Assembly (NCBI GenBank): GCA_963677485.1
Contig: OY781964.1
Span: 2,272,001 to 2,336,000 of the forward strand
DNA: 64,000 nt
Source: Armatimonadota bacterium
Lineage (GTDB): Bacteria > Armatimonadota > HRBIN16
Direction: 5' to 3'
Within the stretch, counting starts at the first letter, position 1, and every line of letters starts with the position of its first letter. Under the pieces are notes generated by a model. The model saw only the letters and a list, made by a program, of their open reading frames with translations, had not been told where the DNA came from and did not search any database. This document shows positions 1 through 64,000 of the stretch, in pieces. The position numbers and the translations under genes were made by a program.

Positions 1-642
1 TGGGAAGGCGCCGTTATCTTGACGAAAGAGATCATGACGGAATGCCGAAAGTATAATCCCGACTGGAATATGAGCTTCGAGTGCAACTGGGACCGCATGA
101 TCCAGTTCGGCGGAGCCACCTGGTGGGTGGGCAACCAGCTTGCCACTCGCGCGGTCTTCCCTGAGAATGTGGAGACGATGGGCCATTATCAGCCTTATGA
201 CTACCTGGGGTTGAACAACGGCATCCGCGGCGGCCACGCGATCATGGTGGCCCCGCTGAACTTCAGCAGGGGTGTGGATTGGAAGCCGTTTGAAGGCATG
301 GCCGACTACTACCGCGACGTGAAGAAGATACGCGATGAACTTCAGGAGGCGGTGTTCTGGGGTGAGGTGATGGGACAAACCGGCATCGAGTTCCCTGATT
401 CGCTGCCTGGCGGCATCGAATACAACACCTTCCGCAACCAAACGACTAATCGGCGTGTGGTGGTCATCACCAACTCGACTATGTCGCCTGTTGATCTGTC
501 ACTGGGCAGCTTCACTGGCGGAAACAAGTCAGCGCGGTACCATGTGCCCGGCAAGAAAGCGCGCACCGTCACACTGCCGGCAACTGTGTCGGTACCCGCC
601 GAACGCGTCGTGTTCCTTGAAGAGATGGAGGCCACTCGATGA
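1..642 (+). CDS. C-terminal part of a putative glycoside-hydrolase-like (DUF6259-like) protein, 5'-truncated by the window
   Basis: Frame is open from base 1 (TGG GAA GGC...). The beta-rich C-terminal tail is typical of GH accessory domains. Stop overlaps the next ATG (ATGA). Family call is by resemblance only. Confidence 0.55.
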   Translation, partial: WEGAVILTKEIMTECRKYNPDWNMSFECNWDRMIQFGGATWWVGNQLATRAVFPENVETMGHYQPYDYLGLNNGIRGGHAIMVAPLNFSRGVDWKPFEGMADYYRDVKKIRDELQEAVFWGEVMGQTGIEFPDSLPGGIEYNTFRNQTTNRRVVVITNSTMSPVDLSLGSFTGGNKSARYHVPGKKARTVTLPATVSVPAERVVFLEEMEATR

Positions 643-2063
643 AACGAACCCTCACATTGATATTCGCCTTGCTTGTGCTGTCCATCGCAGGCATGGTGCA
701 GAGCCAGACTAATGGCGGTTTTGAAACCGGCGACTTTAAGGGCTGGAAGGCCGATAAAAACTGGATCATCGCCGACAAGTCTGCGCCTTATTACCTGGGC
801 TGGAATGGCCGTAACTTCGCATGGAGCGGAGGAGGCGGGGAGACCACTCTGGGAGTTTTGCAGAGCGAACCCTTCAAACTGGTGAAAAGCGGAATCCGAC
901 TGATGGTTTCGGGCTGGTCAAGCATACACGGCACCGGACAACCAAGAATCTGGAACTATGTCACCCTCAACCTTGAGGATGGCACGGAACTAGACCGGGT
1001 CTACACGCCGGATACCACCAACTTCGTCTATTCCTACCTGGATGGCCATAAAGCCAAGGGTAAGATGGTCTATGTTAAGGCGGTTGATGATGCAGAAATG
1101 GGCTCATACAGCATGATCTGCATCGACAACGTGATGCAGGCTGACCCTCCAGCAGATTCGCTGAAGAAGGTCACTCGTGGTGCCACCAAGGGAAGCATCG
1201 TGCTGCAGAATGCGCAGCTCCGGCTGGAGTTTGACCCCAAGAACGGCTCGCTGACGCGGCTGTGTAACCAAAAAGGGTTGGAGTTGATCATGGAGCCGCG
1301 GCTGGGTGGAAGCTACCGGTTTGCGCTTCCCATCCCCGGTAAGGAGCCCTGGCAGACGCTGGAGGCCAACTGGATATTCGGGGCTCAGCAGAAGCTGAGC
1401 TCGTATCGGCAGGATGGCAACACTCTGACGATGCGATGGGATGGCCCTCTGAAAAACTACCTGGGCGAAAGTTTCGACGTTTCGGTCCGGCAGACAGTGG
1501 AGCTGACACCATCCGGTGTGCAGTTCGATATGTGGGTGGATAACCGCTCCACGTACACCGTGGGAGAGACTTATTACCCGTTATTCGGTGGGCTACAGGG
1601 GCTGGGCAACACTCGCCAGCAACTGAGGAACACCGAGTTGGTACGTCCGGCTGCTACAGACGGTATGTCAACCAGCAAGATATTCAATGTATTCAACAAC
1701 ATGGCCCCGTTTGGGGATCAGGGTCCTGAGCAGTACTTCAACATCCCGCAGGATCAGCCGCAGGCGTGGGCTGCCCTCAGCAATGCCGCATTGGCCCAGA
1801 ACGTATTCATAGGAGCCAAAGTGGTGGATAAGCGGCCTTACACCCTGCGTATGGAGCTGTTTCCCGGAAGCAGCGGTGCGCCGCGTGAAGACGGCAACTG
1901 GCCCAGGCCCAGTGAGTTGAAGGGTCTGCCCGCCGGTGTGGAGCTTTGCTTCGTGCAGCAGGCCAATCATCCCGCTGGCAAGGTGTATCGCGCGCCATCG
2001 GTGTATGTGCAGTTCATCGGCGGCAACCGCGACGCATTGAAGCAGATCACCACCGGCCGGTAG
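639..2063 (+). CDS. Secreted carbohydrate-related hypothetical protein (NGGFETG CBM-like N-domain plus beta-supersandwich)
   Basis: Signal peptide MKRTLTLIFALLVLSIAGMVQS; NGGFETGDFKGW motif; LQNAQLRLEFDPKNGSL motif typical of GH N-terminal supersandwich domains. Confidence 0.6.
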   Translation: MKRTLTLIFALLVLSIAGMVQSQTNGGFETGDFKGWKADKNWIIADKSAPYYLGWNGRNFAWSGGGGETTLGVLQSEPFKLVKSGIRLMVSGWSSIHGTGQPRIWNYVTLNLEDGTELDRVYTPDTTNFVYSYLDGHKAKGKMVYVKAVDDAEMGSYSMICIDNVMQADPPADSLKKVTRGATKGSIVLQNAQLRLEFDPKNGSLTRLCNQKGLELIMEPRLGGSYRFALPIPGKEPWQTLEANWIFGAQQKLSSYRQDGNTLTMRWDGPLKNYLGESFDVSVRQTVELTPSGVQFDMWVDNRSTYTVGETYYPLFGGLQGLGNTRQQLRNTELVRPAATDGMSTSKIFNVFNNMAPFGDQGPEQYFNIPQDQPQAWAALSNAALAQNVFIGAKVVDKRPYTLRMELFPGSSGAPREDGNWPRPSELKGLPAGVELCFVQQANHPAGKVYRAPSVYVQFIGGNRDALKQITTGR

Positions 2064-2132
2064 GGTATCGGTGGTGTAATCTTGGTAGGTTGGGGCGAAC
2101 GGCTGTTCGCCCCAATAGTTTTTACCTTTGGC

Positions 2133-3026
2133 TTACTTGCCAGGGGGCGGGGGCTGAGGGTTGGATGGCATACCCGGAAGCTGCACACCCATGTCTTTCA
2201 TGGTCTGTAAATCTTCCATCGTGCGTTTCATCATACCATCACGTTCTTCGGGCGTCATGCTGTTCATCGCTTTGACACCCTCAATCATCATCTGCACGCG
2301 GGTGCGGGAATCCATGTTATTTGACATAGCCATCATGCCCCGCATCGCCGCAGCCCGCTCATCAGGGTCCATGCTCATTATCGCTGCCAGCAGTTTTTGT
2401 TGGATGGCCTGAAGGCTTTGCGCATTGATGGCACCCGCCGGGATGCTGCTGGGGTCCGCGGTCAGGTCAAACAGGTCAATCCCGTTGGCGGAGGCCCATG
2501 CCGGCTTGCTGTCATACACAACATATACTGCGATTGTGTTGAAAGACGGGTTCATTTTTTCAAGCCCGGACGCGTAGTTCTGAGGCACCTCTACCGCCTT
2601 GGCGAAACTGCTGATCTTGTTGCCTGCAGGGTCTTGGATGATCATGCCGGTCGCTTCCATCGCCTCCAGAGAGCGGACCATCGCGGCTAGCCGCTCCGGT
2701 TTGGGTTGCTTCATCTTCGCTCGCAGGTAGACTTTGCGCCATTTGATTGTTTTTAACGGAGTCAACGTGAGTTCCAAGCCCTGCTCGAAGCTTTTCGCTG
2801 CAGGATCGATCTTAACGCGGTTCGTTAGTCCAGGTTCAACTACTAAAGTTTTGTCGTATTTTTTAGCCCATTCTGCCAGAACCGTGGCGATGGGTGTACC
2901 ATCGTTGACAGGGGGTGCAACCACCTCTGGACCGGGACCACCCTCAGGCGGCTCAGGTTGGGGCTGCTGTGCGAAGGAGGTGGTTGATGCGCACATCAAT
3001 ACAGCGGCGATCAGGTATCTTTTCAC
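2133..3026 (-). CDS. Secreted STN/N0-like family protein, solitary paralog of the 32-39 kb array
   Basis: GTG start after GGAGGG; signal peptide ending FAQQ; shares PIATVLAEWAKKYDKTLVVEP and WRKVYLRAKM.QPKPERLAAMVR motifs with the array genes. Confidence 0.8.
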   Translation of the reverse strand: MKRYLIAAVLMCASTTSFAQQPQPEPPEGGPGPEVVAPPVNDGTPIATVLAEWAKKYDKTLVVEPGLTNRVKIDPAAKSFEQGLELTLTPLKTIKWRKVYLRAKMKQPKPERLAAMVRSLEAMEATGMIIQDPAGNKISSFAKAVEVPQNYASGLEKMNPSFNTIAVYVVYDSKPAWASANGIDLFDLTADPSSIPAGAINAQSLQAIQQKLLAAIMSMDPDERAAAMRGMMAMSNNMDSRTRVQMMIEGVKAMNSMTPEERDGMMKRTMEDLQTMKDMGVQLPGMPSNPQPPPPGK

Positions 3027-3057
3027 GTTCGTTCCCTCCATGGGTCAATGCAATCTA

Positions 3058-3086
3058 TTTATACCCTCTGTTGAGTAGAAATGCAA
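3058..3086 (-). promoter_or_regulatory. Putative sigma70-type promoter TTGCAT-N17-TATAAA
   Basis: The same TTG(C/T)ATTTC...GTATAA motif is upstream of paralogs at 32094, 33884 and 36150. Confidence 0.55.
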
Positions 3087-3119
3087 TAGATGAACGCCTA
3101 TATGACGAATATTGGCCCG

Positions 3120-4165
3120 TTACGGTTCAACTAGCTGCAATCGAAGCAGGCCGACGCAGCCATATCCGTTGCCTTTTGCTGAGCCGGTGTAGAATAGACT
3201 GAAGCTGCCGTCAGTCTCAGGAACCAGACCCAGCGGGGTGCGCATGTCTGCAACCCACCAATCGGGGCTTTGAGTGAGCACCAACTGCTTCGCGCGCGAC
3301 CATGTAAGGCCATCTGCCGAGTCGGCATACCCGATAGAGTGAGAGCCTGGCTCGTGTATAGTGTCGAACACCGCCATATACCTGCCACTCTTCAAGCGAG
3401 TCACCACCGGGTTTTCTGTGCCAAGCTCACCGTTCAACGTCACGGGATTACCTGCGGTCATGCGCTTCCATGGTCCTTTCAGGCTTGATGACTGCATCAA
3501 GCCCACCTTCCACCAGGTCGCCGCGTCGCTGCTGCCGTAGAAGCCCATCCACCCTTTCCCCACTTTGTAAGGGAAGACCGAATCGGTGCCTTGCGCACTT
3601 TCCCAGCTCTGACTCTCTGCACCGGGCTGCAGGATGATTTCCACATCGCGCCATGAACCGGAAAGGCCGTCTGGGCCCTTCTTCTGGCTCACGGCCCGCC
3701 ACAACTGCCCATTCCAGTTGACAGACCCTGCATTGTTCACAGGGCCTCGGTACGCCACATAAAAGAGGTTCCACAGCTTCGCCTGTTCGTCGTAGACCGG
3801 CATCGGGGCCCAAAGGCAGGCGCGTGGGTCATTGCCTGAGGTATCTCCGCTGCTGGTATACATCGTGTCGTGGCGGTTCCAGTGAAGCGATCCTTACTGA
3901 GCCAGTGACCCAACCTCATTTTGACCCACTTGGGATCACCTGCCATTTCGCTGGTGAACAGGTGATATACACCTTTCCACTTAAGCACGCAGCCGCCCTC
4001 GAAGCCGTATTTGTTGCTTTCGGTGCCGGGGTCACCATTCTTGATGACGGGATCCAGCCGTTGCTCGATGATCTTTAGGGTGACTCCGCAATCGCGAGGC
4101 GCTTCCTCGGCGATGGCGATGCAGGGATACACCAGCAGCAAAGGTAATAACCAGGTGAGTTTCAT
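3120..4165 (-). pseudogene. Secreted five-bladed beta-propeller glycoside hydrolase (GH32/43/130-like) split by a 1-nt frameshift near 3885
   Basis: ORFs 3737-4165 (signal peptide, FEGGC) and 3120-3863 (WAP, TDS, ENP motifs) join as ...WLSKDR(L)HWNRHDTMYTSSGD if one base is added. May be a sequencing error. Confidence 0.7.
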
Positions 4166-4193
4166 ATCCTTCTCCGTTGTCTCAGTTGAGAGC

Positions 4194-5468
4194 TCAATCC
4201 AGACCGTAGAATCGCTTCGGGTTCTCCGTGAACCACAGCCGCAGCGCGAACTCAGCCTCAGGCCTGCCCATCTTGCCTTTCTCGATCACGCGGCTGAGCA
4301 CTTCTGCCAGGTTTTGCTGCGTCATCTGCAGGTGCGCCCACACGATGGGCGGCGTGAGGTGCGTATCGCCGCCAAAGGCGAATATCTTGCTGAGCGGCAG
4401 GACTTCCATCCACTCTTCAAACTGGTTGACCACCTGCACGGGGTTGACCATGTGGGCCCAGCAGAGGTTGAGGTAAGCATTGGGGAAGTTTTTGCCCAGA
4501 TAGGCACAAGACGCCATCCAGGGGATGCCCATATGATACACATCAAACTGCACGGCGGGGTGCCGCTCGATGATGTTGAAAAGATGGTCGGGACTGCGTT
4601 TGGTGGCGTCCATCCACACCCCGGTGTGGAACGCCACCGGCAGACCGATCTCGGGCAGAAGCTCCAGGATGCGGTTGCACACCTCGCCGGAAAAGCCGAG
4701 GCCCTCATCCATCAAGTCGGGGCGGCCGCTCACGCTGTCAGCGATCTCAGGCTTGCTGCGCAGCTCCCGGAAGCGGAGACAGGCGTTCTGCCAGTCCAGC
4801 TTCCGGTACAAGCCGATAGAGGTACACATCTTGACCAGCTTAGCCCCGTTTGATTTCGCCATGATGATCTGCTGTTTAAGGTGCTGGCAGTAGTCTTCCA
4901 GCTCCGCGTGTGGGTTGGCCTGAACATACTCCTTCACCAGTTGTGGCATCAGAGCCAGGAACATCGTGTAGCACCCATGGATGAAAGCCGGCTGTGGGTC
5001 GCGTTGCGTGATGCTGTGCGGATCACGGTTCATGTTTTGGTTGAGCACCCAGTGGATGTTGCATTTCTTGGTCAACATCCGCTCATAGATGCCCGCCGTG
5101 TTCACTTTGTTCAGGAATTCGGTCATCTGCGGGATGGTGTCGTCGGTGAAGTCATCCACACCCACGAAGTGTTTGGCTGCCATCAGGCTGCACCGAGCAT
5201 AGGCGCCGTGCTTTATTAACGGCCACAGCTTTTTTACTGTAACCCATCGGGCTGCGGCCTCTTCCGGTGTGATCTCGTTCATCATCGCCCATGACATCGG
5301 CACACCGCAGGAGATCAGGTCAGAGACCGTGTATGGCAGCAGGAAGTCAAACCAACTGAACCTCCGCGCCACATGGTCCTTTTCGGCCCAAAGATGCTCG
5401 TGGGCATCGACGATGGGCAGGGTTCGCATATATTCCAACAGATGCTGTTTGGTGCTGTTTCGGTTCAT
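4194..5468 (-). CDS. Amidohydrolase-superfamily protein (uronate-isomerase-like)
   Basis: PIVDAHEH metal motif, FHTG, YHMGIPW, NAYLNLCW, FAFGGD, ENPKRFY. Confidence 0.8.
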   Translation of the reverse strand: MNRNSTKQHLLEYMRTLPIVDAHEHLWAEKDHVARRFSWFDFLLPYTVSDLISCGVPMSWAMMNEITPEEAAARWVTVKKLWPLIKHGAYARCSLMAAKHFVGVDDFTDDTIPQMTEFLNKVNTAGIYERMLTKKCNIHWVLNQNMNRDPHSITQRDPQPAFIHGCYTMFLALMPQLVKEYVQANPHAELEDYCQHLKQQIIMAKSNGAKLVKMCTSIGLYRKLDWQNACLRFRELRSKPEIADSVSGRPDLMDEGLGFSGEVCNRILELLPEIGLPVAFHTGVWMDATKRSPDHLFNIIERHPAVQFDVYHMGIPWMASCAYLGKNFPNAYLNLCWAHMVNPVQVVNQFEEWMEVLPLSKIFAFGGDTHLTPPIVWAHLQMTQQNLAEVLSRVIEKGKMGRPEAEFALRLWFTENPKRFYGLD

Positions 5469-5598
5469 CGATATCCTCCCGAAAGACCGTAGGCCTCTGC
5501 CATCATCATACCCGGAACAGGGGCAGACTTCACAGGCCGCTTTGGGGTACCATGCTATATAGATACCGATTTACAGCAGCCGCACCTGGAGGGCCGAT

Positions 5599-5955
5599 AT
5601 GAGTGATCCGAGTGATAGACCAGCAGAGGAACCGCTAGACGAATGCGCAGAAGAGTTCATAGAGGATCCTGAGAGCCCGTCAGTGCTGGTATGCACCTAC
5701 TGTGGTGAAGAGAACGAATCTGTTGGTCTGAAGGGTCCACAGCATAATCGATGCTGGAAATGTGGGCACTTTGTGGATTTTTGCGACTACATCGAGCCGT
5801 TTGACATCAAGGTAGGCGGCTCCAGCCGAAATCCTACCGGTGCGCGCAAGTGGTTCGTATGGTTCGCCAGGGTGTTTATCGTGTGGGCCGTGGTCGCCTT
5901 AACCGTGGGTCTGTTCAGTATGATCCAAGAAATGAAGTCGATGCCCCTGAAATGA
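5599..5955 (+). CDS. Small acidic Zn-finger protein with C-terminal TM helix
   Basis: GGAGG RBS; CTYC...NRCWKCG; hydrophobic C-terminus. Confidence 0.7.
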   Translation: MSDPSDRPAEEPLDECAEEFIEDPESPSVLVCTYCGEENESVGLKGPQHNRCWKCGHFVDFCDYIEPFDIKVGGSSRNPTGARKWFVWFARVFIVWAVVALTVGLFSMIQEMKSMPLK

Positions 5956-5973
5956 CGTGGATGGAGGCGCACC

Positions 5974-6183
5974 GTGTGTAAAGACCAGGACCGACAGCCA
6001 GACGATGAACTGGAAGATGAGCCCCAGGAAGAGTTCACAATCGACCCGGATCAGCCGGTAACGCTGATATGCATGAACTGCATGGAAGAAAATGAGGAAA
6101 TCAAACTGCGATCCGTGCAAAATGGCCGATGCTGGAATTGCGGTTACGTGGTTGATCAGAATTTCTTCATCTGGCGAGCATAG
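5974..6183 (+). CDS. Small acidic Zn-finger protein, paralog 2
   Basis: GGAGG RBS, GTG start; CMNC...GRCWNCG; ends FFIWRA. Confidence 0.7.
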   Translation: MCKDQDRQPDDELEDEPQEEFTIDPDQPVTLICMNCMEENEEIKLRSVQNGRCWNCGYVVDQNFFIWRA

Positions 6184-6208
6184 CAGCCGCACCATAAGGA
6201 GGCAACCC

Positions 6209-6418
6209 ATGAGTCACGAATGCGATGAACAGCCGGACGACAAGCTGACGGATGAACCCCAGGATGAGCCACTTGACGAAGAAGATCAGCCCGAGACCGA
6301 GGTATGCAAGCACTGCATGGCCGAGAACGACGTCCTGAAGCTGCGAACCGAGCAAAACAACCGGTGCTGGAAGTGCGGAGCAGACTTCAACGAGTTCTCA
6401 TTCTTCTGGAGGTTTTAG
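6209..6418 (+). CDS. Small acidic Zn-finger protein, paralog 3
   Basis: AAGGAGG RBS before ATG 6209; CKHC...NRCWKCG; ends FFWRF. Confidence 0.7.
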   Translation: MSHECDEQPDDKLTDEPQDEPLDEEDQPETEVCKHCMAENDVLKLRTEQNNRCWKCGADFNEFSFFWRF

Positions 6419-6454
6419 TGGCGAGGAGGGCATGTTTGAAGGTGGATGTTTTTT

Positions 6455-6678
6455 TGAACCACGAATGAACACGGATAGGGAGGGAGATGCCATGTCCCTG
6501 TTTTCGCGCCTTCGCGTCTTCGCGTCTTCGCGTGAGACCTTCCCATCAGTGTTCATTCGTGTTCATACGTGGTTTATAAATCCTGAGCAGGATATGTAAG
6601 ATGAGTAAGGCGAGTAGGACAAAGGCTGCTGTGATTATACTTCCGCATTTCCCAAGGCGAACGGCCGTTCGCCCCTAT
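6455..6678. repeat. Intergenic mosaic of short tandem modules plus a REP-like palindrome
   Basis: AACCACGAATGAACACGGAT, (TTCGCGTC)n, GTGTTCATTCGTGTTCATACGTGGTT; GGCGAACGGCCGTTCGCC at 6656. Confidence 0.7.
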
Positions 6679-9600
6679 CGATTGCTACCCAGCTTATCCA
6701 GTACTGGGGCCAGGTAGACCGATAGCTGTTCCACGCTCACACCGCCTGTTAGCCGGTCGAGCTCCTGGGTCGCAAGGCTAAGCAGCCCAGGATTGGGCAG
6801 CTTGCGTGAAGCACGTTCCAGCACCATCTGAAGCTTTCGGAAGTACGATGCGGTTTGTTGTAACTTGGGCTTCGACCCTGCCTGAGCGTCGAGCCAGGGG
6901 ATCAGCTTCAGCCTGATATCGCGGTTCAGTTGACGGCACTGCTCCTGGGTGTTCGTGATGCCGGTATCTGAGCTGACCGGCATCTTGAAACTCGCCGTAT
7001 CAACTGACTGGCCCATCTCCTCTTGACCCAGCAAAAACAGCGGCAACGGCTGGCCATTGATGGGCTGCAGCTTCACAAGGTTGGCGCTCATTGCCGAAGC
7101 GAATGGCAGTGCTTCGGGCGACAAGCTGTCTGACTTTGCGGAGCAGCCGTGCTGCCCACCGAATTTTGATACGCTCTCATATGCCTGGTAATAGGCCGAT
7201 CGGGCATCCTGAAGTAGCTGGTACAGGCTGACCATCTCCTTATCACGCCGGAAGGCCGTGACCGAATCGGCTGTGAAGCTGTCAATACTTTCCGCGCCAC
7301 ATGCCTCTGCAGATGAAAGGCGTATTACGGAGGCGTTGTATCCTTGTTTTGCCAGTAGTTGCACCATCTGGGCATAAAGGGCCTGGTTCATGGCCGTCAT
7401 ATGCTGTGCAAGGCTCTGCAGGGCGTCTACGGAGAGCTGGCTAAGGTAATACTTGGCCGGTGTACTCACAAACACCGAAGCCGCGAGCTGCTGTGCCGTG
7501 CTGCGAAGCCCCGGTAGCTCCTTGCTGGCCGGATCAAGCTGCGCGGCGGTTTCCAGCCTCTGCTCTGCTTGTATGTAGGCTTCCGCTAGCCGTTTGCCTT
7601 GTTGTAAGTCCGCTTCAAACCGCGCTAAATCCGGCTCTCCATCTTGAGAGGGATCAGGAACCGCTCCAGCATAGAGCTTCGCGAACTCGAAGCATTTGGA
7701 CTGAGCCAGCATATCTGAGGCCAGTTTCAATTCAGGTTCGCTCCCCGGCAGAGAGTTCCAGTTATCGATCGCCGATTGGGCAGCTCGGTATAGCGACTGT
7801 GACCAACTCATCACCCCACGCGCCAACCTCACCACTCCGCCGGCCTGATATCCCTGCGCGCCTTCCAACGCTGCCAGTGTGGGGCTGTCCGCTCCCCAGC
7901 AGCGGGCTCCGGTACTACCCAGGCCGCTGATGGGTACATCGCTCAGTCCCAGGTGTATGCCCGCAGGCTCGGTCAATGCGTGCTGCCGAAGCTGCTCTAC
8001 AAACGCAATCCGTGCAGCGGCCCCGGGAAGAGTGCCATGGTTGCTCCAGTATTCGCTGCTCTTGTGGGCCAGTTCCTGAACCCATTCCGAGATCGGTGTG
8101 ATGTCACGCGCAGCCAACAGCTTCGCATTGATGTGGCTGGCCCACTCAGCGTCTGCATCACTCAGTTGGTCCTCAGGTATTTGTAGCTGCAGTGTGGAAG
8201 CCGTCTGCAGCAGTGCCATCACACGCTGAACTTTTAACGCCTCTTCACGCCCCCAGTTCATCAGCATCTGCGCGTTGAGATCATCCATGAGGCTCCGACG
8301 GTGGACGGGGAGGCTGGTTTCAACCCGACTGAGCTCGTCATCGGCTAGCCTCTGCAGGGTATCGGTCCAGAGAAGCCTTCGCAAAGATTCCGGTTGTACC
8401 GCCCCATTGAGCATCACGTTGTTGGTCTGATCCTGTCGGGCCTCTGTGAAACACTGGCTGAGGTTGTTCAAGTATTCTTTGTGCAGCTCTGAGGCGATGA
8501 GCATCTGCTGGCGGTCTGTGACTGGTTCTGGCAGGCCCGCTAGTTTGGTTATTGCCTTCAATTCAGTGACTAAACGGTCATGCTGGTCTTGCTGCGCTTG
8601 TGTTGGGTTTTGCGGGTCGCCTGCTAACTCCAACTGCTGGCAGAGTGTTTCCATGCAGGCTTGATACCCAATCATCAAAGTTTGGGCGTATCGGCACAAC
8701 CTCAGGTCCTCTGAGGCTTCACGGGAATTTCCAGAAACTCTAGCCATATTGGCCTGAACCAAGAACCGGAAAAAGCTGCGGGCTGATTGTGCAAACCCGC
8801 TTCGGGCGACGACCATCTGCCCCAGTAATGGCGTCATCGCCCTAATCTGGGCTTCACACTCGGGGGTAGACTGGTTGTAGAACGGTGCCCATTTTGCCTC
8901 AAACTGGTAGGCCTGCTTGCCGTTCATCGGGCCATATAATATTCGCATCGATTCTTGTGCGGCAGATAATACCGCCCGACTGCCTGGCAGCAGCTTATTA
9001 GCCGACCACGCCAGGTTGTTCACATCAATCGAGAAGGCAGGCAAACTGATGCTCCGTTGTGGTGATGCGGACTCTTGCCACAGCACATCGTCAGGTCTCT
9101 TCTCTGCCGTGGGGGTGAAAAGTTGAATCACACTCACCTGCTGCTCTGACGAATGGCCAACCGCCTCCCGATCGGGCGTTGGGGTATCAGCAGAGGTGCT
9201 CTGCCACTCAATGCTGGCCCAGCTATCACGTACCAGCTCTGGGGGCGTCGGCAGCACCACTTTGGATGACACAGAGGCCCCTAGTTGGTAGGAATGCTGT
9301 TTGTAGAGCACGATCAGCGTGTAGGAGGCGATCTGTTTCGTAGGGTCGTAGTTGCTGGCTAACACCGCGGGCATTCCACCGATGGTGGTCCGGCTGAGCT
9401 GCTGACGCGTGGTGCTTTGCTTGAGCGAAAGCTCAAAGGTGGCAAGTGACTGCTCTGGCGTTAAGCCGGTGAGGTTAGTAGATTTACGGTCGCAGATCAG
9501 CATCTCCTCGGAGCTTTCGCTGATGGCGATGATGTCCACACCGCGTTCCAGATTCGGTGGCAGCAGCTTCCATCCCGATGGCAGCTTCATGCGGTAGGCT

Positions 9601-9704
9601 CCCTCGGGATGCTGATACCAATCGGCTGTCTGTGCCTGAACATGGGTGACCACCAGCACACACAGACTGAGCAGCATCAAGCCTATTGCGCAGCTTCGTC
9701 GCAT
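6675..9704 (-). CDS. Large secreted hypothetical protein (~1010 aa; PsbP-like N-domain, helical remainder)
   Basis: Long ORF; signal peptide MRRSCAIGLMLLSLCVLVVTHVQA from ATG 9704; YQHPEGAYRMKLPSGW motif. Confidence 0.65.
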   Translation of the reverse strand: MRRSCAIGLMLLSLCVLVVTHVQAQTADWYQHPEGAYRMKLPSGWKLLPPNLERGVDIIAISESSEEMLICDRKSTNLTGLTPEQSLATFELSLKQSTTRQQLSRTTIGGMPAVLASNYDPTKQIASYTLIVLYKQHSYQLGASVSSKVVLPTPPELVRDSWASIEWQSTSADTPTPDREAVGHSSEQQVSVIQLFTPTAEKRPDDVLWQESASPQRSISLPAFSIDVNNLAWSANKLLPGSRAVLSAAQESMRILYGPMNGKQAYQFEAKWAPFYNQSTPECEAQIRAMTPLLGQMVVARSGFAQSARSFFRFLVQANMARVSGNSREASEDLRLCRYAQTLMIGYQACMETLCQQLELAGDPQNPTQAQQDQHDRLVTELKAITKLAGLPEPVTDRQQMLIASELHKEYLNNLSQCFTEARQDQTNNVMLNGAVQPESLRRLLWTDTLQRLADDELSRVETSLPVHRRSLMDDLNAQMLMNWGREEALKVQRVMALLQTASTLQLQIPEDQLSDADAEWASHINAKLLAARDITPISEWVQELAHKSSEYWSNHGTLPGAAARIAFVEQLRQHALTEPAGIHLGLSDVPISGLGSTGARCWGADSPTLAALEGAQGYQAGGVVRLARGVMSWSQSLYRAAQSAIDNWNSLPGSEPELKLASDMLAQSKCFEFAKLYAGAVPDPSQDGEPDLARFEADLQQGKRLAEAYIQAEQRLETAAQLDPASKELPGLRSTAQQLAASVFVSTPAKYYLSQLSVDALQSLAQHMTAMNQALYAQMVQLLAKQGYNASVIRLSSAEACGAESIDSFTADSVTAFRRDKEMVSLYQLLQDARSAYYQAYESVSKFGGQHGCSAKSDSLSPEALPFASAMSANLVKLQPINGQPLPLFLLGQEEMGQSVDTASFKMPVSSDTGITNTQEQCRQLNRDIRLKLIPWLDAQAGSKPKLQQTASYFRKLQMVLERASRKLPNPGLLSLATQELDRLTGGVSVEQLSVYLAPVLDKLGSNR

Positions 9705-9714
9705 GATGGTGTGA

Positions 9715-10320
9715 CTACTTAGCCGGTGCAGGTCGAGAGACATACACACTGCGCTGTATCCAAAACCGCCAGGGATACTCCTGCCCCTGGCTGATGCCGA
9801 TCCGTGTGCCGCTGCATATCTGCCCAGGGGGCAGTGCAGCGGCATCGTGCAGTGTTAAAGCCCCGCTCAGAAGGCTGCTGCCGTTCTGCTGCTTCACAAG
9901 CCCGAACGCCTTCGCGAGCTTACCTGGCCCGCTGCAGAGCTTCTTTATGTCATCTATCTGCCGGTTCGTGCGCATCAGCTCCACACCCAGCACGGGCTCC
10001 ACGGCGCGTATCAACACGCCTTCACCAACACCTTCGGGCTGCGTGATGGCGTTAAGCATCAGGTGGGTATGAACCTGGTAGATGTAGGCGTGAGCAGGCG
10101 GTCCGAACATCGCCGCATTGCGAGCGGTCAGCCCCCTGTTGGCGTGGCAGGCGGGGTCATTCTGGCAGTAGGCCTCGGTCTCCACGATGATCCCGGCGAT
10201 CAGTCCCGACTCAGTTTGATGCACCAGAATCTTACCTAAAAGCGCTTGAGCGACCTCCACGGTGGGCTCAAGGTAGAAGTTAACTGGTAACGGCTCAGAG
10301 GGATAGCTGGCTATTTCCAT
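9715..10320 (-). CDS. mpg: DNA-3-methyladenine glycosylase (MPG/AAG family)
   Basis: VAQALLGKILV, IVETEAY, DPACHA, MFGPP.HAYIY, VLIRAVEP, GPGKL, RIGIS, PWRF motifs. Confidence 0.93.
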   Translation of the reverse strand: MEIASYPSEPLPVNFYLEPTVEVAQALLGKILVHQTESGLIAGIIVETEAYCQNDPACHANRGLTARNAAMFGPPAHAYIYQVHTHLMLNAITQPEGVGEGVLIRAVEPVLGVELMRTNRQIDDIKKLCSGPGKLAKAFGLVKQQNGSSLLSGALTLHDAAALPPGQICSGTRIGISQGQEYPWRFWIQRSVYVSRPAPAK

Positions 10321-10757
10321 TCCCGCAGCCTTCTGAACACTGCAGAAATGGCCGGTGTGAAACGCTCCGCCTGGACTTGTCCAGACTTCAACAACGCACG
10401 GAGCTGCTCCGCATTCTGAATGGGGAATTTCTGCATGAGTGCCAGTAAAGCGCGGCCGGTCACTCCCGGCAAGGTCAGTATCTCTTGCACTCCGGCAGGT
10501 ATCTGCTGCTTTATCTTATCCAGCAGTGGGAAGCTGCCGGTTTCAACCAGCAACTGCGCTTTTTCGTATATCGCCTTGCCGACACCAGGGATTTTTTCAA
10601 ACAGGCCGGTTTTCAGAGCTTCAACAAGCGGCATATCCAGTCTTTCGATGGCGTCTGCGGCAGCGCGGTAGGCCCTTACCTTGAAGGGGCTGTCATTCAG
10701 GTATTCCAACGCATTTGCCACAAAACGAAATGTGGCCGCAATCTGATCGTTTGTCAT
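10311..10757 (-). CDS. Stand-alone PolX N-terminal (8-kDa/HhH) domain protein
   Basis: MTNDQIA, PFKVRAYRAAA, IPGVGKAI, LPGV motifs; only 148 aa, with no polymerase or PHP domain. Confidence 0.8.
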   Translation of the reverse strand: MTNDQIAATFRFVANALEYLNDSPFKVRAYRAAADAIERLDMPLVEALKTGLFEKIPGVGKAIYEKAQLLVETGSFPLLDKIKQQIPAGVQEILTLPGVTGRALLALMQKFPIQNAEQLRALLKSGQVQAERFTPAISAVFRRLREWK

Positions 10758-12052
10758 TGTCGCCTTTCACGTGCCAGCCTGGCGATGGCCGCCGCAAGCT
10801 TGTCGGCGTTATGGCGGACGATGGTGTTTTCATTGATGAAGTCACCAAGCACCACCTTGACGCCCAGCTCACGGATACGGTCGGCATCTGGCTCCACAAA
10901 CTCTGCGCCGGTGGACGCGTAGCGGTTCAGCACATCAGCGGCAGGGCGGGTGGTGTTGACCAGCACATAATCTATTAACTTTAGGTCCGTATGGTCCATG
11001 AATACGCGCACATGGTCACTGGCTGAAAAGCGGTCAGTTTCGCCGGGCTGCGTCATGACATTACATACATATACCTTCAACGCACTGCTGCGGTGGATGG
11101 CGCGCGCAATAGAATCGACCAGCAGGTTTGGTAATACGGAAGTATACACACTACCAGGGCCAAGAACGACCACGTCGGCTTCCAGAATCGCTTGAATGGC
11201 CTCTTCTGGTGGTAAGACATCGCGCGGTTTGAGCTCCAACTGTCTGATCGCAGACGGGTGGGCGACGATGTTAGTTTCGCCTTCCACCTCCGAGCCGTCG
11301 GCCATACGGGCCAGCAGACGCACCTGGTGTAGTGTTGAGGGCAGCACACGCCCCTTGATGGCCAGAACTTTGCTAGTCTTCTGAATGGCATTTTCAAAGT
11401 CACCGGTGATGGCGGTCATGGCCACAATCAACAGGTTGCCGAAAGAGTGCCCTTCCAAACCTGGAGGCGAAGTAAAGCGGTATTGGAACAGCTCCTGCAT
11501 CGTCGGTTCGGCATCGGCAAGCGCTACCAGGCAGTTGCGGATATCGCCTGGGGGCAGCACGTGGAACTCCTCTACCAGCCGTCCTGAGCTGCCGCCGTCA
11601 TCAGTCACCGTCACGATCGCTGTGATATTGCTGGTGTACTGCTTCAAACCGCGCAGCATCGTGCTCAAGCCGGTACCTCCGCCCACTACCACCACGCGCG
11701 CGCCGGATTTCAGGCGGCTTTTGCTATTAATGGTGATGGCCAGGTTCTGCGCGGCGATAGGGTCGATTGCGTATGCAACGGTACGGACCAGGCCACGCAC
11801 CATCAATAGACAGAATGCCAATCCTAACAGTAGCAGAAATACGCCCAGGCCGATACCCATACTGCGAGACATCTGTTCGGTAATGAGATGCAACATATTG
11901 GTTCGAAGAGGCAGCAGGCTTTCCAGTAATAGTTGAAGGCCAAGAAACGCGATACCTACCCCAATCAACGCACCCATGAACCAACGCTTGATCTGTATAC
12001 CGGGCCTGAGCCAGGATAGTCGCGGGTGTTTTGGGCGTGGTGGATGGGTCAT
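10754..12052 (-). CDS. yvcK: YvcK/GlmR (CofD-like) UDP-GlcNAc-binding protein with N-terminal TM segments
   Basis: GGGTGLS, DDGGSSGRL, PPGDIRNC, GHSFGNL, GPGSVYTS, NVMTQPGET. Confidence 0.93.
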   Translation of the reverse strand: MTHPPRPKHPRLSWLRPGIQIKRWFMGALIGVGIAFLGLQLLLESLLPLRTNMLHLITEQMSRSMGIGLGVFLLLLGLAFCLLMVRGLVRTVAYAIDPIAAQNLAITINSKSRLKSGARVVVVGGGTGLSTMLRGLKQYTSNITAIVTVTDDGGSSGRLVEEFHVLPPGDIRNCLVALADAEPTMQELFQYRFTSPPGLEGHSFGNLLIVAMTAITGDFENAIQKTSKVLAIKGRVLPSTLHQVRLLARMADGSEVEGETNIVAHPSAIRQLELKPRDVLPPEEAIQAILEADVVVLGPGSVYTSVLPNLLVDSIARAIHRSSALKVYVCNVMTQPGETDRFSASDHVRVFMDHTDLKLIDYVLVNTTRPAADVLNRYASTGAEFVEPDADRIRELGVKVVLGDFINENTIVRHNADKLAAAIARLARERRQ

Positions 12053-12053
12053 G

Positions 12054-12941
12054 TTATTCTGCCCTCATCGGTGACGTGTTGATATCTCGGTGCTGTACGC
12101 CCACGCGGTAACCGGTGGCTTCCAGCCTTTGTGCCAGTTCCTCCGCCATGACCACGCTTCGATGCCGTCCGCCTGTGCAGCCGATGCCAATCGTGAGGTA
12201 TGCCTTACCCTCTTTTATGTATTGGGGCAGGGTGAAGGACACAAGGTCGACCAGCTTCACCATAAACGGCTCCGCCAAATCGTCTTTAAACACATACTCA
12301 CGGATGGAGCGGTTAATGCCGGTCATATCACGCAGTTCGGGTTGGTAATAGGGGTTGCGCAGGAAACGGACATCAAACACCAGGTCAGCGTCAATCGGCA
12401 CGCCATGCTTGAATCCAAACGAGCAGACAGTGATGCAGAGCCCAGATTGGCTGCCTTCCTGTCCGTAGTCATTTTTCAATCTCATGCGCAGCTCAGCGGG
12501 GGTATACTGGGAGGTATCAATGATATGATGGGCCACCTCACGGATGGGCTCCATCACCAGCTTTTCGGCACGGATCGCCTCAAGTATGGTCGGGTACTGC
12601 TCAAACAAGGGGTGTTTACGGCGGGTCTCTTTGAACCGCTGAACCAGCACGCCATCGCTGGCATCCAGGTAGAGGATTTTGATGTCGGCACCAAGGCTTT
12701 GGGCCTGCCGCACGTAGCTCAGTGTTTCTTGGAACATCTGACCGCTTCGGGTGTCGATCACCACGGCGATGCGCTTCTGTTTGCTCCAGTGGGCGCTGTT
12801 GACCAGGCTGACTAGCCCAGGAAGTAGCCCGGGCGGCAGGTTGTCAACGCAGGTATATCCCAAATCCTCAAACGTCTGCTGAACCAGTTGCTTCCCAGCT
12901 CCAGAGGCACCAGTGATGATGACCCACTGTTGATTACCCAT
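12054..12941 (-). CDS. rapZ: RNase adapter RapZ/YvcJ
   Basis: ITGASGAGK, CVDNLP, ETRRKHPL, SFGFKHG, DVRFLRNP, GCTGGRHRSV. Confidence 0.95.
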   Translation of the reverse strand: MGNQQWVIITGASGAGKQLVQQTFEDLGYTCVDNLPPGLLPGLVSLVNSAHWSKQKRIAVVIDTRSGQMFQETLSYVRQAQSLGADIKILYLDASDGVLVQRFKETRRKHPLFEQYPTILEAIRAEKLVMEPIREVAHHIIDTSQYTPAELRMRLKNDYGQEGSQSGLCITVCSFGFKHGVPIDADLVFDVRFLRNPYYQPELRDMTGINRSIREYVFKDDLAEPFMVKLVDLVSFTLPQYIKEGKAYLTIGIGCTGGRHRSVVMAEELAQRLEATGYRVGVQHRDINTSPMRAE

Positions 12942-12947
12942 ACTGAC

Positions 12948-13322
12948 TTATCCTCTTCTTACTAATGCAGATGATGTGACGTTTTGAAGACTGCTGTTCA
13001 CCAGGCTCATGATGATGGAGCCCACCATCGCCGCCACAAACCCATTTACGTCAAAGTCGGGAGACAACCACCCCGCCAGCCAGAATAGGAAGGCGTTAAT
13101 GGGCAGGTTGATTAGCCCCAAAGTGAGGCAACTTAAGGGTAAAGCGAACAACCGTATCAGGGGGCCTATGGAGCAGTTGATCAGTGCAAAAACAGCTGCA
13201 GCCAGCATCACACCCCAGAAGTTTTGCGACAGCGACATGCCCAGGTGCAGCATGATACCCAGCTTCACCGTGACGATCAGCGAAACCGCTGACACGATCC
13301 ATCGGGCGAAAAATTCAACCAT
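12948..13322 (-). CDS. YvlD / 4-TMS phage-holin-family membrane protein
   Basis: Four TM segments, LPLSCLTLGL..INA motif; typical neighbour of rapZ. Confidence 0.8.
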   Translation of the reverse strand: MVEFFARWIVSAVSLIVTVKLGIMLHLGMSLSQNFWGVMLAAAVFALINCSIGPLIRLFALPLSCLTLGLINLPINAFLFWLAGWLSPDFDVNGFVAAMVGSIIMSLVNSSLQNVTSSALVRRG

Positions 13323-13390
13323 CGAGACATCTCCGCATCCGCTCTGTACTGACCTTGACAACGAATGACTGTAGATACATGATAGCAGGT

Positions 13391-14314
13391 TTACCGCTCG
13401 TCTTCCTCACCGTGAACGCGGACTAGCAGGGTAGGACAAGCTGCATTGGCTATCAGTTGCGGACTTTGGCTGCGGCTCCAGAAGGCATCCCAGGCCGATC
13501 TGCCGTGCGTGGCCAGCACCAGCAGCCCGCTGTGCTCCTGGTTCGCCGCGATGCTGATCTGTTCTACCACATCGCCCCGACGCACCTCACCGCGCATGTC
13601 GATCCCCCGCTCACGGTAAGGCTGACAGAGCTGTCGCAGATACTCCACGGCACTCTGTGTGGCTGCCTCCAGAGCGGCCTCTGTGGCGTTAGGCAGCAGG
13701 TTGCGTGTCGCCGCCCTGTTACCCGTCAGGTCGGCGCTTGTCGGCACAACCTGCAGTAGCTGGATGCTCATTTGGCAGGCGTCAGCCAGGCTCACGGCCC
13801 ACTCCATACCCGCCTCATGAGCCGGTGTTCCATCCAGTGCGACTATGATACGCCCTTCCATCAAGACCTTTGAGGGCACACGCTCTGCCTTGAACATCAG
13901 CACTGGCACTTCCGATAATGCGATGATCTGCTGCACCACGTTGCCATGCAGCATCTCGTGGAAACCGCCACCATGATGCAGAGCCACCACCACCAGGTCG
14001 GTGTTGAGCTCCTTCACATGCTGGGCGATGCTGGCGGGAATGTTCTCTTCAGGTAGAGAGTGCAAGTCGGTCTCTACGGCCACTCCTTGCTCCACCAGCC
14101 GATCGGCCACGCTCTTCAGGTAGCTTAACGCGTGTTCACTGTCTGCAAGATGGGCGTGGCCATGGGTCTCAGCTTTCGCATGAGCTTCGATGGCATGGAA
14201 CAGCACGCAGACGGCATCGAACTTATGTGCCAACTGGACCGCCGGTTGGACGGCGAGTTCGGCTTGCTCTGAGCCGTTGAGCGGAACGAGTATGCGTTTA
14301 ATCTGCTTGCTCAT
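13391..14314 (-). CDS. Tandem-domain universal stress protein
   Basis: RILVPLNGS...PVL and IIVALDG...LATHGRS...CPTLLV. Confidence 0.88.
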   Translation of the reverse strand: MSKQIKRILVPLNGSEQAELAVQPAVQLAHKFDAVCVLFHAIEAHAKAETHGHAHLADSEHALSYLKSVADRLVEQGVAVETDLHSLPEENIPASIAQHVKELNTDLVVVALHHGGGFHEMLHGNVVQQIIALSEVPVLMFKAERVPSKVLMEGRIIVALDGTPAHEAGMEWAVSLADACQMSIQLLQVVPTSADLTGNRAATRNLLPNATEAALEAATQSAVEYLRQLCQPYRERGIDMRGEVRRGDVVEQISIAANQEHSGLLVLATHGRSAWDAFWSRSQSPQLIANAACPTLLVRVHGEEDER

Positions 14315-15621
14315 GCGAATAACCCTTTCACCGTTTCGAAGAGAAGGAACAGGTTCAACACCACGATCAGCGAGGCGACCGCAGCCGCCACGACCGTGGT
14401 GATTTTGTGGTTGACCAGGTCACCCATCAGCTTTTTGTCTGCCGTGAAAACAACCAGTGGGATGATAGCAAATGGCAGCCCGAAGCTAAGCAGCACCTGG
14501 CTGATGACGAGTGTGCGCGTTGGGTCTGTGCCCAGCATGATGACAAGCAGGGCAGGGAGCATGGTGATGAGCCGCCGGAGCCATGGGGCGATATGGGTTC
14601 TCATAAAGCCTTGCATGATCACTTGTCCGCTCATCGTGCCCACGGCGCTGGAACTCAACCCGGCGGCCAGCAGTGCCCCGCCAAACACCCAACTGGCGGC
14701 GGGGCCTAGCAGTGGGGTCAGTGCTTTGTATGCGATTTCTATGCTGCCCACGTTCTGGTGGCCAGAGGCATGAAAGGCAGCGGCGGCCGTCACCAGCATG
14801 GCCATATTCACCAGCCCGGCCAGGCTCATGGCCAGCACCACATCCATGATCTGGAAGCGCATCAGCTTGCGGCGCATCTCAGGGCTTTTCACCACGATAC
14901 GCCCCGCGGTGAGTGCTGAATGAAGGAAAATCACATGCGGCATGACGGTCGCGCCTAGAATGCCACAGGCCAGCAGGATGCTTTCGGTACCGGCAAATCG
15001 CGGATTGATGATGGAGTGCATGATCTGCGCGCCATCTGGATGGCCAATCCACATCTCAATGAGGTAGCACAGCGCGATACTGCCCACAAAGGCGCTGATG
15101 ACGGCTTCCAGCGGACGGAACCCGAAACGCTCCATGGTCAAGATGAGGAAGGTGGCGATTGCTGTAATGAAGCCGGCCCATATCAGGGGGATACCGAATA
15201 ATAGATACATGCCGAGAGCGGCCCCAAGAAATTCCGCGAGATCGGTGGCCATGGCCACCAGCTCCATTAAGATCCAAAGGGTGACGGTGACCGGCTTAGG
15301 GTATTTATCACGGCAACACTCCGCCAGGTTCTTGCCCGTGGCGATGCCCAGCTTGGCGGAGAGGGTTTGGATAAGCATGGCCATGAGGTTGCTGGCTACG
15401 ATGACCCATACCAGCAGGTAGCCGTATTTGGCTCCAGCCTGGATGTTTGTGGCGAAGTTGCCCGGGTCAACATATGCGATGGAGGCGATGAAAGCAGGGC
15501 CGAAGAACGGCATGATCCTGGCGACCAATCCCTTTTTGGAGTGGCCGCTTAGTGTTTCGTTCGCCACGGTGATGACCGCATCATCCGCTTGCGAGAGCGA
15601 GGTTCTCAGTTGATCAGGCAC
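14311..15621 (-). CDS. mntH: Nramp-family Mn2+ transporter
   Basis: YVDPGNFATN, ATDLAEFLG, GATVMPH, GTMSGQVIMQGF, SQVLLS. Confidence 0.95.
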   Translation of the reverse strand: MPDQLRTSLSQADDAVITVANETLSGHSKKGLVARIMPFFGPAFIASIAYVDPGNFATNIQAGAKYGYLLVWVIVASNLMAMLIQTLSAKLGIATGKNLAECCRDKYPKPVTVTLWILMELVAMATDLAEFLGAALGMYLLFGIPLIWAGFITAIATFLILTMERFGFRPLEAVISAFVGSIALCYLIEMWIGHPDGAQIMHSIINPRFAGTESILLACGILGATVMPHVIFLHSALTAGRIVVKSPEMRRKLMRFQIMDVVLAMSLAGLVNMAMLVTAAAAFHASGHQNVGSIEIAYKALTPLLGPAASWVFGGALLAAGLSSSAVGTMSGQVIMQGFMRTHIAPWLRRLITMLPALLVIMLGTDPTRTLVISQVLLSFGLPFAIIPLVVFTADKKLMGDLVNHKITTVVAAAVASLIVVLNLFLLFETVKGLFA

Positions 15622-15641
15622 GATCTCTTGTTCCTTTCACC

Positions 15642-15670
15642 GAAACATTTCGTTAGGCGACTGTTGTTTC
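15642..15670 (-). promoter_or_regulatory. Possible DtxR/MntR-type operator upstream of mntH
   Basis: Imperfect palindrome GAAACA-TTTCGTTAGGCGACTGT-TGTTTC just upstream of the mntH RBS. The assignment is inferred from context. Confidence 0.3.
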
Positions 15671-15725
15671 TCAAGCACGCTGGCGTGTATAACCGCCTCA
15701 GGCCGCGTTGGTAAGTAACTTGGTT

Positions 15726-15888
15726 GGCTATGTCCGGGGCGGTCTGTCAGTACGCCTGCAGAGGCCACTGTCTATAGACCGCGCCGGTCTTGTTCCTGAC
15801 ACAAATCTACAAGGCTGTCCGCCAGACCGGCGCGGTCTTGAGCCTTCTGCATCCGCTAGCCTACGCACAGACCGCCCCGGACATAGGC
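15726..15888. repeat. Repeat family A: ~150-160 bp nested-palindrome (REPIN/MITE-like) element
   Basis: Ends CTATGTCCGGGGCGGTC / GACCGCCCCGGACATAG, inner AGACCGCGCCGGTCT / AGACCGGCGCGGTCT; further copies at 31704, 41343-41780, 44053-44630 and 49566. Confidence 0.85.
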
Positions 15889-16008
15889 AAAACTTGTCTG
15901 CACTAATCGTTGTTGATTCGATAGTTTGGTTTTAGGGCGCCCACAAGGGACGCCCCTACGACCAGTTTCAGTTACAGTCTGGGCTGCCGTGCCAGCACGG
16001 GCGGGTGC

Positions 16009-17500
16009 TTATGCCCGTTTCATGGTCAGGCAACTGAGTATGAAATGCCAGCCGATGTTTATGTCATGCGCCATGCTGGCACTCACCGCATAAAGGCCTC
16101 TGCGGCGTAGACTTCATCTTCTGTGGCTTTACTGCCAAACCTGACATCAGCTTCATTCATCAGCCCGCCTTTGGCTTTGAGGTAAAGGCTGCGCCAGTCT
16201 TTGGGAAGCAACTGAATCTCCTCAGCACTTCTGGGCGCCACGCCAACAAACCGGCAGTGGCCCATGGCCACGTTCCATAACCCTGGCAGAACCCTAAGAA
16301 CCAAAGCACTCCAGCCTCTGCCCGCGTGGGGATAGTTGCTTACAGGCCGATCCTGTTCTGCTAACTCTTTCGGTTTACGAATGAAGGTGAGCAGATTATA
16401 GTACTGCCATTCGAAGTCGTCATCTGTAGCGGGTAATCGCACGCACTGGAACCCCAGCAGTGGGTTATGCCCGCGCTTCAGGAATAGAATAATCCAGACC
16501 AGAACGAACACGGGGAGCGTCAGTATCCACAGCACGATGCCTATCAACTGCGAGAGCACGCGGTCTATGGTGATACCCACCGAGGCGGTATTGAGGCTTC
16601 CCAGTATGAAGTTGTCCCGCACGTTGATTGCGCCGCCATCACGGGCGTTGATCAACAGGTTTCGGTCTATCAGCGTATCCTGCAGCTCAAGACCTTCGCC
16701 CACAAAGCTGTTAGGGAATATCACGCTGTTTTTCACACTGCATTTACTGTCTAGAACACATCCGCTGCCTATCACGGCATGGGGGCCCAGGTGAACTGCG
16801 TTGCCTATACGGCTGTTCTCGCCGATATAGACGGGCGGCTCCAGCACGATGTTGGAGGGCATCACCACGTTACGGCTGATCCATATACCCGGTTCAACTT
16901 CGCGGCCAGACATCATCAGACCCAGAAACTTTTTGTCCAGAACCAATTGGTGCGAGTTCAGTACAGCATCGTATGCACGGTTACTCAGGATATAATCCGG
17001 TATGATGTAGTCTACACCATCAACCTTCTTACACATGGCTGCTGCCAGCTCACCAGGATCCATATCATCGTAGCGCGACAATAGGTTCCATGGCATCACA
17101 CACCAGCCGGTCCATTCGTGCTCAGACTTCAACACCACTGTTGGCTTGGTGAGCTCCGCCAGGTTTGGCAGCTCAGGCAGCTTATCTCCCTGACCGATCA
17201 CCACCATCATCTCTTCATCTACGTCCATCGTACGTAGATAGACGGCTGGGATTTCACCCTGCCTCAGCAGGTGATAACTGACTTGAACCCCCCACCGGGA
17301 GCCGTCACCAAACAGCTCTTCAATCTTTTCCGGCATGTCACCCAGAAGAAAATCAAATCGGCTCACACCACGGTCCGCCAGATACTCTAGAACATGCTGC
17401 ACCATAGGCCGGTCGATGATCGGCAGCATCGCCGACGGCAGCCGTTCGGTAAACGCGCTAATATTGGCAGAATCACCGGTGGTGTTGATAATGGCTCTCA
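16009..17500 (-). CDS. NDP-sugar nucleotidyltransferase-like + left-handed beta-helix + degenerate phosphoglycosyltransferase domain; probable 1-nt frameshift at ~16093
   Basis: MRAII...LPSAMLPIIDRP, FGDGSRWGV, PPVYIGENSRIG hexapeptides, FVGVAPRS. Adding one T to TTT extends the frame to AEAFYAVSASMAHDINIGWHFILSCLTMKRA*. Confidence 0.75.
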
Positions 17501-18901
17501 TATTGCGACAGTCCTCCGTTTGATGTTCATTTTTTCGAGCATCACATGGAACAGGAACACCACGTTGCCCACGACGTAGCGCTTCCACATTCTTCCGGGC
17601 TCCATGGCTAGCCGATAAGCCCACTCAAATCCGATCTCACGTACCCATTGCGGCGCACGGGAAATACGCCCTGAATAGAAGTCAAACAAACCGCCTACAC
17701 CCATCACGACAGGCACATTAAGCTCTTTCAGGTGCTGCCTCAGCCACACATCCTGCCTTGGTACTCCGAAGGCCACCAGAAGAATACTGGCGCCTGAGTT
17801 GCGGATACCCCGGATGACGTCCGCTTCTTCTTCCGGTTTGTAATAGCCGTGATGATATCCGCTAATGAGCATATTCGGGTAGTTTTTATTCACCCAGTTC
17901 ACTACCGTTTCGGGAATACCTTCCCTGGCTCCGAGCAGGTAGATGCCCCGTCCTGTGCCCTCCATGGCTTCCATCAGGCGGGGGAAAAGGTCGGTGCCGT
18001 TCACATTTTGCTTGATGTCACGGCGCAGCAGCTTTCCGGCGAGTTTTAAGCCGATGCCATCGGCCAGACTTAAAGCCGCCTCCTGCAAGGTGCGTAAATA
18101 AGATGCATCTTTGTAGGCCACATTCGCGCAGTGAGCATTCACAAACACCACCTGCTTTGGGGTGGGGTCCTGCATCATATTGTCGAGTTGCTCCAGGGTG
18201 TCCGTCATGGTCAGGTTGTTGATAGGGATATCCAGGATGGTCAGGCTTTCTGGTGCGGTGGCTACCCCTTCGCCATACAGGATGGCCGGGATGGCCCTCA
18301 GCGCGATGCCGATGTCACCTTTCAGCGTTTGAGTCTCGTTGTATTCGAGGTCTGTTTCCATCTCGGTGCCGTAGTCGATATTGGCCCGTCGGCGTATCCA
18401 CCATGGGCCGATGATTCCTGGCCTGACGTTGAACCGGCGCCTGATCGCCCGCTCCTTCATACTGATTTCATCGGGTGCGAGCGCACGCGGACCCACGAAC
18501 GAGAGTTCACCACGCACGATGTTGAACAGAATGGGCAGTTTATTGATGCCCAATGCCTGCATCAGCTTGCTGACAGGGTTCTTTCCCGGAACGATGGTAT
18601 AGACGTTGAACAGGTCGCAGTAACGGCCGACCTTCCTGATCCGCCTGAGACCGCCGCCACCCGCACGGGCTGTGACGCCTGCGATGATCATCAGCGGCAG
18701 TAATATGATAAAGAGCGGAAGGGCGACCACAAAATCAACCAGCCGTTTGAGCTGTGAAAGAACCTGAACGAAGAACAACCAGGAGAACCCAGCCAAAAAC
18801 CGTTGAATTTTCAACCGCCACATACCGCGTGTGCTAAACCGCCGGTATAGCTCATCGCGTATCTGTTGGTCCTTATTCTGTTGCTTTGGTGGTTGTGTCA
18901 T
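17498..18901 (-). CDS. Sugar-transferase (PGT-like) domain fused to WecB/TagA/CpsF glycosyltransferase
   Basis: LKRLVD, SFVGPR, VRPGI; then VFVNAH, LADGIG, NGTDL, VAFGVPRQD, MGVGGLFD, RAP.W, EW.YRL..EP.R.WKRY. Confidence 0.9.
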   Translation of the reverse strand: MTQPPKQQNKDQQIRDELYRRFSTRGMWRLKIQRFLAGFSWLFFVQVLSQLKRLVDFVVALPLFIILLPLMIIAGVTARAGGGGLRRIRKVGRYCDLFNVYTIVPGKNPVSKLMQALGINKLPILFNIVRGELSFVGPRALAPDEISMKERAIRRRFNVRPGIIGPWWIRRRANIDYGTEMETDLEYNETQTLKGDIGIALRAIPAILYGEGVATAPESLTILDIPINNLTMTDTLEQLDNMMQDPTPKQVVFVNAHCANVAYKDASYLRTLQEAALSLADGIGLKLAGKLLRRDIKQNVNGTDLFPRLMEAMEGTGRGIYLLGAREGIPETVVNWVNKNYPNMLISGYHHGYYKPEEEADVIRGIRNSGASILLVAFGVPRQDVWLRQHLKELNVPVVMGVGGLFDFYSGRISRAPQWVREIGFEWAYRLAMEPGRMWKRYVVGNVVFLFHVMLEKMNIKRRTVAI

Positions 18902-18927
18902 TCTACCCCTCGTGGTGATAGGCTGGG

Positions 18928-19674
18928 TTAATAAGCACCTTTTCCGAACAAAACGGCGGGTATAGTCTTAAAAAGCAGCACAATATCAAACCACAGGCTC
19001 TGGCTTTCGATGTACAACACATCCAGCTTTACCTGTTGATCAAACGGGATGTCGCCGCGGCCACTGACCTGCCAGATGCAAGTCAAGCCAGGCACCACCT
19101 CCAGCCGACGACGGTCTTGAAGGGTGTATAACGCGACCTCGCGGGGCAGGGCCGGCCTGGGCCCTACCAGCGACATATCACCGGTCAGCACGCACCAGAG
19201 CTGAGGTGCTTCGTCAATGCTCAGTTTACGGATGATGCGGCCGATCCAAGTGATGCGCGGATCATTCTTCATTTTGAACGTGACGCCGGTGCTGCCGTGC
19301 TGGTTGCTTTGCAGCAGTTTATCTTTGAGTGCCTCTGCGTTGGTGACCATACTGCGGAACTTGGGAAAGGGGAACTCACGGCCATACTGTCCCACGCGCG
19401 TTTGCCAAAACAGAACCGGCCCGCGGTCGGTCAGCTTAATCGCCAGGGCGACAAACAGCCATACCGGAGCGAGCAGCACTATCGCACAGAACGAGACTAC
19501 GATATCCAGCAGGCGTTTGAGAAACCTGGCTCCCACCACAAAGAATAGCCATGCGTATTTTTTTCGCAGAAAATTCCATCCTCCACGCGCATTGGTTTTA
19601 GTGCCGTATCGTCGGTACAACTCCTCAATCAACTCTTCTCGTATGGCTAAGTCGTATCCGGCCTTAAGGCTCAT
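18928..19674 (-). CDS. Undecaprenyl-phosphate phosphoglycosyltransferase (bacterial sugar transferase)
   Basis: KRLLDI, KFRSM, DPRIT.IG..IRK.SIDEAPQL, GDMSLVGPRP, PGLTCIWQVSGR. Confidence 0.93.
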   Translation of the reverse strand: MSLKAGYDLAIREELIEELYRRYGTKTNARGGWNFLRKKYAWLFFVVGARFLKRLLDIVVSFCAIVLLAPVWLFVALAIKLTDRGPVLFWQTRVGQYGREFPFPKFRSMVTNAEALKDKLLQSNQHGSTGVTFKMKNDPRITWIGRIIRKLSIDEAPQLWCVLTGDMSLVGPRPALPREVALYTLQDRRRLEVVPGLTCIWQVSGRGDIPFDQQVKLDVLYIESQSLWFDIVLLFKTIPAVLFGKGAY

Positions 19675-20309
19675 TGCGGCGTGGCCTCCGATTCTAGCTT
19701 GCTCAGAATCCACTCCACAGACGTCGCCACGGGTTTTGTGCCATCCAATACCACATCGGCGTAGTGCCTGGTTGGTGCGACGTACTGAATATACATGGGC
19801 TTTACAGTAGTTTCGTAGTGTTTGATTACCTCGGTACGTTCGCGCTTACGCTCTACCATATCGCGGCTGATGCGCCTGGCTAATGCCACGCCCTCTGGAG
19901 CTTGTACGTACACACCCAAGTCTAGTAAATCCCTGATATCGTGATTGTATAACGCAAAAATGCCCTCTATGATCAGCACACCACCAGGACTTAATGTGAC
20001 AGTCTCTGGCTTACGGTCATGCACTGTAAAGTCGTATATGGGTAATTCTGCGCTTTCTTGATTGTACAACTGGCGAATCACCTTGACAATGCAGGGCCAG
20101 TCGAGTGCGTCTGGGTGGTCGAAATTCACCTCAGCGCGCTGTTGAGGGCTGAGATGGGTCAGCGGATTGTAGAAGCTGTCCAGGCCCACAATGACCGGGC
20201 TGAGCGGTGCCAACAGTTTAGCCAACTGCTTGGCGATGACACTCTTCCCCGAACCCGAAGGCCCTGCTATGGCGATGGTGATAGGATGCGCGTTTGCAGT
20301 GAGGCTCAT
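19671..20309 (-). CDS. udk: Uridine kinase
   Basis: IAGPSGSGKS, NFDHPDALD, PIYDF..HDR, IIEGI, RRISRD..ER, VKPMY..YV.PT..YAD. Confidence 0.9.
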   Translation of the reverse strand: MSLTANAHPITIAIAGPSGSGKSVIAKQLAKLLAPLSPVIVGLDSFYNPLTHLSPQQRAEVNFDHPDALDWPCIVKVIRQLYNQESAELPIYDFTVHDRKPETVTLSPGGVLIIEGIFALYNHDIRDLLDLGVYVQAPEGVALARRISRDMVERKRERTEVIKHYETTVKPMYIQYVAPTRHYADVVLDGTKPVATSVEWILSKLESEATPQ

Positions 20310-21448
20310 GGTCTGGCTACCTCCCTGATGGCATTGAGCGTGCGTGTTGCGGTTTCTTTCCAGGTAAACAGCTTGGCCCTCTCTAGCCCTTTGTCCACGC
20401 ACTTTTGACGCAGAGCCTGGTCAAGCAGCATCTGTGACATCACTTGGGCCATTTGCACTGGGTCTTCAGGGTCGAAAGTCAACCCGGCATCACCCAATAC
20501 TTCAGGCATAGAGGAGACGTTAGAACAGCAGACGGGGGTTCCGCAATGCATCGCTTCGGCGATGGGTATACCAAAACCTTCGTAGAGCGAAGGGAAGATG
20601 AACAGGTCGGCTGCTCCATACAACAACGGCAGGTCCTCGGTAAGGGTGAACCCCAGGAACAGGATGTCATCCTTGTATTTGCTGGCCTCTGCTGCAGCGT
20701 GAACCAGCTCGTTCTGCTCGCGGTCGCTGCCCGGCAGCACCAGCATATGTTTCACATCATGCATTTTTCGCAAACGCTCATAGGCGTGGATCAACCCGAC
20801 ATGGTTTTTGCCTGGGTGCTCCAGCCGGCTTAGATACATTATATAAGGACGGTGTATACCGTATTTTTGTGCTATTGCTTGCTGACAGACCTGCTTATCG
20901 CGCGGAAAATACAGGCTAGTGTCGGCACCGTTCCATATGACCTGTACCTTGTTGCTTGGCAGACCGGTGACGGCCATGATATCTTTTTTACTGCTTTCGC
21001 TGACCGTGATGACCTTACTCAGCTTTCTGATGAGGCTGGGCAGTATCCTGTTCAGGTAGAACAGGCGAGAGCGGTCATACTTACCAGGCACGTGAAGCCA
21101 GGACATATCGTGAACGCAGGCTACGGAGGGACAGCATAGGTTCCAAGGCAGACGACGGTTGCCGGCGGGAAAAAACATCGCATCGTATTGGCGTGATGCC
21201 GCCAACCTGGGAAGGCCCATGATGTGCCAAAAAATATCTTTGATAGGCGAACGCATGGTATCGACCACAACCAGCGGGACAGCACGGTGCGAGGGCGGCA
21301 TAAAGATCGTCTTTTCGTCTTGCGCCACCACTACCTCGAAGCTGTCGTCGGAGGCTGTTTCGCAAAATTGCTGCAACACGTTGATGGTATAGCTACTGAT
21401 GCCTGACTTACCACTATCACAACCGAATGTGGTGATTCCAACATGCAT
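20306..21448 (-). CDS. Glycosyltransferase family 4
   Basis: ITVSESSKKDI, PGKNH, FPSLYEGFGIP..EAM.CGTPV, SSMPEV. Confidence 0.92.
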   Translation of the reverse strand: MHVGITTFGCDSGKSGISSYTINVLQQFCETASDDSFEVVVAQDEKTIFMPPSHRAVPLVVVDTMRSPIKDIFWHIMGLPRLAASRQYDAMFFPAGNRRLPWNLCCPSVACVHDMSWLHVPGKYDRSRLFYLNRILPSLIRKLSKVITVSESSKKDIMAVTGLPSNKVQVIWNGADTSLYFPRDKQVCQQAIAQKYGIHRPYIMYLSRLEHPGKNHVGLIHAYERLRKMHDVKHMLVLPGSDREQNELVHAAAEASKYKDDILFLGFTLTEDLPLLYGAADLFIFPSLYEGFGIPIAEAMHCGTPVCCSNVSSMPEVLGDAGLTFDPEDPVQMAQVMSQMLLDQALRQKCVDKGLERAKLFTWKETATRTLNAIREVARP

Positions 21449-21607
21449 TGTGCCGTTCTCCTGCGCGCTATTTAGTACTCCGTTCAAGCAGTTTACCCGA
21501 TATTTACCAATGAATAATAGGGCAAACCTAGTAATATTACAAGGAAGTTGGCCTAAAGAGCGAAAGATGGCAGATTGATTCTTGTGGTAATGATATTATC
21601 TGTGAGA

Positions 21608-22110
21608 TTTCACCGGAGGACACAAAGACGCAGCGGGAATGGCTCACGCGAAGACGCGAAAGGTGGGTTCATCCTCAGATGGCGCAGATGACGCCGATGA
21701 GGTATATGTCCGCCGGGTTTTCTTGTCTGAACCACGGATGACGCGGATTAATAGGATGACACGGATGGGATATAACGCAAGGACGCAAAGGGGCAGCGGG
21801 GAATGGCTCACGCGAAGACGCGAAGACGCGAAGGGTGGGTTCATCCACAGATGGCACAGATGACGCCGATGAGTTATATGGCCGCGCAGGTTTTTCGGCA
21901 CGCAGGTAACTGCTGGGCAGCTTGTTTCATGCGCGGTTCGGCTTGTAGGGGCGATTCGCGAATCGCCCTTCCGTCGTGCCGCGGGTTTAGTCACCCCGTG
22001 AACGGGGTTCCCTCACCGCGCGGCTAATCAGCTGGTCGCCCGCAAGCGGGCTCCGGTGCCCACACGAACACTTGTTGGAGCGGGTGCTACTGACTACGGA
22101 ACCGCCCCAA
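21608..22110. repeat. Intergenic repeat mosaic (short tandem modules, GTAG REP-like palindrome, repeat family B)
   Basis: Duplicated GGAATGGCTCACGCGAAGACGCGAA...GGGTTCATCC.CAGATGGC.CAGATGACGCCGATGAG; GTAGGGGCGATTCGCGAATCGCCC at 21945; family B at 21978-22070. Confidence 0.8.
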
Positions 22111-22119
22111 TTTCCATCC

Positions 22120-23736
22120 TTATTTCCCCACCATCTCGCCGATCTGGCTGGGCAGGGAGCGCGGTGCGGTGGCGCGGGCGGTGATGGTGCTGCCCTTGGG
22201 CACTGTGAACTCACCGCGGTAGCTCTGGCCCTTGGAGTCGGGGTCGCGAGTGTCCACGCTGTAACGGATGCTCGCGCCTTTCGTGGCGCAGGTGATACGC
22301 ACCCGCATGCCGTCCGCGGTCGGCGTGGTGCTGATGAGGGGGCGAATCGTTAACCCAATTGTCCTTATAGTGAGATCATCGTCCTCTGACATCATAAAAC
22401 TATCATTGAGCACAAATGATGACCAATAGTTATGGGTGGATACCTTTGTATCTTCTACTACCTTACCGTTACGGTTCACAATCATGAGGCGATGAACTCT
22501 TGAACTAACCGGCACCATGATAATGACATCAGATGATCCATACTGAATTGACCATACACCGTCTTCTTGATCGTCACGGGCCCTATATCTCAGTAATGGA
22601 GCAACTTTTATCGCCTGATCTCTACCACCACCAAGGTACATCAACTCACTAATATTGTCAGTGCGGGAAAAAGTGGTATCTGTATGGGACCATCTGACCT
22701 TGTATTTCGCCGTTAACACTGGGTAGCCCGTCATCTGCATGAAACTTATACGTTCACCGGGATATTTCGCTAGTTGAACTATGCTGCTTTGCCTCCATGG
22801 AATTTTTACAAGGCTGCCATCACGCATACAGATCAACAACACTAGCTTGCCGTTGTCGTAGCATATTTGGCTTCCGAACTGAGGGTATTTCAACTTAATA
22901 GTAATGGGGGGTAGCGGTCGACCATGTCCATCAATCTCTATCATCTCAAGCATAACAGCCTTGTTAATGGGGGTCTTTAGGTTACCGATTGGCCCACCTA
23001 ATGCCCGTTCATGAGTAAATAAAAAGGAACCGTTATACATCCCCTCGTATTTTGATCCGGGAGGAACCAGTGCAGTTTGTATTATTTTGCTTTGTTGATT
23101 TACTACAAAACACCGGTCAGATTTGGGCCAATTGTACGTAAACATGTAGCGGCCACTGTGGCCAACTGCCATGGATGGACCATCACCTGTTGAAACAGGC
23201 ACCGTCCCGATATATTTAGGAACACCTTTCGCGTCGAAAATAAACAGGTGGCTTGAGATATCGATATAGGTCTGACCGCTCCCAGCCTCTGTTTCTGTCA
23301 CAAGCACCGCCAGTTCATTTGGTGTACTATCACCGAATTTCCAGACACTGCCCAAGATCGGACGTCGCCATAACACACGATGGTGATTGTCACGTAGTTC
23401 CATCACAGAGACATTTGGTTCGCCACGCATCCCTAATGCCCGATATATGGCTAAATCAATAGTCCCTGACCAGATGGCCAGGTAATTGTTGAGACTAACC
23501 GGAAAAGTTTCGACCTTATCGCAGGTGAATCCCTTCTTGATCGATACCATACGACCATCTGGTGCCATCGCAATGAAGAACCGCAATGGTGTTGTCCCAT
23601 CTGGTTTGGTGAGAGTAAGCTTGATTTCGTTCACACGGATCTGACTGCTTGGTGTCGGCTTACAAGCACTTAACCCGGTCAGCAATATCGCAAATATAAC
23701 AAATAACAGAATGCCTCTGAGGAATATGGTCTTCAT
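22120..23736 (-). CDS. Exported (lipo)protein with conserved C-terminal Fn3-associated/chitobiase-C-like domain, copy 1
   Basis: Lipobox LSAC; C-terminal ITCATKGASIRYSVDTRDP...YRGEFTV..TITARA. Confidence 0.75.
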   Translation of the reverse strand: MKTIFLRGILLFVIFAILLTGLSACKPTPSSQIRVNEIKLTLTKPDGTTPLRFFIAMAPDGRMVSIKKGFTCDKVETFPVSLNNYLAIWSGTIDLAIYRALGMRGEPNVSVMELRDNHHRVLWRRPILGSVWKFGDSTPNELAVLVTETEAGSGQTYIDISSHLFIFDAKGVPKYIGTVPVSTGDGPSMAVGHSGRYMFTYNWPKSDRCFVVNQQSKIIQTALVPPGSKYEGMYNGSFLFTHERALGGPIGNLKTPINKAVMLEMIEIDGHGRPLPPITIKLKYPQFGSQICYDNGKLVLLICMRDGSLVKIPWRQSSIVQLAKYPGERISFMQMTGYPVLTAKYKVRWSHTDTTFSRTDNISELMYLGGGRDQAIKVAPLLRYRARDDQEDGVWSIQYGSSDVIIMVPVSSRVHRLMIVNRNGKVVEDTKVSTHNYWSSFVLNDSFMMSEDDDLTIRTIGLTIRPLISTTPTADGMRVRITCATKGASIRYSVDTRDPDSKGQSYRGEFTVPKGSTITARATAPRSLPSQIGEMVGK

Positions 23737-23767
23737 ATGGTTGTCCCTATTTGTTTATGTAGATTGT

Positions 23768-25345
23768 TCATTTCCCCACCACCTCCGCTATCTGGCTGGG
23801 CAGGGTGCGCGGGGCGGTGGCGCGGGCGGTGATGGTGCTGCCCTTGGGCACGGTGAACTCGCCGCGGTAGCTCTGGCCTTTGGAGTCCGGGTCGCGAGTG
23901 TCCACGCTGTAGCGGATGCTCGCACCCTTCGTGGCGCAGGTGATACGCACCTTCAGACCGTCCGCGGTCGGCGTGGTGGTGATGAGGGGTATGGCGACCA
24001 TGGGGATGGAGGACCACTGCAACGTCTCGCTCATTTGAACAAGGCAACTGCTTCTGGTGATCACAGGATATTGAATGAATCCCTTTACGCAACTACGGGC
24101 AAGCACTTTTCCATGGCGATTTGTTAGCACGATCCAGCTATCAGGCTTACCTGGGGCGATTATTAGTGCATCAGATGATCCATACAGCGATCCCGACAGA
24201 GTTCCGACATCGTAAAAACTGCGTGACACCAACGGACGCAGTTTCCAGGAATGCGGGTTTGTTTTGTCTACATATGCTGCCCACTCGGTGTAGTCATGTT
24301 CTGCTTCAGCCAGGTCACTTCGAAAAGCAATAGTCGGTGCTTCGGGATTGGTGCTATCCATAGAGATAAACCCGTAGCGTAGTGGAAGGAAGGAATGGTA
24401 TGTCTGTTTGAGGTTGTTCACCATCCATTGGGTTACGTAAGCGCGGGTTGCAGTATTAACTAAAAGTTGGTTGTTTGCGATAAGCCGGTGACCATCGGTT
24501 CCGTCTTTCACACTCAGAGCGACAGGTTTGCCAAACTGACCGAGACGATCCATCTCAAGCATCTGAACCTCGCTTAGTCGTCGAGACCAGTTCCGATCGT
24601 GTATATAGGTCTTTTTAACAAAGCAATATTTCCCGTCCTGTTTGCCTAAAAAACCATACCCGTACGGCATTCTCTCCATATGAGCAATTAATCGGCCGTC
24701 TGAGCCAACCAATACCAGATAACCAAACGGCCTGTCACTATCACCATTACCCCTTGAGAATATCAACACATCACCATCTGTGGTTTTTATGTCTGACCCG
24801 ATATAGTCGTTAACTGGCAGCCTGCTACTCCATATTGGATGACCCGTTCGGTCCAGCATCAACAGCTTATAATCGTCTTTGTTGGCGGGAATAGAAGGGT
24901 CCGGGCCTGCATTGATGATCATGGAAATCCTGCCATTGTCACGTGGACTTATGTCTACAACACTTCCGACGATGACCCGTTGCCATATTACCTTGTGGTT
25001 GTCATCTCTCATTTCCAGCAGTGATGTATGCATCGAGTCGATAATCTTGTGTTTTACGGATGCTTGCGTTTGAGATTCCGGGATTATTGACCGCATCACG
25101 AGATAGTGCTGGTCATCAATTTGCATGATTTGGTCGATCGAACCTTTGTATTTACCTCGATACGATCCTTGCAGCCGGGCATCAGCGGTGATGACTAGAG
25201 CATTTACATCGTTAAACGGTGATGTGCTAAGCATGACAGGTGTAGTAGGAATTGGAGTGTATGTGACGGTTTTGTGTGGTCTGCTCACTAAAAATGCAAC
25301 CACAACCACCACTACCGAGATCACTACGATCATACGGATACGCAT
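23768..25345 (-). CDS. Exported protein with the same C-terminal domain, copy 2
   Basis: N-terminal hydrophobic anchor; shared EMRD...W and YGSSD motifs; near-identical C-terminal DNA. Confidence 0.75.
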   Translation of the reverse strand: MRIRMIVVISVVVVVVAFLVSRPHKTVTYTPIPTTPVMLSTSPFNDVNALVITADARLQGSYRGKYKGSIDQIMQIDDQHYLVMRSIIPESQTQASVKHKIIDSMHTSLLEMRDDNHKVIWQRVIVGSVVDISPRDNGRISMIINAGPDPSIPANKDDYKLLMLDRTGHPIWSSRLPVNDYIGSDIKTTDGDVLIFSRGNGDSDRPFGYLVLVGSDGRLIAHMERMPYGYGFLGKQDGKYCFVKKTYIHDRNWSRRLSEVQMLEMDRLGQFGKPVALSVKDGTDGHRLIANNQLLVNTATRAYVTQWMVNNLKQTYHSFLPLRYGFISMDSTNPEAPTIAFRSDLAEAEHDYTEWAAYVDKTNPHSWKLRPLVSRSFYDVGTLSGSLYGSSDALIIAPGKPDSWIVLTNRHGKVLARSCVKGFIQYPVITRSSCLVQMSETLQWSSIPMVAIPLITTTPTADGLKVRITCATKGASIRYSVDTRDPDSKGQSYRGEFTVPKGSTITARATAPRTLPSQIAEVVGK

Positions 25346-25375
25346 AACTCTATACCTCTTTTGTCTTCTTTGGTC

Positions 25376-26947
25376 CTACCGCTCAGCTATCTGGCTGGGC
25401 AGGGAGCGCGGCGCTGTAGCGCGGGCGGTGATGGTGCTGCCTTTGGGCACGTTGAACTCACCGCGGTAGCGCTGGCCCTTGGAGTCGGGGTCGCGAGTGT
25501 CTACGCAGTAGCGGATGCTCGCGCCCTTCGTGGCGCAGGTGATACGCACCCGCATACCGTCCGCGGTCGGCGCGGTGCGGATGAGGGGGGTGGAGACGAT
25601 GGGGATGATAGCCTGATCTGCTGTTTCATACGAGGAAACGACGCAATGGGTGGAGCTCCCCACTTGAGTGATCGAAGGGGGATTGGTGATATGCTTGCTC
25701 ACCATGTATAGGCCTACTGTGTGTCCGTATCGGTTGAATAGAAGAAGTTTTGACTCATGAGTGCCAGGAACAACTGTCAAAACATCCGTGCTGCCGTATA
25801 AGGCACAGACAGGGTCAAAATCCCCATCTATAACGTGGCCCTTTGCCATTTGTCGAGGTTTCCAACTATCTGACTTGCTGGTGTCCATCATAGACAAACC
25901 CGCGGTCCATTCTCGGCTAGCTTCGTTTGCATTATGGAACTGTTGGATGACTGGAGCCGCCGGGTTGTTACTGTCAAGCACCATGTAGTCTTGGCTCCAT
26001 TTTCTGGTTTCCCAGCGATATACCTCTTTGGGGGTATACTTCATCCATGGGGTGATCAAAGTGGAGTAACGGTCTTGAATCAACAACTGACGTGAGGCTA
26101 GAGTGTGGAATTTTGCATATATGGTCGACTGGAATTTAAGGGAAGGTAACACTTTTCCGTTGTGGTCGAGTTCAAACATCTCAGCAGAAGATGGCGTGTT
26201 CCACAAAACTTCTACATAGGAAGTGGTTTTATTGAGTTGGCTATTACGAACGAACCGATAACGTCCATCGAAATGACCCAGGTAGTAGAGATTATCACGA
26301 TTCGGTTGTTGGTTTTTGAGTACAAGCTTGTATCCATTGCGATCTACTGATATTGCGCTGACAATACTGCCGGGCAGCCATTCGCCCCAACTGATCAACA
26401 GGATACGGTCGCCCAGGCTTTCAATAGATCGGTCGTTGTAATCACCATCTGGTATCTCACGACTCCACAGCTTGTGCCCTTGATTATTCAAAGTCACCAT
26501 CTGGGAAACTCGGGGCATGCCGTTTTCCTGGTAACCAGCGATGACTATTACATTTTTGCCATCGTAACGTACAGCATCGATATCACCTGTGAATAGGCTG
26601 CTCCACATCGGCTTGTCGTTACTGTCTCTCATCTGAAGGATGCTGGTGACCGGTTCAGCAGCCTGCTTCGAGGATGCTTTTTGCTTATCCGGAGTCGCAG
26701 ACCCAGTTAAAATGGTGTGGCTGTCGCCGGCTTGGCGTATCCGATCGATTCTGATCTTTATGATTCCCGTGTAGTTGGCATGCGCCCGTCCTTCGAGGGT
26801 AATGACGGGTGTGGATTGAAGTGTTTCGGTGTATGGCCTAAGGACGGTGTGCGGCAGCGGCACATACTGCTCCTGTGAGTGCAGGTTCATAGTCACTGCA
26901 GCTGCAATCACTAATACCATTGCCAGAATGCCTCGTCTGTATTTCAT
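25376..26947 (-). CDS. Exported protein with the same C-terminal domain, copy 3
   Basis: GGAGG RBS; signal/anchor sequence; same motifs. Confidence 0.75.
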   Translation of the reverse strand: MKYRRGILAMVLVIAAAVTMNLHSQEQYVPLPHTVLRPYTETLQSTPVITLEGRAHANYTGIIKIRIDRIRQAGDSHTILTGSATPDKQKASSKQAAEPVTSILQMRDSNDKPMWSSLFTGDIDAVRYDGKNVIVIAGYQENGMPRVSQMVTLNNQGHKLWSREIPDGDYNDRSIESLGDRILLISWGEWLPGSIVSAISVDRNGYKLVLKNQQPNRDNLYYLGHFDGRYRFVRNSQLNKTTSYVEVLWNTPSSAEMFELDHNGKVLPSLKFQSTIYAKFHTLASRQLLIQDRYSTLITPWMKYTPKEVYRWETRKWSQDYMVLDSNNPAAPVIQQFHNANEASREWTAGLSMMDTSKSDSWKPRQMAKGHVIDGDFDPVCALYGSTDVLTVVPGTHESKLLLFNRYGHTVGLYMVSKHITNPPSITQVGSSTHCVVSSYETADQAIIPIVSTPLIRTAPTADGMRVRITCATKGASIRYCVDTRDPDSKGQRYRGEFNVPKGSTITARATAPRSLPSQIAER

Positions 26948-27140
26948 TTTCTACCTCCATCGGCTCGTTTCATATGAAACTTGTCTATTTTGACAGCGTC
27001 TATAGTGGGAAAGTTATCATGATACCAGTTTCCCACCCGACCTGCCGCAACCTCATGACCTGCATCCTTACGGGGTTGGCTAACATTTACCCATGCGCAT
27101 TTACCCGGCTGACTTCCCACGCTGCCGCGGGTTTAGTCAC

Positions 27141-27255
27141 CCCAGTCTATTACCCACAAATATTTCATGGCCAGTAGGTCACCGATTCCGAGACATTAAT
27201 GTCGCGGCACATGGTCGATACGATCCCAATCTGGATTTGTGGGTAATAGACTGGG
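27141..27255. mobile_element. 115-bp MITE with 21-bp perfect TIRs and 9-bp target-site duplication
   Basis: CCCAGTCTATTACCCACAAAT (27141-61) / ATTTGTGGGTAATAGACTGGG (27235-55), flanked by TTTAGTCAC on both sides; an empty site is visible at ~21986. Confidence 0.88.
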
Positions 27256-27403
27256 TTTAGTCACTCCACGGGACTGGCGTCCCTAAAGGAGTTCCCTCAC
27301 CGCGCGGCTAATCGACTGGTCGCCCGCAAGCGGGCTCCGGTGGCACCTGCGACACTCGTCGGAGTGGGTTCTATTAACCACAACGTCTCCCCAAGTTCCA
27401 CCC

Positions 27404-29011
27404 CTATTTCCCCACCGACTCAACGATCTGGCTGGGAAGGGTGCGCGGGGCGGTGGCGCGGGCGGTGATGGTACTGCCCTTGGGCACGGTGAATTCACCG
27501 CGGTAGCTCTGGCCTTTGGAATCCGGGTCGCGCTCATTCACGCTGTAGCGGATGCTCGCGCCCTTCGTGGCGCAGGTGATGCGCACCTTAAGACCGTCCG
27601 CGGTCGGCGTGGTGCTGATGAGGGGGGTGCAGACCATGGGGATGGAGGCCCATTCGATCGGTTCATCGTGAAAGGCTGATGTAGGCATGACACATCGGCC
27701 GGGCAATAGTACGATGTTCTCACCCGTTGAAGACATGGCTTCAGCCTTAATATGGTATCGTCCGATGATACGACCTGTTCTGTTCGCTAATACCAGTTGA
27801 GACCTTTTAGGGGCCGAAATCGTCATCAATACGTCGGTGTCGCCATAAAGGTAGCAATGTGCTTCTTTGCATGCATCTAGATAGCCTGCAGCTAACCTTC
27901 GAGCTCTCCAGTGTTTTGGATAGGTGGTATCCATCAGCGCGAAGCCCGTATGGTATTCGCTGGACTGGTCTTTAGCGTTGTTGTATCTCTGTATTATGGG
28001 AGCTCGGATGTTCTCATAATCAAGGACCTGCAGATTATATGACCATCTTTGGTTATACCAGCGGTAGACTCCCTCTGGACGATAACCCATCCAGGGTGTA
28101 ACACTGGTCGAGTGCTGGTCGTTAATCGCCATCCTGTTCGGATCAGACATGCGGAACGTCACGTTCATGGTCGTTTTGAAAATCGGAGAGTGAAGCACTT
28201 TGCCATCAGCGTCGATCTCAAACATTTCAGCGATACCGGATGCAGATGACCCATTCGGCAGATTCTCTTTTGTAGGTATCTCCGGTCGCAGACTCACAAA
28301 TCGGCATCTTCTGTTATAACTACCTAGAAATGTGAGATTCTCACTGCCGGGTGCTTCCCGTATCAACTTGGATTGGTTATGCTCCGCAAAATAGATGCCA
28401 TTGCCAAAGCTGCTCCAGTTGTCGCCAACCAATATATAGCGATCACCGTCTTTGTCGATCGTCCAGCGTTGAAAACCGCGTTTTGATACATCGGCACTCC
28501 ACAGTGCATTGCCCTGAACGTCGAGAACGATGAATCGAGCTAATGATGGTTTTATTCTGTCATCATAACTCACGATGAGGGCAGTCGTTGATCCATCGGT
28601 ATAAATGGCGTCAATATATCCGACCAACAGTCGGCACCACAACACTTTGTCGCGTTCATCGCGCATTTCGATGATAGATTCTGCAGCATCTTGTTCTGCA
28701 CCCACGAGAGGTTGCTCGCTGCCAATGGACCCCTGCGCTAGATATCGATCAGTTCCGGCCTGGTGCAAGTCAGTCCATTCAAACGCCAGGATCCCTGAAT
28801 ACTGTTGATTTTGCTTCCCATCACGTGTGATCACGGATGCAGAGAGTTGGTAATCAACGTATGAAGAATGGTTGACCGGCTGCAGCAGTTCGTAGTGCTC
28901 CCACGGCCGTTCAAAATAGGCATATACGGTCACCAGCACCAGCACAACCACCAATGTGATCTGGCTACATCTCAAGACCCACCTCCATCGGTTGTGCTTC
29001 CTATATATCAC
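27404..29011 (-). CDS. Exported protein with the same C-terminal domain, copy 4
   Basis: N-terminal TM; same internal motifs and C-terminal module. Confidence 0.75.
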   Translation of the reverse strand: MIYRKHNRWRWVLRCSQITLVVVLVLVTVYAYFERPWEHYELLQPVNHSSYVDYQLSASVITRDGKQNQQYSGILAFEWTDLHQAGTDRYLAQGSIGSEQPLVGAEQDAAESIIEMRDERDKVLWCRLLVGYIDAIYTDGSTTALIVSYDDRIKPSLARFIVLDVQGNALWSADVSKRGFQRWTIDKDGDRYILVGDNWSSFGNGIYFAEHNQSKLIREAPGSENLTFLGSYNRRCRFVSLRPEIPTKENLPNGSSASGIAEMFEIDADGKVLHSPIFKTTMNVTFRMSDPNRMAINDQHSTSVTPWMGYRPEGVYRWYNQRWSYNLQVLDYENIRAPIIQRYNNAKDQSSEYHTGFALMDTTYPKHWRARRLAAGYLDACKEAHCYLYGDTDVLMTISAPKRSQLVLANRTGRIIGRYHIKAEAMSSTGENIVLLPGRCVMPTSAFHDEPIEWASIPMVCTPLISTTPTADGLKVRITCATKGASIRYSVNERDPDSKGQSYRGEFTVPKGSTITARATAPRTLPSQIVESVGK

Positions 29012-29298
29012 AGTTTGAACAAGCGGGCATCGGTTTATCGACGTCCTTACTGTGTTTATACGCGCATGATATAAAGGTTGTCAAGACGTGTCCTAGAACC
29101 GGCCTATGATAGAGACGTATAAGCACGCTCCGTTTTTCGTAACATTGTGGCAAAAGGCGCTGTCTGCATAGTTGGTGCGGGTTGCGGCGCGTATATCGGC
29201 TGCCGCTTGACAACGCCGCACGCCTGCTCTATCTTGAAAGGGGCAACGCCAAGTTTTCACCCATGGAGGGTATCTGAATAGGTATTATCGAGGGGCTC

Positions 29299-30249
29299 GT
29301 GATCCGCGCCGTCCGCGGCAACTACATCGTCGACTCGCATCACCAGGAGTGGGTCTGCTCGGTCAGGGGCAACCTCAAGAAGGACCTCGTGTTCTCCGAG
29401 AGTGCCAGCCGCGCCGCCAGGGTGATCAGCGCCGCCCGCCGACGGGTCACCAACCCGGTCACTGTGGGCGATGAAGTTCTTTTTCAAGAGCTTTCTGAGG
29501 GTGTGGGCGTGATCGAAGAGGTGCTGCCCCGCCGGTCGGCGGTGGTGCGCTACGTGCCGCGTGAGCGCGAGAGTCAGGTGATTGTGGCGAATATCGACCT
29601 ATTCCTTGTGGTCTTCTCCGCCATTGAGCCGCGCCTGGATCCCTGGAAGTTGGACCGCTTCCTGGTGGCCTCCATCAGCGCGGGGCTTGACCCCGTGATC
29701 GCCATCAACAAGATGGACCTTGAGGTAGAGCCGGAGCTGCAGCCGTTGATAGAGGCCTACCGTAAGGCGGGATACCAGGTGATCACGCTGAGTGCCAAAG
29801 AGGGCGACGGCGTGCAGGCGGTGATGGAGTTGATCCACGGCAAGATCGCGGCCTTCAGCGGGCCGTCCGGAGTAGGCAAGAGCAGCCTTTTGAATGCGAT
29901 CTGTCCCGAAATCGCCGCCAGCACCGGTGATGTGGGCAAAAACAGCAAAATGGGTCGCCACACTACCACCCGCGCGCAATTATACCGTATAGATAAAGAG
30001 GATACCTGGGTGGCAGACACCCCCGGACTGCGTAACCTGGAGTTTTGGCAGGTGGAACCTGAGGCGATTGACGCGGCCTTTCCTGAGATCGAACCGCACC
30101 TGGGTGACTGCCGGTTCAACAACTGCAAGCACGATTCCGAGCCCGGATGCCCTCTGCGTGAAGCGGTGGCGAAAGGTCTTGTGGATATGCGCAGATACAA
30201 GAGCTATCTGCAACTGAGCCAGGAAGTCGTAAAGAAGCCAGAGTATTAA
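29299..30249 (+). CDS. rsgA: Ribosome small subunit-dependent GTPase A
   Basis: VGD, ANID, NKMDL, GPSGVGKSSLLN, GRHTTT, DTPG, CRFNNCKH.SEPGC. The true start may lie slightly upstream. Confidence 0.95.
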   Translation: MIRAVRGNYIVDSHHQEWVCSVRGNLKKDLVFSESASRAARVISAARRRVTNPVTVGDEVLFQELSEGVGVIEEVLPRRSAVVRYVPRERESQVIVANIDLFLVVFSAIEPRLDPWKLDRFLVASISAGLDPVIAINKMDLEVEPELQPLIEAYRKAGYQVITLSAKEGDGVQAVMELIHGKIAAFSGPSGVGKSSLLNAICPEIAASTGDVGKNSKMGRHTTTRAQLYRIDKEDTWVADTPGLRNLEFWQVEPEAIDAAFPEIEPHLGDCRFNNCKHDSEPGCPLREAVAKGLVDMRRYKSYLQLSQEVVKKPEY

Positions 30250-30262
30250 GAGGAGATCAGCA

Positions 30263-31489
30263 ATGAACATCGCGGCCAAATATCTGTTATCAACCCTATT
30301 GGTGTGTACGGCGGCTGTCGTCACCACGCCGTCATGGGCGCAGAATCCAGGGATCAACCCCGAGCTAAGGGTGTTGCTGAGCTCCATCCAAAATAACAAG
30401 ATTAGGGTCAGTGCCGCAGGCGGTCTGACCGTGAAGGGTGAGAACGACACCCTCAGTTTCTCACCCAAAACCACCGCCACCGTGGAGGTCTTCCAGGACG
30501 GCATCAAGGTGGAGACTAAAGGGCGCTTATATTACAGCAAGAAGTGGACCATCAGCTCCAGCAGCCCGATCAAGGTGGCATCTGGCAAAGTGTCGCGCAT
30601 CTACCGCGGCTCCCTCGTGGTCGGGTTGAATGAGGGCAAGGTGACGCTCATCAACCGCGTTCTGCTGGAAGACTACCTGATGGGTGTTCTTCCTAGCGAG
30701 ATGTGGGCCAACTTCCCCCTGGAGGCTTTGAAGGCACAGGCCATCGCCGCCAGAAGCTGGACGGCATGCAACCGCTGGAAGCATAACCTTCAAGGGGCTG
30801 ATCTGTGCGACACCACCGATTGCCAGGCCTATCTGGGCGTGAGCAATGAGGACCCCCGCACCTCCGCGGCTGTGAAGACCACGGCGGGCACCATCATCAC
30901 CATCGATGGCCGCGTGCTGGACGCCATGTATGGCAGCGACTGCGGCGGCGAGCCAGCGAATCGGCCCGACGTGTTTGATGTGGACGACAATGGCGTACAG
31001 TATTGTGCCGGCAACCCTAAGCATATTTGGAAGCAGATGTTCACCTGGAACCAACTGACCGTGGGCAGCCCTACCAGCACCGGTAACCCGCAAGATGGTG
31101 TCAGCACATCGATGGCTGGCCGCGACATGAAGGTGACGTATGAAGGCCCGAACCGCAAACGCGTGGTTGAGGTGCTGTTCACCAGCCCGATGGGTCAGTG
31201 GAAGGTCAGCGGCAAGCGGCTGCGCGACAAGATGAAGCTGCCCAGCAGCGTGTTCAGCATGACGATGCTGGATTCGGACACCATCGTGCTGGACGGCGTG
31301 GGCAGCGGCCACGGTCAGGGGATGTGCCAGCGTGGGGCCGAGGGTCGGGCCAAGGCGGGCATGAGCTACGCTCAGATCCTGGCGTTTTACTACCCAGGCG
31401 GTGTGATGAGTCCGCTGACGGCGGAGATATGGAACAACAAGCCTCTGCGGCTGCGTGACCTGCCGGATACGATCGACCAGCTCAAGTAG
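30263..31489 (+). CDS. SpoIID/LytB-domain lytic transglycosylase
   Basis: YRG, LEDYLMGVLPSEM, EALKAQAIAARS, CDTTDCQAY, G.GHGQGMCQ.GA, IL.FYYPG. Confidence 0.9.
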   Translation: MNIAAKYLLSTLLVCTAAVVTTPSWAQNPGINPELRVLLSSIQNNKIRVSAAGGLTVKGENDTLSFSPKTTATVEVFQDGIKVETKGRLYYSKKWTISSSSPIKVASGKVSRIYRGSLVVGLNEGKVTLINRVLLEDYLMGVLPSEMWANFPLEALKAQAIAARSWTACNRWKHNLQGADLCDTTDCQAYLGVSNEDPRTSAAVKTTAGTIITIDGRVLDAMYGSDCGGEPANRPDVFDVDDNGVQYCAGNPKHIWKQMFTWNQLTVGSPTSTGNPQDGVSTSMAGRDMKVTYEGPNRKRVVEVLFTSPMGQWKVSGKRLRDKMKLPSSVFSMTMLDSDTIVLDGVGSGHGQGMCQRGAEGRAKAGMSYAQILAFYYPGGVMSPLTAEIWNNKPLRLRDLPDTIDQLK

Positions 31490-32156
31490 GGGCGCTCCCC
31501 TGTGGGTGCCCTTGGGGGCGTTCTCACGCGGAGGCGCGGAGGGCGCGGAGGGGGAATGGTAATCCACAGATTACACTGATGACGCAGATTAGGGATGCCC
31601 GCGCCGGACTGTTTCCACTAACCGCAGATGGACACGGATGGACGCGGATAGGGAATGGTAATCCACAGATTACACCGATGACGCAGATTAGGTCTGGAAT
31701 GCCACTGTCCGGGGCGGTCTGACGGTACGCTAGCGGTTGCTCAAGGCCCAAGACCGCGCCGGTCTTTCTCCAAGGCGGACGGCAATTGACACGAATACAC
31801 ACGAATGCCGGGAACTCAACGCAAAGGCGCAAAGGACACAAGGACGCAAAGGCCGATGAGGCGATGACCGCGTCGGTTTCTCGGCAAGTTGGCAAGCGCT
31901 ATGCAACCCGCCCCAGGGCATGATCTGGCCCCTACATTCGGCCGGGTGGGCGGGGAGACCCCGCCCCTACAGTCGCCACATAAAATCGTAGGGGCAGGCC
32001 CCTGTGCCTGCCCTGGGTAAAACCGAAAATGCTACCTCTGCCGTCCCAACCAAAACTTGGTATCTAAATCGCACGACAAATCCATGGTAACCATTGCATT
32101 TCTAGTTCATAAAGAGGTATAAGATGGTTGTGATAACCACCAGGAGGAATTCTGTC
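31486..32156. repeat. Repeat mosaic and duplicated leader (31938-32156 is near-identical to 35993-36212)
   Basis: GTAG REP-like palindromes, AATCCACAGATTACAC.GATGACGCAGAT twice, family A half-copy, CGCAAAG modules; promoter-like TTGCAT-N18-TATAAG at 32094-32123. Confidence 0.8.
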
Positions 32157-33839
32157 GTGAAAAGATGCTTCATCATCGCGCTGTTGGTCATGGCCTCTGC
32201 GGCTTTCGCCCAGCAGCCCCCAGCCGCTGCGCTAGCAGACGCTACTGACACCGTCGCAGCCAAACCCCCGCATGATGGCAAACCCATCGCGACCGTTCTG
32301 GCGGCCTGGGCCAAACAGCACGTGAAAACACTCGTGGTGGAACCCCGTCTGACGGCTCTCGTCAAAATCTATCCCGGAGTGACAGAGTTTGAGCAAGGTC
32401 TTAACCTCGCTTTGAAGCCATACAAAAACCTCATTTGGCGCAAGGTATATCTGCGGGAGAAGATGGAGCTGCCAAAACCTGAGCGTCTGACCGCCATGGT
32501 GCGCACGATGGTCTCAGCGGAATCCACCGACATCATCGTGCAAGACCCAAAAGCCAGCAAGATCAGCAGCTTCGTGAAGTTCGTGGACGTGCCGATGGGT
32601 TTCGAGGCCGGACTGAGCAAGATGACTCCCCCGTTTGGCACGAAGTGCATCTACGTCGTGATCGATAAAAGGCCTGCCTGGTCGCAGACCGACGGTCTGA
32701 ATCTGCTGGATTTGATCGCCGACCCCAGCCTCATCAACGAAAACACGCTGAATGAGCAGAACATGGCAGCCATACAGAAAATGACGTGTGAGTCGATCAT
32801 GAAGATGCCCCCTGCAAGCCGACCGGAAGCGATACGGGGCATGGGCGGTATGGTAGATACGCTGGACGTCCGCACGGTGGTCAGCTGGAAGATGGATGCA
32901 GAGAAGTTGATGGACAGCACATCAGACAAGGCTGAAGCATTACTCCGTCGTCAGATAATGGAAAACTTGGCCGTCCAGAAGGAGCTTAGTCCTGAGGACC
33001 TCGCACTGCTCATCGCTACCGGTACTTACGCACAGCAGCCTCAGCCCCAGTCAGGTGTACCCGTCGCGGTGGCAGGCTTCCCCGTTTCAGATGGAGAGCC
33101 TATCGCTGCTGTTCTCGCGGGATGGGCTGAGAAATACAACAAGACCCTGGTGGTCGAACCCAGCCTGATCACGCAAGTCAAGTTGGATCTCTCTGCGAGA
33201 ACATTCGAACAGGGGCTCGATCTTGCTTTGAAGCCCTATCAAAACATCTCATGGCGAAAGGTCTACCTGCGTGCGAAGGCAGCACAGCCAAAGCCGGATC
33301 GTCTAGCCGCGATGGTTCGTACGATGGTGACATTGGAGGCCTCCGGGTTGATCGTGCAAGAGCCCACCACCAGTAAAATCGGCAGCTACGTGAAGTCAGC
33401 CGATGTGCCGACGGACTATGAAGCGGGTTTGAGCAAGATGAACCCCGCATTTGCCGCCAAGCCGGTGTATGTTGTGTTCGATGCGAAGCCGAGTTGGGTC
33501 TCCGCCGACGGATTGAACCTGCAGGATTTGACGGCAGACCCCAGTTGTCTCACGACAGATACACTCAATGCGCAGAATATCAAAGCCATCAACCAAAAGT
33601 TGATTGAGGCGATGAAGAAGATGGACCCCGAAAGCCGCGCCAAAGCGATGAAAAGCTACCTGGAATCGGCCGAAGGATGCGATGCCCGGACGCGTGTTGG
33701 CATGCTTGTGGCGTCGCAGAAGAGACGCGCTAAAATGACGCCAGAGGAGATCGAAAACGAAAAACGGCGGGGTAATGAATACACGGATGTGATGAGGGAA
33801 ATGGGCGCTTTTGGCATGCCTCCGCCGGAGGCGAAATAG
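32157..33839 (+). CDS. STN/N0-like secreted family protein, in-frame fusion of a type-A and a type-B paralog
   Basis: GTG after AGGAGG; two full family repeats; internal signal-peptide remnant LALLIATGTYAQQ at ~33000. Confidence 0.8.
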   Translation: MKRCFIIALLVMASAAFAQQPPAAALADATDTVAAKPPHDGKPIATVLAAWAKQHVKTLVVEPRLTALVKIYPGVTEFEQGLNLALKPYKNLIWRKVYLREKMELPKPERLTAMVRTMVSAESTDIIVQDPKASKISSFVKFVDVPMGFEAGLSKMTPPFGTKCIYVVIDKRPAWSQTDGLNLLDLIADPSLINENTLNEQNMAAIQKMTCESIMKMPPASRPEAIRGMGGMVDTLDVRTVVSWKMDAEKLMDSTSDKAEALLRRQIMENLAVQKELSPEDLALLIATGTYAQQPQPQSGVPVAVAGFPVSDGEPIAAVLAGWAEKYNKTLVVEPSLITQVKLDLSARTFEQGLDLALKPYQNISWRKVYLRAKAAQPKPDRLAAMVRTMVTLEASGLIVQEPTTSKIGSYVKSADVPTDYEAGLSKMNPAFAAKPVYVVFDAKPSWVSADGLNLQDLTADPSCLTTDTLNAQNIKAINQKLIEAMKKMDPESRAKAMKSYLESAEGCDARTRVGMLVASQKRRAKMTPEEIENEKRRGNEYTDVMREMGAFGMPPPEAK

Positions 33840-33945
33840 TGAATCGCTGGGAAATCCCCAGCACCAAAACCCACTGGTAACCATTGTATTTCCAGATCAT
33901 TAGTAGTATAAGGTGGTTGAATTACCCATGAGGAGGAAATCTGTC

Positions 33946-34842
33946 GTGAAAAGATGCTTCATCATCGCGCTGTTGGTCATGGCCGTCGCGGCTTTCGCTC
34001 AGCAGCCCCCACCCGCTGCGCCAGCAGACGCTACTGACACCGTCGCAGCCAAACCCCCGCCTGATGGAAAGCCCATCGCGACAGTCCTGGCGGCCTGGGC
34101 CAAACAGCACGAGAAAACAATGGTGGTGGAGCCCCGTCTGACAGCCCTGGTCAAAATCGACCCCAGCGCGGCAGAGTTTGAGAATGGTCTCGATCTGGCA
34201 TTGAAGCCATACAAAAACCTCATATGGCGCAAGCTCTACCTGCGTGAGAAGATGGAGCTGCCCAAACCAGAGCGTCTGGCCGCCATGGTGCGCACGATGG
34301 TCTCAGCGGAGGCCGCCGACATCATCGTGCAAGACCCCAAGGCCAGCAAGATCAGCAGCTTCGTGAAGTCCGTGGAAGTTCCAAAGGGTTTCGAGGCCGG
34401 ACTGAGCAAGATGGCTCCCCCGTTTGGCACACAGTGTATCTACGTCGTGCTCGACAAACGACCGAGCTGGTCACAAACCGACGGTCTGAACCTGCTGGAT
34501 TTGATCGCCGACCCCAGCCTCATCAACGAAAACACGCTGAATGAGCAGAACACCACGGAAATCAACCGCTTGTTATGTGAGGCCATCGTGTCTATGGACC
34601 CCAAAGACCAAGAGAGCGCATATCGGGGTATGATGGGCCTGCAGGAATTGCTTGATACCCGCACGCGAGTTGCCTGGTGGATTAATGCTGGTAAACTTTA
34701 TCCGAAATTGACTGACGCGGAAGAAGAAGCCATCAATCGCGCCAAGTGGAATGACCGCACGAGGTATGAGGGCATAGCGGTAGCACGTGAAATGGGCCTT
34801 GATCCAAATAACACTGTAATAGTGCCCGATTTCAGCTATTAG
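33946..34842 (+). CDS. STN/N0-like secreted family protein, type A
   Basis: AGGAGG + GTG; KRCFIIALLVMA signal; family motifs. Confidence 0.8.
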   Translation: MKRCFIIALLVMAVAAFAQQPPPAAPADATDTVAAKPPPDGKPIATVLAAWAKQHEKTMVVEPRLTALVKIDPSAAEFENGLDLALKPYKNLIWRKLYLREKMELPKPERLAAMVRTMVSAEAADIIVQDPKASKISSFVKSVEVPKGFEAGLSKMAPPFGTQCIYVVLDKRPSWSQTDGLNLLDLIADPSLINENTLNEQNTTEINRLLCEAIVSMDPKDQESAYRGMMGLQELLDTRTRVAWWINAGKLYPKLTDAEEEAINRAKWNDRTRYEGIAVAREMGLDPNNTVIVPDFSY

Positions 34843-34934
34843 GTGAATTGCGCTTATGTCCCTACTATGTCACTTAAGCTTGTGACAGCCTTGAAGTGTC
34901 ACCATGCATAACCACTCATATGGAGGGTTCGTTC

Positions 34935-35810
34935 GTGAAATATATATTGATCGCCGTATCGTTGGTGATGGCCTCCTGCGCCTTTGCCCAGCAGCCTCAA
35001 CCCGCACCGCAAGCGGAATCACCTGCCGTGATCACAAACACATCCCAATCTGGCGGTAAACTGATCGCCACTGTTCTGGGAGAATGGGCAAAGAAATACG
35101 ACAAGACGCTCGTTGTGGAACCCAGACTGACAGCCTTGGTCAAAATCGACCCCGCAGCGAAAACATTTGAACAAGGTCTTGACCTTGCACTGGTGCCATA
35201 TAAAAATATCACATGGCGAAAGGTCTATCTGCGCGCGAAGGTTGAGCAGCCGAAACCAGCCCGTCTGGCCGCGATGGTACGAACGATGGTGTCGATGGAG
35301 GCCACAGGCATGATCGTGCAAGACCCTGCCACCAGCAAAATCGGCAGTTTCGTGAAGTCGGTCGATGTGCCGCAAGGTTATGAGGCCGGTCTAAGCAAGA
35401 TGAACCCCGCGTTTGCTGCCAAAGTTGTATATGTCGTCTTCGATTCCAAACCGCGATGGGCGTCTGCCGACGGACTGAGCCTGCTGGATATCACGGCCGA
35501 CTCTAGTTTTCTCAGCGCAAATACCATCAGCCCGCTAAACATTAAAGGCATCATCCAAAAGATGGTTGAGGCGATGAAGAAGATGAACCCAGAGGACCGC
35601 GCAAAAGTCAGCAAGAGCATATTGGAGTATTCAGATAGTCTTGACACCCGCACACGCATTGGCATGTATGCGGTGGGTAAGAGGCTTATGGAGAACATGA
35701 CACCTGAAGAACGCGAGACATTAAGGCAACGCGAGCATGACAGAGGTGAGGTCATGAGGGAAATGGGCGCGGTCCGGGAACGCGTTTATATTAACGACGT
35801 ACTTCAATAA
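34935..35810 (+). CDS. STN/N0-like secreted family protein, type B
   Basis: GGAGGG + GTG; signal peptide; family motifs. Confidence 0.8.
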   Translation: MKYILIAVSLVMASCAFAQQPQPAPQAESPAVITNTSQSGGKLIATVLGEWAKKYDKTLVVEPRLTALVKIDPAAKTFEQGLDLALVPYKNITWRKVYLRAKVEQPKPARLAAMVRTMVSMEATGMIVQDPATSKIGSFVKSVDVPQGYEAGLSKMNPAFAAKVVYVVFDSKPRWASADGLSLLDITADSSFLSANTISPLNIKGIIQKMVEAMKKMNPEDRAKVSKSILEYSDSLDTRTRIGMYAVGKRLMENMTPEERETLRQREHDRGEVMREMGAVRERVYINDVLQ

Positions 35811-36212
35811 CCGATAGCCAAACCTCATCGCCTTTGGGGGTTGTCTGAACCACGGATTTCGCAGATGGACACGGATGACGAATACCAATCCACAGATTTC
35901 ACGGATGACGCAGATTAGGAAATGACCGCATGTGGCTGGCATACAAGGGGTCGGGTTTCCCGACCCCAGGGCGGGAGATCCCGCCCCCACAATCGGCCGG
36001 GTGGGCGGGGTGACCCCGCCATATACGGTCGCCACATAAAATCGTAGGGGCAGGCCCCTGTGCCTGCCCTGGGTAAAACCGAAAATGCTACCTCTGCCGC
36101 CCCAACCAAAACCTGGTATCAAAATCGCACTACAAATCCCTGGTAACCATTGCATTTCCTGTTCATAAAGAGGTATAAGGTGGTTGTACTACCCATGAGG
36201 AGGAAACCTGTC

Positions 36213-37094
36213 GTGAAAAGATGCTTCATCATCGCGCTGTTGGTCATGGCCGTCGCGGCTTTCGCTCAGCAGCCTCCAGCCGTTACGCCAGTAGACGCCG
36301 CTGACACCGTCACAGCCCAACCCTCGCCTGATGGCAAGCTCCTCGCGGTCGTTCTGGCGGCTTGGGCCAAGCAGCACGAGAAAACACTGGTGGTGGAGCC
36401 TCGTCTGACGGCCCTGGTCAAAATCGACCCCAGTGCCGAATCATTCGAGCAGGGGCTCAACCTCGCCTTGAAGCCGTACAAGAATCTCATATGGCGCAAA
36501 GTATATCTGCGGGAGAAGATGGAGCTGCCCAAACCAGAGCGTCTGGCCGCCATGGTGCGTACCATGGTCTCAGCGGAGTCCACCGACATCATCGTACAAG
36601 ACCCCAAGGCCAGCAAGATCAGCAGCTTCGTGAAGTCGGTGGATGTGCCGAAAGGCTTTGAGACAGGACTGAGCAAGATGGTTCCCCCGTTTGGCACGAA
36701 GTGTATCTACGTCGTGCTCGACAAGAGACCGAACTGGTCACAAACCGACGGTCTGAACCTGCTGGATTTGATTGCCGACCCCAGCCTCATCAACGAAAAC
36801 ACGCTGAATGAGCAGAACATGGCGGCAGTCATGAAAATGACCTATGAATCGATCATGAAAATGCCCCCTGAAAGCCGACCGGAGGCGATACGGGGCATGG
36901 GCGGCATGGACAATATACTGGACGCGCGCACGGTGGTCAGCTGGATGATGGATGCATGGAAACTGATGGACAACGCATCGGAATTTGCAACCCGTCTTCG
37001 TATTTCTAATGAAAACGCTGAAGTCATGAAGGAGCTGAGTCCTGAGGACGCTGCGTTTATACCACCGCCCGTCGTATATACTAACCCCAAGTGA
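36213..37094 (+). CDS. STN/N0-like secreted family protein, type A
   Basis: AGGAGG + GTG; family motifs. Confidence 0.8.
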   Translation: MKRCFIIALLVMAVAAFAQQPPAVTPVDAADTVTAQPSPDGKLLAVVLAAWAKQHEKTLVVEPRLTALVKIDPSAESFEQGLNLALKPYKNLIWRKVYLREKMELPKPERLAAMVRTMVSAESTDIIVQDPKASKISSFVKSVDVPKGFETGLSKMVPPFGTKCIYVVLDKRPNWSQTDGLNLLDLIADPSLINENTLNEQNMAAVMKMTYESIMKMPPESRPEAIRGMGGMDNILDARTVVSWMMDAWKLMDNASEFATRLRISNENAEVMKELSPEDAAFIPPPVVYTNPK

Positions 37095-37135
37095 TCAGAT
37101 GTCGGCAGGTAACACCACCCATATGGAGGGTTTTC

Positions 37136-38008
37136 GTGAAAAAGTGCACTATTATCGTCTCACTGCTCATCGCTTCGAGTGCCTTTGCACAGCAGCCTCA
37201 GCCTTCCTCCCAGGCAGGTACACTCGTCTCGGTGGCAGGTATCCCCGTTTCAGATGGTGAGCCTATCGCTGCTGTTCTGGCGGGATGGGCGAAGAAGTTC
37301 AATAAGACCCTGGTGGTCGAACCCAGCCTGATCACCTGGTTCAAGTTGGATCCCACAGCGAAAACCTTCGAACAGGGATTAGATTTGGCATTGAAGCCAT
37401 ATCAAAACATCACATGGCGAAAGGTCTACCTGCGTGCGAAGGCAGCACAGCCAAAGCCGGATCGTCTAGCCGCGATGGTTCGGACGATGGTGACGTTGGA
37501 GGCCTCCGGGTTGATCGTGCAAGACCCCACAACCAGTAAAATCGGCAGTTTCGTGAAGTCGGTCGATGTGTCGCCGGACTATGAAACGGGTTTGAGCAAG
37601 ATGAACCCCGCATTTGCCCCCAAGGCGGTTTACGTAGTGTTCGATTCGAAACCGAGTTGGGCCTCCGCCGACGGATTGAACCTGCAGGATTTGACGGCGG
37701 ACCCCAGTTGCCTCACGGCAGATATCCTTAACGCGCAGAAGATTAAAGCTATCAATCTAAAGTTGCTTGAGGCGATGAAGAAGATGGACCCTGATAGCCG
37801 CGCAAAAGTGATGAAGAGCTACTTGGCACTGACCGACGGTTGCGATGCCCGCACGCGCGTGGGCATGTTCGTGGAGTGGCAGAAGATCAACGCCAAAATG
37901 ACGCCAGAGGAGCACGATGACCAACGACGGCGTGGCAAAGAATACATGGATGTGATGCGTGAAAAGGGCGTTCCTGGTTTACCGCCGGAGGAGGAGATGA
38001 AGCAGTAA
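37136..38008 (+). CDS. STN/N0-like secreted family protein, type B
   Basis: GGAGGG + GTG; family motifs. Confidence 0.8.
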   Translation: MKKCTIIVSLLIASSAFAQQPQPSSQAGTLVSVAGIPVSDGEPIAAVLAGWAKKFNKTLVVEPSLITWFKLDPTAKTFEQGLDLALKPYQNITWRKVYLRAKAAQPKPDRLAAMVRTMVTLEASGLIVQDPTTSKIGSFVKSVDVSPDYETGLSKMNPAFAPKAVYVVFDSKPSWASADGLNLQDLTADPSCLTADILNAQKIKAINLKLLEAMKKMDPDSRAKVMKSYLALTDGCDARTRVGMFVEWQKINAKMTPEEHDDQRRRGKEYMDVMREKGVPGLPPEEEMKQ

Positions 38009-38148
38009 CCTTAAGATGGCTGGACATGGTGCGTAGTGCTGACCCGAAAATACCGGTAAATATTCCACCATCACGCACGCAGATGGCGGAGCCTTTCCTC
38101 TCCAAAATAGGGTATGATAGATGTACCACCCTCGGGAGGGATGAGAAC

Positions 38149-39033
38149 ATGAGAAAATACTTCGTCGCCACCATGCTGGTGCTGGCGTCTTGCGCATATG
38201 CACAGCAGCCCCAACCCGCACCGCAAACAGCCGCACCCGCGACTGAGACGAAGGCGACCCCTGTTGTTGACGGCAAACCCATTGCTGCCGTACTGACAGC
38301 TTGGGCGAAACTGAATGAAAAAACACTCGTTCTCGAACCTGGTATGGTGGCAAGTGTTAAGCTGGATCCCGCCGCGAAAACCTTCGAGCAAGGTCTGGAC
38401 CTGGTACTAAAGCCGTATAAAAACATCATATGGCGGAAGGTCTTCATGCGCGCCAAAATGGAGCAGCCCAAGCCCGAGCGGTTGGCGGCGATGGTGCGCA
38501 CGATGGTGGCCCTTGAGGCGACTGGCCTGATCGTGCAGGATCCCACCGCCAGCAAAATCAGCAGCTTCGTGAAGTCGGTGGATGTTCCGCAAAACTACGC
38601 GGCGGCTCTGGATAAGATGAGTCCGGCTTTCAACGCAAAAGCTGTATATGTGGTGTTTGACAACAAGCCAAGCTGGGCCTCCGCTAATGGTGTGAGTCTG
38701 CTAGACCTGACGGCCGACCCAAGCAGCATCCCTGAAGGCACCCTCAATGCCGAGAACGTGAAGCAGATCACCGAGAAGCTGCTATCGGCCATGGCGAGCA
38801 TGAATTTAGAGGAACGTGCCAAGGCCATTCTAGGGATGATGCATATAGGGACAAACCTTGATTCCCGTACCCGCGTTGAGATGCGCCTGGCTGGCATTAA
38901 AGCTGAGGCAAGCATGACACCTGAAGAGGTTGAGAACATGAAGCAGCGTAACATCGCCCAGCAAAATGAAGATATACAGACGTTCAAAGATATGGGTATC
39001 CAACTGCCGGGTCAACCGCCGTCTGGGCAATAG
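38149..39033 (+). CDS. STN/N0-like secreted family protein, closest to the 2133-3026 copy
   Basis: GGAGGG + ATG; WASANG..L.DLTADPSSIP and DMG.QLPG shared with the solitary copy. Confidence 0.8.
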   Translation: MRKYFVATMLVLASCAYAQQPQPAPQTAAPATETKATPVVDGKPIAAVLTAWAKLNEKTLVLEPGMVASVKLDPAAKTFEQGLDLVLKPYKNIIWRKVFMRAKMEQPKPERLAAMVRTMVALEATGLIVQDPTASKISSFVKSVDVPQNYAAALDKMSPAFNAKAVYVVFDNKPSWASANGVSLLDLTADPSSIPEGTLNAENVKQITEKLLSAMASMNLEERAKAILGMMHIGTNLDSRTRVEMRLAGIKAEASMTPEEVENMKQRNIAQQNEDIQTFKDMGIQLPGQPPSGQ

Positions 39034-39070
39034 GCGAATAGCCATTTTATAATCCCCTCCCGAAAAGAGT

Positions 39071-39101
39071 GACCGGTCGGATCCGACGGATCCGACCGGT
39101 C
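39071..39101. terminator. Perfect 15-bp inverted repeat between convergent genes
   Basis: GACCGGTCGGATCCG-A-CGGATCCGACCGGTC. There is no clear U-tract, so it may be a repeat module rather than a terminator. Confidence 0.45.
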
Positions 39102-39127
39102 TCATCACCACAACAAGCACTTGGTGG

Positions 39128-40267
39128 CTACTTCGGCAACTCACTCACGCGAATGCGGATGGTGCGAATCTCTTTATAGCGGTAATCCCACGGCTTCTCT
39201 TTCACCGTCTCGGGTTTCCACGGGTAGAACACATACAGCCACTCCACACCTTTTTGCTTGAGAACCAGCGCCTGCGGCACGTGCGAGCTGGCCATGCCCT
39301 CGGGCCGGATGTAGCCCATGTATGTCCAGTCGATGCCGTTCTTGGACTGCGCCATGGTCAGCAACCGACCATCGCCACCCAGCGGCTCGGGGTAGTTGGG
39401 GGCGTCGGAGAAGGCGAAGTACCTCTTGCCCACTTTGATCACGCAGGGGTTGGGGTAGTCCTTCAGCAGCGGTTGTTTATCGGCCCGCAAGACCTGCCAT
39501 GATGGATCCATGAAGTCAGCCTTGTTCTCGGCGTAGCCCATCGACAGGAAGGTACCCGGGTGGTAGTAATCAAACCAGATTTTCCAGCGGCCGCCATCCC
39601 ACATCAGCGAGGGGCGGTGGTAGGAGCCGTAATACTCATCCGGCAGCTTCGAGGTATCGCCGGTGCTGATGTCCCAGCGTTTGACGAACTCATCCTTCCA
39701 GATCAGGATCGGCTTCTTCGTGATCTCCCACTTGATGCCATCCTTCGATTTGGCGCCCATCACGCAGTTGATCAGCTTCAGGTGGTCGGTGCCGTCCGCC
39801 TCCTTCACCGTCTCCACGCCCACGGATGAGTAGGCCATGTAGTAGCTGTTGCCCTTCTTCACCACGCTGGGGTCGCCCGCGGCCCAGCAGTTCCATATCT
39901 CTTTGCCGCGGTAGAGCACTGATGCGAATTTTGCAGGTTGGTCGCTGGACACCCACTTGTCATCGCCCGCATACACCTCCCAATGAAGCATATCCTTGGA
40001 GCGGGCGTGGTAGATGGCGTCGCCGCCCACCGTGCTGATGTTGTTCTCCTCCGCCGCCCAACCAAACAGCCACATCTTGAAGGGGTAGGGCTTGCCGGGC
40101 TCATGCACCACACTCGCGTTATACAAATTGTAAAACGGGCCCAGAATCGGCTTGTGGTCCACCTCCCACTTGCTGGTGAGGTCAACCATACGGTCACCCG
40201 GCTGGGCTGAGAGCACTGCGGCCGAGAACATGAGCACCACCGCTAGTGCCAAGCCGATCGGCCTCAT
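39128..40267 (-). CDS. Secreted beta-propeller glycoside-hydrolase-like protein
   Basis: Signal peptide; repeated SKDG..W blades, GDPSVVK, HRPSL, PNPCVIK. Confidence 0.7.
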   Translation of the reverse strand: MRPIGLALAVVLMFSAAVLSAQPGDRMVDLTSKWEVDHKPILGPFYNLYNASVVHEPGKPYPFKMWLFGWAAEENNISTVGGDAIYHARSKDMLHWEVYAGDDKWVSSDQPAKFASVLYRGKEIWNCWAAGDPSVVKKGNSYYMAYSSVGVETVKEADGTDHLKLINCVMGAKSKDGIKWEITKKPILIWKDEFVKRWDISTGDTSKLPDEYYGSYHRPSLMWDGGRWKIWFDYYHPGTFLSMGYAENKADFMDPSWQVLRADKQPLLKDYPNPCVIKVGKRYFAFSDAPNYPEPLGGDGRLLTMAQSKNGIDWTYMGYIRPEGMASSHVPQALVLKQKGVEWLYVFYPWKPETVKEKPWDYRYKEIRTIRIRVSELPK

Positions 40268-41238
40268 CACTTGGCCTCTCCCGGCGCGTTGAGCGAGTGA
40301 AACGCCTCGCATATCCACTGATAATTCTGTTCGCTCATTCCCAGCGAGGAGTAGTCCTCAATGTAGCCGATAAATCCGCCGCCATTCACGCCTAGATTTT
40401 TCTTCAGCTTGTTTGCGTATGCGAATATCTCATCCTGCGTGCCGCTGATCGCCACCCGCTGGTGGTCGATGGAGCAGCAGAAGCAGACCCGTCCGCCGAA
40501 CCGCTCGCCGAGGGTTTCCACGCCCTGAAGGTCGGGCTGTAACAGCTCGATCACGTCCACGCCGACCTCGATCAGGTCTTCGATGATGTCAATCACCTGG
40601 CCGCAAGTGTGGAACCACACCTTCTTGCCGGCTTTGTGGATGAGCGCGAACTGCTCCTTATATCGCGGTTTGAACACCTTACGCCACACACTCGGTGAGA
40701 CAAGTAAACCTTGCTGCGTGCCCCAGTCGTCGCCGAACTTGAAGCAGTCCACGGGCAGTTTCGATGCCCGCTCGATGATGCCGTTCTCAAAGCCAAATAC
40801 GATGTCCAGCACCTTTTCGGCACGCTCCGGTTCATCGTAGAGGTCCATCATGAACTCTTCAAATCCGCGCAGGAATGTCGCCTGGTTGAAACCCGATATC
40901 CCCACTCCGAAGACCACATATTTGTCGTTGTGGGCTGCGATCTCCGCTGGAAGGTGCTCCATCCGGCCCTCGGCATAGGGGTCTGGCGGGATGTAGCTGG
41001 CGATGTTATCCCAGTTCTGCAGCGGATGCTCCGTGGGCTGTCCCATGGTTTGGTCAAGCACATGCCAGACGTAACCCCACTCCGTTTCGTTGTGCCGCGT
41101 GGGTGCGAATCCGCGTGCGCCCCAGAAGGAGACGACGTAGGTATCGGCCTGGTCTAGATCGCGGTTGCAGTGGTAGAACGGCACCCTCGGCGGGTTCGCG
41201 CGGTTGATGGCAAGCGTGACGAGTTGTTTGGAGTTCAT
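40267..41238 (-). CDS. Uroporphyrinogen-decarboxylase-family (MtaA/CmuA-like) protein
   Basis: EWGYVW, LRGFEEFMMDL, GDDWGTQ, FHTCG, GGGFI. Confidence 0.85.
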   Translation of the reverse strand: MNSKQLVTLAINRANPPRVPFYHCNRDLDQADTYVVSFWGARGFAPTRHNETEWGYVWHVLDQTMGQPTEHPLQNWDNIASYIPPDPYAEGRMEHLPAEIAAHNDKYVVFGVGISGFNQATFLRGFEEFMMDLYDEPERAEKVLDIVFGFENGIIERASKLPVDCFKFGDDWGTQQGLLVSPSVWRKVFKPRYKEQFALIHKAGKKVWFHTCGQVIDIIEDLIEVGVDVIELLQPDLQGVETLGERFGGRVCFCCSIDHQRVAISGTQDEIFAYANKLKKNLGVNGGGFIGYIEDYSSLGMSEQNYQWICEAFHSLNAPGEAK

Positions 41239-41342
41239 TGGTTTCCCCTGTGTGCAGTGTGCCAAATAGCGGCCCTCATTGGTGCAACTATACCACCGAC
41301 CGGGCCTCGGAGCAAGGGTGAACGACGTCGTGGCTAACCGCC

Positions 41343-41865
41343 AGACCGGCGCGGTTAGGGTAAACCGCCCCGGACATAGGCAATCAAGACCGGCGCGGTT
41401 AGGGTAAACCGCCCCGGACATCGGCAATTGGATGTATTTGGAGGCCATGAATGGCACTGTCCGGGGCGGTCTGACGGTTGGCTGGTTTATGAAGATGGCT
41501 TAAGACCGCGCCGGTCTGGCGGATAGCCTGAATCCACTTGTCCCGCATGGATCAAGACCGGCGCGGTTGGGGAAAACCGCCCCGGACATAGGTAATTAGT
41601 GGTTTCGGGAAGATATGAATGGCTATGTCCGGGGCGGTCTGGCGGTTGGCTGTTTTATGCAGATGGCTTAAGACCGCGCCGGTCTGGCGGATAGCCTGAA
41701 TCCACTTGTCCCGCATGGATCAAGACCGGCGCGGTTAGGGAAAACCGCCCCGGACTGTGGCAATCAAGACCGGCGCCGGTCAAATACCCTTTGCGCCTTT
41801 GCCTCATTGCGACTTTGCGTTGTGATACCGCCCTTCGTGTTCATTCGTGTGTATTCGTGGTTGCC
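41343..41865. repeat. Cluster of family A elements plus short tandem modules between divergent URO-D genes
   Basis: Repeated AGACCGGCGCGGTT(A/G)GGG.AAACCGCCCCGGAC; two full elements at ~41455-41592 and ~41621-41760. Confidence 0.85.
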
Positions 41866-41925
41866 AAACTTCTGGTCTGATAGCATATAACCAACACCTA
41901 ATTACCGCTGCAGAGGAGCAACACC

Positions 41926-42891
41926 ATGGCGTCAGATTTCGAAAACCGCATGAAATCCATGAGATGGCAAAAGCCTGAGTATATCCCCGTCTCGGTGGGC
42001 ATGGTGCCTGCTGTATGGGCGAAATACCGCGAGGAGCTGGATGCGCTTGTCAAGCACCACCCGATCCTGTTCGGCGACCAAAGCGCAGCCCGTAACTACG
42101 ATGAGGTTCACGGCACCTACGTGGCAGGCCACCATGTGGACGCCTGGGGTTGTGTGTGGCACAACGTGCATCAGGGCATGGAGGCCATCGTGAAGGAGCA
42201 CCCGGTGCCCACGCGCGCCGATGTGCATAGGCTCAAGGCCCCGGCTGTGGATGCGGGCTTTCCGCACGGGTTCATGTATCTGCGTCTGGGTGACCTGCGC
42301 GGGTTTGAGGAGATCATGCTGGACTTCGGCGAGGAACCGGAAGAGCTTCAGATGCTGATTGACATCGTGTGCAACTACCATGTGCGTCAGGCGGAGATCA
42401 TGTATTCGCATTTGGCGGTCGGCACGGAGATGGTCTATTTTGGCGATGACCTTGGTATGCAGCATGCGCTGCCCATCAGCCCCGCGAAATGGCGGAAATA
42501 CCTCAAACCAGCCTATGAGAAGATATACCGCATCTTCCGCGAGGCCGGCATCGCCATCTATATGCATACCGATGGGCATATCTTTGAGATCATCCCAGAC
42601 TTGGTGGACGTGGGCGTGACGGTGGTGAATCCCCAAATCCGGGCGAACGGCATCGATAATCTGGTGCGTGTCTGTAGGGGCAAGGTCTGCGTGGACCTCG
42701 ATCTGGACAGGCAGATGTTCCCCTTCTGCACGCCTGCCGATATTGACGAGCATGTGCATGAGTGCGTAGATAAGCTGGGCTCGCCAGAGGGCGGCCTTTG
42801 GCTGAAAGCGGAGATCAACGACGATTACCCGCTGGAGAACATCGAGGCGATATGTTGCGCACTGGAGAAATACAGGCTGTATTACTCGTAG
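41926..42891 (+). CDS. Uroporphyrinogen-decarboxylase-family protein
   Basis: DAWGCVW, LRGFEE, GDDLGMQ, MHTDG, DLDRQ, EGGL. Confidence 0.85.
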   Translation: MASDFENRMKSMRWQKPEYIPVSVGMVPAVWAKYREELDALVKHHPILFGDQSAARNYDEVHGTYVAGHHVDAWGCVWHNVHQGMEAIVKEHPVPTRADVHRLKAPAVDAGFPHGFMYLRLGDLRGFEEIMLDFGEEPEELQMLIDIVCNYHVRQAEIMYSHLAVGTEMVYFGDDLGMQHALPISPAKWRKYLKPAYEKIYRIFREAGIAIYMHTDGHIFEIIPDLVDVGVTVVNPQIRANGIDNLVRVCRGKVCVDLDLDRQMFPFCTPADIDEHVHECVDKLGSPEGGLWLKAEINDDYPLENIEAICCALEKYRLYYS

Positions 42892-42960
42892 CTTTCTGGC
42901 GAGATTACCACAATTGGTATATAGTGGTTTTAATGCTATAAATCTCTGAGAGGTAAACTG

Positions 42961-44037
42961 ATGAATAAGACAATATATCGCCTATCTATGCTCATGCTGG
43001 TGATGGTGAGCATCGCAAGTATCGCCGCGGCCAAACCGTCTCTGAAATGTACACCCGATGGAACCTTCAAGGTGCTGATGATGAGCGACCTGCAAGACGG
43101 CGCTCAGATGGATCCACGGACACTGGCTCTCTCTGAGAAGCTGTTGCAGATCGAGAAGCCTGATGTGGTGATCATCGGTGGCGACTGTATCGCCGGTTAC
43201 GATGGCTCCGTGCAGACACTCGAAAGCACCAAACAGGCGATGGCATGTGTGGCTCAGGTGTTCGAAAAGAACCGTGTGCCCTGGGCGGTGGTGTTGGGAA
43301 ATCACGACACCGAACATTCAGACAAGCTGGTATTCACCCGGCAGGATATGATCCGTACCTACATGGCCTACCCCAACAATGTCAACAAGCTGGGTCCGAA
43401 GGACATCCACGGCGCGGGTAATGACTGTCTCACCATTAAGGACAGCAAGGGCAAGAAGCCAGTGTTCAACCTGTGGCTGCTGGATTCGGGCATGTATGCC
43501 CCTGCTTCGGTGCAGGATTTTACCAAGAAGCTGACGGTCGGCCCAGACGAAAACCCCTGGCTACAGTATGAATGGATTCATACCGACCAAGTCTGGTGGT
43601 ATTACAAAACCTCACAGCAGATGGAAAAGCGGTATGGTGCGAAAATCCCAGGCCTGATGTACTTCCATATGCCCATCCGTGAGTTCATCGACGTGGTCAA
43701 GAACAAACTGGCGGTAGGCGACCGGTATGAGGGCATTGGCTGCAGTAGTGTCAACAGCGGCTTAATGGCCGCCATACAGGAACGTGGTGATGTTAAGGGC
43801 ATATTCTGCGGACACGAGCACGTGAATAACTTCGCCGGTGAGTGGATGGGCGTGATGTTGGGATACGACGCCTCCAACACCTACTCCAAGGCCTCCTACA
43901 ATCTGCCCGACACCGACCCGAACAACGTCCGCACCCGCGGGGCCCGTGTGTTTGTCATCAGCGAGAAAGACCCCTGGAATTTTAAGACCTGGATGCGCTT
44001 CAGTGACGGCACCCAGGGGCCTGTGTTGCCGAAGTAA
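42961..44037 (+). CDS. Secreted metallophosphoesterase (calcineurin-like, Dcr2/PAP-like)
   Basis: FK...SDLQ, GGD, GNHD, LDSG, FHMP, CGHEHVN, RGARV. Confidence 0.88.
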   Translation: MNKTIYRLSMLMLVMVSIASIAAAKPSLKCTPDGTFKVLMMSDLQDGAQMDPRTLALSEKLLQIEKPDVVIIGGDCIAGYDGSVQTLESTKQAMACVAQVFEKNRVPWAVVLGNHDTEHSDKLVFTRQDMIRTYMAYPNNVNKLGPKDIHGAGNDCLTIKDSKGKKPVFNLWLLDSGMYAPASVQDFTKKLTVGPDENPWLQYEWIHTDQVWWYYKTSQQMEKRYGAKIPGLMYFHMPIREFIDVVKNKLAVGDRYEGIGCSSVNSGLMAAIQERGDVKGIFCGHEHVNNFAGEWMGVMLGYDASNTYSKASYNLPDTDPNNVRTRGARVFVISEKDPWNFKTWMRFSDGTQGPVLPK

Positions 44038-44052
44038 TAGGATGAAATGAAT

Positions 44053-44725
44053 GGCTATGTCCGGGCGGTCTTACAGAAAGCTTGCATTTACGGAAGGCTC
44101 AAGACCGCGCCGGTCTGGCGGATAGCCTGAAACCCCTCGTCCCGCATGAAACAAGACCGGCGCGGTTAGGGGAAAACCGCCCCGGACATCGGCAATCAAG
44201 ACCGGCGCGGTTAGGGAAAACCGCCCCGGACATTGGCAATTAGTGGTTTCAGGAAGATATTAATGGCTATGTCCGGGGCGGTCTGACAGAAGGCCAGCGG
44301 GTGCAGAAGGCTTAAGACCGCGCCGGTCTGGCGGATAGCCTGAAATCTCTCGTCCCGCATGAAACAAGACCGGCGCGGTTAGGAGAAAACCGCCCCGGAC
44401 TTAGGCAATCAAGACCGGCGCGAAGGCAAACCGCCCTGGACATTGGCAAATAGTGGTTTCAGGAATATATGAATGGCTATGTCCGGGGCGGTCTGACAGA
44501 AGGCCAGCGGGTGCAGAAGGCTCAAGACCGCGCCGGTCTGGCGGATAGCCTGAAACCACTTGTCCCGCATGAAACAAGACCGGCGCGGTTGGGGAAAACC
44601 GCTCGGACTTAGGCAATCAAGACCGGCGCGGAAGGAAATAACCCCGCTGGTCATATACCCTTTGCGCCTTTGCACCATTGCGCCTTTGCGTTGGATTCTT
44701 CCCTTAGTGTCTATTCGTGGTGTCC
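44053..44725. repeat. Three tandem ~210-bp units of repeat family A plus CTTTGCG modules
   Basis: Units start GGCTATGTCCGGG(G)CGGTC at 44053, 44265 and 44474, with conserved internal sequence. Confidence 0.88.
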
Positions 44726-44878
44726 ATTCCACCCGAACTTGGGCAAATCGGAAATCGCACCGTTTGAGCACGAAATCAGAGACATATATGTACAAGTTTG
44801 CCACTTGACAAAGGCGTTTTGTATAATGCCTCTAGGATCAAAAGCCTATTTTTACAGGTATCCGTGGAGGAGTTCAGG

Positions 44879-47167
44879 TTGAACACACACATGCGGTGGT
44901 GGATCGTCATTGCTGTAGCCACCATTCTCGCCATTACTGGCGTCATCATTATGCCGTTCAAACAAGGTCTCGACCTTAAGGGCGGCGTTCGAGTTGTGCT
45001 TCAGGCACAGAAGGACCAGCTTCCGCCGGAGAAGCAGAAGACCTGGGGACCGGAGCAGATGCACCAGGTCGCGAGTATCGTGCGAAACCGCGTGGATGGT
45101 CTTGGCGTTGCCGAGCCCGTTATCACCGAACAGCTCGATAAAAACCGCATCGTGGTAGAGCTCCCCGGTGTTGTCAATGAGCTTGATGCGCTGCGCATCA
45201 TTCAAACCACTGCGCAGCTAGAGTTCCGTTACCTTCCCTCTGTCGTGACCGATCGTAACATGAGTGCCCGATATAAACTCAGCACTTTAAAAGATCGCAA
45301 CGGCAAAGAGGTGGTCGATGTTCTTGATACCATCGACAATAAGTTAGTGCCCGTCGCGGACTTCCTGAAGACGGATTCCCAGATGGTAGTCACCGGTGCC
45401 GATTTGGTATCGACTCGTGTCGAAGCAAGTCAGGCCGGCAAGCCTGAGGTGGCCTTCGAATTCAATGCCGATGGCGCACGCACGTTCGGTGAATTCACCC
45501 GAACCCACATCGGCGATATCCTGGCCATCGTGCTTGATAACCGCATTATCTCCGCGCCAGTGATTAACTCGGCGATTCTTGAAGGTAAGGGCGTGATTGA
45601 GGGCAGCTTTGATATGAAAGAGGCGGCGGAGCTGAGTAACCTGCTGAACAGCGGTTCTCTTCCTGTGCCACTTTCGATCATACAAACCAGCAAGATCGGT
45701 GCGACCATCGGTAAAGAAGCTGTACACCAGAGCTTGCTTGCCGGCATCGTGGGTCTGGGCTTAGTTTTGATATTTATGGTCAGCTTCTACTATGTGCCTG
45801 GTATCGTGGCATGTATTGCGCTGGCACTTTACACACTATTCAGCCTGGCTGTTTACAAGGCGATCGGGGCCACGTTCACTGTGCCCGGTATCGCCGCGTT
45901 CATTCTGTCTATTGGTATGGCAGTTGATGCCAACGTGCTGATATTTGAGCGCGTCAAAGAGGAACTGCGCCACGGCAAAACCATCAAGCAGTCCATTGAT
46001 GATGGCTTTAAGCGCGCCTTTTCCGCCATTCTAGACAGCAACATCTGCTCAATTATCACATGTATTATTTTGTGGAATATGGGCAACGGCTCCATCAAGG
46101 GTTTTGCTCTGATGCTGGGCCTGGGTGTGGTCATCTCGATGTTCACAGCCATCACCGTCACACGCACCATGCTGTGGACGCTGGTAGACATGAATATCGC
46201 CCACGACCCCAAGTATTTTGGTGCCAACCGCGGCATCAGGTTCAACGTTGATGTCATCAACAAGCGAAACATCTGGTTTGCGTTTTCGGGTGTGATCGTG
46301 GTGCTGGGGATTGCGTTCTATGCCATGCATGGCTTCAAACTGGGTGTTGACTTCACCGGTGGAAGCGAACTCTCCTTGAAATACACCAAAACTGTCACAG
46401 CAGGACAGGTGCAGGACAAGCTGAAGAGCATGGGATACAATGATGCCAGCGCGATTGTGAGCAGCGACGGCACCACTGTTTACGTGCGCAACAAAGAGAT
46501 GAACGCAGGCCAAAAAGAGACCATGAAGCAGGGTCTCGCTACCCTGGCGCCCAACAATGCCGCCAGCTTTGAGCAAGGCTTCGAGGAGGTCAGCGGACTG
46601 GTTTCCGGTGAGCAGACGAAGAGTGCCACGCTGGCTGTAGTATTGAGCTGGGCGTTGATCCTTCTCTACATCGCTATCCGGTTCGCTATCGGTGGTGTGA
46701 AGCAGGGCTTCAAGTTTGGTGCGGCGGCCATCATCGCCGTGTTGCATGACGTGTTTGTGCTATGCGGACTGTTCGCCATCATGGGCACCATCTCTGGGTG
46801 GCAGGTCGATTCGTTGTTCGTCACTGCGATGCTTACGCTGATCGGATTTAGCACCCACGATACCATCGTGGTGTTCGACCGTATCCGTGAGAACCTGCGG
46901 CATCAGTCGAAAGAGGAGCACTATGACGACTTGGTCAACCGCTCCATCAACGAAACGCTGGGCCGGTCGGTGAACACGTCCATGACGGTAGTGCTGACGC
47001 TGGTTGCTCTGTTGATTTTCGGCAGCCCTGTAACCAAATTGTTCAACATCGCGTTGATCGTTGGTATCATCACAGGAACCTATAGCTCTATCTTCAACGC
47101 ATCACCCATCGTGGTGGTGTGGGAGAAGATGGCTGCTGCCCGTGCAGCCAAGGTTAAAGGCGCGTAG
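44879..47167 (+). CDS. secDF: Protein translocase SecDF (fused)
   Basis: GLDLKGG, RVDGLGVAEP, AIVLD..IISAP, SGSLP, GMAVDANVLIFER, GVDFTGG, HD, DTIVVFDRIRE; TTG start after GGAGGA. Confidence 0.95.
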   Translation: MNTHMRWWIVIAVATILAITGVIIMPFKQGLDLKGGVRVVLQAQKDQLPPEKQKTWGPEQMHQVASIVRNRVDGLGVAEPVITEQLDKNRIVVELPGVVNELDALRIIQTTAQLEFRYLPSVVTDRNMSARYKLSTLKDRNGKEVVDVLDTIDNKLVPVADFLKTDSQMVVTGADLVSTRVEASQAGKPEVAFEFNADGARTFGEFTRTHIGDILAIVLDNRIISAPVINSAILEGKGVIEGSFDMKEAAELSNLLNSGSLPVPLSIIQTSKIGATIGKEAVHQSLLAGIVGLGLVLIFMVSFYYVPGIVACIALALYTLFSLAVYKAIGATFTVPGIAAFILSIGMAVDANVLIFERVKEELRHGKTIKQSIDDGFKRAFSAILDSNICSIITCIILWNMGNGSIKGFALMLGLGVVISMFTAITVTRTMLWTLVDMNIAHDPKYFGANRGIRFNVDVINKRNIWFAFSGVIVVLGIAFYAMHGFKLGVDFTGGSELSLKYTKTVTAGQVQDKLKSMGYNDASAIVSSDGTTVYVRNKEMNAGQKETMKQGLATLAPNNAASFEQGFEEVSGLVSGEQTKSATLAVVLSWALILLYIAIRFAIGGVKQGFKFGAAAIIAVLHDVFVLCGLFAIMGTISGWQVDSLFVTAMLTLIGFSTHDTIVVFDRIRENLRHQSKEEHYDDLVNRSINETLGRSVNTSMTVVLTLVALLIFGSPVTKLFNIALIVGIITGTYSSIFNASPIVVVWEKMAAARAAKVKGA

Positions 47168-47200
47168 TTTCCGCAGCGACCTTCGATATCCAGTAAAATA

Positions 47201-47229
47201 GAGAGGGCGGAGCAATGCTCCGCCCTCTC
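47201..47229. terminator. 14-bp perfect hairpin after secDF
   Basis: GAGAGGGCGGAGCA-A-TGCTCCGCCCTCTC; a T-tract follows only on the minus strand. Confidence 0.5.
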
Positions 47230-47267
47230 GCCGTTACCTATCTCTACCCCTGGGAGTTACCTGTTAA

Positions 47268-49001
47268 GTGCTTCAACCTATTATTTCGGCTAGATGGTGC
47301 ATCCGCAATGTAGACCTGTCCGCTGTGAACTCAATGGCATCCGAGCTGCATGTGCCTATGCTGACCGCCCGTGCCTTAGTCGGACGCGGTTTTGAGGATA
47401 TACACCAAGCCGAATGGTTTATGAAGCCGGAATGGGAGCACCTTCCCGACCCCATGCTGCTGCCCGATGCTCAGAAGGCGGTCGATCGGTTGAAATTGGC
47501 GATCGAGCGTAAGGAGAAAATCCTGGTTCATGGCGATTATGACGTGGACGGCATCACCGCCACTGCTTTGTGGGTAGACAGCCTGTCCAGACTAAAGGCT
47601 GAGGTGGTTCCGCGAATCCCGCACCGTAAGAAGGATGGGTATGGTATTAAGGTGGGCACCGTGAAGGAAGCCGCTAGTCGGAATGTCAAACTCATCCTCA
47701 CCTGTGACTGCGGCATCCACGCGCATGATGTGGTGGAGGCGGCGCGGCTGGCTGGTATTGATGTGATCATCACGGACCACCACGAACCTGGCAGTGAAAT
47801 ACCTAAAGCGGTGGCGGTGGTCAACCCGCATATCGCAGGTAGTCTGTATCCCTTTATACACCTGAGTGGGGTGGGGGTGACATACCGGCTGTGCGAGGCG
47901 CTGGTGGCCAGCCTTGGGTATCCGGTGCAGAGTTTCCGCGAACGCTACCTGGACCTGGTCACGCTGGGCACTGTGGCCGATGTGATGCCTCTGCTGGGTG
48001 ATAACCGCATCATCTGTCATCATGGCCTGGGTGCCATCTGCAACAGCAAACGGCCAGGAATCAAGGCCCTGCTCAAAGCAGCCCATTTGGACGTGCCTGA
48101 GCGCGGTGTGTGCGTGCGCAACGTGCAGTTTGCCCTCGCCCCGCGTATCAATGCGGTGGGGCGTATGGCCGACGCGCAGTTAGCCCTGGATTTGATGATT
48201 ACCGGCAGCGAGGAGCGCGCACAACGGCTGGCGGCCAAGTTGGAGAGCTGCAACAATGAACGTCGCGCTGAACAGGAAAAGGTGATGGAGCAGGCCCTGG
48301 CCATCGTTGAATCCGAATATACCGAGCAGGACCGTGTGCTGGCACTGCACAACGAGGACTGGGATAGCGGGATCATCGGTATCGTGGCAGGAAAACTTCT
48401 TGACCGTTATGGCCGTCCTACTATTATGATGACCAGGGAGGCCGGCAGCACATATTGGCGCGGCTCAGCGCGTAGCCTGGGCGGATTTGACATCATTGAG
48501 GCGTTCCGGCAGCACGGCCATCTGTTCGTCGAGTTTGGCGGACATACGCAAGCGGCTGGGTTCAGTATCAAGGAAGAAAATATCCCCCTGCTGCGGCAGC
48601 AGCTCAATGAGTATGCGGCCAGATTGATGCCCAGTGCTGAGTTGGCACCTGAGATATATTACGATGGGATAGCCGAGGGCGGGGAAATCGGAGCTGAACT
48701 GCTGAGCAGTCTGGAGCAGATGGAACCCTGCGGCGAAGGCAACCCGGAGACGCTGTTTATGCTGGCGAATGTGACACTTGTGGACAGCCGGAACCTGGGT
48801 CTTGAGAACCAGCATTGGAAGTTCCGCGTAAGCTCCGGCGGGCAGCAGCACGAGTGCATCGGGTTTTATCTGGGCGATCAGAGCGGACAGTTTGAAGTGG
48901 GCGACCAGCTCGATATCTTGTTCCACCCCGAATGGAACCACTTCAATGGTGAAGCGCGCATACAGATGCGTATCCGCGACGTGCGTCGTTGTGTAAACTG
49001 A
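47268..49001 (+). CDS. recJ: ssDNA-specific exonuclease RecJ
   Basis: HGDYDVDG, TCDCG, ITDHH, GTVADV, PRINAVGR, GSARS, GGH..AAG, EPCGEGNP. Confidence 0.95.
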   Translation: MLQPIISARWCIRNVDLSAVNSMASELHVPMLTARALVGRGFEDIHQAEWFMKPEWEHLPDPMLLPDAQKAVDRLKLAIERKEKILVHGDYDVDGITATALWVDSLSRLKAEVVPRIPHRKKDGYGIKVGTVKEAASRNVKLILTCDCGIHAHDVVEAARLAGIDVIITDHHEPGSEIPKAVAVVNPHIAGSLYPFIHLSGVGVTYRLCEALVASLGYPVQSFRERYLDLVTLGTVADVMPLLGDNRIICHHGLGAICNSKRPGIKALLKAAHLDVPERGVCVRNVQFALAPRINAVGRMADAQLALDLMITGSEERAQRLAAKLESCNNERRAEQEKVMEQALAIVESEYTEQDRVLALHNEDWDSGIIGIVAGKLLDRYGRPTIMMTREAGSTYWRGSARSLGGFDIIEAFRQHGHLFVEFGGHTQAAGFSIKEENIPLLRQQLNEYAARLMPSAELAPEIYYDGIAEGGEIGAELLSSLEQMEPCGEGNPETLFMLANVTLVDSRNLGLENQHWKFRVSSGGQQHECIGFYLGDQSGQFEVGDQLDILFHPEWNHFNGEARIQMRIRDVRRCVN

Positions 49002-49081
49002 TGATATTTCCGCCTGCGTATTGCACATTATAGGCAATATCGGGTATCCTTCATTCATAGTCGACTAAGGAGGCAGATATC

Positions 49082-49537
49082 GTGAAGCGAATTCTTATGC
49101 TGGCCATACTGGCCATATTCTGTGTAATGCCAATCACCGGTTGCGGTGGAGGCGAAGATGCCCTTGGCGTGAATTCTACCGTTGAAGTGTATGCCGAAAC
49201 GGATACTGTGGCCGATATGGCAGACATTGACGTGATCACTTCCCCACAGGAAGGCTGGTACGACGCTTGGGATGCCTGCAGTTATTATGCGACTGGGTTC
49301 GGATGCAACCGAGAATCCGTCGGATCTCGATACCTGAGCTATGGCTTCAGCACGCAAAGTGTCGCCTCATCGCGTCCGTATTATCTGTGGGTGGTCAATA
49401 ACAGCTCTCGATACATCAATGTGTATCTTGAAGTGAAGATGGACGGCACCGTCAAACGGTACGGAAATGTGCGAATCGCACCGAATACCGCCAGCCACCA
49501 GATGAACATCTATCGCAACAACGCGGACTGGTTCTAG
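49082..49537 (+). CDS. Hypothetical lipoprotein
   Basis: AAGGAGG RBS; lipobox ITGC. Confidence 0.7.
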   Translation: MKRILMLAILAIFCVMPITGCGGGEDALGVNSTVEVYAETDTVADMADIDVITSPQEGWYDAWDACSYYATGFGCNRESVGSRYLSYGFSTQSVASSRPYYLWVVNNSSRYINVYLEVKMDGTVKRYGNVRIAPNTASHQMNIYRNNADWF

Positions 49538-49686
49538 GATAGGTTATCCACAGATTACGCAGATTAACCGCGCCGGTACGCCAGTAACATAACAATTGCT
49601 GTGCAACCCATCTCCGGCGCGGTCTGACGGTAAGCTTTCGTCGGTAGAAGACTGTTCTTCCATGAAAACCATGAATAGACACGAAT

Positions 49687-49728
49687 GGGCGCTATCTGTT
49701 GATCATCAGCGTTGAGGATTATCATTAG
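49687..49728 (+). pseudogene. higB: C-terminal remnant of a HigB/RelE-like toxin
   Basis: Reads GRYLLIISVEDYH*, matching the ...DYH C-terminus typical of HigB toxins. It lies directly before higA, with an in-frame stop at 49672 inside repeat DNA. Confidence 0.6.
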
Positions 49729-49746
49729 CGACGATTGGAGGACCGT

Positions 49747-50109
49747 ATGACACTACATCGGGTACCGGCACAGATTACACCACCAGGACGCATCGTAGCA
49801 CGCGAACTGGAGGCGCGCGGCTGGACACAAAGGCACTTGGCTACCCTAATAGGACGTCCTGTGCAGGCCATCAACCAGATCGTAAAGGGTAGCAAGCAGA
49901 TCACGCCTGAAACGGCCTTGGTATTTGGTGAAGTTTTTGGTACCTCCGCAGAGTTTTGGGCGAATCTAGAGATGAACTATCGGCTGAATCTGGCCCGTCA
50001 GAAACAAAATGAATCGCTGAATGCAGGTATAGGGACATCTGACCAAAAAACGGATGATGGGTCATACCGGCGTTCACCGAGTCACAGGCAGTTGCTTCCG
50101 CGATCTTAG
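49747..50109 (+). CDS. higA: HigA-family HTH antitoxin
   Basis: PPG...ELEARGWTQ..LA..IGRP.Q.IN.I..G...ITPETA..FGTSAEFW.NL..Y. Confidence 0.88.
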   Translation: MTLHRVPAQITPPGRIVARELEARGWTQRHLATLIGRPVQAINQIVKGSKQITPETALVFGEVFGTSAEFWANLEMNYRLNLARQKQNESLNAGIGTSDQKTDDGSYRRSPSHRQLLPRS

Positions 50110-50467
50110 TGTGTAGCATAGCTGCAGATGACCGGTCTTCCATGAAAACCACGAATGCACACGAATAGACACGAATTGGGAAGGGCAATCCACAGATTAC
50201 GCAGATGACGCAGATGAGGTGGGTGCCTGCAACTGGCCCATCCGATTCATCCGCGGCTCAGGCATATGACGGGCCACCCTGGGAACGCCAATCTCCCGAT
50301 TGGCCTCTCCCCATCCGCGTCCATCCGTGTCCATCTGCGGTTCTGACAGATAACCAACCCACCAGCACTGCTTCGACGGGGTCGATCACCACGTAAACGG
50401 GGCAACATTACCGAAAGCCAGCATCAGCAGGGTAAAGCGTACCGCCCGCAGCAGCACGGATGTCCGT

Positions 50468-51436
50468 TTACCGTCCTGGTTCATCAAAACGCCTTCTGTA
50501 TGTGCGTAACATGCTTCGCGGAAATCCAAAAGAATCAGCAATTCGCCATGTTTTGCCATCATTCAAGTTGACATAGTATTTCGTGCGCATGGTGACGATC
50601 AGCAGGTGGCTATTATCCAAGAACACTATGTGTGTGGGATTGGTCCCGGCCATCACATCATTCAACAGAAATCTGCGTACACCCCCTGTCTTCAGGTTCA
50701 CCAGGCCATATTCCATGCCTAATGGCGCCAACAAACTTCCATGTAAACTAATACAGAACACCGCTGATTTCCCGTCAGGCGATACGTCAAAATTACAATC
50801 ACCCACTAAATAGGGTTTATCAATGTCTGGAATTGCGACCTTACTGACCACTTGCTGAGAGACAGCATTCCATAAGACCAGGGCACAGTATGTGTGAAAC
50901 CAAAAACAGTCATTGATGTTTGAGGCTCTCGCAAGATATCCGGGCATGTGTGGCTTTGTGATTTTTCGATGTTTCACATCGATGAGATACGGGGTTGTGG
51001 TCACCCATCGTCCAGAGATATCACAGCTCCACAGCCATGGATATGACCCCAAATCATACATATTTTCATCGATGATCATATCTGGGTGCCGGGAGGTTGA
51101 TATCCGGACAAACGAATCCATTCCACCCGCTTTTTCATTCGGTATGAACTGTTCTGCGGCCACCCGTTGATGTAGATCGTCCCAAAGAAGCGGTGAACCG
51201 GACGTCCGGAACACCTTGCCGGTTTTGATGTCAACAACACCGGTACCGCCCAGAAAATAAACGCTCCGATCGATCTGTGATGCCAATTCACGTGCATCAA
51301 TCGAAGGGTGATGGTATACAACCGCCATCGCCACCACAGTGATCACCATCAGCACTATAAGGCTGATCATGACGCGTTTGACCGTAACCCTGGTTTTCGG
51401 TAAAGGTGTAGGTTCTACAGTAGATGCCATCGTCAT
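50468..51436 (-). CDS. Hypothetical membrane-anchored beta-rich protein, AT-richer than its neighbours
   Basis: 322-aa ORF; single N-terminal TM; FDVSPDGK propeller-like motif. Confidence 0.6.
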   Translation of the reverse strand: MTMASTVEPTPLPKTRVTVKRVMISLIVLMVITVVAMAVVYHHPSIDARELASQIDRSVYFLGGTGVVDIKTGKVFRTSGSPLLWDDLHQRVAAEQFIPNEKAGGMDSFVRISTSRHPDMIIDENMYDLGSYPWLWSCDISGRWVTTTPYLIDVKHRKITKPHMPGYLARASNINDCFWFHTYCALVLWNAVSQQVVSKVAIPDIDKPYLVGDCNFDVSPDGKSAVFCISLHGSLLAPLGMEYGLVNLKTGGVRRFLLNDVMAGTNPTHIVFLDNSHLLIVTMRTKYYVNLNDGKTWRIADSFGFPRSMLRTYRRRFDEPGR

Positions 51437-51789
51437 AACCCCTTTTTATGCGGACTTTCATCATACCAACATCATCGTCGGTAGTGTGACGAAACCCGCG
51501 GCGACGTGTCTGGCCGCTGACTTGTCGGCTGATCAACCCCGGTTCGACGGGTTCCTGAGCCCGAGTCATATGGTTTCCATTACATAGTGTTGTCATTGTA
51601 TGACCATATTGGTTGAATGTCAACTGTGAAGATCCACCGTGCCAACAGGCCGTGCAGCGAACAATACTGCCCCGAGCATAGCTATTTCGGTCACCGCGGT
51701 CGGCAGAACAGACCAATTCACCAATCCACATGCAAACAACAGCCCAACCTGTGGTAGCATATACAAAAGCTCACGCAATGGAGGGTATC

Positions 51790-53844
51790 ATGCATAAATA
51801 CTCTGTGTCCCAATCAGCCGGCGGACCAATCCTTATGGCCGATGGCAAACCGCTCTCTCCCACCATGTTTTTCGTAAATACCGACGGCGAGGCCACGGAC
51901 GCCGCCAAACGCCTGCAGGAGATCGACGGGGCGAGGCGTAGCCGTGTCAATATCATCTCCATCACCAGCGGGCCGCTCTATCCGGCCTCCGTCACCGCAA
52001 AACCGGACTTCTCAGAGACGGTCCGTCGCGTGCGCATGGTCACTGCGCAATCCCCTGATGCCAAAATACTGCTCAGGGTGGGTGTGGGTTATCCGCCGGC
52101 CTGGTGGACGAATGCACACCCCGAAGCGGTGTCGATCAGCCAAAACGGCAAGCCCTGCGCAGCCTCCTTCTTCAGCGATGTTTGGCGGAAAGAGGCGATG
52201 GGCTATCTGGAGCAGATGGTGCAGACTCTGGAGACCGAGGTCGGCGACGCCATGTTGGGTTATCATCCCAGTGCCCTGGAGACCGGCGAGTGGTTTTCAG
52301 TGGGCGGATGGGAAGCGCAAGTAGGCGGTTATGATCAACCGGCCAAGGCCGCTTTCCGCCGATGGCTGCGGGCGAAATACCGCACGGTCGCAGCGCTCAA
52401 CAGCGCCTGGGGCAGCCGCGATGTGCGCTTCGCCGATGCGGAGCCGCCCTCCGCGGAAAAACTGACGAAGCCATCCAGTGAACTGTTCGAGATACCTGAT
52501 CAGAACCGGCAGGTGGTCGACTTCTGCGAGTTCTGGAACGAAAGCGTGGCCGATGCGGCCATCCTCACGTGCCAAACGGTCAAGAAAGCCGCACCTCACC
52601 GGTTGACGGCCCTGTTCTATGGCTACCACTATGAGCTCTCGGGTTTACCGCTTGGTCTGCGCACCAGCGGGCATCTGGCACTGCGGCATATGCTAAAGGC
52701 ACCCGCGGTCGACATGCTCTGCTCGCCGGTCAGCTACGCCAACCGGCTGCATGGCGGTGTGGGGCAGTTTATGAGCTCCATCGATTCAGTGCAGATGGCG
52801 GGGAAAATCTGGCTGCATGAGGATGATACCCGCACGCATCTGGCCTCAGACGGCCAGTATGGTCTACCGCCCGCCGCAAATGCGGACCAAACCCGCGATA
52901 TTCTGACCCGCAATTTTGGGCACCTCATCAGCCGTGGCTCCGCCATCTGGTGGATGGACCTGTTCGGCAAGGGCTGGTTCCTGGGTGAGGATGTCTGGAA
53001 CCCAATTGCGAAGATGTCGGACGCCATGCGCCTGACATACGCCAAGACCAAACCTTACCGTCCTGAGATCGCCGTGGTGTTCGACGAGGCGTCGGCTTAC
53101 ACACAGCCTACGGGCGTCAGCCGCGAGCCAATCTGCGCCTCGGTGTTCCGCGAGCATCTGTATGGCATCGGGGCACCGCTGGGGTTCTATTTGCTGGACG
53201 ACGTTCTGGCAGGCAAAGTAGACTGGCCCAAGATGATGATCTTCCTGAACGCTTTCAGCATGAGCCCAACCCAGCGCGCCAAACTGAGGGAGCGCACTCG
53301 GCACAGCACCAACGTGTGGATGTATGCCTCGGGTTATGTAGAGCAGGGGAAGATGTCCGCTGAGGGTATCTCCGAGCTCACCGGCATCCACGTACAGCAG
53401 ATGCCCTCCCAGCCTGGCTCTGTGGAGATGGCCGACGCGCAGCTGTTTGACTGGAATAGCAGGCCGGTCTCGCCAGGCTTCTATGTAGAGGACCGCTCCG
53501 CCGAAAGTCTGGGCAGCTACTCCGAGGGGGGCAAAGTGGCTATCGCCGCGAAGGCTGACCGCTCGGCCCGTGACATCGTATGCTGCCCGTTGCTGCTGCC
53601 CTCCAACATCATGTCCAACTGGGCGAAACAGGCGGGGGTGCATCTGTATGCCAAACCGGGGGATGTGGTGGCCGCAGGCAAGGGCTACGTCTGCCTGACC
53701 GCCCGCTCAGCCGGCGTGAAGGAGCTCATCCTGCCGACCGCCAGTGCCTTGCAGGACGTGGTCAGCGGCGAAACCCGGCCTAAGGCGAAGGTGCATAGCT
53801 TCAGTATGCAGACAGGCGAGTCGCACCTGTGGAAGTTGAAGTGA
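51790..53844 (+). CDS. GH42-like (beta-galactosidase-like) glycoside hydrolase
   Basis: ETGEWF, AFRRWLRAKY....LNSAWG, FYGY, SPVSY, HEDDTRT, WWMDL. Confidence 0.75.
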   Translation: MHKYSVSQSAGGPILMADGKPLSPTMFFVNTDGEATDAAKRLQEIDGARRSRVNIISITSGPLYPASVTAKPDFSETVRRVRMVTAQSPDAKILLRVGVGYPPAWWTNAHPEAVSISQNGKPCAASFFSDVWRKEAMGYLEQMVQTLETEVGDAMLGYHPSALETGEWFSVGGWEAQVGGYDQPAKAAFRRWLRAKYRTVAALNSAWGSRDVRFADAEPPSAEKLTKPSSELFEIPDQNRQVVDFCEFWNESVADAAILTCQTVKKAAPHRLTALFYGYHYELSGLPLGLRTSGHLALRHMLKAPAVDMLCSPVSYANRLHGGVGQFMSSIDSVQMAGKIWLHEDDTRTHLASDGQYGLPPAANADQTRDILTRNFGHLISRGSAIWWMDLFGKGWFLGEDVWNPIAKMSDAMRLTYAKTKPYRPEIAVVFDEASAYTQPTGVSREPICASVFREHLYGIGAPLGFYLLDDVLAGKVDWPKMMIFLNAFSMSPTQRAKLRERTRHSTNVWMYASGYVEQGKMSAEGISELTGIHVQQMPSQPGSVEMADAQLFDWNSRPVSPGFYVEDRSAESLGSYSEGGKVAIAAKADRSARDIVCCPLLLPSNIMSNWAKQAGVHLYAKPGDVVAAGKGYVCLTARSAGVKELILPTASALQDVVSGETRPKAKVHSFSMQTGESHLWKLK

Positions 53845-53894
53845 GGGAGGAGTAGGGGGGCTGTCTCACGCGAAGCCCCTACGTTCGGCTCGCC

Positions 53895-56800
53895 CTACTT
53901 CACCCAGACCAGGCCGTAGTCGGTGCCAATGGTGGGCAGGATGAACTCGCCGTTCTTCAACGGCAGCTTCTCGCCTGTCATCATGTTCACCGCGGAGGTC
54001 GCTTTGGTAAGGCCCATGGCCTTAAGGTTCAGCTTCACAGGAAGCTTTTGATCCTGCTTGCTGAAGCTGCTGACCACGCACATCGCACTGATGCCCTTGC
54101 GCAGATACAGCGAGCAATAAGCCTTCTCCCCCTTGACCGTAACCAGGCTAGAGTTATTCCAGTAAGGATGCCATAACGACTGCTTCTTGCCGAAGGCGTT
54201 CATGGCCTTGAAGATGGCCGCTTCCTCTTTCATCGCATATCCTCGGGCGCGCACCAGAACATCGTGCAACATCGTCATGGTGAAGGCCTCGTGGAAGGTA
54301 AACGGCATATCATAGCACAGGAACTCGTAAGGAACGCCAAACTGGTGCCCCATGAATTCCGCGCGGAAGGCATCCAATGGGATCACCTCGTCGATGGGCT
54401 GGCGTTTGGTGAGCACGGTCAGGTGTTCGGCATCCCAGGTGCTGGTCGCCCAGCCAATGGATGGCGTGACCGCGTGGCCGGAGTTGTGCAGGTTGACCTG
54501 ACCATTCGGCTTGCGCGACTTCACCACCGTATAGAGCCGCCGCAACATGTCGCGGGTGCCCTGGTAATCAAAGGTGGGGGCGATGGTGCCATCAGGTCGG
54601 GTATAACCGCAGCCATGCATCGTGTTGCTGCACCAGAAGGGCAGCGCGGTGCTGTCTAGATAAACCCCGTCGATGTCGTATTTATCCATCACTTTGGCGA
54701 CGCCATCGGCGATGAAATCCTGCCAGACACTCTTGTAGCACACCACATAGTCCTTTTGAGCGGGAGAGCGGGTGTAGCTCTGCCAGTCGGGCTTGACCAT
54801 CACTTCGTCTTTGTAATCCAGCCAGGTGGGCATGATGTCGGATATCTCATAGCCGAAGTAGACCAGAATCTGGAAGCCTTTTGCATGGCAGGCTTTGACC
54901 AGCGCCTTGAGCTGCTCTTCGTGGCCCACCGCTTCCGGCCAGTTCTGTATGTCGGTCCACTGCTCATGGAACACGATGGTCTTGTAACCCATCTGCTTCA
55001 GGTAATCCAGAGTGGGCATCGCACTGGTCGATACACTGATGGTTTTACCCATTTTGTCTATCGAACTATCGAATATGCCGGCGATCTCCCCACCAGGACC
55101 AACATCGGGCTTGGTGACACTGCGATTGGGGCCTGCTTCGGTGATGTTCATGTAGCGGTCCAGCAGCACGGTGTGAGCGTCGGCTGTCCAAGGCGCTGTG
55201 GGCATTTCGGGCTCACGCACCACGTCCGATACGCGTAGTGCCTTTACGCTGAAGCCGGGCTTTTGGATCTGCAGACCTATAGTGTTGGCTGAAGGCAAGC
55301 CGTTCATCAGCCCGGTGAGCGGATATTCCTTCGATAGTTTTCCATCAATGGCGATACGGATGGCGTCACTCCAACTGAGGGACACCAGATGGCTTTCGTC
55401 CTGCTTCCAGTTACATGCCACGTCGCCCAGCATGATGAACTGCCCCTTAGAGAAGAGGTAGGCGCGCATCCCGCGCACATCGATGTTCCAATAGAAAACA
55501 AGCTGATCCTGGCCATTTGTAAGAGTCAGTAGATACCTGTTAAGCAGACCTAGGTTGGCACCATCAGGCACCACCACATTGGGATCGAAGTTCAACTTTA
55601 CCCACATATCCAGCGTGCCTGCGGGGGAATCCAACACCGTGGGCGAGCTGTAGTTGATGTTGGCATCGCTGTTCATCACGGAATCCTGCATCCCATATTC
55701 GCCAGAATGGCAGATGCGGTAGTCCCAGGTGTCCTTGTCTGGCTGCTTCACCGGGGTGGCCTGCAACCCGAAATGGTAGGCCACGCCCTTGGACATCTGG
55801 CCCGATGTAAAGCTGAGAGGGCGGGTGATCATGTTGAAGGCCATGGTCGTGGTTTCTTTACTGGTGTTTTTCACCGTGGCGGCCTTGGCGTCTTTCCCCC
55901 AAGCCCAGTTTTCATCGGTGGTGGTGTAAAGGGCCAGCCCCTTCTCTTCGTCTCCTACCCACAGATAACTCACAAAACTGTTTTCCCAACCCGCGGCAGG
56001 GATCGTCCGTGAGTTCTCAGTGGAAGCGTACGGCGTGGGGAAGTAGTGGCGGTATTTGGCATACTGCCGCTTCATCGGAATCTCTATGGAGAACTTGTCG
56101 ATGGTGACCGGCTTGCTGCCTTTGAAGCTGACATCGATGAAGGCGTTGCCGTCGAAGTCCATGACCACATGCGAACGGGCGGTCATGCTTCCAGCGGAGG
56201 CTACCCCATCCAGGGTGATCTGAGATCCGCTCTTCTTCGTGATGCTCATCTTGCCGTTCAGTGTGACCGGCTTGCCGTCCACCAGCATTTTCATGCTGAT
56301 CGGGCCATTCAATAGCGAGGCCGACTTGGCCGTGACCGCGATGGGGAATGGCGATCCGCCAAAAACATAGCTGCGGCCCCAGGGCGAGATGCTGATGGAT
56401 GCTTTTGTCTGTTTGATTTTCAGAGGTGTCCATGGTGCCAGTACCTTGTCGCTGATACCAGCCTTGGAGCCGACCCACTCGGGCACGGCGGGACGGGTGT
56501 AGCTGAGCTCGGAAGTGGAGACCAGCTTGCCTTGAGCATCCTTGGCCTCGACTACAGCGCGGCACTCCACAAACGGCAGCTTGGCGATGTCCAGCAGGAA
56601 CGAGGCCTTCTGGGCACTCACCGGCTTCGATTCACTGAGCAACCGGTTGTTCTGCATATCCATGATGGTGACGGAGCAGGCGGTGATCCCTTCCAGTTTT
56701 GGAGAGGCAGGCACTACCACATCCACGCCCAGCTTGCCCTGCAGGAAATACCGCCGCAGGCTCATCTTGACGCTGTTCCAAACCTCTTTACTGCCTGTCT

Positions 56801-57758
56801 GTCGGAGCAGCAGCTCGCCAGTTTTTGAATCATTGACTGTAACTTTCCAGTCATACACCCCATCAGCTGGCTCTTTCCCCGGGTCGGCGATGCTGGAATG
56901 CAGCCGTGCGGCTTGGACTCCTTCAGAGGAATCGCCATTGACCGCTTTCCCATCGATACTGAGATCCAGCTTGGCTTTCACGGCGGAGGAGATCCCGCTT
57001 AGTTGAAAGTCGATCCCGCTGACGGACGGTAGCTGCAGGGCACTCACCCCGCCGGTTTTGTTTGCCAGCACCAGGTGGCCGAACTTACCCGGCTGGTGGA
57101 ATCCGCCGGTTTCTAGCAGCGGTGCCCAGGTCAGGTTGGTGTCCGGACCTTTGCGATCCAGGCCCACATTGAACCCGATCATCCTGTCGGCACTGCTGGG
57201 GCTTATGCCCACGGTGCTGAAGGGAATCGCCATCTCAATATACCAGGCGCCATCACCTGCCGATGTTTTCGCAGTCCATACGCCGTTCCAGGCCGCGTCT
57301 TTGTCCTTCGTATCGCAGACACTGCCCACGGCGTTGCAAGAAAACTGATAGCTGGTCATGTTGGTGTGCAGTGGGTCGATGAATAGCTCTACGCCCTCAT
57401 CCTGCCAGATCGCACCATCGCGCTCCCGTTGCTTTGCGATTGGTGCCTGCCCTTTGGGAAGTGCGACGGACACCGCCAGGCATATATTTTGCGAGTCATA
57501 ACCCACCCATGCGGTCTGCGTGGTGCTGGGCACGTTGTTGCTTCCCAGCACGTGAAAGTTGTTAGTCTTTACGGCACCATCCCATTCGCCAGGTGTAAGC
57601 ACGCCGTCGATGGTGGGGGCTTTTGCCATCGGGGTGATGCGCATCGTAGGCGCATCCGGGCTCTGAGCATCGTAAGCGTGCGTGACGGCCGGTATATAGA
57701 GGGCCAGTATTGCACAGTACAAGCTGAGACAGCTTGATTTTAGTCGGGGCATCATCAT
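53895..57758 (-). CDS. Secreted multidomain glycosidase-like protein (CBM9-like + DUF6067-like barrel with LamG-like insert), paralog 1
   Basis: Signal peptide; APTIDGVL..GEW; DEGVELFIDP; PWTP; FGLQATPVK; DGVYLD; GTLDMWVK. Confidence 0.7.
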   Translation of the reverse strand: MMMPRLKSSCLSLYCAILALYIPAVTHAYDAQSPDAPTMRITPMAKAPTIDGVLTPGEWDGAVKTNNFHVLGSNNVPSTTQTAWVGYDSQNICLAVSVALPKGQAPIAKQRERDGAIWQDEGVELFIDPLHTNMTSYQFSCNAVGSVCDTKDKDAAWNGVWTAKTSAGDGAWYIEMAIPFSTVGISPSSADRMIGFNVGLDRKGPDTNLTWAPLLETGGFHQPGKFGHLVLANKTGGVSALQLPSVSGIDFQLSGISSAVKAKLDLSIDGKAVNGDSSEGVQAARLHSSIADPGKEPADGVYDWKVTVNDSKTGELLLRQTGSKEVWNSVKMSLRRYFLQGKLGVDVVVPASPKLEGITACSVTIMDMQNNRLLSESKPVSAQKASFLLDIAKLPFVECRAVVEAKDAQGKLVSTSELSYTRPAVPEWVGSKAGISDKVLAPWTPLKIKQTKASISISPWGRSYVFGGSPFPIAVTAKSASLLNGPISMKMLVDGKPVTLNGKMSITKKSGSQITLDGVASAGSMTARSHVVMDFDGNAFIDVSFKGSKPVTIDKFSIEIPMKRQYAKYRHYFPTPYASTENSRTIPAAGWENSFVSYLWVGDEEKGLALYTTTDENWAWGKDAKAATVKNTSKETTTMAFNMITRPLSFTSGQMSKGVAYHFGLQATPVKQPDKDTWDYRICHSGEYGMQDSVMNSDANINYSSPTVLDSPAGTLDMWVKLNFDPNVVVPDGANLGLLNRYLLTLTNGQDQLVFYWNIDVRGMRAYLFSKGQFIMLGDVACNWKQDESHLVSLSWSDAIRIAIDGKLSKEYPLTGLMNGLPSANTIGLQIQKPGFSVKALRVSDVVREPEMPTAPWTADAHTVLLDRYMNITEAGPNRSVTKPDVGPGGEIAGIFDSSIDKMGKTISVSTSAMPTLDYLKQMGYKTIVFHEQWTDIQNWPEAVGHEEQLKALVKACHAKGFQILVYFGYEISDIMPTWLDYKDEVMVKPDWQSYTRSPAQKDYVVCYKSVWQDFIADGVAKVMDKYDIDGVYLDSTALPFWCSNTMHGCGYTRPDGTIAPTFDYQGTRDMLRRLYTVVKSRKPNGQVNLHNSGHAVTPSIGWATSTWDAEHLTVLTKRQPIDEVIPLDAFRAEFMGHQFGVPYEFLCYDMPFTFHEAFTMTMLHDVLVRARGYAMKEEAAIFKAMNAFGKKQSLWHPYWNNSSLVTVKGEKAYCSLYLRKGISAMCVVSSFSKQDQKLPVKLNLKAMGLTKATSAVNMMTGEKLPLKNGEFILPTIGTDYGLVWVK

Positions 57759-57889
57759 GTTTTGGCTCCTTAGGTGCTTGAGATTATGTTGGTGCTATCC
57801 AGCCAATGTGGCAAGCGTAGCAATTCCACTCTTCAACAACAGCGTTGAGCTGTATCAACAGATACATTATGTGATTTTCGTTGTTTTGG

Positions 57890-60800
57890 CTATTTCACCC
57901 ACACCAGGCCGTAGTCTATACCGGCTGTAGGAAGAATGAACTCACCATCTACAAGCTTGAGTTTCTCGCCTGTCATCATGTTCACTGCAGAACTTGCGTG
58001 GCTCAAGCCCATCGCTTTGAGGTTAAGCTTAACGGATAACTTCTGAGCACTTTTGCTGAAACTGCTCACCACACACATGGCACTGACGCCTTGTCGCGTG
58101 TATAAAGAGCAATAAGCCTTATCGCCTTTGACGCTTACCAGGTTGGCGTTGTTCCAGTATGGTTTGAACTTGGATTTCTGTTTGCCAAAGGCGTCCATCG
58201 CTTTGAGAACCAGCGCCTGCTCCTGAAGGGTATACCCGCGAGCGCGCACGAGGGTGTCATGAAGTAATGACATGGCGAAGGACTCGTGAATGGAGAACGG
58301 CAGGTCATAACTCAGAAGCTCCTGAGGAATACCTTGTGGGCGACCCATAAACTCGGTTCGGTAAGCATCCAGGGGTATTAACTCGTCGATGGGTATTTTG
58401 TCCGTCAGTATCGAGAAGTGCTCGCCATCCCAGATGCTGGTCGCCCAGCCGGTGGCAGGAGTCAGCATATAACCGGAAGCGTGAAGGTTAACTTGCCCTT
58501 CCGGCTTCTTCGATTTGACGATGGTATACAAGCGGCGCATCATTTCGCGAGTTCCATGGAATGGCACGGTCGGTTCGATGGAACCATCGGGTTTCACATA
58601 ACCGCATCCATGCATCGTGTTCTTGCAGTAAAACGGTAAGGCGGTGCTGTCCAGATAGACACCATCAATATCGTATTTGTCCATCACTTTACTCACACCA
58701 TCGGCTATGAAGTCCTGCCATACACTTTCGTAACAAACCACATAGTCCTTCTGTTGGGGTAAGCGGGTATAGCTCTGCCAGTCATCTTTTAACATGACCT
58801 CATCTTTGTAGTCCAAGAAGTGAGGCATGATATCTGAAATTTCAAAGCCGAAGTAGACGAGAAGCTGAAGCCCTCGGTCGTGGCACGCCTTCACCAATGT
58901 CTTCAGCTCTTGTTCGTGCCCCACCGCCTCAGGCCAGTTCTGAATGTCTGTCCATTGTTCATGCATGACGATGGTTCGAAAGCCAAGTGACTTCAAGTAG
59001 TCCAAGGCCAGCATCGTGGTTCCTGAAACGCTCATGATGGTGCTGGTGGGACCAGGCGAGTAGGTCACACTGCCGGTGAGTTCACCCTTGGGGCCAACTG
59101 TCGGCTGTGTGCTGTAATTCACCGGCCCTGTTGCAGTGATGTTACTCAGGTTGTCCAGCAGCACGGTGTTTGAATCGCGGGTATAGGCGGTTTTGGGCAT
59201 AGAAGGTTCTCGGATGATGTTGGAGACGCGAACCTCGCCCAGACCGAAGCCCGGACCCGACATTTGCAGGCTTAAAGTTTTCGCCTCAGATCCCCCGTTC
59301 ATCAGGCCAACGAATGGATAATCCGTCATCTGACGGCCATCTACTGCCACACGGACAGCATCTCCCCAGCTCAGCGACAAATGGTGAAACTCGTTCTGCT
59401 TCCACTGGCAGGGGATGTCACCCATCATAGTAAATTTCCCATTGGACAGGTGATACACCCTCATCCCTCGTAACAGCACATTCCAATACAGATATAAGGC
59501 GTCTTGGCCATTCGATATAATCAGCAGTTGCTGGTTATACTGCCCTCTTTCGGTGCCTTCGGCGAACACCACATTGGGATCGAAGTTCAGCTTCACCCAC
59601 ATATCAATAGTGCCTTGAAGGCTGCTCAACAGCGTCGGGCTTTTGTATGTCAGCAAAGCCTGTTTGTTGAACACCGTATCCGTGATGTGGTAGTCGGTTG
59701 TGTGGGTCAGCCGGTAGTCCCAGGTGTCTTTTTCGGGCTTCTTAACCGGTGTGGCTTGCAGCCCGAAGTGATACTCCACGCCTTTGGCGAGTTGTTCTGT
59801 ACTGAACTTGAGTGGAGCTGTGACCATGTTGAAGGCCATCGTGACGGTCTCTGCATTGGATTGCCATACCGCCGCAGCTTTGGAATTGGCTCCCCATGCC
59901 CAGTTTTCGGTGGTGTTGGAGTATAAGGCTAAGCCTCTGTCTTCATCCCCCACCCATAGGTAGCTGACAAACCTGGCATCCCAGCCAGCATCTTCAATCT
60001 TCCTTGCATTTTCAGAGGATGCATACGGAACTGGGAAATAGTGCCGGTATTTGGCATATCGCTGCTTGATCGGTATTTCGATGGAGAACTTGTCGATGGT
60101 CGCTTCTTGCTTGCCCTTCAGGGTCACATCGATATAGGCGTTGCCATCGAAATCTATCACCACATGGGAGCTCGCTGTGAGGCTGCCAGCACTGGCTGTG
60201 CCATCTAGAATCACCTGAGCCTCCGTTTGCTTGGTGATGCTCATGCGGCCTTTCAGGGTATACGGCTTGCCATCAACCAGTATATGCATTGAGATCGGGC
60301 CGTTTAGTATAGAGGCTTTGTTGGTAAGCACCGAAGTTGGGAAGGGCGATCCGGCGAACGTGTAGGTTCGCCCCCAGGGTGAAACACTGACCAGCCCTCT
60401 GCTTTGCTTCACTTTTAGCGGGGTCCATGGGGCGACCACCTTGTCGCTGATGCCGGCCTGTGAGCCTAACCACTCAGGCAAAGCGGGACGTATGTATTTT
60501 TGTTCGGCAGTTATCAGTACTTTGCCATGTTCATCCTTCGCTTCGAACACAGCTTTGCATTCAACGAAAGGGAGTTTTGAGATATCGAGAAGGAAGGATG
60601 CTGCTCGCCCGCTTAGTGGCTTTGACTGCGTCATGAGTTGATTTCCGGCCATATCCAGTATGTTCACAGTAGCTGTGGTGGCGTTAGTGGTGGCTTCAGT
60701 TTCCGGTATCGCAGCATCTACACCGAGTTTCCCTTGCAGGAAGTATTTCCGAATGTTTAGTATGACATGTTGCCAAACCTCCACACTGCCCGAAATACGA

Positions 60801-61753
60801 TCGAGCACCACACCGCTTTTGGGTTCTTTGACCACAAGGTTCCAGTCATAAACACCATCAGGTGTCTCACTATTTACTTCGGGAAGGTTGATCGCTAATC
60901 GTGCCGGTAGAACACCATCGAATGCCTTCTCACCCAGCTTAGTACCCTGCGAGTTGAACTCTAGCATGGCATTCACAGGTGCCGAGTGACCTTGAAGCAC
61001 GAAGGCTATCTCGGTCGACGATTGAGCTTGCAAGCAACTCATGGACCCATTCTGACTGGCTAATACCAGGTGACCGAACTTGCCAGGCTGGTGAAAACCG
61101 CCTTGCTCCAACAAGGGAGCCCATGTGTAGTTTCGATCTGGGTTCTTCCGGTTCAGACAGACGTTGAAGCCCAACGTTGTGTCGCCATCAATCTGATTCA
61201 AACCAATAGTCTTGAGAGGTATCGCCATCTCGATATACCAGTTGCCATCAGCTACCGGTGTTTTTGCTGTCCATTCGCCGTTCCAAGCCGCGTCTTTATC
61301 CTTTGTATCGCTGATGCTGCCCACGGCGTTGCAAGCAAACTGGTAACTGGTCTTGTTGTCATGCATCGGGTCGATAAAGACCTCTATGCCCTCATCCTGC
61401 CAGATCACACCATCGCGATCGCGCTTCTCTGCAGTTGGAGTGTTCGCGCCATTAAGGCGTATACTGGCGGCAAGATACAGGTTGTGGGCGTCATAGCCGA
61501 TTCGAACGGGTTGATTGGTTAGAGGCACGTTGTTGCTGCCCAGCACATGAAAGCTGTTCGTTCCGGCGGCACCGTCCCATTCGCCCGGCGTGAGCACACC
61601 GTCGATGGTGGGTGCCTTGGTCATAGGGACAATACGCAGCAGGGGCGCTTTTGAATCGGACGTATCATAAGCATGCATTATTGATGGCATGAATAGCATT
61701 CCAGCGGCGGTGATAGACGCAATTACCCGTGAGGCTGAGGCAGTTGATGGCAT
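57890..61753 (-). CDS. Paralog 2 of the same protein, also 1287 aa
   Basis: Colinear with paralog 1 over its whole length. Confidence 0.7.
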   Translation of the reverse strand: MPSTASASRVIASITAAGMLFMPSIMHAYDTSDSKAPLLRIVPMTKAPTIDGVLTPGEWDGAAGTNSFHVLGSNNVPLTNQPVRIGYDAHNLYLAASIRLNGANTPTAEKRDRDGVIWQDEGIEVFIDPMHDNKTSYQFACNAVGSISDTKDKDAAWNGEWTAKTPVADGNWYIEMAIPLKTIGLNQIDGDTTLGFNVCLNRKNPDRNYTWAPLLEQGGFHQPGKFGHLVLASQNGSMSCLQAQSSTEIAFVLQGHSAPVNAMLEFNSQGTKLGEKAFDGVLPARLAINLPEVNSETPDGVYDWNLVVKEPKSGVVLDRISGSVEVWQHVILNIRKYFLQGKLGVDAAIPETEATTNATTATVNILDMAGNQLMTQSKPLSGRAASFLLDISKLPFVECKAVFEAKDEHGKVLITAEQKYIRPALPEWLGSQAGISDKVVAPWTPLKVKQSRGLVSVSPWGRTYTFAGSPFPTSVLTNKASILNGPISMHILVDGKPYTLKGRMSITKQTEAQVILDGTASAGSLTASSHVVIDFDGNAYIDVTLKGKQEATIDKFSIEIPIKQRYAKYRHYFPVPYASSENARKIEDAGWDARFVSYLWVGDEDRGLALYSNTTENWAWGANSKAAAVWQSNAETVTMAFNMVTAPLKFSTEQLAKGVEYHFGLQATPVKKPEKDTWDYRLTHTTDYHITDTVFNKQALLTYKSPTLLSSLQGTIDMWVKLNFDPNVVFAEGTERGQYNQQLLIISNGQDALYLYWNVLLRGMRVYHLSNGKFTMMGDIPCQWKQNEFHHLSLSWGDAVRVAVDGRQMTDYPFVGLMNGGSEAKTLSLQMSGPGFGLGEVRVSNIIREPSMPKTAYTRDSNTVLLDNLSNITATGPVNYSTQPTVGPKGELTGSVTYSPGPTSTIMSVSGTTMLALDYLKSLGFRTIVMHEQWTDIQNWPEAVGHEQELKTLVKACHDRGLQLLVYFGFEISDIMPHFLDYKDEVMLKDDWQSYTRLPQQKDYVVCYESVWQDFIADGVSKVMDKYDIDGVYLDSTALPFYCKNTMHGCGYVKPDGSIEPTVPFHGTREMMRRLYTIVKSKKPEGQVNLHASGYMLTPATGWATSIWDGEHFSILTDKIPIDELIPLDAYRTEFMGRPQGIPQELLSYDLPFSIHESFAMSLLHDTLVRARGYTLQEQALVLKAMDAFGKQKSKFKPYWNNANLVSVKGDKAYCSLYTRQGVSAMCVVSSFSKSAQKLSVKLNLKAMGLSHASSAVNMMTGEKLKLVDGEFILPTAGIDYGLVWVK

Positions 61754-61975
61754 AGTTGGCTCCTATTATTGGTATAGCTATATATTCACCATCGAAAGTG
61801 CGAAATCATTGTGGGTACGGGCTGATTTTACGCGAGCTACTAGACACCGTTGGGGGTTGATAATCCACAGATTTCACAGATTACACAGATGTGGTAGGTG
61901 TTTGCCGTCGACGGGATCAGCCAAACACCTCCGCGTCCTTCGCGCCGTCACCTGTGGTGCCGCGTGAGAAAATCC

Positions 61976-62500
61976 CTAACCCTCCAGCCAGCGCCGCAAC
62001 TGCTTCGGGCTGCGCAGCACAATCACCGGCTTATCTTCGGCGAAGGCCTGCAGTGTGGCATACATATGCCGGACGGAACGTCGAGGGAACGTCCAGGCGA
62101 CATACCAGAAAAAGGCCCAGTCGATATGCTCCGGGCAGTCGTCCGCGAGGTCGGGACGCGTCTTGCCCAGGTTCGTCACCGCACGGCGGACCACCCGATA
62201 CAGGCACAGCCAGGTGGGGAAGTCCAGCACCACCACGCTGCTGCAGGCCTGCAACCGCCATGGCAGGGTGCGGCCGTAGTGCCCCTCGATAATCCAGCGG
62301 GGCTGCTCGATCAGCTCTTCGACTTTCTCCAAGAACTCCTCGTTGGATGGCTGCGTCCAGTGCGGTTTCCAAAACACGCTGTCGAGGTGGACGACCGGCA
62401 GATCGAGAATCTCAGCCAGTCGGAGTGCCAGTGTGGTCTTCCCTGCGCCGGAGCAGCCGATGATGAGTATCCGCGGGCCAAGCTGTTTGGTGTCAGGCAA
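61976..62500 (-). CDS. P-loop kinase, FlaR/topology-modulation-protein family
   Basis: RILIIGCSGAGKTTLA, VVHLD..FWKP.W, WIIEG.Y, RPDLADDCPE. Confidence 0.85.
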   Translation of the reverse strand: MPDTKQLGPRILIIGCSGAGKTTLALRLAEILDLPVVHLDSVFWKPHWTQPSNEEFLEKVEELIEQPRWIIEGHYGRTLPWRLQACSSVVVLDFPTWLCLYRVVRRAVTNLGKTRPDLADDCPEHIDWAFFWYVAWTFPRRSVRHMYATLQAFAEDKPVIVLRSPKQLRRWLEG

Positions 62501-62559
62501 CGGTGCAGACCTCCTTGGGGTGGTATCGTCAGGGTTATGGTATCAGGTTTACTATGACG

Positions 62560-62966
62560 GGCGACTAAACCCGCGGCAGTGTGGCGGGCATCCTGCGATG
62601 TGGGTGACCCGCCCCGTGTCGACGGGTTCCATCGCCCCAGGGGGCTCCATCACCCGTCGCTGATTAGATGGCTGCCCGCGTCGCTTCGCTCCTGCAGGCG
62701 CTAGCGGAGGGCCATGCGCCTGCTTGCGGGCTGCAAATACCTAGACGCGCGGTGAGGGAACCCCGTTTAGGGACGCCAGTCCCGTGGGGTGACCAGCCCC
62801 CGGCAGCGTGGCGGACATCCTGCGATGTGGGTGACCGGCCCCGTGTCGACGGGTCCATCCCTATCCGTGTCATCCGTTCCATCCGCGTAATCCGTGGTTC
62901 AGACATGCATCGGCGATCACGGGAGATCGTGTCGCTTACCAGAAGGGCGATTCGCGAATCGCCCCT
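62560..62966. repeat. Repeat family B copies, short tandem modules and the REP-like IS110 target
   Basis: 62741-62810 is the reverse complement of the 27121-27310 flanks; 62561-62633 is duplicated at 62790-62860; GGGCGATTCGCGAATCGCCC at 62945. Confidence 0.8.
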
Positions 62967-62984
62967 AGTACGCTATATATGGTG

Positions 62985-63180
62985 AGCTCCCCGGACACCA
63001 AAAGCAGTCGGGGAGCTAATCTCACCCCTTAGCTGGGGGTGAAGGAGAAGGATTGGATGCCGGAACCGCCCCTGGTGGAAAACACCGTGACGTAGATAGG
63101 CATCCTTCTCCCAATCAACCCATATCGAACAGTATCTTGGGAGAAAACCCCGTGTTCGCTAGGCTGATTTGGTTGATTGC
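62985..63180 (+). ncRNA. Putative IS110 bridge RNA
   Basis: 5' stem-loop followed by two large stem-internal-loop domains whose loops match the target and donor junction sequences (see findings). Confidence 0.78.
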
Positions 63181-63212
63181 ACCATCAATCACTACCAACT
63201 GGAGATTACCAC

Positions 63213-64000
63213 ATGCACGAAGTTGAAGACAAAATCTACATCCATTATGTCGGGATCGACATCTCGAAATTGACGTTTGACGCGTCTGTATTAGGTTCAT
63301 CGCACAAGCCGATAGACCATAAGGAGTTCAAGAACAACAAGGCCGGATACAAGGAGTTGTTGTCATGGGTGAAGAAGCTTACCCGAACTCCCGCCTTGTA
63401 TGCGGCTGAAGCCACCGGGCCTTACAGCCGACCGCTGCTTGATTACCTCTACGAGCACCAGCACGATGCTGTCCAACTGGAGCCAAAACGGGTTCTCTAT
63501 CACCGCAAAGCCAAAGGCTGGGAACAAAAGACGGACTGCTCTGACAGCGTGCTAATCGCTGACTATGTGAAAAGTCACAATGTCTCACTCTATGTCCCTC
63601 GTCTAGCATGCTATGATGCGCTTATTGGTTACACCAATGACCGCCGTATGCTGGTGCAACACAGACAGGCGATCGCCCAGCGCCAAAGCTGTCGGCTTAC
63701 GCGGAGCACAGTGCTGGACGAGATGATCGCTTTTCATGACATGGGCATCAAAAAGCTTGATGTTCAGATCAAAGAGCTTGTGATGAGTTCACCGCAGATG
63801 ACCGAAGATATGGCTCTGCTGAAGAGCATTCCGGGTATCGGCGACGTCACAGCAAGCTATTTCCTTGCGAAAATCGGTGATGCTAAACGATTTGAAACAT
63901 CGAAAGCGGTCGCGCGCTATTTCGGAATGAACCCCTGCCCGCAACGGTCAGGAAGCTGCAAGACATACGACGGCTCCATATCCAAGATGGGTGACCGATA
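63213..64000 (+). CDS. IS110 DEDD recombinase/transposase (3'-truncated by the window; absent from the ORF track)
   Basis: Hand translation is open to the window end: YVGIDISK, AEATGPY, KTDCSD, SIPGIG, RFETSK..ARYFGMNP..QRSGS, ISKMGD; GGAG RBS at 63201. Confidence 0.92.
   Translation, partial: MHEVEDKIYIHYVGIDISKLTFDASVLGSSHKPIDHKEFKNNKAGYKELLSWVKKLTRTPALYAAEATGPYSRPLLDYLYEHQHDAVQLEPKRVLYHRKAKGWEQKTDCSDSVLIADYVKSHNVSLYVPRLACYDALIGYTNDRRMLVQHRQAIAQRQSCRLTRSTVLDEMIAFHDMGIKKLDVQIKELVMSSPQMTEDMALLKSIPGIGDVTASYFLAKIGDAKRFETSKAVARYFGMNPCPQRSGSCKTYDGSISKMGDR

What the first reader, a model, noticed from the sequence alone, without database searches (positions are those of the whole stretch)
62945..64000. 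IS110 element with a readable bridge RNA programmed against this genome's REP-like palindrome
Seen: the non-coding end folds into a 5' hairpin (AGCTCCCC 62985 / GGGGAGCT 63017), a small hairpin, and two large domains. Domain 1 is closed by GGAGAA..GGATGCC / GGCATCC-TTCTCC with an apical GGTG-GAAAA-CACC. Its left loop ACCGCCCCT (63065-73) matches the left flank ATCGCCCCT (62958-66) at 8/9 positions, ending in CT. Its right loop CGTAG (63091-95) is the reverse complement of CTACG, the ending of uninterrupted REP-like copies here (GCCCCTACG at ~15952 and ~53875). Domain 2 is closed by CAATCAACC / GGTTGATTG. Its right loop CTAG (63159-62) complements the element's own start (CT-AG), and its left loop is ACAGTATCT (63129-37). 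Known: IS110/IS621 bridge RNAs have target- and donor-binding loops around a CT core, and IS621 targets REPs; from memory, its left donor guide is also ACAGTATCT. Inference: this is a divergent RNA-guided recombinase that retains its DEDD and Ser motifs and homes to an abundant repeat. A -10-like TATAT at ~62974 fits a promoter formed on circularisation.
Basis: partly seen in the sequence, partly recalled or inferred. Interest (0 to 1): 0.88.

Follow-up and report, generated by a model that had tools for sequence, protein, structure and literature searches.

The report
IS110 element with readable bridge RNA
This is a 1.8-kb IS110-type jumping gene whose own guide ("bridge") RNA spells out both the repeat-palindrome it lands in and its own two ends; it is a well-documented example of a mechanism that is already known.

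Summary
The element runs from window 62967 to 64778 on the window scale (1812 bp). It has 12 copies in this genome. All 12 follow ...CCCCT, all 12 end ...ACAGTATCT, and 11 of 12 are followed by AC; this copy has AT.

The left-end RNA folds into a 5' hairpin, a small hairpin and two internal-loop domains. Loop 1 (GAACCGCCCCT / CGUAG) reads the REP-like site. Loop 2 (ACAGUAUCU / ..CUAG) reads the element's ends.

Site occupancy tracks guide match. Exact 11-nt sites are 6 occupied to 1 free, and one-mismatch sites are 4 to 27.

Four related families (45-41% protein identity) and two distant IS110s carry different guides. All but one loop match their own flanks.

The protein keeps the IS621 residues D, E, D, D and S.

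Verdict: a new member of a known kind, the IS110-group bridge recombinases. Other copies in this genome were already noted by this scan.

One thing is unexplained. This clade carries a conserved ~145-nt stem-loop inside a disordered C-terminal extension, and a long right end.

The parts
62945..62964 (+). REP-like palindrome GGGCG-ATTCGCGAAT-CGCCC. Its 3' arm is the left half of the target.
   Evidence: The same hairpin type flanks 10 of 12 copies. Free copies are listed.
62965..62966 (+). CT core at the left junction.
   Evidence: 12 of 12 left flanks end in CT and 12 of 12 elements end in CT.
62967..63212 (+). Left non-coding end (246 nt) that encodes the bridge RNA.
   Evidence: The boundary comes from 12 aligned copies.
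62969..62974 (+). -10 hexamer TACGCT of the junction promoter.
   Evidence: It lies 17 nt after the right-end TTGACA once the ends are joined. In the integrated state the -35 place reads GGCGGT, GGCGAT and the like. Relatives have TATGCT at the same spacing.
62981..63021 (+). 5' stem-loop of the RNA.
   Evidence: There are compensatory pairs between IS-A and its relatives.
63022..63042 (+). Small hairpin.
63044..63111 (+). Target-binding domain: outer stem, inner stem, internal loop and apical GGUG-GAAAA-CACC.
   Evidence: Helices 1-3 are 100% paired, with 4 compensatory pairs.
63063..63073 (+). Left target guide GAACCGCCCCT (9 to 11 nt including the CT).
   Evidence: It is identical to the left flank of 6 of 12 copies, and one mismatch away in 4.
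63091..63098 (+). Right target guide CGUAG, followed by AUA (handshake-like).
   Evidence: It complements CT-AC(G). 11 of 12 right flanks start AC and 4 of 12 start ACG. The AUA complements donor positions 5-7, TAT (my reading; the handshake concept is).
63112..63179 (+). Donor-binding domain, closed by CAAUCAACC/GGUUGAUUG.
63129..63137 (+). Left donor guide ACAGUAUCU.
   Evidence: Identical to the last 9 nt of the element.
63152..63163 (+). Right donor guide GUG-[UU]-CGCUAG, plus G.
   Evidence: It pairs with CT-AGTACGC as 6 Watson-Crick pairs, 2 G.U pairs and 1 mismatch. The same register in IS-B gives 9 of 9, with two covarying positions (my reading).
63213..64000 (+). IS110 recombinase gene (430 aa). 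It runs on to 64505 on the window scale, past the window's end.
   Evidence: PF01548 and PF02371. Full ORF in L001. D16, E66, D108, D111 and S246 align to IS621 D11, E60, D102, D105 and S241.

Best explanation
This is an active or recently active insertion sequence of the IS110 group. It is 1812 bp long, spanning window-scale 62967-64778, and has 12 copies in the genome.

Inferred mechanism, by homology with IS621:
1. The element excises as a circle. This brings the right-end TTGACA 17 nt upstream of the left-end TACGCT, and so switches on a roughly 200-nt bridge RNA.
2. The first internal loop of the RNA pairs with the insertion site. [quoted passage not shown]
3. The second loop pairs with the joined ends of the element. 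ACAGUAUCU reads the right end, and ..CUAG reads the left end.
4. The DEDD/Ser recombinase then exchanges strands at the CT core.

The programmed site is the 3' foot of one subfamily of the genome's REP-like hairpins.

Shown here: element boundaries, copies, guide-to-site and guide-to-end matches, covariation in relatives, conserved RNA pairing, catalytic residues and promoter geometry.

Inferred only: transcription, the circle, and RNA-guided catalysis.
For: Boundaries and copies:
- There are 12 copies at 12 unrelated loci with identical ends.
- 10 have intact, near-identical ORFs. 2 carry a 16-bp deletion.

Guide versus site in this genome (11-nt guide, 9 non-core positions):
- 0 mismatches: 6 occupied, 1 free.
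- 1 mismatch: 4 occupied, 27 free.
- 2 mismatches: 0 occupied, 61 free.
- 3 mismatches: 1 occupied, 506 free.
- 5 mismatches: 1 occupied, 3739 free.
- The total is 29,602 free N9-CT-AC sites.
- Within the single TTCGCGAA hairpin family, exact-match hairpins are 6 of 7 occupied and the two one-mismatch variants 4 of 23 (counted from the list).

Covariation in relatives:
- IS-B: guide CGCGCCCCT, flanks CGCGCCCCT and CCTGCCCCT.
- IS-C: guide GTCATCCCT, 6 of 9 flanks exact and 3 with one mismatch.
- L037 and L038: 8 of 9 each.
- A guide matches its own flanks best in every row of the cross table, with one tie.
- Distant L059, L047 and L046 have right guides CGCAAAG, CGCAAAG and UCCAGAG. These match their right flanks 7 of 7, read by eye. 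One search confirmed L059 and L046 at 0 mismatches.

RNA structure:
- 31 pairs are 94.8% paired, against 34-45% when slid.
- 6 compensatory pairs, against 0-2 in the controls.
- A model built from these RNAs finds full-length matches upstream of 3 of 31 more distant IS110 genes at E < 0.001.

Protein. Promoter.
Against: - There is no direct evidence of RNA, circle or activity. The runs available were contigs only and showed no circle junction.
- Rfam has no family that matches, so no curated bridge-RNA model was scored.
- Only 5 distinct RNAs, effectively two lineages, support the stem covariation.
- This very copy sits in a site with one left and one right mismatch.
- One copy has 3 and one has 5 mismatches to the 11-nt guide.
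- L046's left flank matches its guide poorly: 3 mismatches at its best match, and 4 of 9 in register.
- In IS-B, IS-C and L059 the left donor guide differs from the end at 1-2 positions.
- The right end is longer than the left end, unlike the published IS110-group pattern.
Confidence: 0.9

Rival explanations
1. The element is a fossil. The RNA, the ends and the ORF are intact in sequence, but the element no longer moves, and the 12 copies date from one past burst.
For: No polymorphic insertion or circle was seen in the contigs of the isolate runs. 2 of 12 copies are frameshifted.
Against: 10 ORFs are intact and 99-100% identical at 10 different loci. That argues for recent spread. Contigs cannot show rare events.
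Confidence: 0.07
2. Site choice is made by the protein, or by the hairpin shape of the REP, and not by the RNA. On this view the loop matches are REP and end fragments carried in the left end as protein-binding subterminal repeats or as a leader that regulates the transposase.
For: All sites lie at the foot of hairpins. A preprint reports that ISPpu10 also needs a target hairpin (abstract only). The stems that close the loops vary little.
Against: Within one hairpin family, a single base-pair variant changes occupancy from 6 of 7 to 4 of 23. The left guides differ among families, each matching its own sites, inside a conserved scaffold. The right guides are reverse complements, not repeats. 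The IS621 homologue is shown experimentally to be RNA-guided.
Confidence: 0.03

Closest known systems
IS621 (E. coli), IS110-group bridge recombinase with bridge RNA (Durrant et al. 2024, PMC11208160; Hiraizumi et al. 2024, PMC11208158; passages read)
   Same: - The DEDD RuvC-like domain and the Tnp domain have all five catalytic residues aligned.
- The RNA is encoded in the left end and has a 5' stem-loop plus two internal-loop domains.
- The core is CT.
- The left guides read the top-strand sequence and the right guides are reverse complements.
- The target is ...CT-AC in a REP. IS621's target is ATCAGGC-CT-AC.
- The handshake-like AU after GUAG is the same as A81/U82 of IS621.
- A promoter is split across the circle junction.
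   Different: - The protein match is distant (E 2.5e-28 over residues 10-274).
- The protein is 430 aa against 326, with an ~90-aa tail predicted to be disordered.
- The element is 1812 bp. The right non-coding end is 273 nt, against about 107 for IS621 (298 minus 191).
- The left guide matches over 11 nt rather than 9.
- There is an extra small hairpin between the 5' stem-loop and domain 1.
- A conserved 145-nt stem-loop lies in the 3' coding part.
ISPpu10 / ISPpu9 of Pseudomonas putida (IS110 elements in REPs; abstracts only)
   Same: They insert into REP hairpins. ISPpu10 circles make a hybrid promoter. ISPpu9 carries an extra RNA module downstream of the transposase.
   Different: No sequence comparison was made here. 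ISPpu10 is reported to lack the 5' stem-loop, which this RNA has. Here the 3' stem-loop lies inside the ORF and is never found on its own in the genome, unlike ssr9.
IS1111 group of the IS110 family
   Same: The same recombinase family. A long right end.
   Different: Here the bridge RNA is in the left end, not the right end.

Membership tests
IS110 family recombinase | DEDD RuvC-like domain (PF01548) plus Tnp domain (PF02371). | tested here: met
   E 1.8e-21 and 4.4e-22, both above the curated cut-offs.
IS110 family recombinase | Catalytic D, E, D, D and Ser, as in IS621 D11/E60/D102/D105/S241. | tested here: met
   D16, E66, D108, D111 and S246 align to these residues (alignment; residue list). 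They are invariant in 8 of 8 clade members.
IS110 group bridge-RNA system | A 2-nt core is present at both junctions. | tested here: met
   CT lies before the element and at its end in 12 of 12 copies. Terminal inverted repeats and a longer duplication were not specifically searched for.
IS110 group bridge-RNA system | Left-end RNA with a 5' stem-loop and two stem-loops that have internal loops. | tested here: met
   94.8% of cells are paired, with 6 compensatory pairs.
IS110 group bridge-RNA system | Loop 1 is complementary to both halves of the target, around the core. | tested here: met
   (left half). (right half: AC in 11 of 12).
IS110 group bridge-RNA system | Loop 2 is complementary to both ends of the element, around the core. 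| tested here: met
   Left donor guide 9 of 9. The right donor guide gives CUAG plus discontinuous pairs (read by eye).
IS110 group bridge-RNA system | Guides covary with targets among homologues. | tested here: met
   One exception is the left guide of L046.
IS110 group bridge-RNA system | A promoter is reconstituted across the circle junction. | tested here: met
   By sequence only: TTGACA, 17 nt, then TACGCT. The -35 sits at the same distance from the end in IS-B, IS-C, L037, L038, L059, L047 and L046.
IS110 group bridge-RNA system | The RNA is expressed, the recombinase binds it, and a circle forms. | not testable with these tools
   Only contigs were available.
IS110 group bridge-RNA system | A match to a curated bridge-RNA covariance model. 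| tested here: inconclusive
   Rfam 15 gave no match at E <= 1. Whether it holds such a family is not known to me. My own model R1 links this RNA to the leaders of 3 distant IS110 genes.
IS110 group (as against IS1111) | Long left end and short right end. | tested here: not met
   The left end is 246 nt and the right non-coding end is 273 nt; relatives have 342-376 nt. The RNA position still places the element in the IS110 group.

The most novel reading that the evidence does not exclude
This small clade has 7 protein clusters above 40% identity. It has added a 3' module of about 570 nt to the minimal bridge system. The module is a conserved ~145-nt stem-loop read on the + strand, overlapping a disordered C-terminal tail, plus a long structured right end.

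The most novel reading is that this stem-loop is a third functional RNA or DNA part of the transposition machinery. It might be a processing or stability signal that sets the recombinase dose, or a structure that gates excision. On this reading it is not a protein domain.
Probability: 0.25. Interest if true: 0.6.

Novelty: new member of a known kind. Interest (0 to 1): 0.45.

Why it matters
This is a natural, fully decodable bridge-RNA system from a lineage far from E. coli.
- The host's class holds only 18 genomes in the set searched.
- No close relative was found in 400 sampled genomes of the phylum.

It offers a ready-made orthogonal recombinase and RNA pair with an apparent 11-nt left guide.

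It also gives a within-genome dose-response. Nearly all exact-match sites are occupied, and one-mismatch sites are mostly free.

Sibling elements show natural retargeting to different REP subfamilies by changes in one loop.

For annotation, it explains 12 repeats and marks which REP subfamily is the landing pad.

The mechanism itself is already published, so the gain is a new example, not a new principle.

Tried and rejected
Searches that gave nothing:
- Rfam gave no match on the window part or on the whole element.
- The search for related loci on genome contigs with the protein found no relative.
- blastn of the IS-B left end against E. coli genomes, meant to reach IS621 itself, gave no match. 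IS621's own RNA was therefore never compared letter by letter.
- A paper search for the donor 9-mer returned only unrelated papers among the 10 of 401 listed. The string is absent from the main text of both 2024 papers, and supplements are closed.

Sequencing runs:
- Only Logan contigs were available.
- The isolate runs X1 and X4 hold the element as a high-depth unitig that ends at the element's boundaries. No circle junction or empty site was seen. Contigs cannot show either if it is rare.
- The metagenome run X6 holds a 1772-nt relative with 97 differences in 1633 nt.
- Contigs from the RNA library X15 cover flank, left end and gene start of a relative (21 differences in 390 nt). DNA carry-over cannot be excluded, so I do not count this as expression.
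- The listing of differences was cut (83 not shown), so I make no claim that the loops are free of changes.

Tests that were badly posed or did not run:
- The 7-mer right-target test was too strict for the IS-A clade, whose right guide is 5 nt. It gave 2 mismatches at unrelated places.
- A duplex search between the left end and the 3' stem-loop timed out and was dropped.

Other checks:
- Pfam on the C-terminal 103 aa gave nothing below E 0.18.
- The listing of cluster members gave no names.
- L040 has an unrelated sequence in place of the left end and was dropped from the RNA alignments. L039 equals IS-C and was left out of A3 and A4.

Full report
**Observation.** The ORF from 63213 runs off the window and carries the two IS110 domains. 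The left non-coding end folds better than shuffles (z -3.94, 0 of 200 shuffles as good; z -3.51, 1 of 200). It forms a 5' hairpin, a small hairpin and two domains with large internal loops.

**Boundaries and copies.**
- The window is G000:C1:2272001-2336000, and the genome holds 12 copies.
- I aligned the 12 copies with their flanks. All left flanks end ...CCCCT, and the shared sequence starts AGTACGC.
- All 12 copies end ...GCCACAGTATCT. After that the flanks diverge, starting AC in 11 of 12, ACG in 4 of 12, and AT in the window's own copy.
- The element is therefore 1812 bp, window-scale 62967-64778, with a CT on each side.
- Ten copies have an intact 430-aa ORF. Two have a 16-bp deletion that splits the ORF.
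- The outer flanks are unrelated, so these are separate insertions.

**Guides against sites in this genome.**
- The 5' strand of loop 1 reads GAACCGCCCCT (63063-73).
- Six of 12 left flanks are identical to it over all 11 nt. Four differ at one position, one at three and one at five.
- I counted all N9-CT-AC sites in the genome, giving these occupied-to-free figures:
  - 0 mismatches: 6 to 1.
  - 1 mismatch: 4 to 27.
  - 2 mismatches: 0 to 61.
  - 3 mismatches: 1 to 506.
  - 5 mismatches: 1 to 3739.
  - The total is 29,602 free sites. With the 7 non-core positions of a 9-nt guide the trend is the same.
- The sites are the 3' foot of REP-like hairpins. CGCCCCTAC occurs 228 times against about 60 expected, behind many different hairpin sequences.
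- Within the single hairpin type GGGCG-N-TTCGCGAA-N-CGCCC, the variant that matches the guide is occupied in 6 of 7 cases. The two variants with one changed base pair are occupied in 4 of 23 (counted from the list). By my own hypergeometric arithmetic, p is about 0.002.
- Shape is the same in these hairpins and only the letter differs. This speaks for reading by base pairing.
- The 3' strand of loop 1 holds CGUAG, the reverse complement of CT-ACG.

**Guides against the element's ends.**
- ACAGTATCT occurs twice in the element: at 63129 in the 5' strand of loop 2, and as the last nine bases.
- The 3' strand of loop 2 ends in CUAG, which pairs with CT-AG at the joined ends.
- If the pairing continues with a 2-nt bulge, IS-A gives 6 Watson-Crick pairs, 2 G.U pairs and 1 mismatch. 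Its relative IS-B gives 9 of 9 in the same register. Two positions change on both the RNA side and the DNA side (read by eye).
- Durrant et al. describe such a discontinuous right donor pairing for IS621.
- The bases after GUAG (AUA) complement donor positions 5-7, and the G after CUAG complements target position 7. These are the places of the handshake guides of IS621.

**Covariation in relatives.**
- The genome holds a second family, IS-B, at 45% protein identity with 2 copies. Its RNA has the same scaffold but the left guide CGCGCCCCT. Its flanks are CGCGCCCCT and CCTGCCCCT.
- A genome of the same genus, G003, holds IS-C at 42% identity with 9 copies. The guide is GTCATCCCT. Six of 9 flanks are identical and three differ at one position, all in a different REP hairpin.
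- The metagenome loci L037 and L038 give 8 of 9 each.
- In a cross table, each guide matches its own flanks best, with one tie.
- A covariance model built from the five RNAs found all 14 copies in the genome. Among 31 more distant IS110 loci, it also found full-length matches just upstream of three genes at E 4.6e-7, 4.5e-6 and 2.5e-4, and a fourth at E 0.14.
- In L059 and L047 the right guide is CGCAAAG and the right flank is CT-TTGCG. In L046 the right guide is UCCAGAG and the flank is CT-CTGGA. All three are 7 of 7 (read by eye; one search confirmed L059 and L046 at 0 mismatches).
- L059's left guide matches its flank 8 of 9. L046's does not (3 mismatches at its best match).
- The stems themselves hold up. 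Of 31 pairs, 94.8% are paired, against 34-45% when the partner is slid. There are 6 compensatory pairs against 0-2. This rests on five sequences from two main lineages, so the support is modest.

**Protein.**
- phmmer finds IS621 (8wt6) at E 2.5e-28 and ISCro4 at 5e-26.
- In the printed alignment, D16, E66, D108, D111 and S246 stand opposite D11, E60, D102, D105 and S241 (the chain numbering is shifted by 2). Hiraizumi et al. show these residues to be essential.
- They are invariant in the 8 aligned clade members.
- The clade is small. Only 7 clusters lie above 40% identity, and the next hits fall to about 30%.
- No match at E <= 1e-50 was found in 399 other genomes sampled from the phylum, beyond G003.

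**Promoter.**
- Once the ends are joined, a perfect TTGACA in the right end lies 17 nt before TACGCT (62969-74).
- In all 12 integrated copies the -35 place holds GGCGGT, GGCGAT or similar.
- The relatives keep TTGACA or TTGACT at the same 15 nt from the end.
- This fits the published split promoter.

**What differs from the textbook case.**
- The element is about 570-640 bp longer than the distant relatives L059 (1239 bp) and L046 (1175 bp).
- The extra length is a C-terminal extension plus a right non-coding end of 273-376 nt with conserved small hairpins. The published pattern for the IS110 group is a short right end.
- In codons 336-400, third positions are as conserved as first and second (0.65/0.65/0.62). 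The core shows 0.60/0.59/0.41.
- This stretch folds into a long stem-loop: 50 pairs, 7 of them compensatory, with conserved G.U pairs that favour the + strand. It is 94.8% paired against 24-37% when slid, and z is -3.38.
- AlphaFold gives pLDDT below 35 and no secondary structure for residues 342-430, from an alignment of only 8 rows.
- Pfam and Rfam find nothing there.
- The stretch occurs only inside IS-A and IS-B copies.
- I cannot say what it does.

**Comparison and verdict.**
- The element works like IS621 and meets every sequence-level criterion of an IS110-group bridge system that I could test. The exception is the end-length pattern.
- Expression, circles and activity were not testable. 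The runs were contigs only and showed no junction.
- Bridge RNAs were predicted in 85.7% of catalogued IS110s. This is therefore a new member of a known kind: well resolved, with natural retargeting among siblings and an unexplained 3' RNA-like module.
- First readers of this scan had already noted other copies of the same element in this genome, with the same reading. I reached the boundaries, guides and promoter before seeing those notes.

Noticed in passing
L001 2810-2960 (+), window-scale 64254-64404, past the window's end: A conserved ~145-nt stem-loop lies inside the coding region for the C-terminal extension of the recombinase. It has 50 pairs, 7 of them compensatory. There is no third-codon relaxation, and the tail is predicted to be disordered.
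   Followed up: partly
G000:C1:1296596-1298385 and 2667678-2672000 (L023, L026, L027, L072): A second bridge-RNA IS family, IS-B, at 45% protein identity, with its own guide. One of its two copies is interrupted by an IS21-type element, with IstA (rve, Mu-transposase C-terminal domain) and IstB ORFs.
   Followed up: partly
G000:C1:1369196-1370991 and 1871159-1872955: Two IS-A copies are 1796 bp long, with a 16-bp deletion that splits the recombinase ORF. Their ends and RNA are intact, so they could move only with help in trans.
   Followed up: partly
whole genome; in the window at 15951, 21945, 31486, 31962: A REP super-family whose hairpins differ but all end CGCCCCTAC(G), with 228 copies. 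The largest subfamily...GCCCACAAGGGACGCCCCTACGACC, has 84 copies and no IS-A in it. It lies two mismatches from the 9-nt guide.
   Followed up: partly
window 62863-62905 (L001 1419-1461): Just upstream of the REP lies a run of ATCCGTG/CATCCG-like short repeats. It is laid at very high depth in all four runs (3527 against 44 for single-copy flank in X1), with many loose ends. Similar runs lie beside other IS-A copies. This is another abundant repeat family.
   Followed up: no
G003:C1:5014205-5017696 (L029, L030): Two IS-C copies lie in the same orientation only 2.27 kb apart, each in its own REP.
   Followed up: no
A3 columns 74-79 with 218-223 (window about 63038-43 with 63181-86): A possible 4-6-bp stem, GGUGAA/UUCACC, would enclose both guide domains. 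It is conserved but shows no compensatory change.
   Followed up: no
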